Shown: positions 1-64,000, counted from the first letter of the stretch. The stretch: 64,000 nucleotides of DNA from an uncultured Jannaschia sp. (GCF_947494025.1 NZ_CANLTQ010000003.1:128069-192068); one strand, 5' to 3'. The notes: a model not told the origin generated them from the sequence alone. Numbers and translations are program-made.

Positions 1-1056
1 GAGGAGGCGGTCGGTTCCAGCGGCGTCGCCGACGCTCATTCGCAGGCAATGCGGCAGGCCGTAGCTTCGCGGATGCCGGACGATCACGCCGCGCGACCTG
101 AGGAACGCGTCGCATCCGGCGGCCTCCGTCTCGTCGCCGAAGCGCGCCAGCACGAAGTTCGCCTCCGACGGATCCGACGGGATGCCGAGGGCGGTCAGCC
201 CCGCGCGCAGCCGCGCCCGCTGCCGGGCGTTGTCGGCCCGGCACATCGCGACGAAGTCCCGGTCGCCCACCGCCGCCTCCGCCGCGGCGAGCGCGACGCT
301 GGAAAGGTTGAACGGCCCTCGCACGCGGTTCAGCACGTCGATCACCTCGCGCGGGCCGTAGCCCCAGCCGACGCGCATCCCGCCCAGCCCGTACATCTTG
401 GAGAAGGTCCGGGTGGCGAAGACGTTCGCCCGCGTGCCGGCGAGGTTCAGCCCGCCGTCGAAATCCTCGGCGAACTCGGCATAGGCCCCGTCGAGCACCA
501 GCAGGCAATCCCCCGGAAGCCCGTCGGCCAGCCGCACGAGATCCTGCCCGCCCAGAAGCGTGCCGGTCGGGTTGGCCGGGTTGGCGATGAAGACGAGACG
601 CGTCCGCTCCGTCGCCGCGTCCAGAAGCGCGTCCACGTCCACGCGGCGGTCCCGTTCCGGCGCGGAGACGGGCACGGCCCCGGCCGCCCGCGCGCTGATG
701 GCGTACATCAGAAAGCCATGATGCGTGTGCAGCACCTCGTCGCCCGGCCCCGCGAAGCACTGGCACAGGAGGTGGATGATCTCGTCGGAGCCCACGCCGC
801 AGACGATCCGGTCGGGGTCGAGCCCGTCATGCACCTCCGCGATCGCCGCCCGAAGGCTCGCGTGGTCGGTGTTCGGATAGCGGTTCATCTCCGCCAGTGC
901 CGCCTGTGCCGCCGCCATCGCGGCGGGGGAGGGGCCGTGCGGGTTCTCGTTCGACGAAAGCTTCACGACGTCCGCGACGCCGTCGACTTTCGAGGCGCCA
1001 CCCTGGTAGAGTTCGATCTCCATGATCCCCGGCTGGGGCGCGGGTGCGGCGCTCAT
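1..1056 (-). CDS. hisC: Histidinol-phosphate aminotransferase (3' end runs off the window)
   Basis: Not in the ORF track because its stop lies outside the window. Manual reverse translation from ATG at 1056 gives [31 protein letters not shown] and the PLP-lysine motif [18 protein letters not shown]. The frame is open to position 1. Confidence 0.9.
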
Positions 1057-1153
1057 CTGTGATCCCCCGAATGCGTCGCGCCGTTCTATTCGGGCCGGCG
1101 GGGCCGGGGCAATGGCGCCGCCCCGTCTTTGCTTCGGAAATATCCCGGGATGC

Positions 1154-1173
1154 GCGAAGGGCCGGCCCTTCGC
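1154..1173. terminator. Perfect 20-bp palindrome just downstream of priA; probable terminator or stem-loop
   Basis: GCGAAGGGCCGGCCCTTCGC is its own reverse complement and lies 9 nt past the priA stop. There is no strong U-tract. Confidence 0.5.
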
Positions 1174-1181
1174 TCCGCCGT

Positions 1182-3380
1182 TCAAAGGAAGCTCTGCGGG
1201 TCGATATCGATGCTGAGCCGGGTCGAGCGGGGGATCTCGATGGCGCCCACCCAGGCCGCCAGCGCCGGCTGGATCGGCGCCTGCCGCGGCGCCTTCACCA
1301 GAAGCCGCACGCGGTGGCGGCCGCGAATGCGCGCGATGGGCGCGGGGGCGGGGCCGTAGACCTCGGCCCCCACGTCTTCCAGCATGGCGGCCCGGCGGGC
1401 GAGCGCGCGGCCCACGTCGAAGGCCACGTCCGCCGCCGGGTCGGAGATCACGATGCCCGCCATGCGCCCGTAGGGCGGCACGCCCGCCGCGCGGCGCTGT
1501 TCCGCCTCCTCGCGCAGGAACGCCTCCTCGTCGCCCGACAGGATCGCGCGGATCACCGGATGCTCGGGCTGCCAGGTCTGCAACAGGGCCTCGCCCGGCC
1601 GCTCCGCCCGTCCGGCCCGCCCCGAGACCTGCCGCATCAGCTGGTAGGTCCGCTCGGCGGCGCGCAGGTCGGAGCCCTGCAGCCCGAGATCCGCGTCGAT
1701 CACGCCGACCAGGGTGAGGTGCGGGAAGTTGTGCCCCTTCGCCACGAGCTGCGTGCCGACGACGATGTCGGCATGGCCCGCCGCGATCTCCTCCACCCGT
1801 GCCTTGAGCGCCCGGGCGGAGCCGAACAGGTCCGACGACAGGATCGCCACGCGCGCCTCGGGGAACAGGCCCGACACCTCCTCGGCCATGCGCTCCACGC
1901 CCGGGCCGACCGCGGCGAGCTTGCCCTCCACCCCGCAGGAGGGGCAGGCCGGCGGGACGGGCGCGGTCGCGCCGCATTGGTGGCACATGAGCTCGCGGCG
2001 GAAGCGATGCTCCACCATCCGCGCGTCGCAATGCCGGCAGGCGATCTGCTGGCCGCAGGCGCGGCACAGCGTGACCGGCGCGTAGCCGCGGCGGTTGAGG
2101 AAGACGAGCGACTGCTCGCCCGCCGCCAGACGCCCGGCGATCGCCCCCCGGAGCCGCGGCGAGATCCAGCGCCCCGAGGGCAGGTCCGCCTCGCGCATGT
2201 CGATCGTGGCGAGGCGCGGCAGCACCGCATCGCCGTAGCGCGAGGAAAGGTCGAGGCGGGCGTATTTCCCGGCCTCCGCGTTGGCCCAGCTTTCGAGCGA
2301 GGGCGTGGCGGAGGCGAGCACGACCTGCGCGCCCTCGCAGTTCGCCCGCAGGACGGACATGTCGCGGGCGGAATACAGCACGCCGTCCTCCTGTTTGTAG
2401 GAGGTGTCGTGCTCCTCGTCGACGACGACGAGGCCGAGCTCGCGGAACGGCAGGAACAGCGCGGAGCGCGCGCCGACGATCAGCCGCGCCTGCCCGTCCG
2501 CGGCCTTTTTCCACGTCCGCCGCCGCTCGGCCTGGGTGACGCCGGAATGCCATTCGGCGGGCCGCGCGCCGAACCGCGCCTCCACCCGCGTGAGGAACTC
2601 CGCGGTCAGCGCGATCTCCGGCAAGAGGACCAGCGCCTGCCGCCCGCGGGCGAGGCATTCGGCGACGGCCTCCAGATAGACCTCGGTCTTGCCCGAACCG
2701 GTGACCCCCCGTAGAAGCGTCGTGCGGTAGCCTCCCGCGGCGAGACCCGCACGCAGCGCGTCCGCCGCCGCGGCCTGATCCTCCGCCAGCGGCTTGCCGG
2801 GCCGGGACGCGTCGAGCGGCGGAAAGTCGGCGTCGCGCGGGCGGACAATCTCCCGCACCGCGCCCGAGGGCAGGAGTCCCTTCACCACACCGGTCGAGAC
2901 CCCGGCGAGGTCGGCCAGCTCCGACAGGGCGAAGACGTCGTCGGGCCGCTCGTCCAGAAGCGCCAGCACCTTCTCGCGCGCCGGCGTCATCCGGTCCGGC
3001 GCGCCGTCGCCCGCCCGGTAGACGCTGCGCCGCCCCTCCGCCCCGCCGAGGCCGGGCGCCCGCAACGCGAGCCTGAGCATCGCCGGCAGGGGGGTGAGCG
3101 TGTAGGCCGCCGCGCGTTCGACGAAGTCGCGGAACGGGCGGGCCATCGGCGGCACGTCGAGCACGCGGGCGATGCCGCGCAGCTTCTCGACCGGCCAGTC
3201 CCCCGCCGCCGGGCCCCAGACCACGCCCAGCACGAGGCGCGGCCCGAGCGGCACCTCCACGACGGCGCCGTCGGCCACGCCGCCCGCCGGCGCGCGGTAG
3301 TCGAGCGCGCGGTCCAGCGGCTGCGTCGTCTGCACGGCCACCGGCGCGCCGGGAGGATGGAGCGTCGCCATGGCCCCCAT
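1182..3380 (-). CDS. priA: Primosomal protein N' (replication restart helicase)
   Basis: Walker [17 protein letters not shown] motif II, Cys-rich CRACG..CRHC..CHQCG..CPSC zinc region, [12 protein letters not shown]. Start placed at ATG 3380 (3371 possible). Confidence 0.96.
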
Positions 3381-3511
3381 ATCGGCCCCCCGCGGCCCGG
3401 ATGCCAGAGCCGGCGCGGCCGGACGGGCGCGCATCGGCCCGCCGGCGGGGATGGTCCTTCCGGCGCGTTCGCGCTATCGTGCGCCGAACCCGAAGCGATC
3501 CCGAGGACGCC

Positions 3512-4165
3512 ATGAAATTCTTCGTAGACACCGCCGATATCGACGCCATCCGCGAGCTCAACGACCTCAATCTGCTCGACGGCGTGACGACCAACCCGTC
3601 GCTGATCCTGAAGTCCGGCCGCGACATCATCGAGACGACGAAGGCCATCTGCGACATCGTCGAGGGGCCCGTCTCCGCCGAGGTCGTGGCGATCGACTTC
3701 GACCAGATGCTCAAGGAGGGCAAGCACCTCGCCACGGTCGCCCCGAACGTGTGCGTCAAGGTCCCGATGACCTGGGAAGGACTGCGCGTCTGCAAGATCC
3801 TGTCCGACGAGGGCACGAAGGTGAACGTGACGCTCTGCTTCTCGGCCAACCAGGCTTTGCTCGCCGCGAAGGCGGGGGCGAGCTTCGTGTCGCCCTTCAT
3901 CGGCCGGATCGACGACATGAACATCGACGGAATGGAGCTGATCCAGGACATCCGCACCATCTTCGACAATTACGACCTCGAGACCGAGATCCTCGCCGCC
4001 TCCATCCGCACGGTGAACCACATGAAGGAGGCCGCCCTGATCGGCGCCGACGTGGCCACCGCGCCGCCGAAGGTCATCTACGACATGATCAAGCATCCGC
4101 TCACGAAGAACGGGCTCGACCAGTTCGTGAAGGACGCGCAGGAAGCGGGCATCAAGATCGTCTGA
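3512..4165 (+). CDS. tal: Transaldolase / fructose-6-phosphate aldolase (small TalC/Fsa type)
   Basis: MKFFVDTAD start, GVTTNPSLI, catalytic-Lys [13 protein letters not shown]; GAGGA ribosome-binding site upstream. Confidence 0.93.
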
Positions 4166-4170
4166 CCTTC

Positions 4171-4197
4171 GGCAGGGCGCCGGTTCGGCGCCCTGCC
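4171..4197 (+). terminator. Hairpin after transaldolase
   Basis: GGCAGGGCGCCG-GTT-CGGCGCCCTGCC, a 12-bp perfect stem 5 nt after the stop codon. Confidence 0.6.
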
Positions 4198-4342
4198 ACA
4201 GGAGCGCCACAAACCGTCGCGGATCGACGCCGGTGCCACACCGCTCCGGCGAAAGCGCGCCGCCCGCCGCGTTTTCCCGGCGGCCCCCCAACAGGCCCGT
4301 GCTAGCGTCCGGACGATCGGCAGCAGACCGGAGCAGAGGCAG

Positions 4343-5074
4343 ATGGCAGACAACACCGTGCTGGCGCGCGACGCGGAGAACGGCCCGCAGGCGCGGGATC
4401 GGGACTGGCGCGACAGCGTCCTTGCCGACCCCGACCTCGTGCTCGAGGATCGCGACGTGATGCGCGCGCTGATCGCCGCGAACGCGCAGCGGATGGGCGG
4501 GAACGTCGTCGACCTGCGCGGCATCGCCATGCAGCGGCTCGAGACGCGGCTCGACCGGCTGGAGGACACGCATCGCAGCGTGATCGCGGCCGCCTACGAG
4601 AACCTCGCCGGCACGAACCAGATCCATCGCTGCGTTCTGGCGTTGCTGGAGGCGGACACGCTGCCGGAGCTTCTCGACAACCTGACCGACCAGATCGCCG
4701 CCATCGTTCGCGTGGACAGCGTCCGCCTCGCGCTTGAAAGCGCGCCGCCCGGCGCGGCCTCGCACCCGGCCATCGCCCCGGTCGCCACCGGCTTCGTGGA
4801 CGGCTACGTGACGCGCGGCCGCGAGGGTCCGGCGCCGCAGGTCACGCTGCGCCGTTGCGCGCCGGCCGCGCCCGAGATCTTCGGACCCGACGCCCGGCGC
4901 ACCCGGTCGGAGGCGCTGCTCCGGCTCGACCTCGGGGCCGGTCGCGGTCCGGGCCTGCTGATCTTCGGAGCGGAGGACGCGGCGCAGTTCGGGCCGGGGC
5001 AGGGGACGGAACTGCTCGGCTTCTTCGCCGCCGCCTTCGAGCGTATCCTCGTGCGCCATCTGGCGCAGGCATGA
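4343..5074 (+). CDS. DUF484 (YigA-like) family protein
   Basis: ILADPD-like N-terminus, VVDLRG..RLE..L coiled-coil segment, ENLAGT..IH motif. Its stop overlaps the xerC start (ATGA), the usual DUF484-xerC arrangement. Confidence 0.85.
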   Translation: MADNTVLARDAENGPQARDRDWRDSVLADPDLVLEDRDVMRALIAANAQRMGGNVVDLRGIAMQRLETRLDRLEDTHRSVIAAAYENLAGTNQIHRCVLALLEADTLPELLDNLTDQIAAIVRVDSVRLALESAPPGAASHPAIAPVATGFVDGYVTRGREGPAPQVTLRRCAPAAPEIFGPDARRTRSEALLRLDLGAGRGPGLLIFGAEDAAQFGPGQGTELLGFFAAAFERILVRHLAQA

Positions 5075-6012
5075 CCGCCTCCCGCGCGGCGTTCGAGATC
5101 AGTCCCGGCGCCCGGGACGCGATCGCCGCGTGGCTGACGCATATGCGGGCGCTCGACGGCGCGGCGGCGAATACGCTCACGGCCTACGGCACCGACGTGA
5201 CGACCTTTCTTGCGTTTCAGGCGGCGCATCGCGGCGGGCCGATGGGCCTTGCGGAGATCGGGCGGCTGAGCGCCGCCGACATGCGCGCCTGGATGGCGGC
5301 GGAGCGGCTGCGCGGCGCGGGGGGACGCTCGGTCGCGCGGCGGCTTTCGGCGGTCAAGACCTTCGTGCGCTGGCTCTGCGAGCGCGAGGGGTTCGACCCG
5401 ACCGCGATTCTTGCCACGCGCGCGCCGAAGTTCCGCAAGCCGCTGCCGCGCCCCCTGCCGCAGGCGGCGGCGAAGGACCTGATCGAGACGGTGGGCCTGC
5501 AGAACGAGACGCCGTGGATCGCGGCGCGCGACGTGGCGGTGGTGACGGTTCTCTATGGCTGCGGGCTGCGCATTTCCGAAGGGCTGGGCCTGACCGGCGC
5601 CGACGCGCCCCTGCCCGACATGCTCCGCATCCGCGGCAAGGGCAACAAGGAGCGGCTCGTGCCCGTTCTGCCCGTCGCGCGCGCGACCGTGGATCGCTAC
5701 ACGGCGCTTTGTCCGTTCGACCTGTCGTCCGACGCGCCCCTGTTCCGGGCCGTGCGCGGCGGGTCGCTCAATCCGCGCAGCGTCGCCGCCGTGATGGCGC
5801 GGGCGCGGATGCAGCTCGGCCTGCCCTCCTCGGCCACGCCGCACGCGCTCCGGCACAGCTTCGCCACGCATCTGCTGGAGGCGGGCGGCGACCTGCGGGC
5901 GATCCAGGAACTGCTCGGCCATGCCTCCCTTTCGACGACCCAGACCTACACGGCGGTGGACGCGGTGCACCTGATGGATGTCTACACCAAGGCCCATCCG
6001 CACGGACGCTGA
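5071..6012 (+). CDS. xerC: Tyrosine recombinase XerC
   Basis: Catalytic motifs LYGCGLRISE, GKGNKER, HALRHSFATHLL, LLGHASLSTTQTY are all intact; located next to DUF484. Confidence 0.9.
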   Translation: MTASRAAFEISPGARDAIAAWLTHMRALDGAAANTLTAYGTDVTTFLAFQAAHRGGPMGLAEIGRLSAADMRAWMAAERLRGAGGRSVARRLSAVKTFVRWLCEREGFDPTAILATRAPKFRKPLPRPLPQAAAKDLIETVGLQNETPWIAARDVAVVTVLYGCGLRISEGLGLTGADAPLPDMLRIRGKGNKERLVPVLPVARATVDRYTALCPFDLSSDAPLFRAVRGGSLNPRSVAAVMARARMQLGLPSSATPHALRHSFATHLLEAGGDLRAIQELLGHASLSTTQTYTAVDAVHLMDVYTKAHPHGR

Positions 6013-6067
6013 TTCCGGGGCGACTGGACGGCTTGCGCCGCTGGTCGGCGCGGGGCAGGCTGCTGGC

Positions 6068-6445
6068 ATGAAAACAGCCGAGCAACTGGTCGCCGAAGCG
6101 CGCGCCCGGATCGAAGAATGGGACGTCGCGCGGCTCCGCGCGACGCCGGAGGCGGTGATCGTCGACATCCGCGACGTGCGCGAACGGGCCAAGGGCCACA
6201 TCCCCGGCTCGATCCACGCGCCGCGCGGCATGCTGGAGTTCTGGTGGGATCCCGAAAGCCCCTACCATCGCGAGGTCTTCGCGGGAGACGGGCCTTACGT
6301 CCTGCATTGCGCGATGGGCTGGCGGTCGGCTCTGGCGGCGGCGGCGCTCAAGGAAATGGGGTTCGAGGTCGCGCATCTCGACGGCGGCATGGAGGCTTGG
6401 GTCGAGGCCGGCGGTCCCGTCGAGCTGCCCGAACCGAAGGGCTGA
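6068..6445 (+). CDS. Rhodanese-like domain protein
   Basis: IVDIRDVRE..GHIPGSIHAPRGMLEF and active-site loop HCAMGWRSA. Confidence 0.85.
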   Translation: MKTAEQLVAEARARIEEWDVARLRATPEAVIVDIRDVRERAKGHIPGSIHAPRGMLEFWWDPESPYHREVFAGDGPYVLHCAMGWRSALAAAALKEMGFEVAHLDGGMEAWVEAGGPVELPEPKG

Positions 6446-6556
6446 GGCTCCGGGCCCGGCCGCGCCCCGGGGGGCGGGACGTGCCCTGTCCGTATCACGG
6501 GGCGATCACACCGTCTGCGTCACGCCTCGTTTGCGGCGTCGCCGGGCTGCGACGGC

Positions 6557-7417
6557 TTAGGCCTCCACCCGGCCGGGGATCGTGTCGCGGCGGGTACGGG
6601 GCAGGGGCCAGTCGTCCATGTAGCCCATCGCCTGCTCCGCCGTTTCCACGAAGCGGAAGAGTTCGAGGTCGTCGGCGCCGATCGTGCCCGCCGCCTCCAG
6701 CGCCTCCCAGTTCACGATGCTGCGCCAGAACGCCTCGCCGAACAGCAGGAACGGCACGCGCCGCATCCGGCCCGTCTGGATCAGGGTCAGCGCCTCGAAC
6801 AGCTCGTCCAGCGTGCCGAACCCGCCGGGGAACACGCAGATCGCGGCCGCCCGCATCAGGAAATGCATCTTGCGGATGGCGAAGTAGTGGAAGTTGAAGC
6901 TGAGTTCCGGGGTGACGTATTCGTTCGGCGCCTGCTCGTGCGGAAGCACGATGTTGAGCCCGATCGAGCGCCCGCCCGCGTCGATCGCGCCCCGGTTGCC
7001 GGCTTCCATCACGCCGGGGCCGCCGCCGGTGACGATGACGTTCTCGCGCCCGCCCGTCTCCGCGAGCGACCGCTCCGTGACCATGCGCGCGAAGCGGCGC
7101 GCCTCCTCGTATTGGCCGGCCAGGTCACGCAGCGTGTCCGTGCGGGCTCCGGCCGCGTTTTCGGGCCGGGGGACGCGGGCGCCGCCGAACAACACGATCG
7201 TCGAGTCCACCTCCGCCGCGTCCATGAGATGCGTCGCCTTCATCAGCTCGAGCTGGAGGCGGACCGGGCGCAGCTCGTCGCGGCAAAGGAACTCGTCGTC
7301 GGTGAACGCCAGCCGGTAGGCAGGGGACCGGGTCTGCGGCGTGTCGGGAACGGTGCGCGCGGTCTGCCAATCCTCGCCGGCCTGGCGCAGGGGGTGGTTG
7401 CGGCTTTCTTCGGTCAT
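6557..7417 (-). CDS. LOG-family (TIGR00730 Rossmann-fold) nucleotide phosphoribohydrolase-like protein
   Basis: TGGGPGVMEAGNRGA, FHYFAIRKMHF and PGGFGTLDELFE LOG motifs. Start moved to ATG 7417 (MTEESRNHP). Confidence 0.88.
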   Translation of the reverse strand: MTEESRNHPLRQAGEDWQTARTVPDTPQTRSPAYRLAFTDDEFLCRDELRPVRLQLELMKATHLMDAAEVDSTIVLFGGARVPRPENAAGARTDTLRDLAGQYEEARRFARMVTERSLAETGGRENVIVTGGGPGVMEAGNRGAIDAGGRSIGLNIVLPHEQAPNEYVTPELSFNFHYFAIRKMHFLMRAAAICVFPGGFGTLDELFEALTLIQTGRMRRVPFLLFGEAFWRSIVNWEALEAAGTIGADDLELFRFVETAEQAMGYMDDWPLPRTRRDTIPGRVEA

Positions 7418-7478
7418 CGGCTCGTCCTTGCGTCCACGTCTCGCCGCCGCTCTAACAGCCCCGAAGGGGAGGTGCGAC

Positions 7479-8399
7479 ATGGAACGATCGGTGGATTGGC
7501 GGACGGAGATCGGCGCGGCGCGGGACCGCATCGCGGGGCATGCCCGCGTGACGCCGGTCGCGCGGCTCGCGCTCGGCGGGTTCGACGTCGAGGTGAAGCT
7601 CGAGCAGATGCAGCATACCGGCAGCTTCAAGGCGCGCGGCGCGTTCAACACGCTGCTGTCGTCGGAGGTGCCCGAGGCGGGGATCGTCGCGGCCTCCGGC
7701 GGCAATCACGGGGCGGCGGTGGCCTATGCGGCCTCAAAGCTCGGTCATCCGGCGCATGTCTTCGTCCCCGAGGTGGCGGGCCCTTCGAAGATCGGGCTGA
7801 TCGAGCGGGCCGGGGCGATCTGCCACGTCGTGCCGGGCCTTTATGCCGACGCGCTGGACGCGGCGCGGGCGCACGAGGCCGCGACCGGCGCGATGCAGGT
7901 CCATGCCTACGACGCCGTGCCGACCGTGGCGGGGCAGGGGACCTGCTTCGCGGAATGGGAGGCGCAGGGCCTCGCGGCGGACACGGTGCTGGTGGCGGTC
8001 GGCGGGGGCGGGCTGATCGGCGGCGCGCTGGCCTGGTTCGGGGGCGCGCGGAAGGTCGTGGCGGTGGAGCCCGAACAGGCGCCCGCCCTTCATGCGGCGC
8101 TGGCCGCGGGGGCGCCCGTCGACGTCGAGGTGTCGGGTGTGGGGGCCAACGCGCTCGGCGCCCGGCGGATCGGGGAGATCTGCTTCGGGCTGGCGCGGGG
8201 CATGACCAGCGTGACCGTCCCGGACGCCGCTATCCTCGAAGCGCAGGCCGTGCTCTGGCGCGAGGCGCGGCAATGGGTGGAGCCGGCCGGATCCTGCGCG
8301 CTGGCCGCGCTGCTTTCGGGCGCCTACGTTCCGGCGGAAGGCGAGCGGGTCGCGGTGCTCGTCTGTGGCGCGAACCCGGCGCCGGACCCGCTGAGCTGA
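7479..8399 (+). CDS. Threonine/serine dehydratase family PLP enzyme
   Basis: KLEQMQHTGSFKARGA PLP-lysine motif, ASGGNHG, VGGGGLIGG, EPAGSCALAAL. Confidence 0.88.
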   Translation: MERSVDWRTEIGAARDRIAGHARVTPVARLALGGFDVEVKLEQMQHTGSFKARGAFNTLLSSEVPEAGIVAASGGNHGAAVAYAASKLGHPAHVFVPEVAGPSKIGLIERAGAICHVVPGLYADALDAARAHEAATGAMQVHAYDAVPTVAGQGTCFAEWEAQGLAADTVLVAVGGGGLIGGALAWFGGARKVVAVEPEQAPALHAALAAGAPVDVEVSGVGANALGARRIGEICFGLARGMTSVTVPDAAILEAQAVLWREARQWVEPAGSCALAALLSGAYVPAEGERVAVLVCGANPAPDPLS

Positions 8400-8466
8400 G
8401 ACGCGTGCCTCGCGGCCGGGCGGGGCTATGTTCGGACGCGACCCCCCTAGCGAACGGAGACCCGTC

Positions 8467-8979
8467 ATGGCCACGAGCGAGATCGTCGACACCGCCTTCG
8501 GCACGCCCTGCCCCGATTTCGTCCTGCCCGACGCGGCCGGGCGAACCTGGACGCGGGCGGATTTGGCGGGACCGGGCGGGCTGGTGATCGCGGTGATCTG
8601 CAACCATTGCCCGCATGTGCGCCGGCAGATGGCCGGGCTCGCCGAGGATTTCGCCGCGCTCGCGGAGGAGGGGATCGGGGGCTGCTGCATCATGCCAAAC
8701 GACTGGTCCGTTTACCCTTCGGACGCGCCCGAACACATGGACGCCTTCGCCGCCGAACACGGTCTGACCGTGCCCTATCTCGTCGACGAGACGCAGGCGG
8801 TGGCCCGAGCGCTCGGCGCGGTCTGCACGCCGGATCTGTTCGGCTACGGGCCGGACCTCGCGCTGCGCTACCGCGGGCGGCAGGCGGAGCTGCGTGCAGC
8901 GATGCGGGCGGTGGCCGCCGGGCAGGACGTGCCGGACCAGGTCGCCGGCATGGGCTGCTCCATCAAGTGGCGGGCCTGA
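8467..8979 (+). CDS. Thioredoxin-fold / AhpC-TSA (PRX-like) protein
   Basis: ICNHCPHV CxxC motif, YLVDETQAVARALGAVCTPDLF, C-terminal GCSIKW. Confidence 0.85.
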   Translation: MATSEIVDTAFGTPCPDFVLPDAAGRTWTRADLAGPGGLVIAVICNHCPHVRRQMAGLAEDFAALAEEGIGGCCIMPNDWSVYPSDAPEHMDAFAAEHGLTVPYLVDETQAVARALGAVCTPDLFGYGPDLALRYRGRQAELRAAMRAVAAGQDVPDQVAGMGCSIKWRA

Positions 8980-8983
8980 CGCC

Positions 8984-9430
8984 CTAGAACCGCGACAGGA
9001 TCAGCCCGCCCGCGACCATGAGGCAGGCCAGCACCCGCGTCGGCGTCACCGCGTGGACCGGCAGGCCGAACGCCCCCGTCGCGTCGAGCACGAGGCCCGA
9101 GGCGAGCTGGCCCAGGATCAGGGCCGCGAGCGCGGTGAGGATGCCCACGGTCGGCACCGACCAGAGCATCGCCCAGACCACGAGCGCCCCGAACAGCCCG
9201 CCGATCCAGTAGACCGGATCGACGTTGCCCGCCCGCAGCAGCGCGCCGCCCTGCCCGAAGGCGAAGGTCATCGCGAGGAGCGCCGTGAAGCCCACGCCGA
9301 AGGAGATGGCGGCCGCCGCGACGCCGCCGCCGATGAGCCGGCCGAGCGCCGCGTTGAGCGGCGCCTGCACGCCGAAGCCGAGCCCGGCGGCGAAGACGAC
9401 GAGGACGGGGATCAGGAACGGGGTGGGCAT
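8984..9430 (-). CDS. DMT family transporter (YdcZ-like)
   Basis: Hydrophobic 148 aa with VQAPLNAALG, WIGGLFGA and LILGQLASGLVLDATGAFG patterns. Confidence 0.82.
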   Translation of the reverse strand: MPTPFLIPVLVVFAAGLGFGVQAPLNAALGRLIGGGVAAAAISFGVGFTALLAMTFAFGQGGALLRAGNVDPVYWIGGLFGALVVWAMLWSVPTVGILTALAALILGQLASGLVLDATGAFGLPVHAVTPTRVLACLMVAGGLILSRF

Positions 9431-9523
9431 CGGTGGGCTCCGGCGGGACGGGGGCGGGATTGCCCCGTCGCGGGCTGGCCGATATGAGCGCCGCAATCAA
9501 GCCCGCACGCCCGGAGGCTCGCC

Positions 9524-10372
<849 letters not shown>

Positions 10373-10388
10373 GATCCGGCCTCCGCCG

Positions 10389-10670
10389 TCACGGCCGGTC
10401 GGGACCGGGCGGCGTGTAGGGCAAACCCTCGCGCGCGATCCGCTCCGCCTCGAGCGCGTCCATGAGTTCGAGGGCCCGCCGCTTGCGTCCGAGGCCGCGC
10501 CACAGCGCCCGGCGCCAGGCGCGCGCGGCCGAGCGCGGCGCCCATTGCAGCTTGGCCGTGGCGAGCCACGCGCGCAATTCGGCGGGCAGGTGATCGTACT
10601 CGTTCATCAGCCGGCGCCGCGCCTGCGACGCGCGCAGCTCGGCCGACGGATCGGGGCGTTCCCGCGTCAT
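10389..10670 (-). CDS. Small basic hypothetical protein (DUF6525-like)
   Basis: YDHLPAELRAWLATAKLQWAPRSAARAW pattern recalled from Rhodobacterales DUF6525 proteins; GGAGG ribosome-binding site before ATG 10670. Confidence 0.65.
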   Translation of the reverse strand: MTRERPDPSAELRASQARRRLMNEYDHLPAELRAWLATAKLQWAPRSAARAWRRALWRGLGRKRRALELMDALEAERIAREGLPYTPPGPDRP

Positions 10671-10688
10671 ATGTCCCTCCGCGGCGAA

Positions 10689-10716
10689 AGGATGGCCCAT
10701 CCGCCCGCCCTGTCAA
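10689..10716 (-). promoter_or_regulatory. Candidate sigma70 promoter for the DUF6525-like gene
   Basis: Minus strand reads TTGACA-N16-CATCCT, ending about 19 nt upstream of the ATG. Confidence 0.4.
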
Positions 10717-10732
10717 ACCCGCGCGTGTGCGG

Positions 10733-10758
10733 GGAACCGCCGGGCCGGGTGCGACGTT
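10733..10758 (+). promoter_or_regulatory. Sigma-EcfG (general stress response) promoter
   Basis: GGAAC-N17-CGTT, an exact match to the alphaproteobacterial EcfG consensus, 38 nt upstream of the GlsB/YeaQ gene. Confidence 0.7.
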
Positions 10759-10796
10759 CCGTCACTGGAGCACAACCTGAGCGAAGGAACGACAAT

Positions 10797-11057
10797 ATGG
10801 CTGGTATCGGCTGGATCATGAGCATCATTCTGGGCGGCTTGGCCGGCTGGATCGCGGAGAAGATCATGCATTCGGACATGGGACTTCTCATGAACATCGT
10901 CCTGGGCATCGTCGGCGCCCTTGTCGCGAACTTCCTGCTGGCGCTCGTCCTCGGCGACACGGTGGGCGAGGGAAGCTGGCTGATCCAGCTGATCGTGGCC
11001 GTGATCGGCGCGTGCCTGCTGATCTGGGTCGTCCGGATGGTGCGCGGACGATCCTGA
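10797..11057 (+). CDS. GlsB/YeaQ/YmgE family stress-response membrane protein
   Basis: IILGGLAGWIAEKIM..GLLMNIVLGIVGA..LIVAVIGACLLIW; 86 aa with three transmembrane segments. Confidence 0.9.
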   Translation: MAGIGWIMSIILGGLAGWIAEKIMHSDMGLLMNIVLGIVGALVANFLLALVLGDTVGEGSWLIQLIVAVIGACLLIWVVRMVRGRS

Positions 11058-11078
11058 CGGAATCGCGAACCGGACACG

Positions 11079-11106
11079 AAGGGCGTCGCATCGCGGCGCC
11101 CTTTTT
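11079..11106 (+). terminator. Rho-independent terminator
   Basis: AAGGGCGTCGC-ATC-GCGGCGCCCTT stem continuing into a T-run (TTTTT), just after the GlsB/YeaQ stop. Confidence 0.75.
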
Positions 11107-11168
11107 CGTGGGCGGCCCCGCCGCCGCACTCGGTTGACACGGGCCGAACGGAAACGGAGACGGAGGCC

Positions 11169-11504
11169 ATGTCCGACAAGCCCAAACGCCCGCATCACGT
11201 CTACACCCTTCTGGTCGAGGTCGGCCGCCGCCTGGAGGACGGTCTGCCCGACGGCGCGTCCGGCGCGGCGCTGATGTGCTATGCCGGCGGCGTCGACGAG
11301 GACGAGGCGGTGCGCGAGACGGTGGCCGTCCTGAAGACGGCGGGCATGAACGTGCTCGAGGTCACGGGCTACGGCACGCTCGAGGAGCGAGAAGCCGACG
11401 GCCACGACATCGAGGCGGACGAGCGTGCGTTGATGGACCGGGCGCTGGAGGAGAACGCGGTGATCGTGGCGCAGACCACCGTGTTCCGCGAGGACGACGC
11501 GTGA
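11169..11504 (+). CDS. Hypothetical protein translationally coupled to dapE
   Basis: GGAGG ribosome-binding site, normal amino-acid composition ([35 protein letters not shown]); stop overlaps the dapE GTG start (GTGA). Confidence 0.75.
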
Positions 11505-12655
11505 TCGACCCGGTGGACCTGACCGCGCGCCTCGTGCGCTGCCCGTCGGTCACGCCGGAGGAGGGCGGGGCGCTCGGGGTCTTGCAAGAGGTGCTGTCGG
11601 CCGCGGGCTTCGACCGCGCGCGCATCGACCGGGGCGGCGTACCGAACCTTTACGCCCGCTGGGGCGCAAAGGGCCATCCGCGCACGATCGGCTTCAACGG
11701 GCATACCGATGTCGTTCCGGTGGGCGACCGCGCCAACTGGACGCACGACCCGTTCGGGGGCGAGATCGAGGCGGGCTGGCTTTACGGCCGGGGGGCCACC
11801 GACATGAAGTCGGGCGTGGCCGCCTTCGCCGCCGCCGCCGTGGATTTCGTGACCGGAACGCCCCCCGACGGCGCCGTCGCGCTCGCCATCACCGGCGACG
11901 AGGAGGGGCCGGGGACGGACGGCACGGTCGCGATCCTCGACTGGATGGCCGGGGCGGGCGAGCGGATGGACGTCTGCCTCGTGGGCGAGCCGACCTGTCC
12001 CGAACGACTGGGCGAGATGATCAAGATCGGTCGTCGCGGCTCGCTTTCGGCCTGGTTCACCTTTCGCGGGGTGCAGGGCCATTCCGCCTATCCGCATCTC
12101 GCGCGGAACCCGCTGCCGGCGATGGCCCGCCTGATGGCGCGGCTCTCGTCGCATGAGCTGGACGGGGGGACGGCGCATTTCGATCCGTCCACCCTCGCCG
12201 TCGTGACGATGGATACCGGCAACGCGGCGACCAACGTGATCCCGGCGGAAAGCCGCGCGGCGGTCAACATCCGCTTCAACGACGCTCATGACGGCGCGGA
12301 CCTCGTGGCATGGCTCGAATCCGAGGCGCGCGCGGTCGCGGCGGCGACCGGGATCGAGATCGGCGTCGACGCGAAGATCTCCGGCGAGTCCTTCCTCACG
12401 CCGCCGGGGGCGCTCTCCGATCTCGTCTCCGGCGCCGTCGCGGCGGAGACGGGGGTGACCCCGGTCCTGTCCACCGCCGGCGGCACGTCGGACGCGCGCT
12501 TCGTGAAGGACCATTGCCCAGTGGTGGAGTTCGGGCTGGTCGGGCACCGGATGCACGCGGTGGACGAGCGCGTGCGGGTGGAGCAGATCGGGCAGTTGAA
12601 GGCGATCTATGGCCGCGTGCTGCGGGACTACTTCGCGGCCGGGTCGGGTATTTGA
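11501..12655 (+). CDS. dapE: Succinyl-diaminopimelate desuccinylase
   Basis: [59 protein letters not shown] start at 11501. Confidence 0.96.
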
Positions 12656-12668
12656 ACCGAGACGAAGC

Positions 12669-13439
12669 TCAGGCGGCCTTCCTGGCCTGATCCGGGCGCA
12701 GAAAGACCGGCGCCTCGGGCGTGGAACGGTCGGGCTGGAACGTGTAGCCGCCGGCGTCGAAGGCGCGGAGGTCGGCGGGGTCGTCGATCCGGTTCTCCAC
12801 CACGAAGCGCGCCATCGCGCCGCGCGCCTGCTTGGCATGGAAGCTGACGATCTTCGGCCCGCCCGGCTTGTCCTCCAGGAATGTCGGCGTCACGACCGGC
12901 AGGGTGAGCGCGGTCCGGTCCACCGCGTCGAAATATTCCCGGCTGGCGCAATTCAGGAGCATCCGCGCCCCGACCGCCTCGGCCTCCTGGTTCAGGGCCC
13001 GGGCGATCCGGTCGCCCCAGAAGGCGTACAGGTCGCGCCCCCAAGGCCCGGCGAGGCGCGATCCCATCTCCAGCCGGTAGGGCCGGAGCGCGTCCATCGG
13101 GCGAAGCAGGCCATAGAGACCGGACAGGATGCGCAGGTGTCCGTCCGCACGGCGCAGCGCGTCCTCCGAGAGCGTCGCGGCGTCGAGCCCGGTATAGGTG
13201 TCGCCGGCGAAGGCATGGATCGCGGGCGTCTCCGGGGCCGTCGCCCAGTCGCGGAACCGGTCGCGGTTCAGGCGGGCGAGCGGCTCGCTGATCGACATGA
13301 GCCGGCGCAGGTCCTCGATGCCGAGCGCGCGGGCGGCGGCCACGAGCTCCGCCGTCGCCTCCGGGAAGATCGGCGCTGTCGTCTCCGCCGTCCGGGGCGC
13401 GGGGTCGAGCTTCTTGGCGGGGGACAGGACGATCAGCAT
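12669..13439 (-). CDS. yaaA: Peroxide stress protein YaaA (UPF0246)
   Basis: MLIVLSPAKKL start, FAGDTY, LRILSGLYGLLRPMD..PYRLEMG, NCASREY, KQARGAMARF. Confidence 0.93.
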   Translation of the reverse strand: MLIVLSPAKKLDPAPRTAETTAPIFPEATAELVAAARALGIEDLRRLMSISEPLARLNRDRFRDWATAPETPAIHAFAGDTYTGLDAATLSEDALRRADGHLRILSGLYGLLRPMDALRPYRLEMGSRLAGPWGRDLYAFWGDRIARALNQEAEAVGARMLLNCASREYFDAVDRTALTLPVVTPTFLEDKPGGPKIVSFHAKQARGAMARFVVENRIDDPADLRAFDAGGYTFQPDRSTPEAPVFLRPDQARKAA

Positions 13440-13443
13440 CGGG

Positions 13444-15501
13444 TCATTCCTTCCGCAGGATTTCAAGAAAGGCGTCGCCGAACCGCTCGGCGTGCCGCGC
13501 GCCGAGGATGCGGGCGATGTCGTCCGGGTCGGGCCGGGCGCGGGCGACCTTGGCGAGCTGCGAGGAGGAGCAGGACATCGGCTTCTCGAGCCCCGTCGCC
13601 CCGCGCGCGAGGTCGTTCTGAACCGACAGGAGCCGGTCGTAGATCGCCCCTTCGCCGCGCCCGGCGAGCTTGCGGCGCGCGGGGTGGACGGCGTCGGGCG
13701 CCCCGCCGGTGACGACCGCGAGGAAGTCCGCGCCGTAGCGTTCGAGCTTGGTCGCGCCGACGCCCGAGATCCGCGCCATCGCGTCGAGCGTTTCCGGACG
13801 CGTCTCGGCCATCTCGATCAGGGTGCGGTCGTTGAAGACGACGTAGGCCGGCACGCCCTGCCGTTCGGCCAGCGCTCGGCGCTTGGCCTTGAGCGCGGAC
13901 AGGAGCGGCGCGTCCTCCTCGGCGACGAGCTGCTTCACCGCGGGGCGGCGCTCGGCCCGGCGGATCGTGTCGCGCCGGAGCGTGACATCGGCCTCGCCGC
14001 GCAGGATCGGGCGGGCGGGCTCCGTCATCCGCAGCGCGCCGTGCCGCGCCGGATCGGGGCGCACGAGGTCGAGGCCCATCATCTGCCGGAAGATCGCCTG
14101 CCACTCGGGCTTCGCCACGTCCGACCCCACGCCCCAGGTCGGCAGGCTGCCATGGCCGAAGCGACGGGTCTTGTCGGTCTCCGTCCCGGTCAGCACGTCG
14201 ATCAGGTGGCCGGTCCCGAACCGCTCCTCCGTCCGCAGCATCGCCGAGAGCGCCTTGCGCACCTCGGTCGTCGCGTCGAAAAGCTCGGGCGGATCGGCGC
14301 AGAGGTCGCAGTTCCCGCAGGGCTCCGTCGTCTCGCCGAAATAGCGCAGGAGGGTCACGCGGCGGCAGACCTGCGCCTCCGCCAGTCCCAGAAGGGCGTT
14401 CAGCCGGCCGTGATCGGCGGCCTTCATTTCCGGCGGGGCGAGCCCCTCGTCGACCTGCTGGCGGCGGTAGCGGATGTCGTCCGCGCCGAACAGCGTCAGC
14501 GTGTCAGCCGGCGCGCCGTCGCGGCCGGCGCGGCCGATCTCCTGGTAATAGGCCTCGATAGATTTCGGCAGGTCGGCATGGGCAACCCAGCGGATGTCGG
14601 GCTTGTCGATCCCCATGCCGAAAGCCACCGTGGCCACGACGATCAGCCCGTCCTCTCGCTGGAACCGCGTCTCGACCAGCCGGCGGTCGTCGGCCTCCAT
14701 GCCGCCGTGGTAATGACAGGCGGCATGGCCGTCCTCGCGGAGCGCGCGGGCCAGCGCCTCCGTCTTGGCGCGGGTGCCGCAATAGACGATGCCGGACTGC
14801 CCCTTGCGGGCGGCGGCGAAGGACAGGATCTGCCGGCGCGGCCCGTCCTTGGGCTGAAAGGCCAGCGCGATGTTCGGACGGTCGAAGCCATGAAGGAAGG
14901 TCTCGGGCGTCCCGTCGAAGAGCCGCGCAGCGATCTCCGCCCGCGTTTCGGCATCCGCCGTGGCGGTGAAGGCGGCGAGCGGCACGTCGAGCGTCCGGCG
15001 CAGCTCCCCGACGCGGAGATAGTCGGGGCGGAAGTCGTGGCCCCACTGGCTCACGCAATGCGCCTCGTCCACGGCGATGAGGCGCGTGTCGGCACGCTTC
15101 AGCATCCGTTCCGTCGCGGTGGAGGCGAGCCGTTCCGGCGCGATGTAGAGAAGCTTGAGCCGCCCCTCCTCGATCGCCTGCCAGACGGCCTCCGTCTCCT
15201 CCTCGGTATTGCCGGAGGTGAGCGCTCCGGCGGAAACGCCCGCCGCCTGCAATGCGCGGACCTGATCGCGCATCAGCGCGATGAGGGGCGAGATCACCAC
15301 CGTGAGGCCCGGACGGCAGAGCGCCGGCAGCTGGTAGCAGAGCGACTTGCCGCCGCCCGTGGGCATGATCGCGAGCACGTCGCGTCCCGCCACCACGGCC
15401 CCCACGATCTCCGCCTGTCCGGGGCGGAACCCGTCGAATCCGAAGACGGATTTCAGAAGATCGGCGGGCGCGGCCGTATTCGCGAAGCTCTCGTCCTGCA
15501 T
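13444..15501 (-). CDS. recQ: ATP-dependent DNA helicase RecQ
   Basis: MPTGGGKSLCYQLP, VDEAHCVSQWGHDFRPDY, ATVAFGMGIDK, YYQEIGRAGRDG, Zn/RQC motif CRR..CGNCDLC and HRDC domain. Confidence 0.97.
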   Translation of the reverse strand: MQDESFANTAAPADLLKSVFGFDGFRPGQAEIVGAVVAGRDVLAIMPTGGGKSLCYQLPALCRPGLTVVISPLIALMRDQVRALQAAGVSAGALTSGNTEEETEAVWQAIEEGRLKLLYIAPERLASTATERMLKRADTRLIAVDEAHCVSQWGHDFRPDYLRVGELRRTLDVPLAAFTATADAETRAEIAARLFDGTPETFLHGFDRPNIALAFQPKDGPRRQILSFAAARKGQSGIVYCGTRAKTEALARALREDGHAACHYHGGMEADDRRLVETRFQREDGLIVVATVAFGMGIDKPDIRWVAHADLPKSIEAYYQEIGRAGRDGAPADTLTLFGADDIRYRRQQVDEGLAPPEMKAADHGRLNALLGLAEAQVCRRVTLLRYFGETTEPCGNCDLCADPPELFDATTEVRKALSAMLRTEERFGTGHLIDVLTGTETDKTRRFGHGSLPTWGVGSDVAKPEWQAIFRQMMGLDLVRPDPARHGALRMTEPARPILRGEADVTLRRDTIRRAERRPAVKQLVAEEDAPLLSALKAKRRALAERQGVPAYVVFNDRTLIEMAETRPETLDAMARISGVGATKLERYGADFLAVVTGGAPDAVHPARRKLAGRGEGAIYDRLLSVQNDLARGATGLEKPMSCSSSQLAKVARARPDPDDIARILGARHAERFGDAFLEILRKE

Positions 15502-15570
15502 CCGCGCGAAATCCCATACCGTGTCCGGCAGAGCAAGGGGGCGGGCCCGGTCGGGGGGCGTTCCCCGCCA

Positions 15571-15599
15571 TTGGCACGAGCAAGACCTCGTGATAGCCG
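15571..15599 (+). promoter_or_regulatory. Candidate promoter with palindromic operator upstream of the DctP gene
   Basis: TTGGCA-N17-TAGCCG overlapped by the inverted repeat CACGAG-N6-CTCGTG (15575-15592). Confidence 0.35.
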
Positions 15600-15626
15600 G
15601 GATACCCTGTCGCAACATATGGGGAC

Positions 15627-16652
15627 ATGCCCGTGTCGCATTTCAGGATGATCCTTCTGTCGCTGGTTCTCGCCACCCCGGCGGCGGCGCAGGAGGTCAC
15701 GCTGCGGTTCCAGCACTTCGTGAACCCAGCCTCGGCCAATCCGACCTATTTCATGCGGCCCTGGGCCGACGCCATCGAGGCGCAATCGGGCGGACGTATC
15801 GCGGTCGAGCTCCATCCGTTCATGCAGCTCGGCGGATCGGCGGCGAACATGTACGACCTGATCGCCGACGGGGCCGTCGATGGCGGCTGGGTCATTCCCG
15901 GCTACCAGCCCGGCCGCTTTCCCGAAGCAGAAGCGCTGGAGCTGCCGTTCATGACGCCGAAATCGGCGGAGGCGGCCTCGGTCGCGGCTTGGGATTTCAC
16001 GCAGACGCACCTGATGGACGATTTCGCGGACGTTCACGTCATCGCCGCGCATATGCACGGCCCGGGGCTCGTGCACCTGAAGGGCGATGCGCCCGAGGGC
16101 GTCGCGGACTTCCGGGGGCTGAACCTGCGCGGACCGACCCGGATGAGCACGCTTCTTCTCGACAACCTCGGCGCGAACCCGATCGGGATGCCGGTTCCGG
16201 CCTTTCCCGAGGCGCTGGCCAAGGGTGTGCTCGACGGCGGGCTCATCACCTGGGAGCAGTCGCCGTCGCTGAAGCTCGACGAGCTGGTGGACAGCCACAC
16301 GGACGTCGTCGGCGAGGACGCGCTCTACAACCTTTATTTCCTCTGGGCGATGAACAGGGACGTCTACGAGGGTCTGGCCCCGGACCTGCGGGCGGTGATC
16401 GACGCCAATTCCGGCGCGATGGCGGCGGCCTGGGCCGGGCGGGCGCATGACACGGGCGATGCGCTGGGGCGCGAGATCATGGCGGCGTCGGGCAACGAGA
16501 TCGCGGAGCTCTCGCCGGAGGCGACCGCGGAGATCCGGGCGCTCGGGGATGCCGTAACCGACAGCTGGATCGCGGAGATGGACGCGCGGGGCTTCGACGG
16601 CGCGGCACTGGTCCGGGATGCCGAGGCGGCGATGGACGCGGCGTCGCGATAG
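15627..16652 (+). CDS. TRAP transporter substrate-binding protein (DctP family), no adjacent dctQM
   Basis: Signal peptide ending AAA-QE; PFMQLGG, PGRFP..EALELPF, FRGLNLRGP, PVGMPVP-like segment, ALAKGVLDG. Confidence 0.88.
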   Translation: MPVSHFRMILLSLVLATPAAAQEVTLRFQHFVNPASANPTYFMRPWADAIEAQSGGRIAVELHPFMQLGGSAANMYDLIADGAVDGGWVIPGYQPGRFPEAEALELPFMTPKSAEAASVAAWDFTQTHLMDDFADVHVIAAHMHGPGLVHLKGDAPEGVADFRGLNLRGPTRMSTLLLDNLGANPIGMPVPAFPEALAKGVLDGGLITWEQSPSLKLDELVDSHTDVVGEDALYNLYFLWAMNRDVYEGLAPDLRAVIDANSGAMAAAWAGRAHDTGDALGREIMAASGNEIAELSPEATAEIRALGDAVTDSWIAEMDARGFDGAALVRDAEAAMDAASR

Positions 16653-16746
16653 GCGTCCGCGACGATTGCCAGGGCACGCGGCCGCCCGGTCCGCGCGGGG
16701 ACACATGGTTCGTTTTGGCCGCGATGGGCGAGAGGCGCGATCCGCG

Positions 16747-17289
16747 TCACGCCCGCGCGAGCGTCACGATCGTGTCGCCGTAGCGGCGCTGGTCCAGGAC
16801 GGCGAGCCCCTCGACGACCGGTGGCCGCCCTTCCTCCCAGACGACGAGCGCCTCTGGCGCGATCCAGCCCCCGGCACGCAGCGCGGCCATCGCCGCCTCG
16901 CCCAGCCCCTGCCCGTAGGGCGGGTCGAGGAACACAAGGTCGTGCGGCGTGCCGGGGCCGGGGCGGCGGGCGTCACGTGCGACGATGCGCGCCTCGGCCT
17001 CCAGAAGCGCCACGTTCTCCCGCAACAGGGCCAGCGCGGCCCGTCCCCGTTCCACGAAGGTCGCCCGCGCAGCCCCGCGGCTCAGCGCCTCGAGCCCCAG
17101 CGCGCCCGTGCCGGCGAAGACGTCGAGCACCGCCGCCCCGTCGAACGCGTCCGCGTAGCCGCCGTTGACGAGCAGGTTGAAGATCGATTCCCGCACCCGG
17201 TCCGTGGTGGGCCGCAGATGCGCCGCCGCGTCCCCCTTGCCGACCGAGGCGAGCCGCCGCCCGCGCCAGCGTCCGCCGACGATCCTCAC
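16747..17289 (-). CDS. rsmD: 16S rRNA m2G966 methyltransferase
   Basis: VRIVGGRWRGRRL start, RPTTDRVRESIFN, LDVFAGTGALGLEALSRGA, FLDPPY. Confidence 0.93.
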   Translation of the reverse strand: MRIVGGRWRGRRLASVGKGDAAAHLRPTTDRVRESIFNLLVNGGYADAFDGAAVLDVFAGTGALGLEALSRGAARATFVERGRAALALLRENVALLEAEARIVARDARRPGPGTPHDLVFLDPPYGQGLGEAAMAALRAGGWIAPEALVVWEEGRPPVVEGLAVLDQRRYGDTIVTLARA

Positions 17290-17452
17290 GCCGGCCTCGC
17301 GTCCGGTCCCGGTCTGCGGGGCGAACCCGCGAACCATGCGCGGCGCCCGGTTTCGATGACGGCGATACGATCCATGACGTCTCCACTGGTGCGGACGGCC
17401 CCGACAGCTATATCCCGGCCACAGACGTTGCAAACCTCCGAGGAGTTCGACC

Positions 17453-17941
17453 ATGTCCATCACCACCGGCGACAAGCTGCCCGAGGCCGACCTTCTACGG
17501 ATCGGGGCCGACGGTCCCGAGACGGTTTCCCTGCGGGAGCTCGCCGGCCAGGGCAAGGTCGCGCTCTTCGGCGTGCCGGGGGCCTTCACCGGCACCTGCA
17601 CCACGGCCCACATGCCGAGCTTCGTGCGCAACAAGGACGCCTTCGCCGAGAAAGGCGTGGACACGATCGTCTGCGTCGCGGTCAACGATCCGTTCGTGAT
17701 GAAGGCCTGGGGCGAGCAGACCGGGGCGGCGGAGGCGGGGCTGCACCTGCTGGCCGATGCGGACGGCGCCTTCACCCGCGATCTGGGCCTGCAGTTCGAC
17801 GCGCCCGCCGCGGGCTTCCACGGGCGGTCCCGGCGCTACTCCATGCTCCTCGAGAACGGGGTCATCAAGGCGATGCATGTCGAGGACTCGCCCGGCACCT
17901 GCTCCGCCTCCGCCGGCGAGGCGCTTCTCGAGGAAGTCTGA
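17453..17941 (+). CDS. Peroxiredoxin (Prx5/AhpE-like subfamily)
   Basis: GVPGAFTGTC peroxidatic motif, VNDPFVMKAWG, RSRRYSML; GAGGAG ribosome-binding site. Confidence 0.92.
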   Translation: MSITTGDKLPEADLLRIGADGPETVSLRELAGQGKVALFGVPGAFTGTCTTAHMPSFVRNKDAFAEKGVDTIVCVAVNDPFVMKAWGEQTGAAEAGLHLLADADGAFTRDLGLQFDAPAAGFHGRSRRYSMLLENGVIKAMHVEDSPGTCSASAGEALLEEV

Positions 17942-18006
17942 ACGCGGGGGGTTCGCCTCGCCGCCCGTTCGTGACATCAAAACCGGGAACGTAGCCCGGA
18001 GGCCCC

Positions 18007-18936
18007 ATGACCAGATCCATCACCCTCCTCGGAGCGCCGGTGCAGACCGGCGCATGGCGGCGCGGCTGCCTCATGGGGCCGGACGCGCTGCGCACCGCCG
18101 GGCTCGGCCGGATGCTGCGCGAGCTTGGCCACGAGGTGCGCGATCTGCGCAATCTCGCACCCGAGGAGATGCAGGTGCCGCCGGCGCCCAATCCTGCGAT
18201 CCGCGACCTCGACCTCTGCGCCGGCTGGGTCGCGGCGCTGCAATCGGAGACGGTCGCGCTCGATGCGGAGACGTTCCCGATCTTCATGGGTGGCGACCAC
18301 CTGATGGCCGCGGGCACCGTTCCCGCGATGGCGCGACGGGCCGAGGCGGCGGGGCGGCCGCTCTTCGTGCTCTGGCTCGACGCGCATTCCGATATCCACG
18401 ACCTCGAGAGTACCGAAAGCGGCAACCTGCACGGCACGCCGGTCGCCTATTTCACCGGACGCGCGGACTTCACGCCGCACTTCCCCGCGCCGGTCGCCAC
18501 GGTGGACCCCGCCCGCATCTGCATGATCGGGCTGCGCTCCGTCGACCCGCACGAGAAGCTGGCGCTGAACGAGGCGGGGATCGACGTAACCGACATGCGC
18601 GCCATCGACGAGCACGGCATCGCCACCCCCCTCCGCGCCTTTCTGGAGCGGGTGGAGGCGGCCGGGGGGCATCTGCACGTGAGCTTCGACATCGATTTCC
18701 TCGATCCCGGCATCGCGCCCGCCGTCGGCACCACCGTTCCCGGCGGCGCGACCTTCCGGGAGGCGCATCTGGTGATGGAATGGCTGCACGATTCCGGCCT
18801 CGTCACCTCGCTCGACATCGCCGAGCTCAACCCCTTCATGGACGAGCGCGGGCGGACGGCGACGCTGATGGTGGATCTCGTCGCCTCCCTCTTCGGCAAG
18901 GCCGTGCTCGACCGGCCGACGCGCGCGCGGAGCTGA
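18007..18936 (+). CDS. rocF: Arginase
   Basis: GGDH, WLDAHSD, SGNLHGTP, SFDIDFLDP, TTVPGG, ELNPF ureohydrolase and Mn-binding motifs. Confidence 0.92.
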   Translation: MTRSITLLGAPVQTGAWRRGCLMGPDALRTAGLGRMLRELGHEVRDLRNLAPEEMQVPPAPNPAIRDLDLCAGWVAALQSETVALDAETFPIFMGGDHLMAAGTVPAMARRAEAAGRPLFVLWLDAHSDIHDLESTESGNLHGTPVAYFTGRADFTPHFPAPVATVDPARICMIGLRSVDPHEKLALNEAGIDVTDMRAIDEHGIATPLRAFLERVEAAGGHLHVSFDIDFLDPGIAPAVGTTVPGGATFREAHLVMEWLHDSGLVTSLDIAELNPFMDERGRTATLMVDLVASLFGKAVLDRPTRARS

Positions 18937-18971
18937 CGGCCGCCGCATCCGGGCGGCCTTGATCGGGGCGT

Positions 18972-19928
18972 TCACTTGCCCCCTTGCCACGCATTGGCCG
19001 TGTCCGAAGCGGCGAACAGGCGCTGCAGGGCGAGGAACACGACGATCACCGGCAGGATCGACACGGCGAGGGCCGCCTGCTGCAGCGATTTCTGATCGAG
19101 GCTCTCGAACGCGCCCTGCAGCAGGTAGATGCCTACGGGCAGCGTCTGCAGCTCCGGCGCGGAGCGGGTGACGGTCATCGTCCAGATGAATTCGTTCCAG
19201 TGGTACACGAAGGAGAACAGCGTCAGCGTCGCGATGGCGGGCTTCACCAGCGGCAGCATGATCGACCGGAAGATACGGTACTCGCTTGCCCCGTCGAGCC
19301 GGGCGGCCTCCATCAGGTCGTCGGGAATGCCCATGAAGAACTGCCGCATCAGGAACACCCCGTACCACGTCACGATGAAGGGCAGGCAGAGCGCGGCGTA
19401 GGTGCCGAGGAGGCCCGAGCCGCCTTGTCCGGCGATGTCGTTGCCGCCCATCAGCGGCACGAAGCGGAGCAGGAAGAAGATCGGGATGATGAACAGGAAG
19501 AACGGGAACATCTGCGCGCCGACGACGAGCTGGAAGATCGAGGCCCGCCCGCGAAACTCGTACTTGGCGAGCGCGTAGCCCGCCGTGACCGAGGTCGCGA
19601 CCTGCGCCGCGGTGATGAGGCCCGTCACGATCACCGAGTTGGCGAACCACCTTGTCATCGGAAGCTCCGCGAAGACGCGGGCATAGACGCCCCATTGCGG
19701 CTCCGACGGGAGGTAGCGGGGCGGGTTGGCGTAGACGTCGGCCGGACCCCGCAGCGCGCCGACGAACATGTCCGCGAAGGGCAGGATCATCAGCCCGGCC
19801 CCAAGCGCCAGCAGCGCGTATTTCAGGACGCCCCCCGCATGCCGGCGCAGCGCGCCGCCCGACAGGAGGCGCCGGGTCGCGGCGACCCCCGCCGTCTCGC
19901 CCGCGACGATCGGGTCCGGCGCGCTCAC
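18972..19928 (-). CDS. Carbohydrate (CUT1) ABC transporter permease, MalG-like
   Basis: FANSVIV, AGYALAKYEFRG, EAA loop IPDDLMEAARLDGASEYRIF, HWNEFIW. GTG start overlaps the upstream stop. Confidence 0.9.
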   Translation of the reverse strand: MSAPDPIVAGETAGVAATRRLLSGGALRRHAGGVLKYALLALGAGLMILPFADMFVGALRGPADVYANPPRYLPSEPQWGVYARVFAELPMTRWFANSVIVTGLITAAQVATSVTAGYALAKYEFRGRASIFQLVVGAQMFPFFLFIIPIFFLLRFVPLMGGNDIAGQGGSGLLGTYAALCLPFIVTWYGVFLMRQFFMGIPDDLMEAARLDGASEYRIFRSIMLPLVKPAIATLTLFSFVYHWNEFIWTMTVTRSAPELQTLPVGIYLLQGAFESLDQKSLQQAALAVSILPVIVVFLALQRLFAASDTANAWQGGK

Positions 19929-20818
19929 CGCGACCGTTCCCGAAGCGCGCGGAACTGCAGGAGCGACAGCGCCCCGATGATCGCGAACAGGATGAGCGCC
20001 CCGGCCGAGGCGCGGCCCATGCGCAGATCCTCGAACGCCATGCGATAGGTATAGAGCGCCGTGACCTCCGTTGCCCCGCGCGGCCCGCCCCCCGTCATCG
20101 CGAGGATAAGGGAGAAGAACCCCATCCCGGTGATGAAGCTGGTGATCGTCACGAAGGTGAAGGCCGGGCGGATGATCGGCAGCGTGACGCTGCGCAGCGT
20201 CCGCCAGGCGCCCGCACCGTCGAGCGTCGCCGCGTCGTAGATCGCCCGGTCCACCCCGTCGAGCGCCGCCGAGAAGATCAGCATGTTCTTTCCTGCGTCG
20301 TACCAGATCATCACCAGCACGACCGAGACCATCGCCATCGTCGGATCGGTCAGCCAGTCCGGCCCGCGCAGGCCGATGGCCCCGAGCGCGCGGTTGATGA
20401 GCCCGTCGCGGTCGTCGAGGACGAACTGCCAAAGATACGCGATGGCGACGATGTTGGTGAGTTGCGGCAGGTAGTAGATCTGCCGCCAGATCGCCTTGCC
20501 CCTGGCCCGGCTGAACGCGAAGGCGAGGAGGAGCGCGAGCGGCACACCGATCGCGACGAAGCCGAACGCGAAGACGAAGGTGTTGACGACGGTCCGCCAG
20601 AACGTGTCGTCGCGCGTCAGCAGGTATTCGAACTGCCGCAGGCCCACCCAGGACGGCGCGCCGAGCGGGTTCCAGCGGGTGAAGGAAAGCCAGACCGAGA
20701 AGCCGAGCGGCAACAGGAAGAAGACGAACGCGAAGACGAGGAGCGGCGCGAGGAACAGCCAGGGCGCCCATCCGCCGACCGCGGGCCCGTCGACGACGCG
20801 CGGCGTTCGAGGCCGCAT
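19925..20818 (-). CDS. Carbohydrate (CUT1) ABC transporter permease, MalF-like
   Basis: WLFLAP, WVGLRQF, GLINRALG, WLTDP, IYDAATLDGAGAW EAA loop. Confidence 0.9.
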   Translation of the reverse strand: MRPRTPRVVDGPAVGGWAPWLFLAPLLVFAFVFFLLPLGFSVWLSFTRWNPLGAPSWVGLRQFEYLLTRDDTFWRTVVNTFVFAFGFVAIGVPLALLLAFAFSRARGKAIWRQIYYLPQLTNIVAIAYLWQFVLDDRDGLINRALGAIGLRGPDWLTDPTMAMVSVVLVMIWYDAGKNMLIFSAALDGVDRAIYDAATLDGAGAWRTLRSVTLPIIRPAFTFVTITSFITGMGFFSLILAMTGGGPRGATEVTALYTYRMAFEDLRMGRASAGALILFAIIGALSLLQFRALRERSR

Positions 20819-20822
20819 CGGC

Positions 20823-22076
20823 TCAGTAGAACTCGAAGAGGATGTCCTCGACCTCGCCGTCGAGCGATTCCAGCGCCGGCCCGGCCTCCGCGTCGCCGGC
20901 GAGCACGCGCTCGAAGGTCTGGGCCATCATGCCCTCGATCTCCGCAGCTTGCATGACGTTGGGCTGACTGACCGCCCGGCCTTCCTCAAGCGCGGCGAGA
21001 TAGGGCGCGGTGAAGGCGTCGGGCTCCCCCATCGCGGCGTTGTCGGCCGTGTTCGCGGTCAGCGCGCCGAGGCCCGAAAGCATTTCCCCCATGCAGGAGG
21101 GCCCGTCCTCGCGCGGCGCGTTGAGGTGCCGGACGAGGTCCCAGGCGGCCTCCTTGCGGTCGCTGTTGCTGTCCACGCCCATGAAGAAGGCGTATTGCAG
21201 CGTGCGCCAATCCGCGCCGGCGGGGATCGGGCTCACCACGACGTCCTCCTCGAAGCTGTCGCCGAAACCCGCGCGGATCTCGCTTTCGAGCCAGTTCGCC
21301 ATGATCATCATGCCGATCCCCCCAGCCGGGAAGTCGTAGGCGTCGACCGACAGGTCGGTGATCCCGTCCCCGACCAGTTCCGCCATCCGTTCGAGCGCAG
21401 CTTCCGCCTCAGGGCCATCGAGGTTGGCCTCCGAGAAGTCGTCCGAATAGGGCCGCGCGCCTTCGGAATAGAGAAGCGCGTAGAACGGATGCACGAACCC
21501 CGCCCCCGAGGAGCTGTCGGCGAAGGCGAAGCCCGCCGTCTCGATCCGGCCCTGTTCGTTGCGCGCGGTCACGGTCCGGGCGATCTCGCGCAGCTCCTCC
21601 CAGGTCGCGGGCGGCGCGTCGTAGCCCGCCTCGCGCAGGAGCGCCATGTTCGAGACAAGCATGTAGGCGCTGACCTCCGTCGGCACGCCCCAGACGGTGC
21701 CGTCGATCGTCACCGCGTCCACGGTGCCGGCGCTGTAGGTCTCGGAAACGAGCTTCGAGACCGCGACTGGTGGGGCGTCGAGCACGCCGTTGTCGACCAT
21801 CTGCGCCGCCCAGATCGAGTAGACGTTGTAGATGTCCGGCGACTGCCCGCCCAGGCGCCCGGTCAGAACCGTCTGGAGATAGTCGCGATAGCTGATCTGC
21901 TGGTATTCCGCCGTCACGCCGTCCGCCTCGTAGGCGTCGAGACAGGCGAGAAGGGGCGCGGCCTGCTCCTGCGTGTAGTGCATGGCGACCGTCAGAGGGC
22001 CGTCCTGCGCGATCGCAGCCACTGGCGTCCCGAGCGCGAGCCCGCAGGCCAACGCGGCCATCCGTTGATGCAGCAT
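20823..22076 (-). CDS. Sugar-type ABC substrate-binding protein (SBP family 1)
   Basis: Signal peptide (ALACGLALGTPVAAIA-QD), SPDIY, GTVWGVP, PPATWEEL. GGGGGA ribosome-binding site favours ATG 22076 (22082 possible). Confidence 0.88.
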   Translation of the reverse strand: MLHQRMAALACGLALGTPVAAIAQDGPLTVAMHYTQEQAAPLLACLDAYEADGVTAEYQQISYRDYLQTVLTGRLGGQSPDIYNVYSIWAAQMVDNGVLDAPPVAVSKLVSETYSAGTVDAVTIDGTVWGVPTEVSAYMLVSNMALLREAGYDAPPATWEELREIARTVTARNEQGRIETAGFAFADSSSGAGFVHPFYALLYSEGARPYSDDFSEANLDGPEAEAALERMAELVGDGITDLSVDAYDFPAGGIGMMIMANWLESEIRAGFGDSFEEDVVVSPIPAGADWRTLQYAFFMGVDSNSDRKEAAWDLVRHLNAPREDGPSCMGEMLSGLGALTANTADNAAMGEPDAFTAPYLAALEEGRAVSQPNVMQAAEIEGMMAQTFERVLAGDAEAGPALESLDGEVEDILFEFY

Positions 22077-22536
22077 GTCCATTCCCCCACTGACGAACCG
22101 AGGGCTCCGAACGCGGCTCCCTGCGTTGGACGCTAGGGTAGGGGGCGGTGCCGGACCGGTCGAGCGGATCGGGTGTGCGCGATCGTCGCAGGCGACGGTT
22201 CGCTGCTGTCCGCGTGCCGACCGCAGATCGGCGATCCGACCCGTCCGGGAAGATGCCGGGCGTGCGAGGCATCTGTCGGCGTCAGTCGGGTCCTGGCGCA
22301 TGGGCATAGCACGGCGCGCAGGTCGTTTGCGGCCGGTGGTCCGCCGTCACGCCATCCCGGATCCGGCCGCTTGCGGCACCGTGGACGATCGGTTCACAGC
22401 GGCGCCGATGCCGGGATGACGGGAACGGCGGGCGTCATCGCGGACGTCATCCGGGTGAGGCGTGCTTTCGGGAGCGGTCGGTGGCTGCCAGATGGGGCGC
22501 TCTCCGGCTCAGGGCGACGGCTTTATCGCTGCAGCG

Positions 22537-23376
22537 TCAGCTACGCCAGCGCAGCACGCGCCGCTCGACCCAGGCCACGGCCGCGCTCGTCGCGACGCCG
22601 AGCACCGACAGGATCGCCACGCCGGCGAAAAGCCGTTCCAGATCGTAGAGCGAACCGGCCTCGAGGATGTAGGCGCCGATCCCGTATTGCGCGCCGAGCA
22701 TCTCGGCCGCGACGAGGAGGATGATCGCGATGGCGAGCCCGATGCGCAGACCCGACAGGATGCCGGGCATCGCGCCGGGCAGGACGATCTTGCGCACGAT
22801 CGACCCCCAGGAGAGCCCGAAGGATTGCCCCATCCGGATCAGGGTCCGGTCCACATTGTCGACCGCGCCGTAGGTGGCGACCACCATCGGCGTGAAGGTT
22901 CCGAGCGCGATCAGCGCATATTTCGATCCCTCGCCGATGCCGAACCAGATCACGAAGAGCGGCAGGAGCGCGATCTTCGGCACCGGGAACAGCGCGGCCA
23001 CCATCGGCACCAGTCCCGCCCGCGCCAGCCCGAAGAGCCCGATCAGCGTGCCGACCCCGATCCCCGCCAGCGCGCCCAGCGTCCCGCCGACCATGAAGCG
23101 GGTGAGCGAGGGGACGAGGTGTCGCCAGAGGAGGCCGGTTTCGTAGAGCTGGACGAAGGTCGCGAGGACGTCGGAGGGCAGGGGCAGGGTCAGGTTGCTG
23201 ATCCACCCGGCGCGCAGGCCGACCTCCACGAAGGCGATGAGAAGCGCGAAGACGAGCGGACCGGCCCAGCGGTTCGTCGCGGGCCGGAAGCCGCCGCCGC
23301 GAAACGGGACGGGGCGGGCAGACCCGTCGGTCTGCGCGGATCTCGCGCCGTGTGGGGAATGGGTCGTGTCCGTCAT
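22537..23376 (-). CDS. ABC permease, nitrate/sulfonate/taurine (SsuC/TauC-like) family
   Basis: LPLPSDV, FPVPKIALLPLFVIWFGIGEGSK, KIVLPGAMPGILSGLR, VAAEMLG. Confidence 0.9.
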   Translation of the reverse strand: MTDTTHSPHGARSAQTDGSARPVPFRGGGFRPATNRWAGPLVFALLIAFVEVGLRAGWISNLTLPLPSDVLATFVQLYETGLLWRHLVPSLTRFMVGGTLGALAGIGVGTLIGLFGLARAGLVPMVAALFPVPKIALLPLFVIWFGIGEGSKYALIALGTFTPMVVATYGAVDNVDRTLIRMGQSFGLSWGSIVRKIVLPGAMPGILSGLRIGLAIAIILLVAAEMLGAQYGIGAYILEAGSLYDLERLFAGVAILSVLGVATSAAVAWVERRVLRWRS

Positions 23377-23638
23377 GCGGCAGGTCAGTCGATGGCGAGG
23401 GAGGGCAGTCGGTCGTTCTGCCCCGCGCTTGCGGGCGGATTCGGCTGACGGCCGGTTCCGGTCCGAAGCCGAACGGTCTCCTTGCGCCGAGGCCATCGGA
23501 TCGCGGATGCTGTTCCGCGCACGACATTGCCCGTCCGGCTACAGGCCGGGCGCTGCCTTGCCCGCGCACTGGTGTCGTTTGCACGACGCGGCGGCGCGGG
23601 GTGTCGGCCGATATGCGCGAAAGGCCGGGCGACGGCCC

Positions 23639-24385
23639 TCACGGGACCAGCTCCGCATCCGCCGCCCGCGCTTCGTCGCGCATGAGTCCCCAGAGATGCG
23701 CCTGCACCTCCTCCATCGCGCCCCGTCCCCCGAGCGGTTCGTCGATCTCGACGATCTCCCGGATGCGACCCGGGCGCCGCGACAGGACCACGACCCGGTG
23801 GCCAAGCCGAACCGCCTCCGCGAGGTTGTGCGTCACGTAGACCGCCGTGAAGCGCTCCCGCATCCAGAGGCCGATCAGGTCGTCCATCAGCAGCTCCCTC
23901 GTCTGCGCGTCGAGCGCCGAGAGCGGCTCGTCCATCAGCATCACCGCGGGCCGGACCGCAAGCGCGCGGGCGATGGCCACGCGCTGCTTCATGCCGCCCG
24001 AAAGCTGCCGGGGCAGGGCGCGGGCGAACTCCGTCAGCCGCGTCCGGGCGAGCACGTCGGCGATGACGTCCTCCCGGTTCGGCAGCCGGTGATCTTCCAG
24101 CACGAGGCGCACGTTGCCGGCCACATCCCGCCAGGGCAGGAGCGCGAAGTCCTGAAACACGTAGGTCAGCGGGTTGAGCGACCCCTCGGGCGGGCGGCCG
24201 ATCTGAAGCACCCGACCCGCCGCGGGCCGTTCCAGCCCGCCCAGCATCCGCAGAAGCGTGGACTTGCCGCAGCCCGAGGGTCCGACGACGCAGACGATCC
24301 GCCCCGCCGGGATCTCCAGCGAGACGTCGTCGAGAACGCAGGTCTCGCCATAGCGGTGCGTCAGGCCCGCGACGCGAAGCTCCAT
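23639..24385 (-). CDS. ABC ATP-binding protein, SsuB/TauB-like
   Basis: Walker A GPSGCGKST, VFQDFALLPW, signature LSGGMKQR, LMDEPLSALD, VTHN. Confidence 0.92.
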   Translation of the reverse strand: MELRVAGLTHRYGETCVLDDVSLEIPAGRIVCVVGPSGCGKSTLLRMLGGLERPAAGRVLQIGRPPEGSLNPLTYVFQDFALLPWRDVAGNVRLVLEDHRLPNREDVIADVLARTRLTEFARALPRQLSGGMKQRVAIARALAVRPAVMLMDEPLSALDAQTRELLMDDLIGLWMRERFTAVYVTHNLAEAVRLGHRVVVLSRRPGRIREIVEIDEPLGGRGAMEEVQAHLWGLMRDEARAADAELVP

Positions 24386-25395
24386 CAGGCGCCGACCGCC
24401 TCCACGTAGGACGTGTCGACGAGATCCCCGAAGGCGATGGAGCTGTCCACCAGCCCTTCGGACTGGAACCATTCGAGTTGGTCGCGCACCGAGGCCACGT
24501 TCAGCGCCGCTCCCCCGTTGATCCGCATCGTCCCTGCGACGATCGATCCCCGGGCTTCCTCCACCGTCCGATCCGGATAGACGTAGGGCGCGAGCAGCGA
24601 CACCATCTCCTGCACGCCCGCCTCGCCGGATGACTGGTCGATCATCGTCGCGTTGTAATCCGCAATCGCCCGCGACATCGCGTCGAGCCAGGCCCCGGTG
24701 AGCTCCCGGTCCGCCACGTTCGCTGTGGAGCCGAACATCGTCGTGACCTGGTAGCCGGGCAGGTAATCGGCGATCTTGCCGATCTCGTGCACCTCGCCGC
24801 TGCTCACAAGGCCGCTGGCGATATGCGGGACGATGGCCCAGGCGTCGACCTGACCCGTGCGAAGGGCGCCGATCACCGCGGGAACCTTCTGGAGCGGGAC
24901 GAACTCGAGCCCGATCCCTTCCGCCTCGGCCACCTTCGCGCCCATGTAGTGGAAGGACGAACCCGCGGTCGTCATGCCCCAGCGGCGGCCGCCGAGGTCG
25001 GCGGGGCCCGTCACGCCCGCCTCCATCGCCGCGCCCGAGACGAGGATCGACTGGCCGGGAATGCCCTGCTCCTCGGAGAGCGCGCCGCCGAACACCTTGA
25101 CCGCGCCCTTCTGCGCGAGGCTGATCAGGCCCCCGGTGATCGAGGTCATCGCGTAGTCCACGTCGCCTGCCGCGATGGCCACGGCCATGGGTTGCGCCGC
25201 CTGGAAGAAGACGGGCTCCACCTCGAGCCCGGCCTCCGCGAAGTAGCCCCGCTCCATCGCGATGAAGGTCGGCGCGTGACTGGTGAAGCGCAGGGCGCCG
25301 ACCTTGATCGCGCGGGATTGCGCGAGGGCCGGGGTGGCGAGCGCGGAAGCGGCGGCGCCCATAAGGGCGAGCGTCTGGCGGCGCGTGGCGTGCAT
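24385..25395 (-). CDS. ABC substrate-binding protein, NMT1/THI5/SsuA-like, with probable Tat signal
   Basis: N-terminal TRRQTL twin-arginine motif, PALA-QS cleavage site, FIAMERGYFAEAGLEVE; 1-nt overlap with the ATPase start. Confidence 0.85.
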   Translation of the reverse strand: MHATRRQTLALMGAAASALATPALAQSRAIKVGALRFTSHAPTFIAMERGYFAEAGLEVEPVFFQAAQPMAVAIAAGDVDYAMTSITGGLISLAQKGAVKVFGGALSEEQGIPGQSILVSGAAMEAGVTGPADLGGRRWGMTTAGSSFHYMGAKVAEAEGIGLEFVPLQKVPAVIGALRTGQVDAWAIVPHIASGLVSSGEVHEIGKIADYLPGYQVTTMFGSTANVADRELTGAWLDAMSRAIADYNATMIDQSSGEAGVQEMVSLLAPYVYPDRTVEEARGSIVAGTMRINGGAALNVASVRDQLEWFQSEGLVDSSIAFGDLVDTSYVEAVGA

Positions 25396-25555
25396 GGTGA
25401 TCCCTCCCTGGATGTCGGACCCGTCTGTAGCACGGTTGGACGGGGCCGACAGGGGTGTTCGGGTCTTCCCACGCGACATGGCGCCGGGCGATTTCGCGCC
25501 GGCACCCTGGCTGGCGAACGCGGGCCCCGGCGCCGGCCGGAGCGCGCGCGTCGCG

Positions 25556-27376
25556 TCAGCTCGCGGCCTTGGCGTGCCGCTTGCGCTCGTGCGGGTCGAG
25601 GAACCGTTTGCGAAGGCGGATCGCGCCCGGCGTCACCTCGACCAGCTCGTCGTTGTCGATATAGGCGATGGCCTGTTCCAGCGTCAGCGTCACCGGCGTC
25701 GTCAGGCGCACCGCCTCGTCGGTTCCGGAGGCGCGCACGTTGGTGAGCTGCTTGCCCTTGAGCGGGTTCACCTCGAGGTCGTTCTCGCGGGCGTGCTCGC
25801 CGATGATCATCCCCTGGTAGACCTGCTCCTGGGCGCCGATGAAGAAGCGGCCGCGATCCTCGAGCTTCCAGAGCGCGTAGGCCACGGAGACACCCGTCTC
25901 CATCGAGATCAGGACGCCCGCGCGCCGGCCCGGGATGGTGCCCTTGTAGGGCGCCCAATCGTGGAACACGCGGTTCATCACGCCGGTGCCGCGCGTGTCG
26001 GTCAGGAACTCCCCGTGATAGCCGATCAGCCCGCGCGAGGGGACATGCGCGATGATCCGGGTCTTGCCCGCGCCGGCCGGCTTCATCTCCGCGAGATCGC
26101 CCTTCCGGGGGCCGGTGACCTTCTCGATCACGGCACCGGAATATTCGTCGTCCACGTCGATCGTGACTTCCTCGACCGGCTCCATCCGCTGGCCGTCCAC
26201 GTCGCGGAACAGGACCTGCGGGCGCGAGATCGACAACTCGAACCCCTCGCGGCGCATGTTCTCGATCAGCACGCCCATCTGCAATTCGCCGCGACCCGCG
26301 ACCTCGAAGGCCTCGCCGCCGGGCGTGTCGGAGACCTTGATGGCGACGTTCGTCTCCGCCTCGCGCATCAGGCGTTCGCGGATGACGCGGGACTGCACCT
26401 TCTTGCCGTCGCGCCCGGCGAGCGGGCTGTCGTTGATGCCGAAGGTCACGGTGATCGTCGGCGGGTCGATCGGCTGCGCCGGAAGCGGCACGTCGATCGA
26501 GGTGTCGCAGAGCGTGTCGGCCACGGTGGCTTTCGACATGCCGGCGATGGTTACGATGTCGCCCGCCTCGGCCGCCTCGATCGGCTGCTGCGACAGCCCC
26601 CGGAAGGCGAGGATCTTGGTCGCGCGGAACTGCTCGATCCGGTCGCCCTTGCGCGAGAGCGCGTGCAGGGTCTGACCCGTCCGGAGCGTGCCCGACTCGA
26701 CCCGGCCGGTCAGGATGCGGCCAATGAACGGATCGGCGCCCAGCGTCGTGGCGAGCATCCGGAACGGCTTCTCGCGGTCGGCCACTTGCTTGGGGGAGGG
26801 AACATGGCTCAGAACCAGGCCGAAGAGCGCGTCGAGATTCACGCGCGGCCCGTCGAGCTCCATGTCGGCCCAGCCGGAGCGGCCCGAGGCATACATCGCC
26901 GGGAAGTCGAGCTGCTCGTCGTCGGCGCCGAGATTGGCGAAAAGGTCGAACACTTCGTCGAGCGCGCGGTCGGGCTCCGCGTCCGGCTTGTCGACCTTGT
27001 TGAGGACCACGATCGGGCGGAGCCCGAGGGCCAGCGCCTTGGAGGTCACGAACTTGGTCTGCGGCATCGGCCCCTCGGCCGCGTCCACCAGAAGGACGAC
27101 GCCATCGACCATGCTGAGGATGCGCTCCACCTCGCCGCCGAAATCGGCGTGGCCCGGCGTGTCGACGATGTTGATCCGCACGCCCTTCCACTCGACCGAG
27201 GTGCATTTGGCGAGAATCGTGATGCCCCGCTCGCGCTCGAGGTCGTTCGAATCCATCGCCCGCTCGGCGGTGGCCTCGTTCTCGCGATACGTGCCGGATT
27301 GCTTGAGAAGCTCGTCGACGAGCGTGGTCTTGCCGTGGTCGACATGCGCGATGATCGCAATGTTGCGAAGGTCCAT
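25556..27376 (-). CDS. typA: Translational GTPase TypA/BipA
   Basis: [64 protein letters not shown]. Confidence 0.98.
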
Positions 27377-27492
27377 GAGAGACAGCCTTAGATCGGGGTT
27401 GCGGGCGCGTTAGCGCCATTTCGCTGCGATTGCCACCCTAGAGGCGCGACGTCGCGCTACCGTCATCCCGGCGGCTGTGCTTGTGTTCCGCC

Positions 27493-28794
27493 ATGCTGCG
27501 CGCTCTCGCTATCCTGTCCGCCCTGTCCGCCCTGTCCGCCAACGCGATGGAGTTCCCCGCGCCCGTCACCGACGACGCCTACCGCGCAACGGACCCGGCG
27601 CGGGTGAAGATGGGGCGGCTTCTGTTCTGGGATCCCATCCTGTCGGGCAACCGGGAGCTCAGCTGCGGCACCTGCCACCATCCGCGCTTCGGCACGTCCG
27701 ACGGGCTGTCGCTCGGCTTGGGCGACGGGGGGCGGGGGCTCGGACCCGACCGCGCGGTCGATCCGGCGAACGCGCCGGAGGAGCGGCTGGCGCGCAACGC
27801 GCCGGGGCTGTGGAACCTCGGCGCGCACGAGTTCTCGGTGCTGTTCCACGATGGCCGGGTGGAAGCTCTGGGGGACGGGTTCCGCACCCCGATGGGGACG
27901 GAGATGGTGGAGGGATTCGACTCCGTCCTGTCCGCGCAGACCATGTTCCCGGTCTTGGCCGACGACGAGATGGCGGGGCACTACGCCGAGAACGAGGTCA
28001 GCCGCGCCGTCCGCAAGGGCGAAATCACGGGCCCGGGCGGAGCGTGGGGCCTGATCGCGGCGCGTGTTCAGGCGGTTCCCGGCTATGTGGAGATGTGGCG
28101 CGATGCCTTCCCGGGCGACGACGCGCTCGACTTCACCGACGTCTCCGACGCCGTCGCCGCCTTCGTGGAGCATGAATGGCGCTCCGACGCGTCGCCCTTC
28201 GATGCCTGGCTCCGGGGCGAGGACGCGCTCTCGCCCGACGCCCTGACGGGGGCGGAACTGTTCTACGGCGAGCTCGGCTGTGCCGGCTGCCATTCCGGTC
28301 CCTTCCTCACCGACCACGACTTCCACGCCACCGGCCAGCCGCAGCTCGGCCCCGGCAAGCGGGCGCGGTTCGAGAGGCATGCGCGCGACGAGGGGCGGAT
28401 GCGTGTGACCGGCGCGGCCGCCGACCGCTTCGCCTTCCGCACGCCGTCGCTGCGCAACGTGACCGAAACCGGCCCCTGGGGCCATGCCGGCGCCTACGAC
28501 GACCTGCGCGCCTTTCTGGCCGACCACGCCGCGCCGCGCCGGGCGCTCGCGGATTATACGTGCAAGAGCGTACTGCCGGAGATGGGCGACGGGGCGCGGG
28601 ACTGGGCGTTCATGGACGACCCGGCGGAGGTCGCCGCGCTCGCCGCCGCCATCGAAGGACCGGACCGCGTGCTGGCGGAGGGGGAGATCGAAGCGCTGAT
28701 GGCGTTCCTCGCGGCGCTGCGCGACGAGGCGGCAATGGCCGGGCGGCTGGGCATTCCGGACGCCGTGCCCTCCGGCCTGCCGGTGGATCGCTGA
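27493..28794 (+). CDS. Diheme cytochrome c peroxidase/MauG superfamily protein with atypical ligands
   Basis: Signal peptide, two CxxCH motifs (CGTCH, CAGCH), RNAPG..N, Q-x3-P-x5-EM, FRTPSLRNV..TGPWGHAG. See finding for the substitutions. Confidence 0.88.
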   Translation: MLRALAILSALSALSANAMEFPAPVTDDAYRATDPARVKMGRLLFWDPILSGNRELSCGTCHHPRFGTSDGLSLGLGDGGRGLGPDRAVDPANAPEERLARNAPGLWNLGAHEFSVLFHDGRVEALGDGFRTPMGTEMVEGFDSVLSAQTMFPVLADDEMAGHYAENEVSRAVRKGEITGPGGAWGLIAARVQAVPGYVEMWRDAFPGDDALDFTDVSDAVAAFVEHEWRSDASPFDAWLRGEDALSPDALTGAELFYGELGCAGCHSGPFLTDHDFHATGQPQLGPGKRARFERHARDEGRMRVTGAAADRFAFRTPSLRNVTETGPWGHAGAYDDLRAFLADHAAPRRALADYTCKSVLPEMGDGARDWAFMDDPAEVAALAAAIEGPDRVLAEGEIEALMAFLAALRDEAAMAGRLGIPDAVPSGLPVDR

Positions 28795-28870
28795 AGCGAG
28801 TCGGGATCGGGCGCGGAGCCTTCGGGCGAGCGCGCCGAGGACGGTCCGGATCCGGCGTGAGCCGTGGCCC

Positions 28871-29452
28871 TCAGCGGCAGCGCGGAAGCTGCTGCTGGTA
28901 CATCAGCGCCCGCGCCTCGATCTGGCCCGAAACACGCATCAGCCACGGCTTCGCCCGGTAAGTGCCCCGGCTATAGCCGTTCCGCCCGTCGTGATAGGCG
29001 AGGTACTGGTTGCGCGCGTCGTGGACCGAGATGCCGAGCCTGCGCTGCGTCTCGGCCATGTACCAGCCCATGAAGTCCGTCGCGTGACGGATGTCGTCGC
29101 GCCGCGTGCGCCGTCCGCCCTGGGCCTCCTGGTATTCCTTCCATGTCCCGTCGAGGGCCTGCGAATAGCCGAACGCGCTCGACTGCCGACCCACCGGGAT
29201 CACGCCCAGAGAGAAGCGCAGCGGGGTGCGCGCATCGGAGACGAACTTCGATTCCTGATAGATCGTCGCCATCTGGACATGGACCGGCACGCCCCACTTG
29301 CGCTCCGCCGCGCGGAACGCCCGCAGGTAGCCCGGCCGTTGCGCGAGGATCGCGCAGGCGTCGTCGAGATTGCTGGGCGCCTTTCCGGAGCCGCCGCCCC
29401 CGCCACACGCGGCGAGCATCAGCAAACAGCCGATCTGGAGAATTCGTTTCAT
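28871..29452 (-). CDS. Lytic transglycosylase SLT-domain lipoprotein
   Basis: Lipobox LAAC, catalytic-Glu motif IYQES, SSAFGYSQALDGTW, YLAYHDG. Confidence 0.82.
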   Translation of the reverse strand: MKRILQIGCLLMLAACGGGGGSGKAPSNLDDACAILAQRPGYLRAFRAAERKWGVPVHVQMATIYQESKFVSDARTPLRFSLGVIPVGRQSSAFGYSQALDGTWKEYQEAQGGRRTRRDDIRHATDFMGWYMAETQRRLGISVHDARNQYLAYHDGRNGYSRGTYRAKPWLMRVSGQIEARALMYQQQLPRCR

Positions 29453-29739
29453 GATGTCACTGCCCGGCTTCTTACCGATTTTGCACAAGCCTAACCTGAA
29501 AGAACCGCTTCTGCCAACAGGCTCGGTCTTCCGTCCCGTCCGGAAATGCGGCAGGCGCGACGGGTCGCGTGGCGTGTCTGCATCATCGGGTCGCAGGTTG
29601 CGCCGCGCCCGCAGACATCGGCCGTATTCCGCCGCACTGTCGGAGCGTGCGTCACAATATGTTTCCGGTCCCGGGTCGCGGCCCCGATTTACAAGCCGCC
29701 GCGGACGGCGCTAGGACATGGTCGGGAAAGGGCAGCGTG

Positions 29740-30066
29740 ATGTTGAAGAACGAAGCGAAGTACGGTCTTGGCGAAATCGTGCGCCACAAGAAGCATCCCT
29801 TCCGCGGGGTGATCTTCGACGTGGATGCCGTGTTCTCGAACACGGAGGAATGGTACGACGCCATTCCCCAGGAAAGCCGGCCGAGCCGGGATCAACCCTT
29901 CTATCACCTTCTGGCCGAGAACGACGACAGCTATTACGTGGCCTACGTCTCGGAGCAGAACCTCGTTCTCGACCGCACCGGGGAGCCGGTCACGCATCCC
30001 GATCTCGGCGACCTGTTCGGCGCCTTCGACGGACGGCAATACCCGCTGCATTTCGACCTGAACTGA
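29740..30066 (+). CDS. hspQ: Heat shock protein HspQ
   Basis: AKYGLGEIVRHKKHPFRGVIFDVD, QPFYHLLAEN, YVAYVSEQNL. Confidence 0.92.
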   Translation: MLKNEAKYGLGEIVRHKKHPFRGVIFDVDAVFSNTEEWYDAIPQESRPSRDQPFYHLLAENDDSYYVAYVSEQNLVLDRTGEPVTHPDLGDLFGAFDGRQYPLHFDLN

Positions 30067-30126
30067 CGCGTCGCCGCGGGCGGCCGATGCCGGACGGGCG
30101 TTCGTGTCCGTCCGCGCGCGACGTTG

Positions 30127-30142
30127 TTAAGGCGCTCTTCAC
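30127..30142. promoter_or_regulatory. CtrA-like binding box upstream of the hybrid kinase
   Basis: TTAA-N7-TTCAC (reverse strand TGAA-N7-TTAAC), one mismatch to TTAA-N7-TTAAC; TTAA is rare in this GC-rich DNA. Confidence 0.45.
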
Positions 30143-30198
30143 CGTCACCGTGCGAGATGCCGGCGGGCCCTCCGGGGCGCTGCGACGGTCTGGAGCGC

Positions 30199-32238
30199 AT
30201 GGACGGCACGGTTCGCGACGATCTGTACATCGAGGAGCGCCGCCGTCGGCTCGCGGCCGAGCGCAAGCTCGAGCATACGCGCCGCGAGCTGTCCCGCGCC
30301 CATGCCGTCCTCACCGCCAATGCCGACCGGCTTTCGCGCGATTGCGTCGCCGAGCGCGAGCGGAGCCTGCGCCTCGCCGAGCGGCGGCGGGTCGCGCTGG
30401 CCGCGCAGCGCCGCGCGGCCGAACGGGCGGACCACGCGCGCCGAAGGCTCTGGCACGCGATCGAGACGATGCGCGACGGCTTCGCCCTGTTTGACGCCGA
30501 GGGCTGTCTCGTCGTGGCGAACCACGTCTATCTCGAGCTCTTCGACGGCGTCGGGATCCTCGGTCCCGGCGACCATATCAGCGAGATCTACGATCACGCG
30601 GTCGTGGAGGGCGTCTTCGACACCGGCGAGATGGATCCCGACGAATGGGTCGCGGAGCAGATCGCGCGGTGGGATGAGCCGTCCCCGCCGCCGCTGCACC
30701 TCACCCATTACGACGGCCGGGCCTTCCGCATCGAGGATCGTCACGTCCCCGACGGCGACATCGTCTCGGTCGCCATAGACATCACGGAACACCGCACGCG
30801 CGAAGCCGCGCTCGCCGCCGCCCGCGATGCCGCCGAAAGCACGGCAAGCGTCAAGACGCAGTTCCTCGCGCGGATCGGCCACGAGATCCGCACACCGATG
30901 AGCGGGGTCCTCGGCCTGGCGCAGATGCTCGCCGATCAGGCGGCGGACGCGGAGACCCGCCTCTCGGCACGCACGATCTGCGAGTCGGCCGAGGCGCTTC
31001 TCGGGATCGTGGACGACGCGCTCGACGTGTCGCGGCTCGACGAGAACGGCATCGCGCTGCGGGACGCGCCCTTCGATCTCGAGGCGCTGCTCTGCGATAG
31101 CGTCAGGCTGGCGATCGCCGAAGCGCGTCCGGGGGTCACGGTCGCGCTGGGCTACCCCCTCGGGGCGCGCACGCGCTTTCGCGGCGACGGGGCACGCGTG
31201 CGGCAGATCGTGTCGCATCTTCTCGGCAATGCGGTCCGGGTGACGGAGCGGGGGCATGTGATCCTGCAGGCTTCCGTCGCCGGGGGCGACCCGGCCCGCG
31301 TCGTCCTCGAGGTCGAGGATACCGGCCCCGGCATCGCGTCCGAGGACCAGTCCGCCGTCTTCGAGGCCTTCGCGCAGACGCCGGATCCCGATCGCCCCGC
31401 GCGGGAAGGAACCGGCCTCGGCCTGACCATCGCGCGTGGACTGGCCGAGCGCATGGGCGGGACGCTGACGGTGCGGAGCGCGCCGGGCGCGGGCGCGACC
31501 TTCGTCCTCGCCCTTCCGCTTGTGCTCGATGGTCCGGCGCCGGATGCGCCCGCCCTGCCGGGGGCGGTGGCGATCCCCGACGGCGTGTCCGGCGACGTCC
31601 TGGCCGCCCGGCTCGACGCGTGCGGCGCGACCGTGACGCGGAGGGTGACGCCCGCCTCGGAACGGGTGATCCTGCTCCTCGATCCCGATGGCGACCGTCA
31701 GCGCGCCGCGCTCGCGGCCTTGGCGCCCGGAGCTCGTCTCGTGGTGACGGGAAGGCGGGCGGACGCGCTGCCTGAAACGCTGTCGCGGGCCGACATCCTG
31801 CTGCCGGCGCCGGTGCGGGGGGCGGAGCTGATCGCCGCGCTGGCCTGGAACCGCACGGATGCGGTGCCCCCGCCGGCGCTCCGCATCCTCGTCGTCGACG
31901 ACAATGCGACGAACCGCCTGATCGCCGACCGGATGCTCGCGGGCGAGGGCTACGCGGTCGAGCTCGCCTCCGGCGGGATCGAGGCGCTCGCCGCGTTCGA
32001 GGCGCGGACGCCCGACGCGGTGATCCTCGACATCTCGATGCCCGACATGGACGGGTTCGAGGTCGCGGTCGCGATGCGTCGGTCGAGCGCTTCCGTCCCG
32101 ATCGTCGCGCTGACGGCGCATGTCGGCGCCGAGATCGCCGAGCGCCTGGCCCGGGCCGGCTTCGACGCCTACCTGACCAAGCCCCTTCGAAAGGCGGAGC
32201 TCCTCGCGGAGCTCGCCCGTCACTTCAGGGCAGGGTGA
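30199..32238 (+). CDS. Cytoplasmic hybrid sensor histidine kinase/response regulator (coiled coil, PAS, HisKA, HATPase, REC)
   Basis: AIETMRDGFALFD PAS segment, H-box GHEIRTPMSG, GNAV, DTGPGI, GTGLGL, C-terminal REC ILVVDDN..ILDISMPDMDG..LTKP. No transmembrane segment seen. The 3' end overlaps the asparaginase 3' end by 14 nt. Confidence 0.9.
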   Translation: MDGTVRDDLYIEERRRRLAAERKLEHTRRELSRAHAVLTANADRLSRDCVAERERSLRLAERRRVALAAQRRAAERADHARRRLWHAIETMRDGFALFDAEGCLVVANHVYLELFDGVGILGPGDHISEIYDHAVVEGVFDTGEMDPDEWVAEQIARWDEPSPPPLHLTHYDGRAFRIEDRHVPDGDIVSVAIDITEHRTREAALAAARDAAESTASVKTQFLARIGHEIRTPMSGVLGLAQMLADQAADAETRLSARTICESAEALLGIVDDALDVSRLDENGIALRDAPFDLEALLCDSVRLAIAEARPGVTVALGYPLGARTRFRGDGARVRQIVSHLLGNAVRVTERGHVILQASVAGGDPARVVLEVEDTGPGIASEDQSAVFEAFAQTPDPDRPAREGTGLGLTIARGLAERMGGTLTVRSAPGAGATFVLALPLVLDGPAPDAPALPGAVAIPDGVSGDVLAARLDACGATVTRRVTPASERVILLLDPDGDRQRAALAALAPGARLVVTGRRADALPETLSRADILLPAPVRGAELIAALAWNRTDAVPPPALRILVVDDNATNRLIADRMLAGEGYAVELASGGIEALAAFEARTPDAVILDISMPDMDGFEVAVAMRRSSASVPIVALTAHVGAEIAERLARAGFDAYLTKPLRKAELLAELARHFRAG

Positions 32239-33220
32239 CCTCGTAGCGGCCGGTCACGGTGCCGCGGCAATTCGCGATCGGCCCCTCCGTGAGGCGTCGC
32301 GCCACCGGCGCCGTCGCGTCGAGCACGCCGAGCCGCACGAGCAGTGCCGCGATCGTGGCTTCCGCCGCGCGGGTGCCGCCATCGACGATCTTGAGCGCCA
32401 CGCCGCGGTCGAGCTCCGGCACGATGGCGATGAACACCGCCTCTGCCCCGGTCTTGACCGCGACGCGACCCTCCATCGCGCGCATCAGATCGGTGCAGGC
32501 CCGGCCCTCGCCGGCGACGAGTTCGGGCGCCGCGCCCATCGCGCGCGTCAGCCGCGCCATCGCGTCCGCCCGCGTGCCGCCGCCCTCGCGCGCCGCCGCG
32601 AAGCGTCCCATCGCGCCGCCGAGCGCGTCGAGCCGGGTGGCGAAGTTCGGTGCCGAGCAGCCGTCGATGCCCCAGCCGGGGCTGTCCATCTCCGTCACCT
32701 CCTCGAAGGTGCGGCGCACGGCGATCTGCACCGGATGGTCGATCTCCACGTAGTCCGGTCCGCCACCGAGCAGCTTCGACAGGGTCAGGAACCCCGCATG
32801 CTTGCCCGAGCAGTTGTTGTGCAGCTGACAGGGCGCCTCGCCCCCGCGGATCAGGTCCGCCTTGGCGTCGTCCGCGTAGGGCATGTGCGTCCCGCAGCGC
32901 AGGTCCGCCTCCGTCAAGTCGAGATCCGCGAGCCATGCCGACACCGCTTCCGTATGGATCGCCGCGCCCTGATGCGAGGCGCAGGCCAGCGCCACCTGAC
33001 GGTCCGTCAGGTCGCGCCCGGCGCCCGATTCCAGAAGCGGCAACGCCTGGATCATCTTGCACGACGAGCGCGGGTAGATCACCGCCGCGGGGTCGCCCCA
33101 GGCCTCCACCACCGCGCCCGTGCCGTCGCAGATCACCGCATGGCCACGATGGACGGATTCGATCCGGTCGCCGCGGATCACCCGCATCAGTTCGACCGCG
33201 CCGTCGCTCACTTCCGTCAT
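32225..33220 (-). CDS. L-asparaginase II (rhizobial class 3 type)
   Basis: RGDRIESVHRG, YPRSSCKMIQA, NNCSGKHAGFL, GIDGCSAPN, KTGAEAV. Confidence 0.88.
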   Translation of the reverse strand: MTEVSDGAVELMRVIRGDRIESVHRGHAVICDGTGAVVEAWGDPAAVIYPRSSCKMIQALPLLESGAGRDLTDRQVALACASHQGAAIHTEAVSAWLADLDLTEADLRCGTHMPYADDAKADLIRGGEAPCQLHNNCSGKHAGFLTLSKLLGGGPDYVEIDHPVQIAVRRTFEEVTEMDSPGWGIDGCSAPNFATRLDALGGAMGRFAAAREGGGTRADAMARLTRAMGAAPELVAGEGRACTDLMRAMEGRVAVKTGAEAVFIAIVPELDRGVALKIVDGGTRAAEATIAALLVRLGVLDATAPVARRLTEGPIANCRGTVTGRYEVTLP

Positions 33221-33376
33221 GCTGCCTCCGATCCGGAAAATGTCCCGCACGGTCTTTCCGACCGGGCTCGGCTCGGGCTATCAGTATCGCGATAGATAGG
33301 GAACCACGCGCCCCGGCGACTCTCGACCGGACCGGTCGGGTCGTCCGCGCCGCCCAGAGGACAGAAGGCCGAACCC

Positions 33377-33916
33377 GTGACAATTCCGAAGACGATCACC
33401 GCTGCCCTGCTGACCGGAATGCTGGCCCTGCCGGTTGCCACGTCCGCGGCCTTCGCGCAGGACAGCACCAACCGCGTGGCGACCGAGACCGACTGGTCCG
33501 TCTTCGTGGAGGACGATCCGACCCAGTGCTGGATCGTCTCCGCGCCCAAGGAAATCCGCAACGTTCGCAACGGGGAGGAGGTCGAGGCGCGGCGCGGCGA
33601 GATCCGCCTGTTCGTGAGCTACTGGCCCGGCGACGGCAAACGGGGCGAGGTTTCCGCGACCGGCGGCTATCCCTATGCCGACGGTTCCCCCGTCACGATC
33701 GAGATCGGCTCCGACAGTTTCGAGATGTTCACCGATGGGGAGCTGGCCTGGGCCGCCACGCCGGCGCAGGACGGCGAGATCATCGCCGCGATGAAGCGCG
33801 GGGCGCAGGCGGTCGTCATCGGCCAGTCGAGCCGGGGCACCCGCACCGAGGACACGTTCAGCCTTCTGGGCTTCACCGCCGCCGTGGAGGACGCCGAGGA
33901 ACGCTGCACCTCCTGA
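33377..33916 (+). CDS. Invasion-associated locus B (IalB) family periplasmic protein
   Basis: Signal peptide, [36 protein letters not shown]. Confidence 0.82.
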
Positions 33917-33933
33917 CGCCCGGCGCGGGCCGT

Positions 33934-33962
33934 TTGCGATTTCACGCGGGCGTCCCTATATG
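33934..33962 (+). promoter_or_regulatory. Candidate sigma32/sigma70 promoter for rlmN
   Basis: TTG-N18-CCTATAT (also readable as TTGCGA-N17-TATATG), 43 nt upstream of ATG 34005. Confidence 0.45.
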
Positions 33963-34004
33963 GGGCGCCCGTTCCCGTTTTCTGCCTCGATCCGGAGTTC
34001 CGCC

Positions 34005-35180
<1,176 letters not shown>

Positions 35181-35461
35181 GCGCAAGGGCCGTACCGGTG
35201 ATGCACCGGCTGCGCGTCCGACCGGTTGGGGTGGTCGCAAGACGGCCGGAATGTCCCGATCGGGAGAGAGACGTCGCCCCGCGATGGCACCGTCGGGCAG
35301 ATCGGCGCCACCGGCGGGGCGAGAGGTCGGGGATGGATCGCAACGGGTCGATCCCGGTCATGGGTTCGGAGGATGCGGTTCGCGCGCCGGACAGGCCGTC
35401 GTGTCGCATCCATGTGACGGGCAGGCGAGGTCTCTGCGCCGGTCGCGCATCCGGGCAATCG

Positions 35462-36337
35462 TCAGCCGACGAAGTCCTCCCGCCGATATCCCTGCAGGTA
35501 GAGCAGCGCCGTCAGGTCGCCGTGGTTGATCCGGTGCCGCGCCTCCGCCTGCACCGCGGGCTTCGCATGGAGCGCCACGCCCATCCCGGCGCGTAGGAGC
35601 ATCCCCAAATCGTTCGCCCCGTCGCCCACGGCAAGCACGTCCTCCTCGTTGATGCCCATCTCCGCCGTCAGTTCCTCCAGCGCGGCGACCTTGGCCGCCC
35701 GACCGAGGATCGGCTCGCCCGGCTCCCCCGTGAGCCGTTCGTCCGCCACCAGAAGCGTGTTCGCCCGGTTCCAGTCGAAGCCGAGGCGGGCCGCGATCGC
35801 CCCGGTGAAGGCCGTGAACCCGCCCGAGACCAGCGCCGCCTTCGCGCCCGCCGCCTTCATCGTCGCGACCAGCGCGGCTCCGCCCGGCATCGGCGTGATC
35901 CGCTCGGCCAGTACCTTGTCGATCACGTCCGCAGGCAGGCCGGCCAGAAGCGCGACCCGCTCCCTGAGCGCGCCCTCGAAGCCGATTTCCCCGTTCATCG
36001 CGCGCGCGGTGATCGCCGCCACGCGCGGCCCGACCCCCGCCTCGGCGGCCAGTTCGTCCACGCATTCCTGCTGGATCATCGTCGAATCCATGTCCGCGAG
36101 CAGAAGCCGCTTCCGGCGTCCCGCCGCCGGCACGACGTTCAGGTCGAGCCCAAACCCGTCGAGCTCCGCCCGCACGGAATCGAGGTTGTCGGGCATGGCG
36201 GGAATGTCGAACTCCGCCGCCTCGCCCCGCGCGAGCCACCGCGCCGCGCCGCCGCCCCAGCCGTTCCGGAGCGCTTCCACCATCGAGGTCTTCAGGTTTG
36301 CGGCGCCGGGCGCGGCGGACAGGACGGCGACGAACAT
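35462..36337 (-). CDS. serB: Phosphoserine phosphatase
   Basis: HAD motifs [22 protein letters not shown]; divergent from serC-serA. Confidence 0.94.
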
Positions 36338-36421
36338 GGGCGAACTCCGGGCGGTTTCGCGCGCCATAGCCGCGGAATGGTCCTTGCGCGACCCCCGGGC
36401 GGGGAATACCGACACCGGTGG

Positions 36422-36467
36422 GACACCCCTCCCCAACGAGGGGCATTTATCTGCAAGGATAGACATG
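36422..36467 (+). ncRNA. serC leader cis-regulatory RNA
   Basis: P1 CCCCTC-CCCAAC-GAGGGG (36426-36443) and P2 TATCT-GCAA-GGATA (36448-36461, GNRA tetraloop) covering the ribosome-binding site directly before the serC ATG. Position and two-hairpin layout match the alphaproteobacterial serC leader as I recall it. Confidence 0.7.
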
Positions 36468-37604
36468 ACCGATCTCCAGATCCCGTCCGCGCGGCCGGCC
36501 AATCCGCGTTTTTCCTCCGGCCCCTGCGCCAAACCCCCGCATTATGACCTCCGGCTCCTCGCGGACGCGCCGCTGGGTCGCAGCCACCGGGCCGGTCTGG
36601 GCAAGGCCAAGCTCGCGGAGCTCATCGACCGGACCCGTGCCCTTCTCGGCGTGCCCGACGATTACCGCGTCGGCATCGTCCCCGCCTCCGACACCGGCGC
36701 CTACGAGATGGCCATGTGGACCATGCTCGGTGCCCGTCCCGTCACCATGCTGGCTTGGGAAAGCTTCGGGTCCGGCTGGGTGACCGACGCGGTGAAGCAG
36801 CTCGACCTCGACGCCGAGGTGCGGACCGCCGATTACGGTGCGCTGCCCGATCTGGCCTACGACAAGGCCCGCGACGTCTGCTTCACCTGGAACGGCACCA
36901 CCTCCGGGGTGCGCGTCCCCGACGGCGACTGGATCGCCGACGACCGCGAGGCGCTGACCCTATGCGACGCGACGTCCGCCGCCTTCGCGATGGCGCTGCC
37001 CTGGTCGAAGCTCGACGTGACCACCTTCTCCTGGCAGAAGGTCCTGGGCGGGGAGGGGGCGCACGGCGTCCTGATCCTGTCGCCCCGCGCCGTCGAACGG
37101 CTGGAAAGCTACACGCCCGCCTGGCCGCTCCCGAAAATCTTCCGCCTCACCAAAGGCGGCAGGCTCATCGAGGGGATCTTCCGCGGCGAGACGATCAACA
37201 CGCCGTCGATGCTCTGCGTCGAGGATTGCCTCGTCGCGCTGGATTGGGCCGAAAGGGTCGGCCGCCGGGGTCTCGTCGATCGCGCGACGGAAAGCGCGCG
37301 CCACGTCTGGGATTTCTGCGCGCGCCACGACTGGATCGCCAACCTCGCCCGCGACCCGGCCACCCGCTCCACCACCTCCGTCTGCCTCCGCTTCACCAGC
37401 GACATGCCTGGCGATTTCGCCAAGCGCGTGGCCAGGCGGCTCGAGACCGAGGGCGTGGCCTATGACATCGCGAGCTACCGCGACGCCCCGGCCGGCCTGC
37501 GCATCTGGTGCGGCTCCACCGTCGAGCCGGACGACGTGGCCGCGCTCATGCCGTGGATCGAATGGGCCTACCGCGCCGAGCGCGATACCGCGCCCGCCGC
37601 CTGA
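36465..37604 (+). CDS. serC: Phosphoserine aminotransferase (alphaproteobacterial/Methanosarcina type)
   Basis: [56 protein letters not shown]. Confidence 0.96.
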
Positions 37605-37658
37605 ACCAGCTTTCGGGTCCGGCCCCCCCGGATCCAACCCCCTAGACAGGAGCCTGAC

Positions 37659-39251
37659 ATGGCCCCCCGTGTTCTCATTTCCGACAAGCTGTCGGACGCC
37701 GCCGTGCAGATCTTCCGCGACCGCGGCATCGACGTCACCTTCGAGCCCGGACTCGGCAAGGACAAGGAGGCGCTCGCCGCGCGAATCGGCGAGTTCGACG
37801 GCCTCGCCATCCGGTCCGCCACCAAGGTCACCGAAAAGCTGCTCGCGGCTGCGCCGAATCTGAAGGTCGTCGGCCGCGCGGGCATCGGAACCGACAACGT
37901 CGACAAGGAGGCCGCCTCCCGGCGCGGCGTGATCGTGATGAACACGCCCTACGGCAACATGATCACCACCGCGGAGCACGCGATCGCGCTGATGTTCGCC
38001 GTCGCCCGCCAGATCCCCGAGGCCAACGCCTCCACCCATGCCGGCAAGTGGGAGAAGTCCCGCTTCATGGGCGTCGAGCTGACCGGCAAGACGCTCGGCG
38101 TGGTCGGCGCAGGGAACATCGGCGGCATCGTCTGCCAGAAAGCCGTGGGTCTCGGCATGAAGGTCGTGGCCTACGACCCGTTCCTCTCCGAGGACCGGGC
38201 GGCGAAGCTCGGCGTGGAGAAGGTCGACCTCGATACGCTGCTCGCGCGCGCCGACGTCATCACGCTCCACGTCCCGCTGACCGAGCAGACCCGCAACATC
38301 CTGTCCGCCGAGAACATCGCGAAGACGAAGAAGGGTGTCCGCATCGTCAACTGCGCACGCGGCGGCCTCGTCGACGAGGCGGCTTTGGCCCAGGCGCTCC
38401 GGTCCGGCCACGTCGCCGGCGCCGCCTTCGACGTCTTCGCGGAGGAGCCGGCGACCGCCTCGCCGCTCTTCAACTTGCCGGGCGTCGTCGTCACGCCCCA
38501 TCTCGGCGCCGCCACGACCGAGGCGCAGGAGAACGTGGCCCTGCAGGTGGCGGAGCAGATGTCGGATTACCTGCTGACCGGTGCCGTGACGAACGCGCTC
38601 AACATGCCCTCCGTCACCGCCGAGGAGGCCAAGGTGATGGGGCCGTGGATCAAGGTGGCCGAGCATCTGGGCGCCTTCGTGGGCCAGATGACCGACGAGC
38701 CGATCAAGGCCATTGAGATCGTCTACAACGGCGTCGTCTCGAAGATGAACCTCGAGGCCTTGAACTGCTCGGTGATCGCCGGCGTGATGGCGGCGACCAA
38801 TCCGGACGTGAACATGGTGTCCGCCCCGGTCCTCGCCCGCGAGCGCGGCGTGGAGATCTCCACCACCCGTCAGGACAAGACCGGCGCCTTCGAGGGCTAC
38901 GTCAAGCTCGTGGTTCGGACGGCCACGCGCGAGCGTTCGGTCGCCGGCACCGCCTTCTCCGACGGCAAGCCGCGCTTCATCCAGATCAAGGGCATCAACA
39001 TCGACGCCGAGGTCGGCGCGCACATGCTCTACACCACCAACAAGGACAAGCCGGGGGTGATCGGCACGCTGGGCGTGACGCTGGGCGAGAACGGGGTGAA
39101 CATCGCGAACTTCACGCTGGGCCGCTCCGATCAGGGCCGCGACGCGATCGCGCTTCTCTACCTCGACGAGCAGCCGCCGAAGGCCGTTCTGGACAAGCTC
39201 CGCGCGACCGGCCTCTTCCAGAGCGTCGCGCCGCTGCGGTTCAACGTCTGA
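37659..39251 (+). CDS. serA: D-3-phosphoglycerate dehydrogenase
   Basis: [35 protein letters not shown]-terminal ACT domain DKPGVIG..NIANF. Confidence 0.97.
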
Positions 39252-39399
39252 CGGGGCGAGACGCACCGCCGTCCGTGCTCGTCGAAATCTTCGAGGTCCG
39301 GGGACGAGCCCCCGGTCCTCCTTCACGGTCGATGCCCCGACCCGTTGCGCAGGTCACCGGCCGTCTCTAGAGGTCGGGCGCGGACCTGGGAGGTGGGAC

Positions 39400-40632
39400 A
39401 TGCCCGACGATCTTCTGAACTCCTTCATGACCGGCCCCGACGAGAAGGGGCGCTTCGGCGATTTCGGCGGGCGCTTCGTCTCCGAGACGCTGATGCCGCT
39501 CATCCTTGAATTGGAGCGGCAATACGAGCATGCCAAGACCGACGACACGTTCTGGGCGGAGATGCACGATCTCTGGACGCATTACGTCGGCCGGCCAAGC
39601 CCGCTCTACTTCGCCGAGCGTCTGACCGCGCATCTCGGCGGGGCGAAGATCTACCTCAAGCGCGACGAGCTGAACCATACCGGCGCGCACAAGATCAACA
39701 ACGTGCTGGGCCAGATCATCCTCGCCCGCCGCATGGGCAAGACCCGCATCATCGCCGAGACGGGCGCGGGGCAGCACGGCGTGGCGACCGCGACGGTCTG
39801 CGCGAAGTTCGGTCTGAAATGCGTCGTCTACATGGGCGCCCACGACGTGGAGCGGCAATCGCCCAACGTGTTCCGCATGAAGCTGCTCGGGGCCGAGGTC
39901 ATCCCCGTCACCTCGGGGCGCGGCACGCTCAAGGATGCGATGAACGACGCGCTGCGCGACTGGGTCACGAATATCGGCGACACGTTCTACTGCATCGGCA
40001 CCGTCGCGGGGCCGCACCCCTATCCGGCGATGGTGCGCGACTTCCAGGCGATCATCGGCAAGGAGGCGCGTGCCCAGATGCAGGAGGCCGAGGGCCGGCT
40101 TCCCGACACGCTCATCGCCGCGATCGGGGGCGGGTCGAACGCGATGGGCCTGTTCTACCCCTTTCTCGACGACAAGGAGGTGTCGATCATCGGCGTGGAG
40201 GCCGGCGGCAAGGGCGTGAACGAGAAGATGGAGCATTGCGCCTCCCTGACCGGCGGGCGGCCCGGCGTGCTGCACGGCAACCGGACCTACCTGCTGCAGG
40301 ACGAGGACGGGCAGATCCTCGAAGGGTTCAGCATTTCCGCCGGGCTCGACTATCCGGGTATCGGGCCGGAACATGCCTGGCTGCACGATACCGGGCGGGC
40401 CAAGTACGTCTCGATTACCGATGCCGAGGCGCTGGAGGCGTTCCAGCTCTGCTGCGAGATGGAGGGGATTATTCCTGCGCTGGAGCCGTCGCATGCGCTT
40501 GCTCACGTGACGAAGATCGCGCCCGACCTGCCGTCCGACCACATCATTTGCATGAATCTCTGCGGTCGCGGCGACAAGGATATCTTCACCGTCGCGAAGG
40601 CGCTTGGCTGGAACATGGCGTCGGGGGGCTAG
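39400..40632 (+). CDS. trpB: Tryptophan synthase beta subunit
   Basis: [55 protein letters not shown]. Confidence 0.98.
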
Positions 40633-40783
40633 GATCCGCGTTTCGCGACGTAGACGAATGTTCCTGTCGGCGGCACGCCGGACCGCTTTCGATCGCCCGT
40701 ATGGGCGGTAGTTCGTCACCCACCCGCAGCCGGGATCCGCGCTTTTCGCGAAGGCGAACCTCGGAGTGTCTTGGCTGGACGGG

Positions 40784-41380
40784 CTAGCGGATCCGCGGGA
40801 TCTGCGGTGCCGCGTCCATCGGGATGGTGCCGTCGAGGCGCGGATCCTCCACGACCTCCACTTCGCGACGCACGGGAACGAAGCCCGAGCGGATGTAGAA
40901 GGGCAGCGCGACCGGGCTGTCGAAGGTGCAGGTGTGGATGTGCAGCCGCGCGATGGGCCGCGCGAAGGCGCGGGCGATCCCGGCCTCGATCAGCGCCCGT
41001 CCCGCACCCTTGCTCTGCGCGGCCGGGGCGAGGCCCAGAAAGGCCAGCTCGCAACTCTGCTCGTCGCGGAAGTCGAGCTCCAGAAGCCCCTCCGCCCGTC
41101 CGTCGATTTCGAGCGCGAAGACCTCCACATCCGCATCCGCAAGGATCGCGGACAGCTCCGTCCGCGACAAACGCAAGCGCGAGAACCACATCCAGTTGAG
41201 CCCGCCTACGCGAAGGAACAGATCGCGGTACCAGTCCGGATCCGGCGCCGCGACCCGGCGCAGTGTCATGCCGGCCGGCATGGCGGCATCGAGCGAAGGG
41301 GGCGGAGCGCGCATCTCCAGATGGGTGACGACGGCCGCGATGTGGCCGGGGCCTATGGAATGGAGACCGGGTTCGAGCAT
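40784..41380 (-). CDS. GNAT family N-acetyltransferase
   Basis: VVTHLEM, WYRDLFLRVG..WMWFSR, LAFLGL..QSKGAGRALI, HTCTFDSPVALPFYIRSGF. Confidence 0.86.
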   Translation of the reverse strand: MLEPGLHSIGPGHIAAVVTHLEMRAPPPSLDAAMPAGMTLRRVAAPDPDWYRDLFLRVGGLNWMWFSRLRLSRTELSAILADADVEVFALEIDGRAEGLLELDFRDEQSCELAFLGLAPAAQSKGAGRALIEAGIARAFARPIARLHIHTCTFDSPVALPFYIRSGFVPVRREVEVVEDPRLDGTIPMDAAPQIPRIR

Positions 41381-41452
41381 CGATCATGGAGTTAGAGGAT
41401 GCCGGGCCGGGATACCAGCACCGGCGAGCGAGACGCCGGGACCGTGATCGCT

Positions 41453-41839
41453 TCAGGAAAGGTCGATGGCGTAGCGCCGCAGCACCTCCCTCGGCACGAT
41501 TTCGAGCGTTCGCTCGTGCGTGGCGGCCAGTCGGATGCGCGGCGCGGCCCCGTGCTCGTGGGCCTCGATGAATCGCGCGGCGCAAAGGCACCAGCGGTTG
41601 CCGGGCTGGAGGCCGGCGAAGCCGAATTCGGGCCGGGGCGTGCTCAGATCGTTGCCGCGCATTTTCGAGTACGCGAGGAACTCCTCGGTGACGACGGCGC
41701 AAACCGTGTGTACCCCCGCATCCATCGCGCCCGTGTTGCAGCATCCGTCGCGGAAGAAGCCCGTCATCGGCTCGGTCGAGCAGGTCTGGAGCCGCTCGCC
41801 GAGGACGCTCACGCTCGGTCGTTTCCCTGTTTCCGGCAT
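41453..41839 (-). CDS. DUF2237 family protein
   Basis: SVLGERLQTCS..PMTGFFRDGCC..GVHTVCA..GNDLSTP..GNRWCLCA.R..ATH. Confidence 0.88.
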   Translation of the reverse strand: MPETGKRPSVSVLGERLQTCSTEPMTGFFRDGCCNTGAMDAGVHTVCAVVTEEFLAYSKMRGNDLSTPRPEFGFAGLQPGNRWCLCAARFIEAHEHGAAPRIRLAATHERTLEIVPREVLRRYAIDLS

Positions 41840-41913
41840 GGCGTCGCTCCCTCTGCTATCGACCCTCGCCCTTTGACATAGCGCCGTCCCGCCGCGCCCG
41901 CCACGATCCCGGC

Positions 41914-42606
41914 CTAGCGGAACTTCCGGGCGAGCTTCTGGAGGGGGGAGAGGGTTTCCTCGGGCGCCGGCTCCGGGTCGGACGGGGCAGGGCGCTCGGT
42001 CGGGACCGAAGCCGCCGCCTTGCCGCCCGATGGACGCTGCGGTGTGGTGCGGAGCGCGACGGCGTTCGAGAAACCCGGTCCGTCGCCTGCCGCGAGCTTC
42101 GGCGCGCCGTCGACGATTCCGTGCAGCATGTCGTCGAGCATATCGCCCTCCGCCTTCGCGAAATCCGACAGGACGTAGCCCGAGACCCGGTCCTTGTGCC
42201 CCGGATGCCCGATCCCGATGCGAACGCGCGCGTAATCCGCGCCGATATGCTGATGGATCGAGCGCAGGCCGTTATGACCGGCATGCCCGCCCCCCTGCTT
42301 CAGGCGCAGCTTGCCGGGCGCGAGGTCGAGCTCGTCGTGGAACACCGTCACGTCGGCGGGTTCGAGTTTGTGGAAGCGCATCGCCTCGCCCACGGACTGC
42401 CCGGACAGGTTCATGAAGGTCCCGGGCTTCAGGAGCCAGACCTTTTTCGACCCGAACCGTACCTCGGCGATCTCGCCCTGGAACTTGGACCGCCAGACGA
42501 CGCCCTGATCCTCGGCGATGCGGTCGAGCGCCATGAAGCCCACATTGTGCCGGTTGTTCGCGTATTTCGCGCCCGGATTGCCGAGGCCCGCCCAGATCGC
42601 CGTCAC
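41914..42606 (-). CDS. pth: Peptidyl-tRNA hydrolase
   Basis: GLGNPG..YANNRHNVGF, KPGTFMNLSG, HDELD, GGHAGHNGLRSI, RIGIGHP. GTG start after an AGGAGG ribosome-binding site. Confidence 0.96.
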   Translation of the reverse strand: MTAIWAGLGNPGAKYANNRHNVGFMALDRIAEDQGVVWRSKFQGEIAEVRFGSKKVWLLKPGTFMNLSGQSVGEAMRFHKLEPADVTVFHDELDLAPGKLRLKQGGGHAGHNGLRSIHQHIGADYARVRIGIGHPGHKDRVSGYVLSDFAKAEGDMLDDMLHGIVDGAPKLAAGDGPGFSNAVALRTTPQRPSGGKAAASVPTERPAPSDPEPAPEETLSPLQKLARKFR

Positions 42607-42677
42607 CGCTTTCCTCCTGCCTTCGCCCGTCTCCTGCGACGCATGGTCCCGGCAACCGGATCCCGCGGTCGCAGAAA

Positions 42678-42702
42678 GGAACACCGGCGCTAGGATGGCG
42701 TT
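42678..42702 (+). promoter_or_regulatory. Sigma-EcfG (general stress response) promoter of dps
   Basis: GGAAC-N16-CGTT exact consensus, 36 nt upstream of ATG 42739. Confidence 0.72.
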
Positions 42703-42738
42703 CCACCTGCGACCGTGACAACTCCGAAAGCACAGCTT

Positions 42739-43278
42739 ATGCGCATCACGACCCCCATCGTCTGCCTTTGTCTCGCGATGCCGCTCCCGGCCCTCGCGCA
42801 GGACGGCTCGGATACGACGGACAACGTCCCCCTTGCCGAGGAGATCCGCGAGACGTCCACCACGGCGCTGCAGGACACGCTCTACGACCTGATCGCGATG
42901 AAGCACGCTGCCCATCAGGAGCACTGGAACGTCGTCGGCATCGAATACTACCAGATGCACGAGTTCTTCGGGGAGCTCTACACCGATCTCGGACCCTTCA
43001 TCGACATGGTGGCCGAGCGGAAACGCGCGCTCGACGTGATCGCCGACGGCCGGCCCTCCGCCGTGAGCGAGAACGCATCCATCGCCGAGCCGGAGCCGGC
43101 GGAGACGCAGGGCGCCGACGCCGTCGACGTCCTGATGGAGAACTGGAGCACCGTCTCCTACCTGATGTACGAGCGCATCGAGGCGACCGGGGACGATCTC
43201 GTGACGCAGGATCTTCTGATTGCCGTCACCGCCCTTATCGACAAGCAGCTCTGGCAGCTTCGCGCCCACACGAAATGA
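42739..43278 (+). CDS. dps: Dps family mini-ferritin with predicted N-terminal signal peptide
   Basis: HWNVVG..MHEFFGELY..IDMVAER ferroxidase signature, DLVTQDLL..IDKQLWQLRAH; N-terminus MRITTPIVCLCLAMPLPALA-QD. GTG 42715 is an alternative start. Confidence 0.88.
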   Translation: MRITTPIVCLCLAMPLPALAQDGSDTTDNVPLAEEIRETSTTALQDTLYDLIAMKHAAHQEHWNVVGIEYYQMHEFFGELYTDLGPFIDMVAERKRALDVIADGRPSAVSENASIAEPEPAETQGADAVDVLMENWSTVSYLMYERIEATGDDLVTQDLLIAVTALIDKQLWQLRAHTK

Positions 43279-43286
43279 AGCGACGC

Positions 43287-43313
43287 GGCGGGGGCCTGTC
43301 CAGGCCGCCCGCC
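43287..43313. terminator. Hairpin between convergent dps and NUDIX genes
   Basis: GGCGGG-GGCCTG-TC-CAGGCC-G-CCCGCC. Confidence 0.5.
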
Positions 43314-43315
43314 GG

Positions 43316-43891
43316 TCAGCCCGCCCGGCGCAGCGTGAAGGCCAAAATCAGGGCCACGGTCTTGGCATCGCGGATCTCGCCGCGCGCGATCATCTCCACC
43401 GCCTCCGCCGCGGGGACGTGCAGCACTTCGATATCCTCGCCTTCCTCCGCCGCGCCGCCGCCCGTGCCGGCCCGCTCCGTGCGCGTGTAGCGGCCGAGAT
43501 AGCAGGCGAGGGATTCGGTGACCGAGCCGGGCGACATCGCGAGGTCGGCGACGTGGTGGAGCGCGACGGCCTCGTAGCCCGTTTCCTCCATCAGCTCCGC
43601 GCGCATCCGCTCGACCGGCTCCGCCCCTTCGAGAAGCCCCGCCGGCACCTCGATCAGGAACGGGTCGAGCCCCGCGACCTGCATCGGCAAGCGGAACTGT
43701 CGCGTGAGCAGCAGGGTATCGCCGGCCGGGTCGTGCAGCAGGCAGGCCACCGCGTCGCCGCGGTCGTAGACCTCCCGCACCTGACGCTCGACCGTGCCGT
43801 CGCCACGGACGTAATCGAAGGTATGCCTCGTGAGCGTGCCCCACCCGTCCGACAGGACCTCCTGCGAGACGGGGCGGAAGCGTTCGCTCAC
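43316..43891 (-). CDS. NUDIX hydrolase, GDP-mannose/ADP-ribose pyrophosphatase (NudK-like)
   Basis: REVYDRG, LLTRQFRLP, Nudix box AGLLEG..RAELMEETG, EGEDIEV, IRDAKT. GTG start overlaps the pepF stop. Confidence 0.86.
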   Translation of the reverse strand: MSERFRPVSQEVLSDGWGTLTRHTFDYVRGDGTVERQVREVYDRGDAVACLLHDPAGDTLLLTRQFRLPMQVAGLDPFLIEVPAGLLEGAEPVERMRAELMEETGYEAVALHHVADLAMSPGSVTESLACYLGRYTRTERAGTGGGAAEEGEDIEVLHVPAAEAVEMIARGEIRDAKTVALILAFTLRRAG

Positions 43892-45699
43892 TCCATCGCC
43901 TCGAGCTGGTCGATGAAGCCCTCGATCATGCCGAGGCCCTTGTCCCAGAAGGCCGGGTCGGAGGCATCGAGGCCGAAGGGCGCCAGAAGCTCGCGGTGAT
44001 GCTTCGACCCGCCGGCGCGCAGCATCTCGAAATACTTGTCCTGGAAGCCCTCGGGCGCGTCCTCGTAGGCGGCATAAAGCGCGTTCACCAGCCCGTCGCC
44101 GAAGGCATAGGCGTAGACGTAGAAGGGCGAATGCACGAAATGCGGGATATAGGCCCAGAAGTGCTCGTAGCCCGGCATGAACTCGAAGACCGGTCCGAGG
44201 CTCTCGGCCTGCACGGACATCCACAGCGCGTCGATGTCCTCCGGCGTCATCTCGCCCTCGCGCCGGGCGTCGTGCAGCTTCACCTCGAAATCGTAGAAGG
44301 CGATCTGGCGGACGACTGTGTTGATCATGTCCTCGACCTTGCCGGCGAGCATGACCTTGCGCTGCGCGTCGTCCTTCGCGCCCTCGAGCATCGCGCGGAA
44401 GGTCAGCATCTCGCCGAAGACGCTCGCCGTTTCCGCAAGCGTCAGCGGGGTGGAGGAGAGCATCTCGCCCTGACCTGCGGCCAGCACCTGATGGACGCCG
44501 TGGCCGAGCTCATGGGCCAGCGTCATCACGTCGCGCGGTTTGCCGAGATAGTTCAGCATGACGTAGGGATGCACGCTGGTCACGGTCGGATGCGCGAAAG
44601 CGCCGGGCGCCTTGCCCGGCTTCACGCCCGCATCGATCCAGCCATGCTCGAAGAACGGCTCCGCGATCCGGGCCATCTCCGGCGAAAAGCCGGCATAGGC
44701 GTCCATCACCGTGCGGCGCGCCTCGTTCCAGCCGATGGTCCGCGTCTCCTCCATCGGCAGCGGCGCGTTGCGGTCCCAGACCTGCAGCTTGTCGAGGCCG
44801 AGCCATTTCGCCTTCAGCGCGTAGTAGCGGTGCGACAGGCGCGGATAGGCGGCCACGACGGCGTCGCGCAGGGCCTGCACGACCTCCGGCTCGACATGGT
44901 TGGCGATGTGGCGGCCGGCCTGCGGGGAGGGCAGGCCGCGCCAGCGGTCGCCGATCTCCTTCTCCTTGGCGAGCGTGTTGTGGATGCGCGCGAAGGTCCG
45001 GGTGTTGCGTCCGAACACATCGGCCAGTGCGCGCGCCCCGGCCTCCCGCTTCGTGCGATCGTGGTCGGTCAGAAGGTTCAGCGTCGCCTCGATGCCGAGC
45101 GCCTCACCGTCGACCTCGAAGGTCAGCCCGGCGATCGTCTCGTCGAAGAGCTTGTTCCAGGCGGCCGCGCCGACGGTGGAGGTGTCGTGGAGGAACCGCT
45201 CGAGTTCGTCGGAAAGCTGATAGGGCTTCATCGCGCGCAGGCGGTCGAGCGCGGGGCGGTAGCGCGCGAGCGACGCGTCCGCCTTCATCAGCGCCTCGTA
45301 GGCGTCGTCCCCGATCCGGTTGAACTCGAGCGTGAAGAACACGAGCGGCGTCGTCATCACCGTGATGCGGTCCTGCATGTCCGACATGAACTTGGCGCGC
45401 GCACCGTTCGTCGTCTCCTGGTAATAGCGCAGCCCGGCATAGGACATGATCCGGCCCGCCACCTCGTCGATCTTCTCGTTCCGCTCGATGGCGCGCAGCA
45501 TCCCTGCCGCATCCAGCTCCGCCAGCCGGCCCTCGTAATCCGCGGCGTAGGCGCGGCACTCCGTCTCGAGCCAGTCGAGGTCGGCCACGAGCTGCGGCGC
45601 GTCCTGCCCGGTATAGAGATCGTCGAGGTTCCAATCCGGCAGGTCGTCCAGCGGCTCGCCGGTGGCGGATGTTGCGTTTACGTCGCGCAGAAGGGTCAT
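43888..45699 (-). CDS. pepF: M3 family oligoendopeptidase (PepF-like)
   Basis: LPDWNLDDLY, GAFAHP, zinc motif TLAHELGHGVHQ, AETASVFGE, PHFVHSPFYVYAYAFG. Confidence 0.92.
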   Translation of the reverse strand: MTLLRDVNATSATGEPLDDLPDWNLDDLYTGQDAPQLVADLDWLETECRAYAADYEGRLAELDAAGMLRAIERNEKIDEVAGRIMSYAGLRYYQETTNGARAKFMSDMQDRITVMTTPLVFFTLEFNRIGDDAYEALMKADASLARYRPALDRLRAMKPYQLSDELERFLHDTSTVGAAAWNKLFDETIAGLTFEVDGEALGIEATLNLLTDHDRTKREAGARALADVFGRNTRTFARIHNTLAKEKEIGDRWRGLPSPQAGRHIANHVEPEVVQALRDAVVAAYPRLSHRYYALKAKWLGLDKLQVWDRNAPLPMEETRTIGWNEARRTVMDAYAGFSPEMARIAEPFFEHGWIDAGVKPGKAPGAFAHPTVTSVHPYVMLNYLGKPRDVMTLAHELGHGVHQVLAAGQGEMLSSTPLTLAETASVFGEMLTFRAMLEGAKDDAQRKVMLAGKVEDMINTVVRQIAFYDFEVKLHDARREGEMTPEDIDALWMSVQAESLGPVFEFMPGYEHFWAYIPHFVHSPFYVYAYAFGDGLVNALYAAYEDAPEGFQDKYFEMLRAGGSKHHRELLAPFGLDASDPAFWDKGLGMIEGFIDQLEAME

Positions 45700-45728
45700 G
45701 TGTCGCCTCGTGGATCGGTTCCGATCCT

Positions 45729-45756
45729 ACCTAGGCGCGCGGGGAGGGGAGGGCAA
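45729..45756 (-). promoter_or_regulatory. Candidate sigma32-family promoter for pepF-nudK
   Basis: Minus strand reads TTG-N18-CCTAGGT, about 30 nt upstream of the ATG. Confidence 0.45.
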
Positions 45757-45773
45757 ACGGTGCCGGGAGGCGC

Positions 45774-46505
<732 letters not shown>

Positions 46506-46513
46506 GCTCCGAC

Positions 46514-46541
46514 AGATAGGCAAACCCGCCTCGGTGCCAAG
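46514..46541 (-). promoter_or_regulatory. Candidate sigma32 (RpoH) promoter for ygfZ
   Basis: Minus strand reads CTTG-N17-CCTATCT, matching the alphaproteobacterial RpoH consensus; it ends 9 nt before the ATG. Confidence 0.55.
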
Positions 46542-46625
46542 CCCCGGCATCGCTTGGGCTGCGGCCGATTGACCCCCGCAAGGGCCGGGCGTAGCCATGT
46601 CGCGACCCTAGGACCGGAGCCCTCG

Positions 46626-47825
46626 ATGTCCCTTGCGAACGGACCCAAGACCCTTGCCATTCCCGGACCCTCGATGGTGCCCGACCGCGTGCTTCGCGCG
46701 ATGCACAAGCCGTCGCCGAACATATATCACGGCCCGCTGATCGACCTGACGCATTCGCTCATTCCCGACCTGAAGGCGGTCGCGCGGACGGAGCACGACG
46801 CGACGATCTATATCGGCAACGGCCACGCCGCCTGGGAGGCGGTGCTGGCCAACACCCATTCGCGCGGCGACCTCGTTCTCGTGCCGCGCACGGGCAGCTT
46901 CGCCGACGGCTGGGCCGAGCTGGCGCGGGGGCTGGGCCTCAGGGTGGAGATGATTGACTTCGGCAACCGCGATCCGATCGACGCCGCCGCCATCGGCGAG
47001 CGCCTGCGCGAGGACAAGAGCCACGAGATCCGCTCCGTCCTCGCGGTGCATGTCGACACCTCCTCCTCCATCCGCTCCGACATCGCCGCGCTCCGGCGTG
47101 AGATCGACGCGGCGGGCCATCCCGCGCTCCTGCAGGTGGATTGCATGGCGTCGATGGCCTGCGACCGGTTCGAGATGGACGAATGGGGCGCCGACACCGC
47201 GATCGCCGGTTGCCAGAAGGGGCTGATGACGCCGACGGGCGTGTGCTTCGTGTTCTACAACGACCGCGCGTCGCGCGCGCGGGAACGGGCCGATTGCGTG
47301 ACCGGCTACTGGGACTGGGTGCCGCGCACCCGGCCGGAGATCTACTTCCGCTATTTCGGAGGCACCGGGCCCACGCACCACCTCTACGGCCTGCGCGAGG
47401 CGCTCGACATGATCGTCCACGAAGAGGGGGTCGAGAACGTCTGGACCCGCCACGCACGCGTCGCCTCCGCCGTCCACGCGGCCTTCGATGCATGGGAGGC
47501 GGGCGAAAACACGGCGCTGGAGCTCAACGTCCGTGACCCCGCATCCCGCAGTCACGCCGTCACCGCCATCCGCCTGCCGGGACGGGCGACGGAGCTGCGC
47601 AACTGGGTGGAGGAGGAAATGGGCCTGACCCTCGGCATCGGCGTCGGCATGGCCGCGCCGGACACGCCGGAATGGCACGGCTTCTTCCGCATCGGGCATA
47701 TGGGGCACCTGTCGGGCCATTCGATCCTCGGCACGCTGGGCACGATCGACACCGCGCTGAAGGCGCTGGGCATCCCCCACGGGACCGGGGCACTCGACCG
47801 CGCGGCGCGGGCGCTGGCGGGGTAG
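46626..47825 (+). CDS. Class V PLP aminotransferase (alanine/serine-glyoxylate aminotransferase-like)
   Basis: IPGPSMVP, HVDTSS, VDCMAS, GCQKGLMTP, FRIGHMG. Confidence 0.88.
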   Translation: MSLANGPKTLAIPGPSMVPDRVLRAMHKPSPNIYHGPLIDLTHSLIPDLKAVARTEHDATIYIGNGHAAWEAVLANTHSRGDLVLVPRTGSFADGWAELARGLGLRVEMIDFGNRDPIDAAAIGERLREDKSHEIRSVLAVHVDTSSSIRSDIAALRREIDAAGHPALLQVDCMASMACDRFEMDEWGADTAIAGCQKGLMTPTGVCFVFYNDRASRARERADCVTGYWDWVPRTRPEIYFRYFGGTGPTHHLYGLREALDMIVHEEGVENVWTRHARVASAVHAAFDAWEAGENTALELNVRDPASRSHAVTAIRLPGRATELRNWVEEEMGLTLGIGVGMAAPDTPEWHGFFRIGHMGHLSGHSILGTLGTIDTALKALGIPHGTGALDRAARALAG

Positions 47826-47830
47826 GGCGG

Positions 47831-47880
47831 CATCCGACCATGGGTGTGGGGTAAGCCCTCGCCCATGGGCATGGTGGATG
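47831..47880. repeat. Long imperfect inverted repeat between convergent genes
   Basis: CATCC..ACCATG..CCATGGG / CCCATGG..CATGGT..GGATG nested arms. Confidence 0.55.
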
Positions 47881-47930
47881 GCTGACCGGCCTGCCGCCGG
47901 CTGGACGTCCCTGTGGGTGGTCCTTGCGCC

Positions 47931-49157
47931 TCAGGTCCGGCGAAGCCGCTCCAGCAGGTCGACGTCGACATAGCCGTCCGGCACCAGCCCCTCGCTCGCC
48001 TGCCATCGCTGGATCGCGTCGAGCGTGTCGGGTCCGATCCGCGCGTCGATCTTGAGCGGGTCGAACCCCGCCGCGCGCAGACGTTCCTGCAGCTCGATCC
48101 GCTCCGCGCGGCTCAAAGCCCGGTCGCCGCGCGGCCAGCCGCCGCGGAGCGGGGGGCCGCCCGCCAGCCGGTCGGCCAGGTGGCCCACCCCGATCACGTA
48201 GGCGTCGGCGGTGTTGTAGCTCTCCAGCACCGCGAAGTTCGCGTAGGTGACGAAGGCCGCGCCCTCGTGGCCCGCGGGCACGCGGATCGAGGCCGGCCCG
48301 CCTTCGGGCACCGGGCCGCCATCCGTCGTGCGGACGCCGAGCGCGGTCCATTCGGCGGGCGACTTCTCCACCCGCTCGCCGGTCAGACGGTAGTCGAAGC
48401 CATCCGGCAGCACGACCTCCGCGCCCCAGGGCTGGCCAGACGTCCAGCCGTTCGCGGCGAGATAGGCGGCGGTCGATGCCAGCGCATCGGTCGGGTCGTC
48501 GCCCCAGATGTCGCGCCGTCCGTCGCCGGCGGCGTCCACCGCATGGTCGCGCCATGAGGTCGGCATGAACTGCGTGTGCCCCATCGCCCCGGCCCAGGAG
48601 CCGCGCAGGTCGCCCGCCGCCGCCTCGCCGGTCTCGAGGATGGCGAGCGCGGCGAGGAGCTCCGCCTCGAAGAAGTCCGGCCGCCGGCTGTCGGCGGCGA
48701 GCGTGGCCAGCGCCGAGAGCGTGTCGACATCGCCGCGATAGGCGCCGTAGCTGCTCTCCAGCCCCCAGATCGCCACGACGATCTCCGCCGGCACGCCGTG
48801 CCGCGCCTCGATCGCCGCGAGCGCGTCGGCGTGCCGTGCCATCGCGCGCCGACCGTTCGCGACGCGCGGCTCGCTTACCGCAGTGTCGAGATAGTCCCAG
48901 ATCGTCCTGGTGAACTCCGACTGGTTGCGGTCGCGGCGGATCACGTCCGGCAGGGGCGCCACGTCCCGCATCGCCGCGTCGAAGGTGGCACCGGCGATCC
49001 CCTGCGCCAAGGCACGCGCGCGGAAGCCCGCGAGCCAGGCGGCGAACGGCACTTCGCGCACGAGAATCGGGCGGGGCAGCGGCCGCGGCTCCTGCGCCCC
49101 GCACGCACCGGGCAGCGTCAGGCCGAGCAGGAGAGCGATGCCGCGCGCCGCGCTCAT
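47931..49157 (-). CDS. Lytic murein transglycosylase (MltB-like) with C-terminal peptidoglycan-binding domain
   Basis: AIWGLESSYG, GSWAGAMGHTQFMPTS, DGRRDIW, NF.VL..YN.ADAY, C-terminal LQERL..GF..IDARIG. Confidence 0.9.
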   Translation of the reverse strand: MSAARGIALLLGLTLPGACGAQEPRPLPRPILVREVPFAAWLAGFRARALAQGIAGATFDAAMRDVAPLPDVIRRDRNQSEFTRTIWDYLDTAVSEPRVANGRRAMARHADALAAIEARHGVPAEIVVAIWGLESSYGAYRGDVDTLSALATLAADSRRPDFFEAELLAALAILETGEAAAGDLRGSWAGAMGHTQFMPTSWRDHAVDAAGDGRRDIWGDDPTDALASTAAYLAANGWTSGQPWGAEVVLPDGFDYRLTGERVEKSPAEWTALGVRTTDGGPVPEGGPASIRVPAGHEGAAFVTYANFAVLESYNTADAYVIGVGHLADRLAGGPPLRGGWPRGDRALSRAERIELQERLRAAGFDPLKIDARIGPDTLDAIQRWQASEGLVPDGYVDVDLLERLRRT

Positions 49158-51394
49158 CCCCGGCCGCGCCGCTTCGACGGGGCCTTGCGGAGCTTGCGCT
49201 TCTTCGGCCGCCCCGTCTTGCCCGACCGGCCGCGTCCCGTCGCGCGGCGGGCCTCGCCCTCGACCGACAGAAGCTCCAGCACCAGCCCGCCCGTCACCGG
49301 CACCGCCTCGGCCAGCCGCACGGTGACGCGCTGACCCAGTCCGATCTCCGTGCCGCTCTCGGTTCCGGTCAGGACCTGCGCGTCGCGGTCGTAACGGAAG
49401 TATTCGCCCCCGAGGGAGCGTACCGGGACCAGCCCGTCCGCCCCGGTCTCGTCGAGTTTCACGAACACGCCGAAGGCCTGCACGCCCGAGATGCGGCCGG
49501 CGAACTCGGCGCCCACCTTGTCGGCGAGAAAGGCCGCGAGATAGCGGTCGTTCGTGTCCCGCTCCGCGATCATCGAGCGGCGCTCGGCCTCGGAGATCGC
49601 CTTCGCCGTCGCCTCCAGATGCTCGACATCGAACTCCGAGAGCCCGTCGTCGCCCCAGCCATGCGCGGTGATGAGCGCGCGATGCACGACGAGATCGGCG
49701 TAGCGGCGGATGGGCGAGGTGAAGTGCCCGTAGGCGCGGAGCGCGAGGCCGAAATGCCCCAGATTGGCCGGCGCGTAATAGGCCTGCGTCATCGCCCGGA
49801 GCGTGGACATCGAGATGAGCTCGGACAGGTCCGTGCCCGACGCGTCGTGGAGCAGCCGGTTCAGCATGGCGGTGCGCAGGACCTGCCCCTTCGGCAGGGA
49901 GAAGCCGCTCGCCTTCGCCGTTTCGCGCAGCGCCTCGATCTTGTCGGCGTCGGGTTCCTCGTGGACGCGGTAGAGGAGGGGGATGCGCTGGCGCTCCAGC
50001 TCCTCGGCCGCGGCGACGTTGGCCGCGATCATAAACTCCTCGATCAGCCGGTGCGCATCGAGGCGTTCGCGGAACGCGACCGAGGTGACCTCGCCCGCCT
50101 CCGACAGCTCGATCCGGCGCTCCGGCAGGTCGAGGTCCAGCGGCTCCCGCCGGGCGCGGGCGGCGCGGAGCGCGTCGTAGGCGGCATAGAGCGGGCGCAG
50201 GACCGGCTCCAGCAGCGGTGCCGTCCGCTCGCTCGGGGCGTCGTCGATGGCGGCCTGCACCTCTCCGTAATGGAGGCTCGCGGGGGAGCGCATCAGGCCG
50301 CGGAAGAATTCCTGACCGCGCTTCGCGCCCTGCGCGTCGATCACCATCCGCACCGCGATGCAGGCCCGCTCCACCCCCTCGTGCAGCGAACAGAGGTCGC
50401 CCGACAGCGCGTCGGGCAGCATCGGCACGACCCGGTCGGGGAAATAGGTCGAGTTTCCCCGCTCCCGCGCCTCCCGGTCGAGCGCGCTGCCCGGCGTGAC
50501 GTAGGCGGCGACGTCGGCGATGGCGACCCAGAGGACGTGGCCGCCCGGGTTCTTCGGATCGTCGTCGGGATGGGCGTAGACGGCGTCGTCGTGGTCGCGC
50601 GCGTCCGACGGGTCGATGGTGAGGAGCGGCAGGTCGCGCAGGTCGGTCCGGCCGCCGAGTGTCGGGGCCTCCGCCCGTTCGGCCTCCAGGATCGCCGCGT
50701 CGGGGAACTCATCGCGCAGCCCGTGCTGGTGGATCGCGATCAGGCTCACCGCCTTCGCCGCGCCGGGGTCGCCGAGCCGGGCGACGACGCGGGCGCGGGG
50801 CAGGCCCATGCGTCCCTTCGGCCCGGTCTGCTCCGCCTCGACCAGCTCGCCGTCGCGCGCGCCGCCCGCGTCGTGCGGGTCGATTGTCCATTCGCGGTCG
50901 GCACCCTTGTCGATGGGGACGATCCGGCCGCCCTCGGCGCCGGTCCGGTAGACGCCCAGCACCCGGCGCGGCCCGGTGGAGAGGCGCCGGATCAGACGGC
51001 CCTCGTGGCTGTGGTCCTCCTCCGCGACCTCGGTCAGGCGGGCGAGCACGCGGTCGCCCGGCGCCAGCGCCGGGTCGTCCTTGCCGGACACGTAGAGGAT
51101 TCGCGGCTCCGGCGCGTCGCCCTGCCAGTCATGCGGCGCGAGGAACAGGTCGCCGTCGCGGTCCGCCTCGCCCACCTTCAGGACCGAAACGGGGGGCAGG
51201 CGGTTCGGATCGTCGTAGGACCGCTTTCGCTTCGCGAGGTGCCCCTCGCCCTCCAGTTCCTTCAGGAGACGCTTCAGGTCGATCCGCGCGGCGCCCTTGA
51301 CCCCGAAGGCCTTGGCGATGTCGCGTTTCGAGGTGAGGGCGGGGTTGTCGGAGATCCATTGCAGGATGTCCGTCTTGGTGGGGAGCTGGCTCAT
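49154..51394 (-). CDS. rnr: Ribonuclease R
   Basis: RNB catalytic motif TIDPSDARDHDDA, VAIADV, RGNSTYFP, LIEEFMIAAN, HFGL..Y.HFTSPIRRYAD, C-terminal S1 domain and basic tail. Confidence 0.95.
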   Translation of the reverse strand: MSQLPTKTDILQWISDNPALTSKRDIAKAFGVKGAARIDLKRLLKELEGEGHLAKRKRSYDDPNRLPPVSVLKVGEADRDGDLFLAPHDWQGDAPEPRILYVSGKDDPALAPGDRVLARLTEVAEEDHSHEGRLIRRLSTGPRRVLGVYRTGAEGGRIVPIDKGADREWTIDPHDAGGARDGELVEAEQTGPKGRMGLPRARVVARLGDPGAAKAVSLIAIHQHGLRDEFPDAAILEAERAEAPTLGGRTDLRDLPLLTIDPSDARDHDDAVYAHPDDDPKNPGGHVLWVAIADVAAYVTPGSALDREARERGNSTYFPDRVVPMLPDALSGDLCSLHEGVERACIAVRMVIDAQGAKRGQEFFRGLMRSPASLHYGEVQAAIDDAPSERTAPLLEPVLRPLYAAYDALRAARARREPLDLDLPERRIELSEAGEVTSVAFRERLDAHRLIEEFMIAANVAAAEELERQRIPLLYRVHEEPDADKIEALRETAKASGFSLPKGQVLRTAMLNRLLHDASGTDLSELISMSTLRAMTQAYYAPANLGHFGLALRAYGHFTSPIRRYADLVVHRALITAHGWGDDGLSEFDVEHLEATAKAISEAERRSMIAERDTNDRYLAAFLADKVGAEFAGRISGVQAFGVFVKLDETGADGLVPVRSLGGEYFRYDRDAQVLTGTESGTEIGLGQRVTVRLAEAVPVTGGLVLELLSVEGEARRATGRGRSGKTGRPKKRKLRKAPSKRRGRG

Positions 51395-51433
51395 GGAAAG
51401 GGGAGCTAGCACTGGCCGGGCACTTTCACAATT

Positions 51434-52482
51434 TCACGCCTGTCCCCGGCGGATCACCGGGGCAAGGCGGGGCCGCGGTGCCTCGCCCGCGGGCTCCGGC
51501 GCGGGGTCGAAATCGAACGCGTCCAGCCGTTCGGCCCGCTTGCCGGCGCGTTCCGCCGCGGTGGCGATCCCCTCGACGTCGCGGCGGGCCTGGTCGAAAT
51601 GCGTTTCGAGCTTGGCCGCCCGCTCCACGATCAGTTCCACGTCGCGGCCGAGCGCGGCGAGCGCGCGCCGCATCTCGCCCGCCTGCGCGCGCATCCGGTG
51701 GTCCTTCAGGACGGCGCGCAGCGTGTTCAGCACCGCCATGCAGGTCGTGGGCGAGACGATCCAGACGCGCGCGGCGAATCCCTCGCGCACCATCTCGGGG
51801 AAGTTCGCGTGCAGCTCGGCGTAGATCGCCTCCGACGGCAGGAACAGGCAGGCGCCGTCCGCCGTCTCGCCCGGAAGGACGTAACGCTCGGCGATGGCGC
51901 GGATATGGGTGCGCATCGCGGCGCGGAACGCCGTCCGGGCCGCGGTGGATTTCGGGTCGCCCACCAGCGCCTCGTAGCTTTCGAGCGGAAACTTCGCGTC
52001 GATGACGAGCGGGCCGGGCGGGTCGGGCATGTGGATCAGGCAATCGGCCCGGCGGCCGTTCGACAGCGTCGCCTGCCAGCTGAAGGCGTCGGGCGGCAGG
52101 GCCTTGGCGACGATGTCGTGAAGCTGGATCTCCCCGAAGGCGCCGCGCGCCTGCTTGTTGGAAAGGATGTCCTGCAGGCCCAGCACGTCGCCCGACAACG
52201 TCTCCATCCGCGCCTGCGCCCGGTCGATGGTCGCGAGCCGCTGCTGCAACTCTCCGAGCGCACGGGCCGTGCGGGTCGCGCTGTCGCCGAGCGCGGTGCC
52301 GACCTGCGTCTCCGACCGCCGCTGTGCCTCGGTGAGCGCGGCGAGCCCGCCGGTCAGCCGCGCCTGCGCGTGGCTCATGTCGCGCAGGCGTCCGGCAAGA
52401 ATGAGGACGAGAAGCACGAGGATCAGCAGCGCCGCGCCCCCTCCGAGCGCGGCCAGCGTAAGCGGGTCGGCAAGGTCGAGCG

Positions 52483-52486
<4 letters not shown>
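51434..52486 (-). CDS. rmuC: DNA recombination protein RmuC
   Basis: N-terminal transmembrane segment and coiled coil, NKQARGAFGEIQL, RADCLI, IDAKFPL, FLPSEAIY, SPTT. ATGA overlap with mutL. Confidence 0.9.
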
Positions 52487-54288
<1,802 letters not shown>

Positions 54289-54327
54289 GCCACGAGGGCT
54301 AGCATGGACGCCGCCGGTCGCGCCAGA

Positions 54328-55641
54328 TCAGAAGCCGCCGGATCGCAGGCCCTCGGGCTGTCCGACGACGACGAAGTGGAGGGACTCCGGCTGCAGCACG
54401 CGAGCGGCCACGCGGCGCACGTCCTCCTGCGTCACCGCCTCGATCCGGTCGTTCCGGGTCGCGATGTAATCGATCGGCAGGTCGTTCGACTGCATGCCCA
54501 CGAGGATCGAGGCGATCCGCGAATTGCCGTCGAAGCGCAGCGGATAGGCGCCGGTCAGGTAGGTCTTGGCGGCGTCGAGCTCCTCCTCGGAAACGCCTTC
54601 GGCCGCCAGCCGGGCCCATTCGTCGCGCACGATCCGCACCGCCTCGGCGGTCTTGTCGTTCGACGAGGAGAACTGGCCCATCACCTGCGCGGCAAGGTCG
54701 CGGGGGACGAGGTCGGTGCCGATCCCGTAGGTCAGGCCGCGCTTCACGCGCACCTCCTGCATCAGCCGGGAATCGAAGCCGGCGCCGCCCAGAACCTCGT
54801 TGAGCACATAGGCCGGAAAGTAGTCCGGATCGTCGAAGGCGATGCCCTCGTGGCCGAACAGGACCACCGATTGGGGCGAGGGGAAGTCCACCACCGTGAC
54901 GCCGCCGGGCAGGTCGTAGCTCGCCTCCGGAACCTCCGCACCGTCGCTTTCGGGCAGGTCGCCCAAAAGGCGGTCGAGCAGCGGGCCGAGTTCCTCGGCG
55001 GTGATGTCGCCGGTCACGCCGACCAGCGCGCGGTCGCGGGTCAGGGCGCGCTCGTGAGCGTCCCGCAGGTCTTCGATGTTGAGCGCGGCCACGGTTTCCG
55101 GCGTGCCGTCGAGCGAGGTGCCGTAGGGATGGCCGGGGAAGGCCAGCGCCGAGAACGTGTCCGAGGCGATCGCGCCCGGGTCGCTCGCATCGGAGGCGAT
55201 CGAGGCCAGGACCTGCGCCCGCACCCGCTCGACGGCGTCCATGTCGAATCGCGGATCGAGCAGCGCCTCGCGCAGGAGGTCGACGCTTTCCTCCCGGTTC
55301 TCGGACAGGAATTGCAGGCCGACCGAGACCGAATCGTTGGCCGCGTCGAAGGACATCCGCGCGGCCAGCTCCTCCGCCCGCTCCGCGAAAGCCTGGGCGT
55401 CGCGCTCGCCCGCGCCTTCCTCCAGAAGCGACATCATCAGGTTGGTCGCGCCACGCTTGCCCGGCGCATCCTCGTTGGCGCCACCCTCGAACAGGATGTC
55501 GATGGCGGTGAACGGGATCGAAGGCTCCTCCACCAGCCAGGCGGTGATGCCGCCGGGCGAGACGACCTCCTGGATTTCCACCTCGGCCAGGGCCGGGACG
55601 GGCAGCAGGGCGGCGGTCAGAAGGGCGAACATGCGGGTCAT
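54328..55641 (-). CDS. M16B family peptidase, non-catalytic subunit (no HxxEH)
   Basis: Signal peptide ending ALA-EV; the HxxEH position reads GATNLMMSL; GFDSRL..EVRVKRGLTY motif present. Confidence 0.85.
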   Translation of the reverse strand: MTRMFALLTAALLPVPALAEVEIQEVVSPGGITAWLVEEPSIPFTAIDILFEGGANEDAPGKRGATNLMMSLLEEGAGERDAQAFAERAEELAARMSFDAANDSVSVGLQFLSENREESVDLLREALLDPRFDMDAVERVRAQVLASIASDASDPGAIASDTFSALAFPGHPYGTSLDGTPETVAALNIEDLRDAHERALTRDRALVGVTGDITAEELGPLLDRLLGDLPESDGAEVPEASYDLPGGVTVVDFPSPQSVVLFGHEGIAFDDPDYFPAYVLNEVLGGAGFDSRLMQEVRVKRGLTYGIGTDLVPRDLAAQVMGQFSSSNDKTAEAVRIVRDEWARLAAEGVSEEELDAAKTYLTGAYPLRFDGNSRIASILVGMQSNDLPIDYIATRNDRIEAVTQEDVRRVAARVLQPESLHFVVVGQPEGLRSGGF

Positions 55642-57107
55642 TGAATGGGCTCCGGGGCTTCGTCGTTCGTGTCGGCGGCGGGCTGGGCGGCGGCGGGGTC
55701 GGGCGCGGCGTTCTCCGCCCCCTCCGTCGCGGCGGGCTTCGAAAGGTAGCCGGTGACCGAGCGGTCGAGGTCGAAGACCTCGCGCGCGGCGGCGAGCACG
55801 TCCTCCTCGGTGACCGCCTCGAGGGCGCGCGGCCATTCGGCGACATCCTCGACCGTCAGGCCGCTGGTGACGGCCGCGCCGTAGTCGCGGGCGCGGCCCT
55901 GCAGGCTGTCGCGGCCGTAGATTTCGGAGGCGCGGACCTGCGACTTGATGCGCTCGAGCTGCGCCGGGTCGATGCCGTCATCGAGGAGCTTCGCGATCAT
56001 CCGGTCCATGTCGGCCTCCGCCTCCTCGAGGGTGCGGCCGGGGCTCGGCATCACCAAAAGCCCGAACGTCGTGTCGTCGTAGCGAGTGCCGTCGTAGAAG
56101 GCCGAGGTGTAGAGCGCCGTGCCCTCCTCCTGCTCCAGCGTGCGTCCCATGACCGAGGTCTGCGAGGAGCCGCCGAGCAGATCGGCCAGCACCGTCAGCG
56201 CGGCGGCCTTCTCCTGCGCGCCGGCGTCGCGCTCGGGGGCGAGATAAGTGCGCAGGACGTAGGGGTTGGACACGCGTCCGTCCTCGTAGCGCAGGCGACG
56301 CGGCGCGATCTGCGGCGGTTCTTGCGGACGTTCCCGGGGGGCGAGCCCCTCCGTCGGGGCGAGCGGGCCGTAATGCTTCCTGGCCAGCCGCTCGACCTCG
56401 GCGGGATCGATATCGCCCGCCACGACAAGCGTCGCGTTGTTGGGGGCGTAGAACGTGCGATAGAAGTCGAGCGCGTCCTCGAGCGTCAGTTCCTCCACCT
56501 CCTGGCGCCAGCCGATGATCGGCATGCGGTAGGGATGGTTCAGGTACTGCGCCGCGTTCCGCATCTCCCCGAACAGCGCGCCGGGATTCGACTCGGTGCG
56601 CTGCGCCCGCTCCTCGAGCACCACGTCGCGCTCCGTGAGCATGTCCTCGTCGTCGAGGACCAGGTCGCGCATCCGGTCGGCCTCCATCTCCATCATCAGC
56701 TCCAGCCGGTCGGAGGCGACGCGCTGGAAGTAGCCGGTGTGGTCGTCGCTGGTGAAGGCGTTGTCGGTCCCGCCCTGCGCCGCGACGACGCGGCTGAACT
56801 CGCCGGGGGCGAGGTCGTCGGTGCCCTTGAACATCAGGTGCTCGAGAAAATGCGCGATGCCGGACTTGCCCGGCGGCTCGTCCGCGGCGCCCACGTCGTA
56901 CCAGACCATGTGCACGACGACCGGGGCGCGATGATCCTCGATCACGATCGCGTCGAGGCCGTTCTCGAGCGTGAAGGTCGTCACCCCTTCGTCCTCCGGG
57001 GCGGCGGCGTCGGCGGGGACATCGCCGGTCTGCGCGAGGGCGGGGGGGACGGCGGTCGGGCTGGCAAGAAGCGCCGCGACGGCGGCGACGAACAGGGGCT
57101 GGCGCAA
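55638..57107 (-). CDS. M16B family zinc peptidase, catalytic subunit
   Basis: GKSGIAHFLEHLMFKGT, NAFTSDD.T.Y, VVLEER, HPY..PIIGW, FY..FYAPNNA. TTG start at 57107 after a GGAG ribosome-binding site; signal peptide. Confidence 0.9.
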   Translation of the reverse strand: MRQPLFVAAVAALLASPTAVPPALAQTGDVPADAAAPEDEGVTTFTLENGLDAIVIEDHRAPVVVHMVWYDVGAADEPPGKSGIAHFLEHLMFKGTDDLAPGEFSRVVAAQGGTDNAFTSDDHTGYFQRVASDRLELMMEMEADRMRDLVLDDEDMLTERDVVLEERAQRTESNPGALFGEMRNAAQYLNHPYRMPIIGWRQEVEELTLEDALDFYRTFYAPNNATLVVAGDIDPAEVERLARKHYGPLAPTEGLAPRERPQEPPQIAPRRLRYEDGRVSNPYVLRTYLAPERDAGAQEKAAALTVLADLLGGSSQTSVMGRTLEQEEGTALYTSAFYDGTRYDDTTFGLLVMPSPGRTLEEAEADMDRMIAKLLDDGIDPAQLERIKSQVRASEIYGRDSLQGRARDYGAAVTSGLTVEDVAEWPRALEAVTEEDVLAAAREVFDLDRSVTGYLSKPAATEGAENAAPDPAAAQPAADTNDEAPEPIQ

Positions 57108-57216
57108 GGCGATCTCCGTAGGACAAGCGGAATTACGCCGGACATACGCCCGCCCCGCCCCGATTTCAAAGTCCGTGACGTCGCGTTCGCGTGACGACCC
57201 CGTGATGTCCGGTCGC

Positions 57217-57726
57217 TCAGTTCCCGGCTGGATCCGGGGGCGCCGCGACCGTCCTGACGCCGGCCTGGCGCAGCCGCCGCAGCTCCGCGTACTGGTCCAG
57301 CGATTGCCGGGCATAGGCCTGGTAATAGACGTTCAGGTTGAACGCCCGTTCCAGCAGGCGTCCATCGTTGGCTTGCCGGAAGGCGAGGTCCTCGGCCGCG
57401 AGCTGGCCGCGGATGCCCGGCTCCACGCCGTAGCGCGACACGGTAGAGACGAGCGCGCCGTCGGCGCCGGTTCCGCCGGCCGGATTGCCGCCGAGCGCCG
57501 CGACCGCCTCCGACAGCGGCGCCCGGTCGGTGCGGTTCGGCCCGCCGGGCGTGGGCGGCGGCAGGGCGGCACGGTCCGGCGGCGTTTCGAGCGGACGCGC
57601 GGGCAGGATCGAAAACTCGTCGGGCGTGCGGTCGGCCTTGCGGAGGTTGAAAAGCTTCGGCGCGCCGCCCCCGCAGGCGGAAAGCGTCAGCGACAGCACA
57701 ACGGCGCAACCCAGCCTCGCGATCAT
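57217..57726 (-). CDS. DUF3035 family lipoprotein
   Basis: Lipobox LSAC, PDEFSILP.RPLETPP..LPPPTPGGPNRTD; lies between lspA and the M16 pair. Confidence 0.82.
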   Translation of the reverse strand: MIARLGCAVVLSLTLSACGGGAPKLFNLRKADRTPDEFSILPARPLETPPDRAALPPPTPGGPNRTDRAPLSEAVAALGGNPAGGTGADGALVSTVSRYGVEPGIRGQLAAEDLAFRQANDGRLLERAFNLNVYYQAYARQSLDQYAELRRLRQAGVRTVAAPPDPAGN

Positions 57727-57782
57727 TCCGTCGATCCTCCTGCCCTTCGACGCCCCGGTCCTAGCGCAAGCCCCGGCCCGCG

Positions 57783-58250
57783 TCACGGGGTCTTGGCCCC
57801 ACGCTCGTCGGCCCAGAGGACGAGCCCGCCCGCGCCGGCGAAGATGAAGACGTCGGCGAGGTTGAAGGCGTAGGGATTGTGGATCCCGCAGCAGGACATG
57901 TTGAGGAAGTCCGCCACCGCGCCGTAGACCACGCGGTCGAGCGCGTTGGCCAGCGCCCCGCCGATCACCAGCCCGGCGGAGACATGCGCCAGCGGCCGGG
58001 TGAAGTTCCGCGACCAGCGAAACAGGACGACCGTCACGATCACCGCCACCGCGACCAGAAGCCAGCGCGCGCCGGCGCCGTGAAGAAGGCCGAAATTGAT
58101 CCCCTCGTTCCAGCCCATGCGGAAGGTCAGGAACGGCGGCGCCACCGGCAGGACCAGCCGCGACTTCAGGTCGAGGAGGTGGACGACGAGGAGTTTCGAC
58201 GCCTGATCCGCGAGAAAGGCGGCGAGCGCGGCGAGCCAGAGCGTGCGCAT
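57783..58250 (-). CDS. lspA: Lipoprotein signal peptidase II
   Basis: [39 protein letters not shown]; 1-nt overlap with the purH stop. Confidence 0.92.
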
Positions 58251-59833
58251 CAGTGCCGGAAGTGCCGCATGCCGGTGAAGACCATGGCGAGGTCGGCCGC
58301 GTCGGCGGCGGCGATCACCTCCGCGTCGCGCATGGAGCCGCCCGGCTGGATCACCGCCTTCGCCCCGGCCTCGGCCGCGGCCATCAGCCCGTCGGGAAAG
58401 GGAAAGAACGCGTCGGAGGCCAGAACGGCGTCGCGCGCCGGCGTGTGCGACAGGTTCAGCGCCTCGGCCATGTCCTCCGCCTTCCGTGCGGCGATGCGCG
58501 AGCTGTCGACCCGGCTCATCTGGCCCGCACCGATGCCGACGGTCGCCCCGTCCTTCGCATAGACAATGGCGTTCGACTTGACGTGCTTTGCCACGCGCCA
58601 GGCGAAAAGCAGGTTGCGCATCTGGTCGTCGTTCGGCGCGCGTCGGGTCACGACGCGAAGGTCCGACGGCATGAGCCGCCCGTTGTCGTGGTCCTGCACC
58701 AGCCAGCCGCCCGCGACCTGCTTCATCGCGCGGCGGGGCGCGTGGGGATCGGGCAGGGTGCCGATGGTCAGCAGGCGCAGGTTCTTCTTGCCGGCGAAGA
58801 CGGCGCGCGCCTCCTCCGTCGCGTCGGGGGCGACGACCACCTCGGTGAAGATGCCCGCGATGGCCTCCGCCGTCTCCGCGTCGAGCGGGCCGTTCAGCGC
58901 GACGATGCCCCCGAAGGCGGAGGTGCGGTCGCAGTCGAAAGCCCGCCCATAAGCCTCGGCCAGCGTCTCGCCGGTGGCGACGCCGCAGGGATTGGCGTGC
59001 TTGATGATCGCCACGGCGGGACGGTCGAACTCGGCCACCAGCTCGATCGCGGCGTCGGTATCGGCGAGGTTGTTGTAGCTGAGTTCCTTGCCTTGATGCT
59101 GCGTCGCGGTCGCCACGCCGGGCCGGCCGCTGCCGTCGCTGTAGAAGGCGGCCGACTGGTGCGGGTTCTCGCCGTAGCGCAGCGGCTGGCGCAGGCGGGC
59201 CGCGGCGGCGACGCGGCGGGGCGCTTCCTCCCGCGCGGTTTCGAACCGTGCCATCCAGGTCGCCACGGCGGCGTCGTAGGCGGCGGTGCGCCCGTAGGCG
59301 ATGGCCGATTGCCGCTGCCGGAAGGCGAGCGTGGTGCCGCCCCCGTTCGCGTCGAGTTCCGCGAAGAGGGCGTCGTAATCCTCGGGGTCGGTGACGACGC
59401 AGGTCCAGGCCTGGTTCTTGGCGCCCGCGCGGATCATCGCCGGCCCGCCGATGTCGATGTTCTCGATGCAGGCGGCCTCGTCGGCGCCGGAGGCCACGGT
59501 CACCTCGAACGGGTAGAGGTTCACCACGAGGAGGTCGATCGGCGCGATGCCATGCGACTCCAGCGCCGCCGCGTGGTCCGGTTCGTCGCGCAGCGCGAGC
59601 AATCCCCCGTGCACCTTCGGATGCAGCGTCTTGACGCGGCCGTCCATCATCTCCGGGAACCCGGTCAGGTCCGCCACGTCGCGCACGGCGAGCCCCGCCG
59701 CGCGGAGCGCCGCGGCCGAGCCGCCGGTGGAGACAAGCTCCACCCCCCGCGCGGACAGCGCCTGGCCCAGGCGGGCGAGCCCCGTCTTGTCGGACACGGA
59801 GATCAGCGCGCGCTTCAGGGGGATCGTCGTCAT
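58250..59833 (-). CDS. purH: Bifunctional AICAR transformylase/IMP cyclohydrolase
   Basis: [72 protein letters not shown]. Confidence 0.98.
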
Positions 59834-59854
59834 CGGGGGCGTCCTTCGGGCAGG

Positions 59855-61555
59855 TCAGGATTCGGCGTCGTGCGGCGGCTCGGCTTCGCGCAGCCGCGTC
59901 AGGGTCCATTCGATGGTCGCCGCATAGGACACGACGCGGTCGGATAAAACCACCTGCAGCGCGGGGCGCGGCTTCGGGCGATCCGGCTCCAGATAGACCG
60001 AGGGCGCGAGCGCGAGCGCCGCGTCCGACCCGGTGCGGAAGGTCCAGACGGCGCCCGTGGGCAGCGTGATCGCCACCGCGCGCGCCGCTTCGTCGAGAGA
60101 GGCGGCCGTGTCCGGATGCAGGTGGAAGCGGATGTCGAAGGCGACCCCCGTCGCCTCCGCCCGCGCCAGATCGAGCCGCGTCCGGTCCGCGCCGCCCATG
60201 GCGCGCAGGCTGTCCTCGCCTTCGAGGGTGAGGCCGTCCTGCGAAAGCGCGAGCCGGCGCAGATGGGTCAGCCCGTGGCTTGGCCCGTATCCGTCGTGCC
60301 GCGCGAGCAGGATGGCGGCGCGGGCCGTGTCGGCGCGCTGGCAATCCACGCGGCCGGGGATCTGCACCAGCGGGGCGATGCGCCGCCGCCCGAGCGGGAT
60401 CAGCGCGCCGACCCGGGCCGAGGAATGTCCGTCCAGACCCAGCGACGAATGCGACGCCGTCGCCCGCCCGGCGCGGTGCCAATCCGGCCCGTGCGCGCCG
60501 CCCGGCCCGCAATTGACGACAAGGGGCGCGTCGCCGTCGGTCATCTCGAAGGCCAGCGTCGAGGCATGGGCGGACCCGGACTGCGCGCCCGTGGGCGGCG
60601 GCGCGGCGTCCACGATCAGCGTCGTCCGTCCCCGCGCGATCGCGGCGAAGCCCATCGCCTGCGCGTCGTCGCGGCGGCCGTCGATGCCCGTGGCCGCCAG
60701 CACCCGTTCGAGCCGGCCCGGCCGGCCGCGGCCACCGCCGTGGAACCGCGCGAGGCCCCCGTCGGAATGGGTCAGCGCGCGGAGCGTCGGCGCGATCCGC
60801 CCCTGCGCCGCGCGCAGGGCCACCGGCACGTCGGACCGGGCGCGGAACCCGTCGACCGTCCAGTTCAGGAGCATCGCCATCTCGAGAAGCGCTTCCGGGT
60901 TGCGCGCGCCGATCCCGCCATCCGCGCCCACGTCGCGCTCGACCGTCTCGACCAGCGCGACCGCCGCCTCGCCCACGAGCGACGACATGCCGCGAAGCGA
61001 GAGGCCGGCGAAGAGGAGGCCGGTCAGCGCCTCCATCCGGGCCAGCCCGGCCGGCGCCTCGGACCAGTCGCGCCGCAGATGCGTGGCCTGCGCGTAGAGC
61101 GCGTCGAGATAGACGGCCCGCGCCCGCGGCTCCAGCCCCGGCAGCAGGACGGAGGCGTGGTCGATCTGGCGCAGGAGGCGGCGGCCGGTGAGCGAGGCAT
61201 CCCAGCCCGGTCCGCGTCCGCCGCGGAACCGCCGCATCCAGTCCAGCGTCCAGCCCTGCGCCTTCGTTACCGCCTCGGTCGTGCCGAGCGCCACGAGGTC
61301 GTCGAGCCATCCCTGGCCGTGAAGCTGCATCTCGAACGGGGTGGAGGGCGGCACGATGTCCCAAGGGCTTCCGTCGGGCGCGTCGACGATTTGTCCGGCC
61401 ATGTGCCACAGCCCGCCGACGATCTGGCGCCCGCGTCCGGGCGTGCCGCTTTCGCGGGGGGCGGGGTGCCAGACAACGTCACGGTCGCGCGGCGGGCGGA
61501 ACAGGCGCAGGGCGAGCCTGCGCCGCCACCTTTCGCGGATCCCCTGCGCGCTCAT
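59855..61555 (-). CDS. Heparinase II/III-like protein of unknown function
   Basis: LHGQGWLDDL, WDASLTGRRL, DGGLARFHG, HASTLAFE..LVVNCG, RATASHS, HDGY..HLRRL, IRFHLHP; conserved position between rsmB and purH. Confidence 0.8.
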   Translation of the reverse strand: MSAQGIRERWRRRLALRLFRPPRDRDVVWHPAPRESGTPGRGRQIVGGLWHMAGQIVDAPDGSPWDIVPPSTPFEMQLHGQGWLDDLVALGTTEAVTKAQGWTLDWMRRFRGGRGPGWDASLTGRRLLRQIDHASVLLPGLEPRARAVYLDALYAQATHLRRDWSEAPAGLARMEALTGLLFAGLSLRGMSSLVGEAAVALVETVERDVGADGGIGARNPEALLEMAMLLNWTVDGFRARSDVPVALRAAQGRIAPTLRALTHSDGGLARFHGGGRGRPGRLERVLAATGIDGRRDDAQAMGFAAIARGRTTLIVDAAPPPTGAQSGSAHASTLAFEMTDGDAPLVVNCGPGGAHGPDWHRAGRATASHSSLGLDGHSSARVGALIPLGRRRIAPLVQIPGRVDCQRADTARAAILLARHDGYGPSHGLTHLRRLALSQDGLTLEGEDSLRAMGGADRTRLDLARAEATGVAFDIRFHLHPDTAASLDEAARAVAITLPTGAVWTFRTGSDAALALAPSVYLEPDRPKPRPALQVVLSDRVVSYAATIEWTLTRLREAEPPHDAES

Positions 61556-61639
61556 CGTCCCGTCCCCGCCGGCCGGCCGGATGTGCCGCCGGGCTCGCGA
61601 CGACGAATAGGCCCTGCCTCGTCCGGTGTCACGCGGGCG

Positions 61640-62890
61640 TCATCCGGGCCTTCGCAGCACGGCCATGTAGAAGCCGTCCATTCCACCCAGCCCGGGCCAG
61701 AGATCGGGCAGGAGGCGCAGCCCGTGGGCCGAGGCGGCCTCGATCGGCAGGCCGAGCGCGACCGGGTCCGGCGCGTCCGCCGCGAGGCCCGGATGCCGCT
61801 TCAGCGCCGCGCTCGCCTGATGCTCGCCTTCCACCGGCAGGAGTGAGCAGGTGCAGAAGACGATCCGCCCGCCGGGACGCGCGAAGCCGATCGCCCGGTC
61901 GAGCAGGCGGTATTGCAGCGCGGTCAGCGCCTCCAGGTCGCGCGCCTCGCGCAGATGCGGCAGGTCGGCATGGCGGCGGATCGTGCCCGTCGCGGTGCAG
62001 GGCGCATCGAGGAGGACCGCGTCGAAGGGCGCCTGCGGGGTCCAGTCCAGCGCGTCGGCCTCGACCGGTTCGGCGGCGAGCCCGGTCCGCGCGAGGTTCT
62101 CCCGCAGGCGGGCGAGCCGGGGCCCCGAAAGGTCGAGCGCCGTCACGTCCGCCCCGGCGGCGGCGAGCTGCATCGTCTTGCCGCCCGGCGCGGCGCAAAG
62201 GTCGAGCACGCGCAGCCCGGCGACGTCGCCCAGAAGGCGCGCGGGCATGGCGGCGGCGGCGTCCTGCACCCACCAATCGCCCGCCTCGTAACCCGGCAGC
62301 GTCGAGACCTGGCCGCCAGCCAGTCGGAACGATCCGGTGGGCACCCGCTCCGCCCCCTCCACCGCGAGGCCCGGCTTCGCGGTCAGGTCGAGCGGCGCGG
62401 GGACCAGATGCGCCGCCTCGATCGCTTCCAGCCGGTCGCGGCCCCACGCCTTCGCCATCGGCTTGCGAAGCCAGGCGGGCAGGGCGGGGGCGGGCAGCGC
62501 GGCCCATTCGTCCCGCGCCTCCGCGAGCTTGCGCAGCACGGCGTTGACGAGCCCGGCCTGCTTCGTTGTCTTCGGCGAGGTGCGCGCCATCGCGACCGCG
62601 TCGTTGACCACGCCATGGGGGGCGGCGCCGTCCTCGTGGATTTCCACCAGCGCCAGCCGCAGGATGTCGCGCACCCGCGCCGCGGGCTGCCGCTCCACGT
62701 GGCGTTTCAGCAGCGCGTCGGCCCGCCCCATGTGGCGCAGCGTCAGGCCCGCGAGGCGCAACGCGCGCGCGGCGTCCGGCCCGGTCAGCCCGCTTTGCCC
62801 GTCGCGCAGCATCCGGCCGTCGCGCAGGACATGCGCCAGAAGGCGAAGCGTGCCCATGCGGGCGGAAAGGCTGTCGGACGGCACTGTCAT
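61640..62890 (-). CDS. rsmB: RsmB/NOP-family RNA m5C methyltransferase
   Basis: NusB-like N-terminus (GLVNAVLRK), WWVQDAAA, LDLCAAPGGKT, LLDAPCTATGT.RRH, FCTCSL..EGE. Confidence 0.88.
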   Translation of the reverse strand: MTVPSDSLSARMGTLRLLAHVLRDGRMLRDGQSGLTGPDAARALRLAGLTLRHMGRADALLKRHVERQPAARVRDILRLALVEIHEDGAAPHGVVNDAVAMARTSPKTTKQAGLVNAVLRKLAEARDEWAALPAPALPAWLRKPMAKAWGRDRLEAIEAAHLVPAPLDLTAKPGLAVEGAERVPTGSFRLAGGQVSTLPGYEAGDWWVQDAAAAMPARLLGDVAGLRVLDLCAAPGGKTMQLAAAGADVTALDLSGPRLARLRENLARTGLAAEPVEADALDWTPQAPFDAVLLDAPCTATGTIRRHADLPHLREARDLEALTALQYRLLDRAIGFARPGGRIVFCTCSLLPVEGEHQASAALKRHPGLAADAPDPVALGLPIEAASAHGLRLLPDLWPGLGGMDGFYMAVLRRPG

Positions 62891-62900
62891 CGCGGGGATC

Positions 62901-62930
62901 CTTGGCAGAAAGGCGTTCGCGACGTATATG
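62901..62930 (+). promoter_or_regulatory. Candidate promoter for the DUF1674 gene
   Basis: CTTGGCA-N17-TATATG upstream of the GAGGAG ribosome-binding site. Confidence 0.4.
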
Positions 62931-62967
62931 CGTTTGGTCCAACCGGCAACCGACGAGGAGTCCCGCC

Positions 62968-63258
62968 ATGGTCGCCCGCATGTCCGTCGATCCCTCCGCG
63001 CTGCCCGAGGCCGCGCCCGACGCTCCGGCCTGTCCCACGACGCCGCGCGACCGGGGCGTCGATCTCGCGCCGCTTTCCGCCGAGGCGGAGGCCACCCGCC
63101 GCGCCGCGCTGCCCGAGGTGGCCCGGCGCGCGCTGGAGGAAGCCGAGGCGCGGCAAGCCGGGCAGGTGACATTGCCACCCGAACTCGGCGGCCGCGCCGG
63201 GCCGGAGCCGGTCCGCTACGGCGACTGGGAGCGCAAGGGCATCGCCATCGACTTCTGA
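62968..63258 (+). CDS. DUF1674 protein (SDHAF4/Sdh8-like succinate dehydrogenase assembly factor family)
   Basis: C-terminal ELGGRAGPEPVRYGDWERKGIAIDF signature; GAGGAG ribosome-binding site before ATG 62968. Confidence 0.85.
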   Translation: MVARMSVDPSALPEAAPDAPACPTTPRDRGVDLAPLSAEAEATRRAALPEVARRALEEAEARQAGQVTLPPELGGRAGPEPVRYGDWERKGIAIDF

Positions 63259-63263
63259 GACGT

Positions 63264-64000
63264 TCAGCGCAGGTTGAGGACGTCGCGCATGTCGTAGGCG
63301 CCCGGTGCCCGGCCCTGCGCCCAGAGCGCGGCCCTGAGCGCGCCGCGCGCGAAGACCGAGCGGTCGGAGGCGACGTGGCGCAGGACGAGACGTTCGCCCG
63401 CGCCGGCGAAGATCACGTCGTGTTCCCCCACCACGTCGCCGCCCCGGATCGCGGCGAAGCCGATGTCGCCGCGGGTCCGCGCGCCGGTGATGCCGTCCCG
63501 GCCCCGGTCGGCAACCTCGCCCAAATCGACGCCCCGCCCCTCGGCCGCCGCCTCGCCCAGCATCAGCGCGGTGCCGGAGGGCGCGTCGACCTTGCGCCGG
63601 TGATGCGCCTCGACGATCTCGATATCGTAATCGGCGTCGAGCGACGCGGCCACCTGCCGGACGAGCGCGGTCAGCAGGTTGACGCCGAGCGACATGTTGC
63701 CCGCCCGCACCACCACCGTCCGCGTGCCGGCGGCGTCGATTGCGGCGATGTCCTCCAACGAGAGTCCCGTCGTGCCCACGATATGCGCGGTGCCCGACGC
63801 GGCGCAAAGGCGCGCCATCGCGACCGTGGCGGCGGGCGTCGTGAAGTCGATCACCGCATCGGCGCCCGCGACGAGGCTGCTCGGATCGTCGGTCACCGGC
63901 ACGCCGATCTCCGCGCCGCCCGTCGCCGCGCCGAGGTCGCGCCCGGCCCAGTCGTGGCCCGGCGCCTCCACGACGCCGGCGAGCCGCATCGCGTCGGAGG
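63264..64000 (-). CDS. dapB: 4-hydroxy-tetrahydrodipicolinate reductase (5' end outside the window)
   Basis: [56 protein letters not shown]. Confidence 0.96.

Follow-up and report, generated by a model that had tools for sequence, protein, structure and literature searches.

Dps proteins are usually regarded as cytoplasmic protectors of the nucleoid. To our knowledge, Dps2 of Deinococcus radiodurans (DrDps2) is the sole leader-bearing Dps that has been studied. A review describes DrDps2 as possessing a predicted signal peptide and an experimentally supported extracytoplasmic location (Reon et al., 2012, as cited there), and a role in iron sequestration against exogenous reactive oxygen species was proposed for it (PMC6300522). 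Santos et al. (2019) described instead a form of Dps2 that is attached to the membrane through its N-terminal tail, together with a cytosolic form lacking the tail (PMC6868200). The localization of DrDps2 is thus disputed and does not provide a clean precedent. In Alphaproteobacteria, dps is commonly controlled by the sigma factor EcfG and serves as a reporter of the general stress response (GSR) (bioRxiv 10.1101/641647). Both the architecture of Dps2 and the control of dps by EcfG are already known. The literature searched yielded no account of an exported Dps, or of one in the periplasm, from organisms other than Deinococcus; Borrelia burgdorferi NapA, which has no Sec signal, is considered below.

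The gene described here lies in a window of 64,000 nt (the whole stretch of DNA that was analysed, from whose first nucleotide all coordinates are counted) from an uncultured Jannaschia sp., the genome of which comprises 4.4 Mb in 216 contigs. We consider it likely that this gene specifies a Dps2-type mini-ferritin which is exported by the Sec pathway and acts as a periplasmic iron/peroxide cage under EcfG control.

Gene product and predicted structure

The following features were recognized at the locus, with residues numbered on the 179-aa product.

42678..42682, plus strand: -35 element GGAAC of a predicted sigma-EcfG promoter (exact match)
42699..42702, plus strand: -10 element CGTT of the same predicted promoter, after a 16-nt spacer
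42715..42717, plus strand: alternative in-frame GTG start, which adds MTTPKAQL to give 187 aa; less likely
42739..43278, plus strand: dps-type gene, 179 codons plus stop, ATG start preferred
42739..42798, plus strand: predicted signal peptide MRITTPIVCLCLAMPLPALA of the Sec, signal peptidase I type, with the predicted cut between A20 and Q21
42799..42837, plus strand: flexible acidic N-terminal tail of the predicted mature protein, QDGSDTTDNVPLA, without Lys or Arg and of low pLDDT up to residue 30
42838..43275, plus strand: four-helix bundle of the Dps type, its BC loop containing a short helix, residues 34–179 (AF2 and Foldseek)
42922..43017, plus strand: ferroxidase ligands H62 (42922–24), H74 (42958–60), D89 (43003–05) and E93 (43015–17), at a spacing of 12/15/4
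43189..43218, plus strand: GDDLVTQDLL motif, in which D153, Q157 and D158 are invariant
43282..43317, plus strand: GC-rich stem-loop in the interval that separates dps from the convergent Nudix gene, a possible terminator (not significant)

Both starts proposed in the preliminary description (GTG at 42715 and ATG at 42739) are present in the sequence, and the ORF ends with a stop codon at 43276–43278 on the plus strand. The product matched the Pfam Ferritin family PF00210 with an E value of 3.9e-14 (53.2 bits, the cut-off being 24.5), and its top NCBIfam match was the Dps equivalog NF006975 at 84.2 bits, under the 114-bit cut-off. Because the NF006975 score falls below the cut-off, the protein is read as a Dps that is not of the E. 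coli type.

An AF2 model of the monomer, built on 26 homologues, had a mean pLDDT of 89, with values of about 51–54 for residues 1–30 and of 92–99 for residues 31–179. Residues 1–30 lay outside the fold, and helices were formed by residues 34–64, 70–97, 106–112 (a short helix in the BC loop, as is typical of Dps), 125–149 and 154–178. When the model was compared with the PDB using Foldseek, the top 50 matches were Dps structures without exception, and the first ranked was DrDps2 (2C2J; rmsd 1.0 Å over 143 columns, 31 % identity). DrDps2 was also the closest match by sequence among PDB entries (2C2J/6TGT, E 1.2e-15).

The ferroxidase residues, which the preliminary description had listed as intact, were all recovered, with H62 lying within HWNV. 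We take H62, H74, D89 and E93 to be the equivalents of H51, H63, D78 and E82 of E. coli Dps, which have the same spacing. H62, H74 and D89 were invariant in set A2. Judged from other Dps sequences, the GDDLVTQDLL motif presumably lies at the acidic pore on the three-fold axis, through which iron enters Dps cages. The window protein is a Dps-family mini-ferritin with all four ferroxidase ligands.

The leader and the clade that shares it

Within the leader (M1–A20), R2 is the only charged residue and is followed by 18 uncharged residues (3–20). Around the predicted cut site there are Pro residues at positions -4 and -6, Ala residues at -3 and -1 and a Gln residue at +1, so that the mature protein would begin after MRITTPIVCLCLAMPLPALA with QDGSD. 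The -3/-1 rule is the classical criterion for signal peptidase I, and by a rule-based reading, rather than by a predictor score, the leader obeys it and has the canonical n-, h- and c-region anatomy. Every element of the Sec-type leader that had been pointed out beforehand (R2, the hydrophobic stretch and the ALA-QD site) is present, and the leader is conserved across homologues. Two other types of signal were considered. The S/T-R-R-x-F-L-K motif of Tat signals is absent, R2 being the single Arg and most members of the clade described below having one Lys or Arg. A lipoprotein signal was likewise rejected: a lipobox is lacking, and both Cys residues of the leader, C9 and C11, sit in the h-region. 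These residues are not conserved (A or L in homologues P0005 and P0006), and the mature chain contains no Cys. The leader thus looks like a genuine one of the Sec, signal peptidase I type.

The predicted mature chain of 159 aa contains four Lys, six Arg and 30 Asp plus Glu residues (pI 4.25), with neither Lys nor Arg in the tail Q21–A33; these counts bear out the acidic N-terminal segment and the approximately four Lys residues that had been described. The acidity and low Lys content had also been offered as distinguishing marks, and this part did not hold, since two leaderless Dps paralogues encoded in the same genome are acidic too (pI 4.7 and 5.1, with eight and four Lys residues, respectively). 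Because all three Dps proteins of the genome are acidic, charge is uninformative on DNA binding.

A search of a collection of 5.8 billion proteins showed that the closest homologues, down to 42–44 % identity, all possess a similar N-terminus; none of them begins at the ferritin core, the finding that had been named in advance as evidence against export. The next group, Streptomyces Dps proteins at 38–39 % identity, does begin at the core. An exhaustive search of 1.84 billion representatives returned 207 clusters at E ≤ 1e-10, a number that fell to 12 at E ≤ 1e-30. Leaders were called with a heuristic of our own, which scores a hydrophobic window in the N-terminal extension, and a tree was reconstructed from the mature domain with the leader columns removed (147 columns; quick search, with many unresolved forks). 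In this tree, 50 of the 53 leader-bearing Dps proteins fell into a single 53-row clade (SH-aLRT 80). Nested within it, a clade of 49 rows (SH-aLRT 94), which includes the window protein, comprised 46 leader-bearing and three apparently leaderless sequences. The leader label changed seven times on the tree, compared with about 40 times in shuffles.

The three 'leaderless' clade rows include P0038, the leader of which is borderline or truncated, and P0071, which is the orthologue of DrDps2 (E 1.7e-56) and is placed inside the clade but in an unresolved fork. As called, P0071 has its start where residue 41 lies in the crystallized Dps2 chain. The comparison with Deinococcus Dps2 that had been drawn at the outset therefore stands on three counts, namely the best sequence match, the best fold match and an orthologue in the same clade. 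On sequence grounds, the window gene encodes a mini-ferritin of the Deinococcus-Dps2 subfamily, as defined here around D. radiodurans Dps2.

Conservation of the signal peptide among homologues, which had been proposed as a check, was examined across the clade and the leader proved to be common to it. The n-region was net-positive in 46 of 50 members and the uncharged stretch was 14–21 residues long (median 17). At the cut site, Ala occupied position -3 in 29 of 47 sequences and position -1 in 39 of 47, and Gln occupied position +1 in 39 of 47. The sequence of the h-region drifts within the clade, whereas the charge pattern and A-x-A followed by Q are retained, the latter site being the best-conserved N-terminal feature. 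Between the cut and helix A, the clade tails had a median length of 25 aa, with means of 0.36 Lys and 3.9 Asp plus Glu residues. This pattern would be the product of selection on a cleaved export signal and is not what would be expected of a random N-terminal extension.

The full HHDE set of ferroxidase ligands was found in 43 of the 50 exported-clade members, compared with all 72 other Dps proteins. In the remaining seven (and in none of the 72) the Glu ligand was replaced by Ala; the window protein retains it. Because seven of 50 members are without this Glu, ferroxidase chemistry may not explain the whole clade, and the substitution suggests that some exported members do not depend on the ferroxidase site. 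It also lends something to an alternative in which the protein is exported but has a mainly structural or envelope role, for example through association with peptidoglycan, rather than detoxifying iron and peroxide. There is a precedent for such a role in B. burgdorferi NapA, which is periplasmic and associated with peptidoglycan (PMC8118282) and supports the integrity of the envelope (PMC8118282). Against this alternative, NapA lacks a Sec signal and its structure gave a weak match (2PYB, E 8e-5), and the window protein retains the four ligands and GDDLVTQDLL. We regard a mainly structural role as unlikely here, and prefer a periplasmic iron/peroxide cage.

In a further alternative the protein is tethered rather than exported: the cage would be held at the cytoplasmic membrane by the hydrophobic N-terminus, and a soluble form would be freed when the tail is proteolysed. 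Such a model has been proposed for Dps2M and Dps2C of D. radiodurans, whose Dps2 belongs to the same clade as the window protein, and Dps2 was found mainly in the membrane fraction, through its N-terminal tail, alongside a tail-less soluble form (PMC6868200). The elements that are conserved in the clade are, however, those of a cleaved Sec leader (a positive n-region in 46 of 50 members, an uncharged stretch of 14–21 residues, Gln at +1 and small residues at both -3 and -1), a pattern that a plain anchor would not need, and the positive-inside rule would place the Dps domain outside the membrane. The twelve N-termini of a Dps cage point outward in all directions. They could not, then, all sit in one membrane, which argues further against tethering. 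This alternative seems to us quite unlikely, and export with cleavage of the leader remains the preferred reading.

Probable promoter and start codon

The motif GGAAC-N16-CGTT occurs exactly as previously described, at 42678–42702 upstream of dps. Two exact matches were found in the window against 0.91 expected, a count which is not significant alone; the second, at 10733–10758, precedes a transglycosylase-associated gene at 10797. At the rate found genome-wide, any one upstream stretch of 100 nt would contain a match on the correct strand with a probability of about 1e-3. Throughout the genome there were 89 exact matches, compared with about 53 expected from base composition, and 56 of the 89 were intergenic, a figure that is indicative only as it relies on a crude GC3 mask over 62 % of the genome.

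The regulators of the GSR are encoded in the genome. NepR was identified by PF18557 (50 bits, above the cut-off), and nepR is flanked by a divergent PhyR-like ORF (sigma-like plus receiver domains), an ECF sigma factor ORF and a sensor histidine kinase, these neighbours having been assigned by reading the ORFs and not by profile search. A copy of GGAAC-N16-CGTT is located in the phyR–nepR intergenic region, ahead of nepR. Other genes behind the motif encode DUF892, Pyrid_ox_like, PRC-barrel, DUF326, Transgly_assoc (GlsB/YeaQ-type) and DUF3140 proteins, as well as BrkB/YihY, holin-X-like and CBM48 glycosidase proteins. We take the families in this series, from DUF892 to CBM48, to be typical of alphaproteobacterial general stress regulons.

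In the window the motif begins at -61 from the ATG of dps, and it was retained in front of orthologues. It was exact at -61 in L084/85 (metagenomic, 82 % identical); L093 and L094 also had exact copies, at -60 and -114, respectively. A single mismatch in the -10 element was found in L082/L091 (GGTT at -58, L082 being Jannaschia sp. W003), in L083 (GGTT at -61), in L002 of Palleronia aestuarii (CCTT at -64) and in L095 (TGTT at about -63). The motif, exact or with one mismatch, thus preceded dps in seven of eight distinct alphaproteobacterial loci, at -58 to -64 and once at -114. No clear motif was found before dps in Parvularcula (L086), nor in the non-alphaproteobacterial Salinisphaera (L003) and L096, where its absence is expected. 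The upstream neighbours differ among these loci (pth, Gfo/Idh/MocA, iPGM, hydantoinase and murein enzyme genes) and, because they are unrelated from locus to locus, conservation of the motif is tied to dps itself.

Alternatively, the match could be fortuitous and dps could be under another sigma factor or regulator, for example a peroxide- or iron-responsive one. The motif is short and its count in the window is not above chance, the -10 element of several orthologues departs from the consensus in the first base or bases of CGTT, no clear motif precedes dps in Parvularcula, and the non-alphaproteobacterial members (Salinisphaera and L096) must have other promoters. Set against this, its position at about -60 is kept across loci that have no common upstream gene, no sigma-70-like promoter site was found in 42400–43500, the regulators are present and the set of genes behind the motif is typical of the regulon. 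The probability of a fortuitous match appears low, and the motif at 42678–42702 very probably represents a genuine EcfG promoter. The claim of general-stress control made in the preliminary description has therefore gained support from the regulators in the genome and from conservation of the motif in orthologues.

The promoter also bears on the choice of start codon. The distance from CGTT is 36 nt to the ATG at 42739 but only 12 nt to the GTG at 42715, and for ten other genes of the genome that follow the motif, each checked against Pfam, the median distance from motif to start was 34.5 nt. The ATG is preferred because this distance fits the ten other genes, the GTG being too close. The starts of homologues coincide with the MR... 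position of the ATG, which together with the promoter distance makes the GTG an unlikely start. A leader is present with either start, since the GTG would merely extend the n-region by MTTPKAQL. That the protein is an ordinary cytoplasmic Dps with a mis-set start (the true one being, for instance, M14) and hence without a leader is scarcely credible: M14 is indeed an in-frame ATG within the leader, and the Shine–Dalgarno sequences before the GTG at 42715 and the ATG at 42739 are both weak, but M14 is replaced by L or A in homologues, the upstream frame has stayed open, with the composition of a leader, in about 50 cluster representatives that belong to several phyla, and the 36 nt from promoter to ATG fit the median of the other motif genes.

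Genome context, paralogues and distribution

The neighbours of dps are a divergent pth gene, a convergent Nudix hydrolase gene and genes for an M3 peptidase, a DUF2237 protein and a GNAT protein. The gene is monocistronic and its neighbours are unrelated to iron. The stem-loop at 43282–43317 has a predicted energy of -33.6 kcal/mol (z = -0.78 relative to shuffles) and lacks a U tract; as it was no better than shuffled sequence, it was rejected as an intrinsic terminator. The GC content of dps, 64.6 % compared with 70.9 % for the window, might point to a foreign origin, but its GC3 of 89 % is the same as that of its neighbours.

A partnership between the Dps and a periplasmic diheme enzyme (bCCP/MauG) had been suggested as a possibility. 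That enzyme is encoded at 27493–28794, 14 kb away, and is not preceded by an exact EcfG motif, and the proposal was dropped on both grounds. Exported Gfo/Idh/MocA oxidoreductases were seen to adjoin exported dps genes in three unrelated loci, and in the present genome such oxidoreductases share the EcfG motif.

The two further Dps genes of the genome are both leaderless, and their products presumably serve the cytoplasm. One of these paralogues (L087) has GAAAC-N17-CGTT, a sequence close to the EcfG motif, at -60. The second is preceded by a sigma-32-like sequence, CTTGGAA ... CCCATAT, as read by eye.

Exported Dps proteins had a sparse distribution. Within the genus, one of 24 other species possessed one (G216, the coordinates of which match Jannaschia sp. 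W003), at 67 % identity and at a different locus. None was found in 200 other genera of the family, and one of 400 genomes of the class carried one, at 38 % identity. The named carriers, Jannaschia, Palleronia, Parvularcula and Salinisphaera, are marine or salt-loving.

Proposed role and significance

Export, the cleavage site, cage assembly, periplasmic chemistry and dependence on EcfG are all inferred from sequence, and the course of events would be as follows. Transcription would start from the sigma-EcfG promoter, 36 nt before the ATG, and the Dps would therefore be made when the PhyR–NepR–EcfG general stress response is on. The 20-residue Sec signal peptide would direct translocation of the unfolded chain across the inner membrane, and signal peptidase I would cleave after A-L-A20 to leave an N-terminal Gln. 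The usual 12-subunit cage would then form in the periplasm. At the inter-subunit sites (H62 and H74 with D89 and E93), H2O2 would oxidize Fe(II) and the product would be kept as a mineral core, so that both Fenton reactants would be cleared from the cell envelope. Because the window protein belongs to the small branch that includes Dps2, the periplasm is the most likely site of its detoxification of iron and peroxide. We know of no demonstration that a Dps cage forms in a periplasm.

What appears to be new is that the leader defines a coherent Dps clade that crosses phyla, and that the alphaproteobacterial part of this clade is wired to EcfG. We lean, by a small measure, towards a broader proposal: that Dps proteins with Sec leaders form one coherent branch across the Alphaproteobacteria, Gammaproteobacteria, Deinococcus and metagenomic lineages, that they would form periplasmic iron nanocages in diderms, under EcfG in the Alphaproteobacteria, and that they may work with exported Gfo/Idh/MocA oxidoreductases.

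Dps2 is part of a wider clade of which the leader is the defining trait. Clade members in ordinary diderms have a real periplasm, and such organisms offer cleaner systems for locating these cages. If the periplasmic location is true, Sec export can be followed by assembly of an iron cage of 12 subunits, and the buffering of Fe(II) and H2O2 in the envelope forms part of a general stress programme of bacteria. This would be of relevance for marine bacteria, which face photochemical peroxide and scarce iron.

Comparison with described Dps proteins

Agrobacterium tumefaciens Dps (1O9R) is, like the window protein, alphaproteobacterial (E 5.3e-11), and according to the title of the PDB entry it protects DNA without binding it. 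Its residue 13 of 162 aligns to residue 35 of the window protein, which leaves no room for a leader. In comparing the two, we assume that A. tumefaciens Dps is cytoplasmic.

B. burgdorferi NapA (BicA) shares the Dps fold, does not bind DNA and has been located experimentally in the periplasm of a diderm (PMC8118282), the location that is predicted for the window protein. The two differ in that NapA has no Sec signal (PMC8118282), and NapA is a distant relative (2PYB, E 8e-5).

With regard to its control, the window gene resembles dps of Erythrobacter litoralis DSM 8509, a GSR reporter, which also lies directly behind an EcfG motif (10.1101/641647). The EcfG-controlled cytoplasmic type of dps is presumably represented in the present genome by the leaderless paralogues, from which the window gene is set apart by its leader. 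We know of no EcfG-controlled alphaproteobacterial Dps that has been described as bearing an export signal.

The closest described protein is D. radiodurans Dps2 (DR_B0092; 2C2J, 2C6R and 6TGT), which has a leader, is nearest in both sequence and fold and belongs to the same clade. Identity is only about 31 %, however, and Deinococcus differs in its envelope and lacks an EcfG system. The dps2 gene adjoins the radS/radR two-component genes (PMC6300522), whereas the window gene has a predicted sigma-EcfG promoter. The window protein's N-terminal region is also far shorter, residue 34, at which its core starts, aligning to approximately residue 43 of 2C2J.

Gene neighbourhood of the leader-bearing dps

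The gene for the predicted exported Dps was located, at three unrelated loci, 18–66 bp 3' of a gene for an oxidoreductase of the Gfo/Idh/MocA family, an adjacency that seems to exceed chance frequency. These genes, each directly upstream of dps, were as follows.

L082:1940–2935, Gfo/Idh/MocA oxidoreductase gene, Jannaschia sp. W003
L086:1937–2935, Gfo/Idh/MocA oxidoreductase gene, Parvularcula dongshanensis
L096:3753–4982, Gfo/Idh/MocA oxidoreductase gene, metagenomic contig

Pairwise identity among the three oxidoreductases was only 28–32 %, and the L096 enzyme carried a twin-arginine signal (TRRKFF). The genome to which the window belongs (G000) encoded an oxidoreductase that was 40 % identical to the L096 enzyme.

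G000:C2:182418–183685, Gfo/Idh/MocA oxidoreductase, 413 aa, Tat signal, begins MPKPDLSRRGFLHS

Because an exact EcfG motif, the predicted promoter of the general-stress sigma factor, is also found upstream of this gene (GGAACAGTCGGGGCGCCGGCCCGTT), in this genome the two exported proteins, oxidoreductase and Dps, may be co-regulated.

To the left of dps, the GNAT–DUF2237–pth gene string (window 40784–42606) was syntenic with positions 1–2874 of L083, a metagenomic locus whose orthologue was 61 % identical and whose string had an additional DUF2332 gene between DUF2237 and pth. A Nudix gene was present to the right of dps in the window and in the metagenomic locus L084/85, and was absent from this position in L083.

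Start codons and ferroxidase ligands of the leader-bearing Dps

In the window, the MR... start was preceded at a distance of 24 nt by an in-frame GTG at 42715 (MTTPKAQL), and an in-frame ATG (MPTRNIQI) lay about 24 nt before the MR... ATG in the 82 %-identical L084 orthologue; the L083 orthologue had no in-frame start codon at this upstream position. Dual initiation of the exported dps may occur.

The glutamate ferroxidase ligand was replaced by alanine (HHDA, not HHDE) in seven of the 50 leader-bearing Dps proteins (P0015, P0016, P0018, P0019, P0032, P0035 and P0057), six of which were placed in a single subclade of the mature-domain tree. HHDE was retained in all 72 leaderless Dps proteins examined.

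Predicted general-stress regulation and leaderless paralogues

A complete general-stress regulatory locus was identified in the same genome (L001, G000:C1:201439–204540), and the window itself contained a second exact EcfG motif.

L001 about 543–1360, - strand, PhyR-like gene
L001, spacer between phyR and nepR, EcfG motif
L001 1462–1626, nepR
L001 1623–2192, ECF sigma gene, 4-nt overlap with nepR
L001, membrane sensor kinase gene
Window 10733–10758, GGAAC-N17-CGTT, 38 nt upstream of the gene at 10797
Window, start 10797 (within 10733–11057), gene for an 86-aa transglycosylase-associated (GlsB/YeaQ/YmgE-type) membrane protein

Two further Dps paralogues, both leaderless, were encoded in this genome.

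G000:C1:397237–400650 (L087), locus of a leaderless Dps, near-EcfG motif GAAAC-N17-CGTT at -60
G000:C1:217335–220751 (L088), locus of a leaderless Dps, sigma-32-like CTTGGAA ... CCCATAT upstream, as read by eye

The three Dps genes of this genome may be under three distinct stress regulators.
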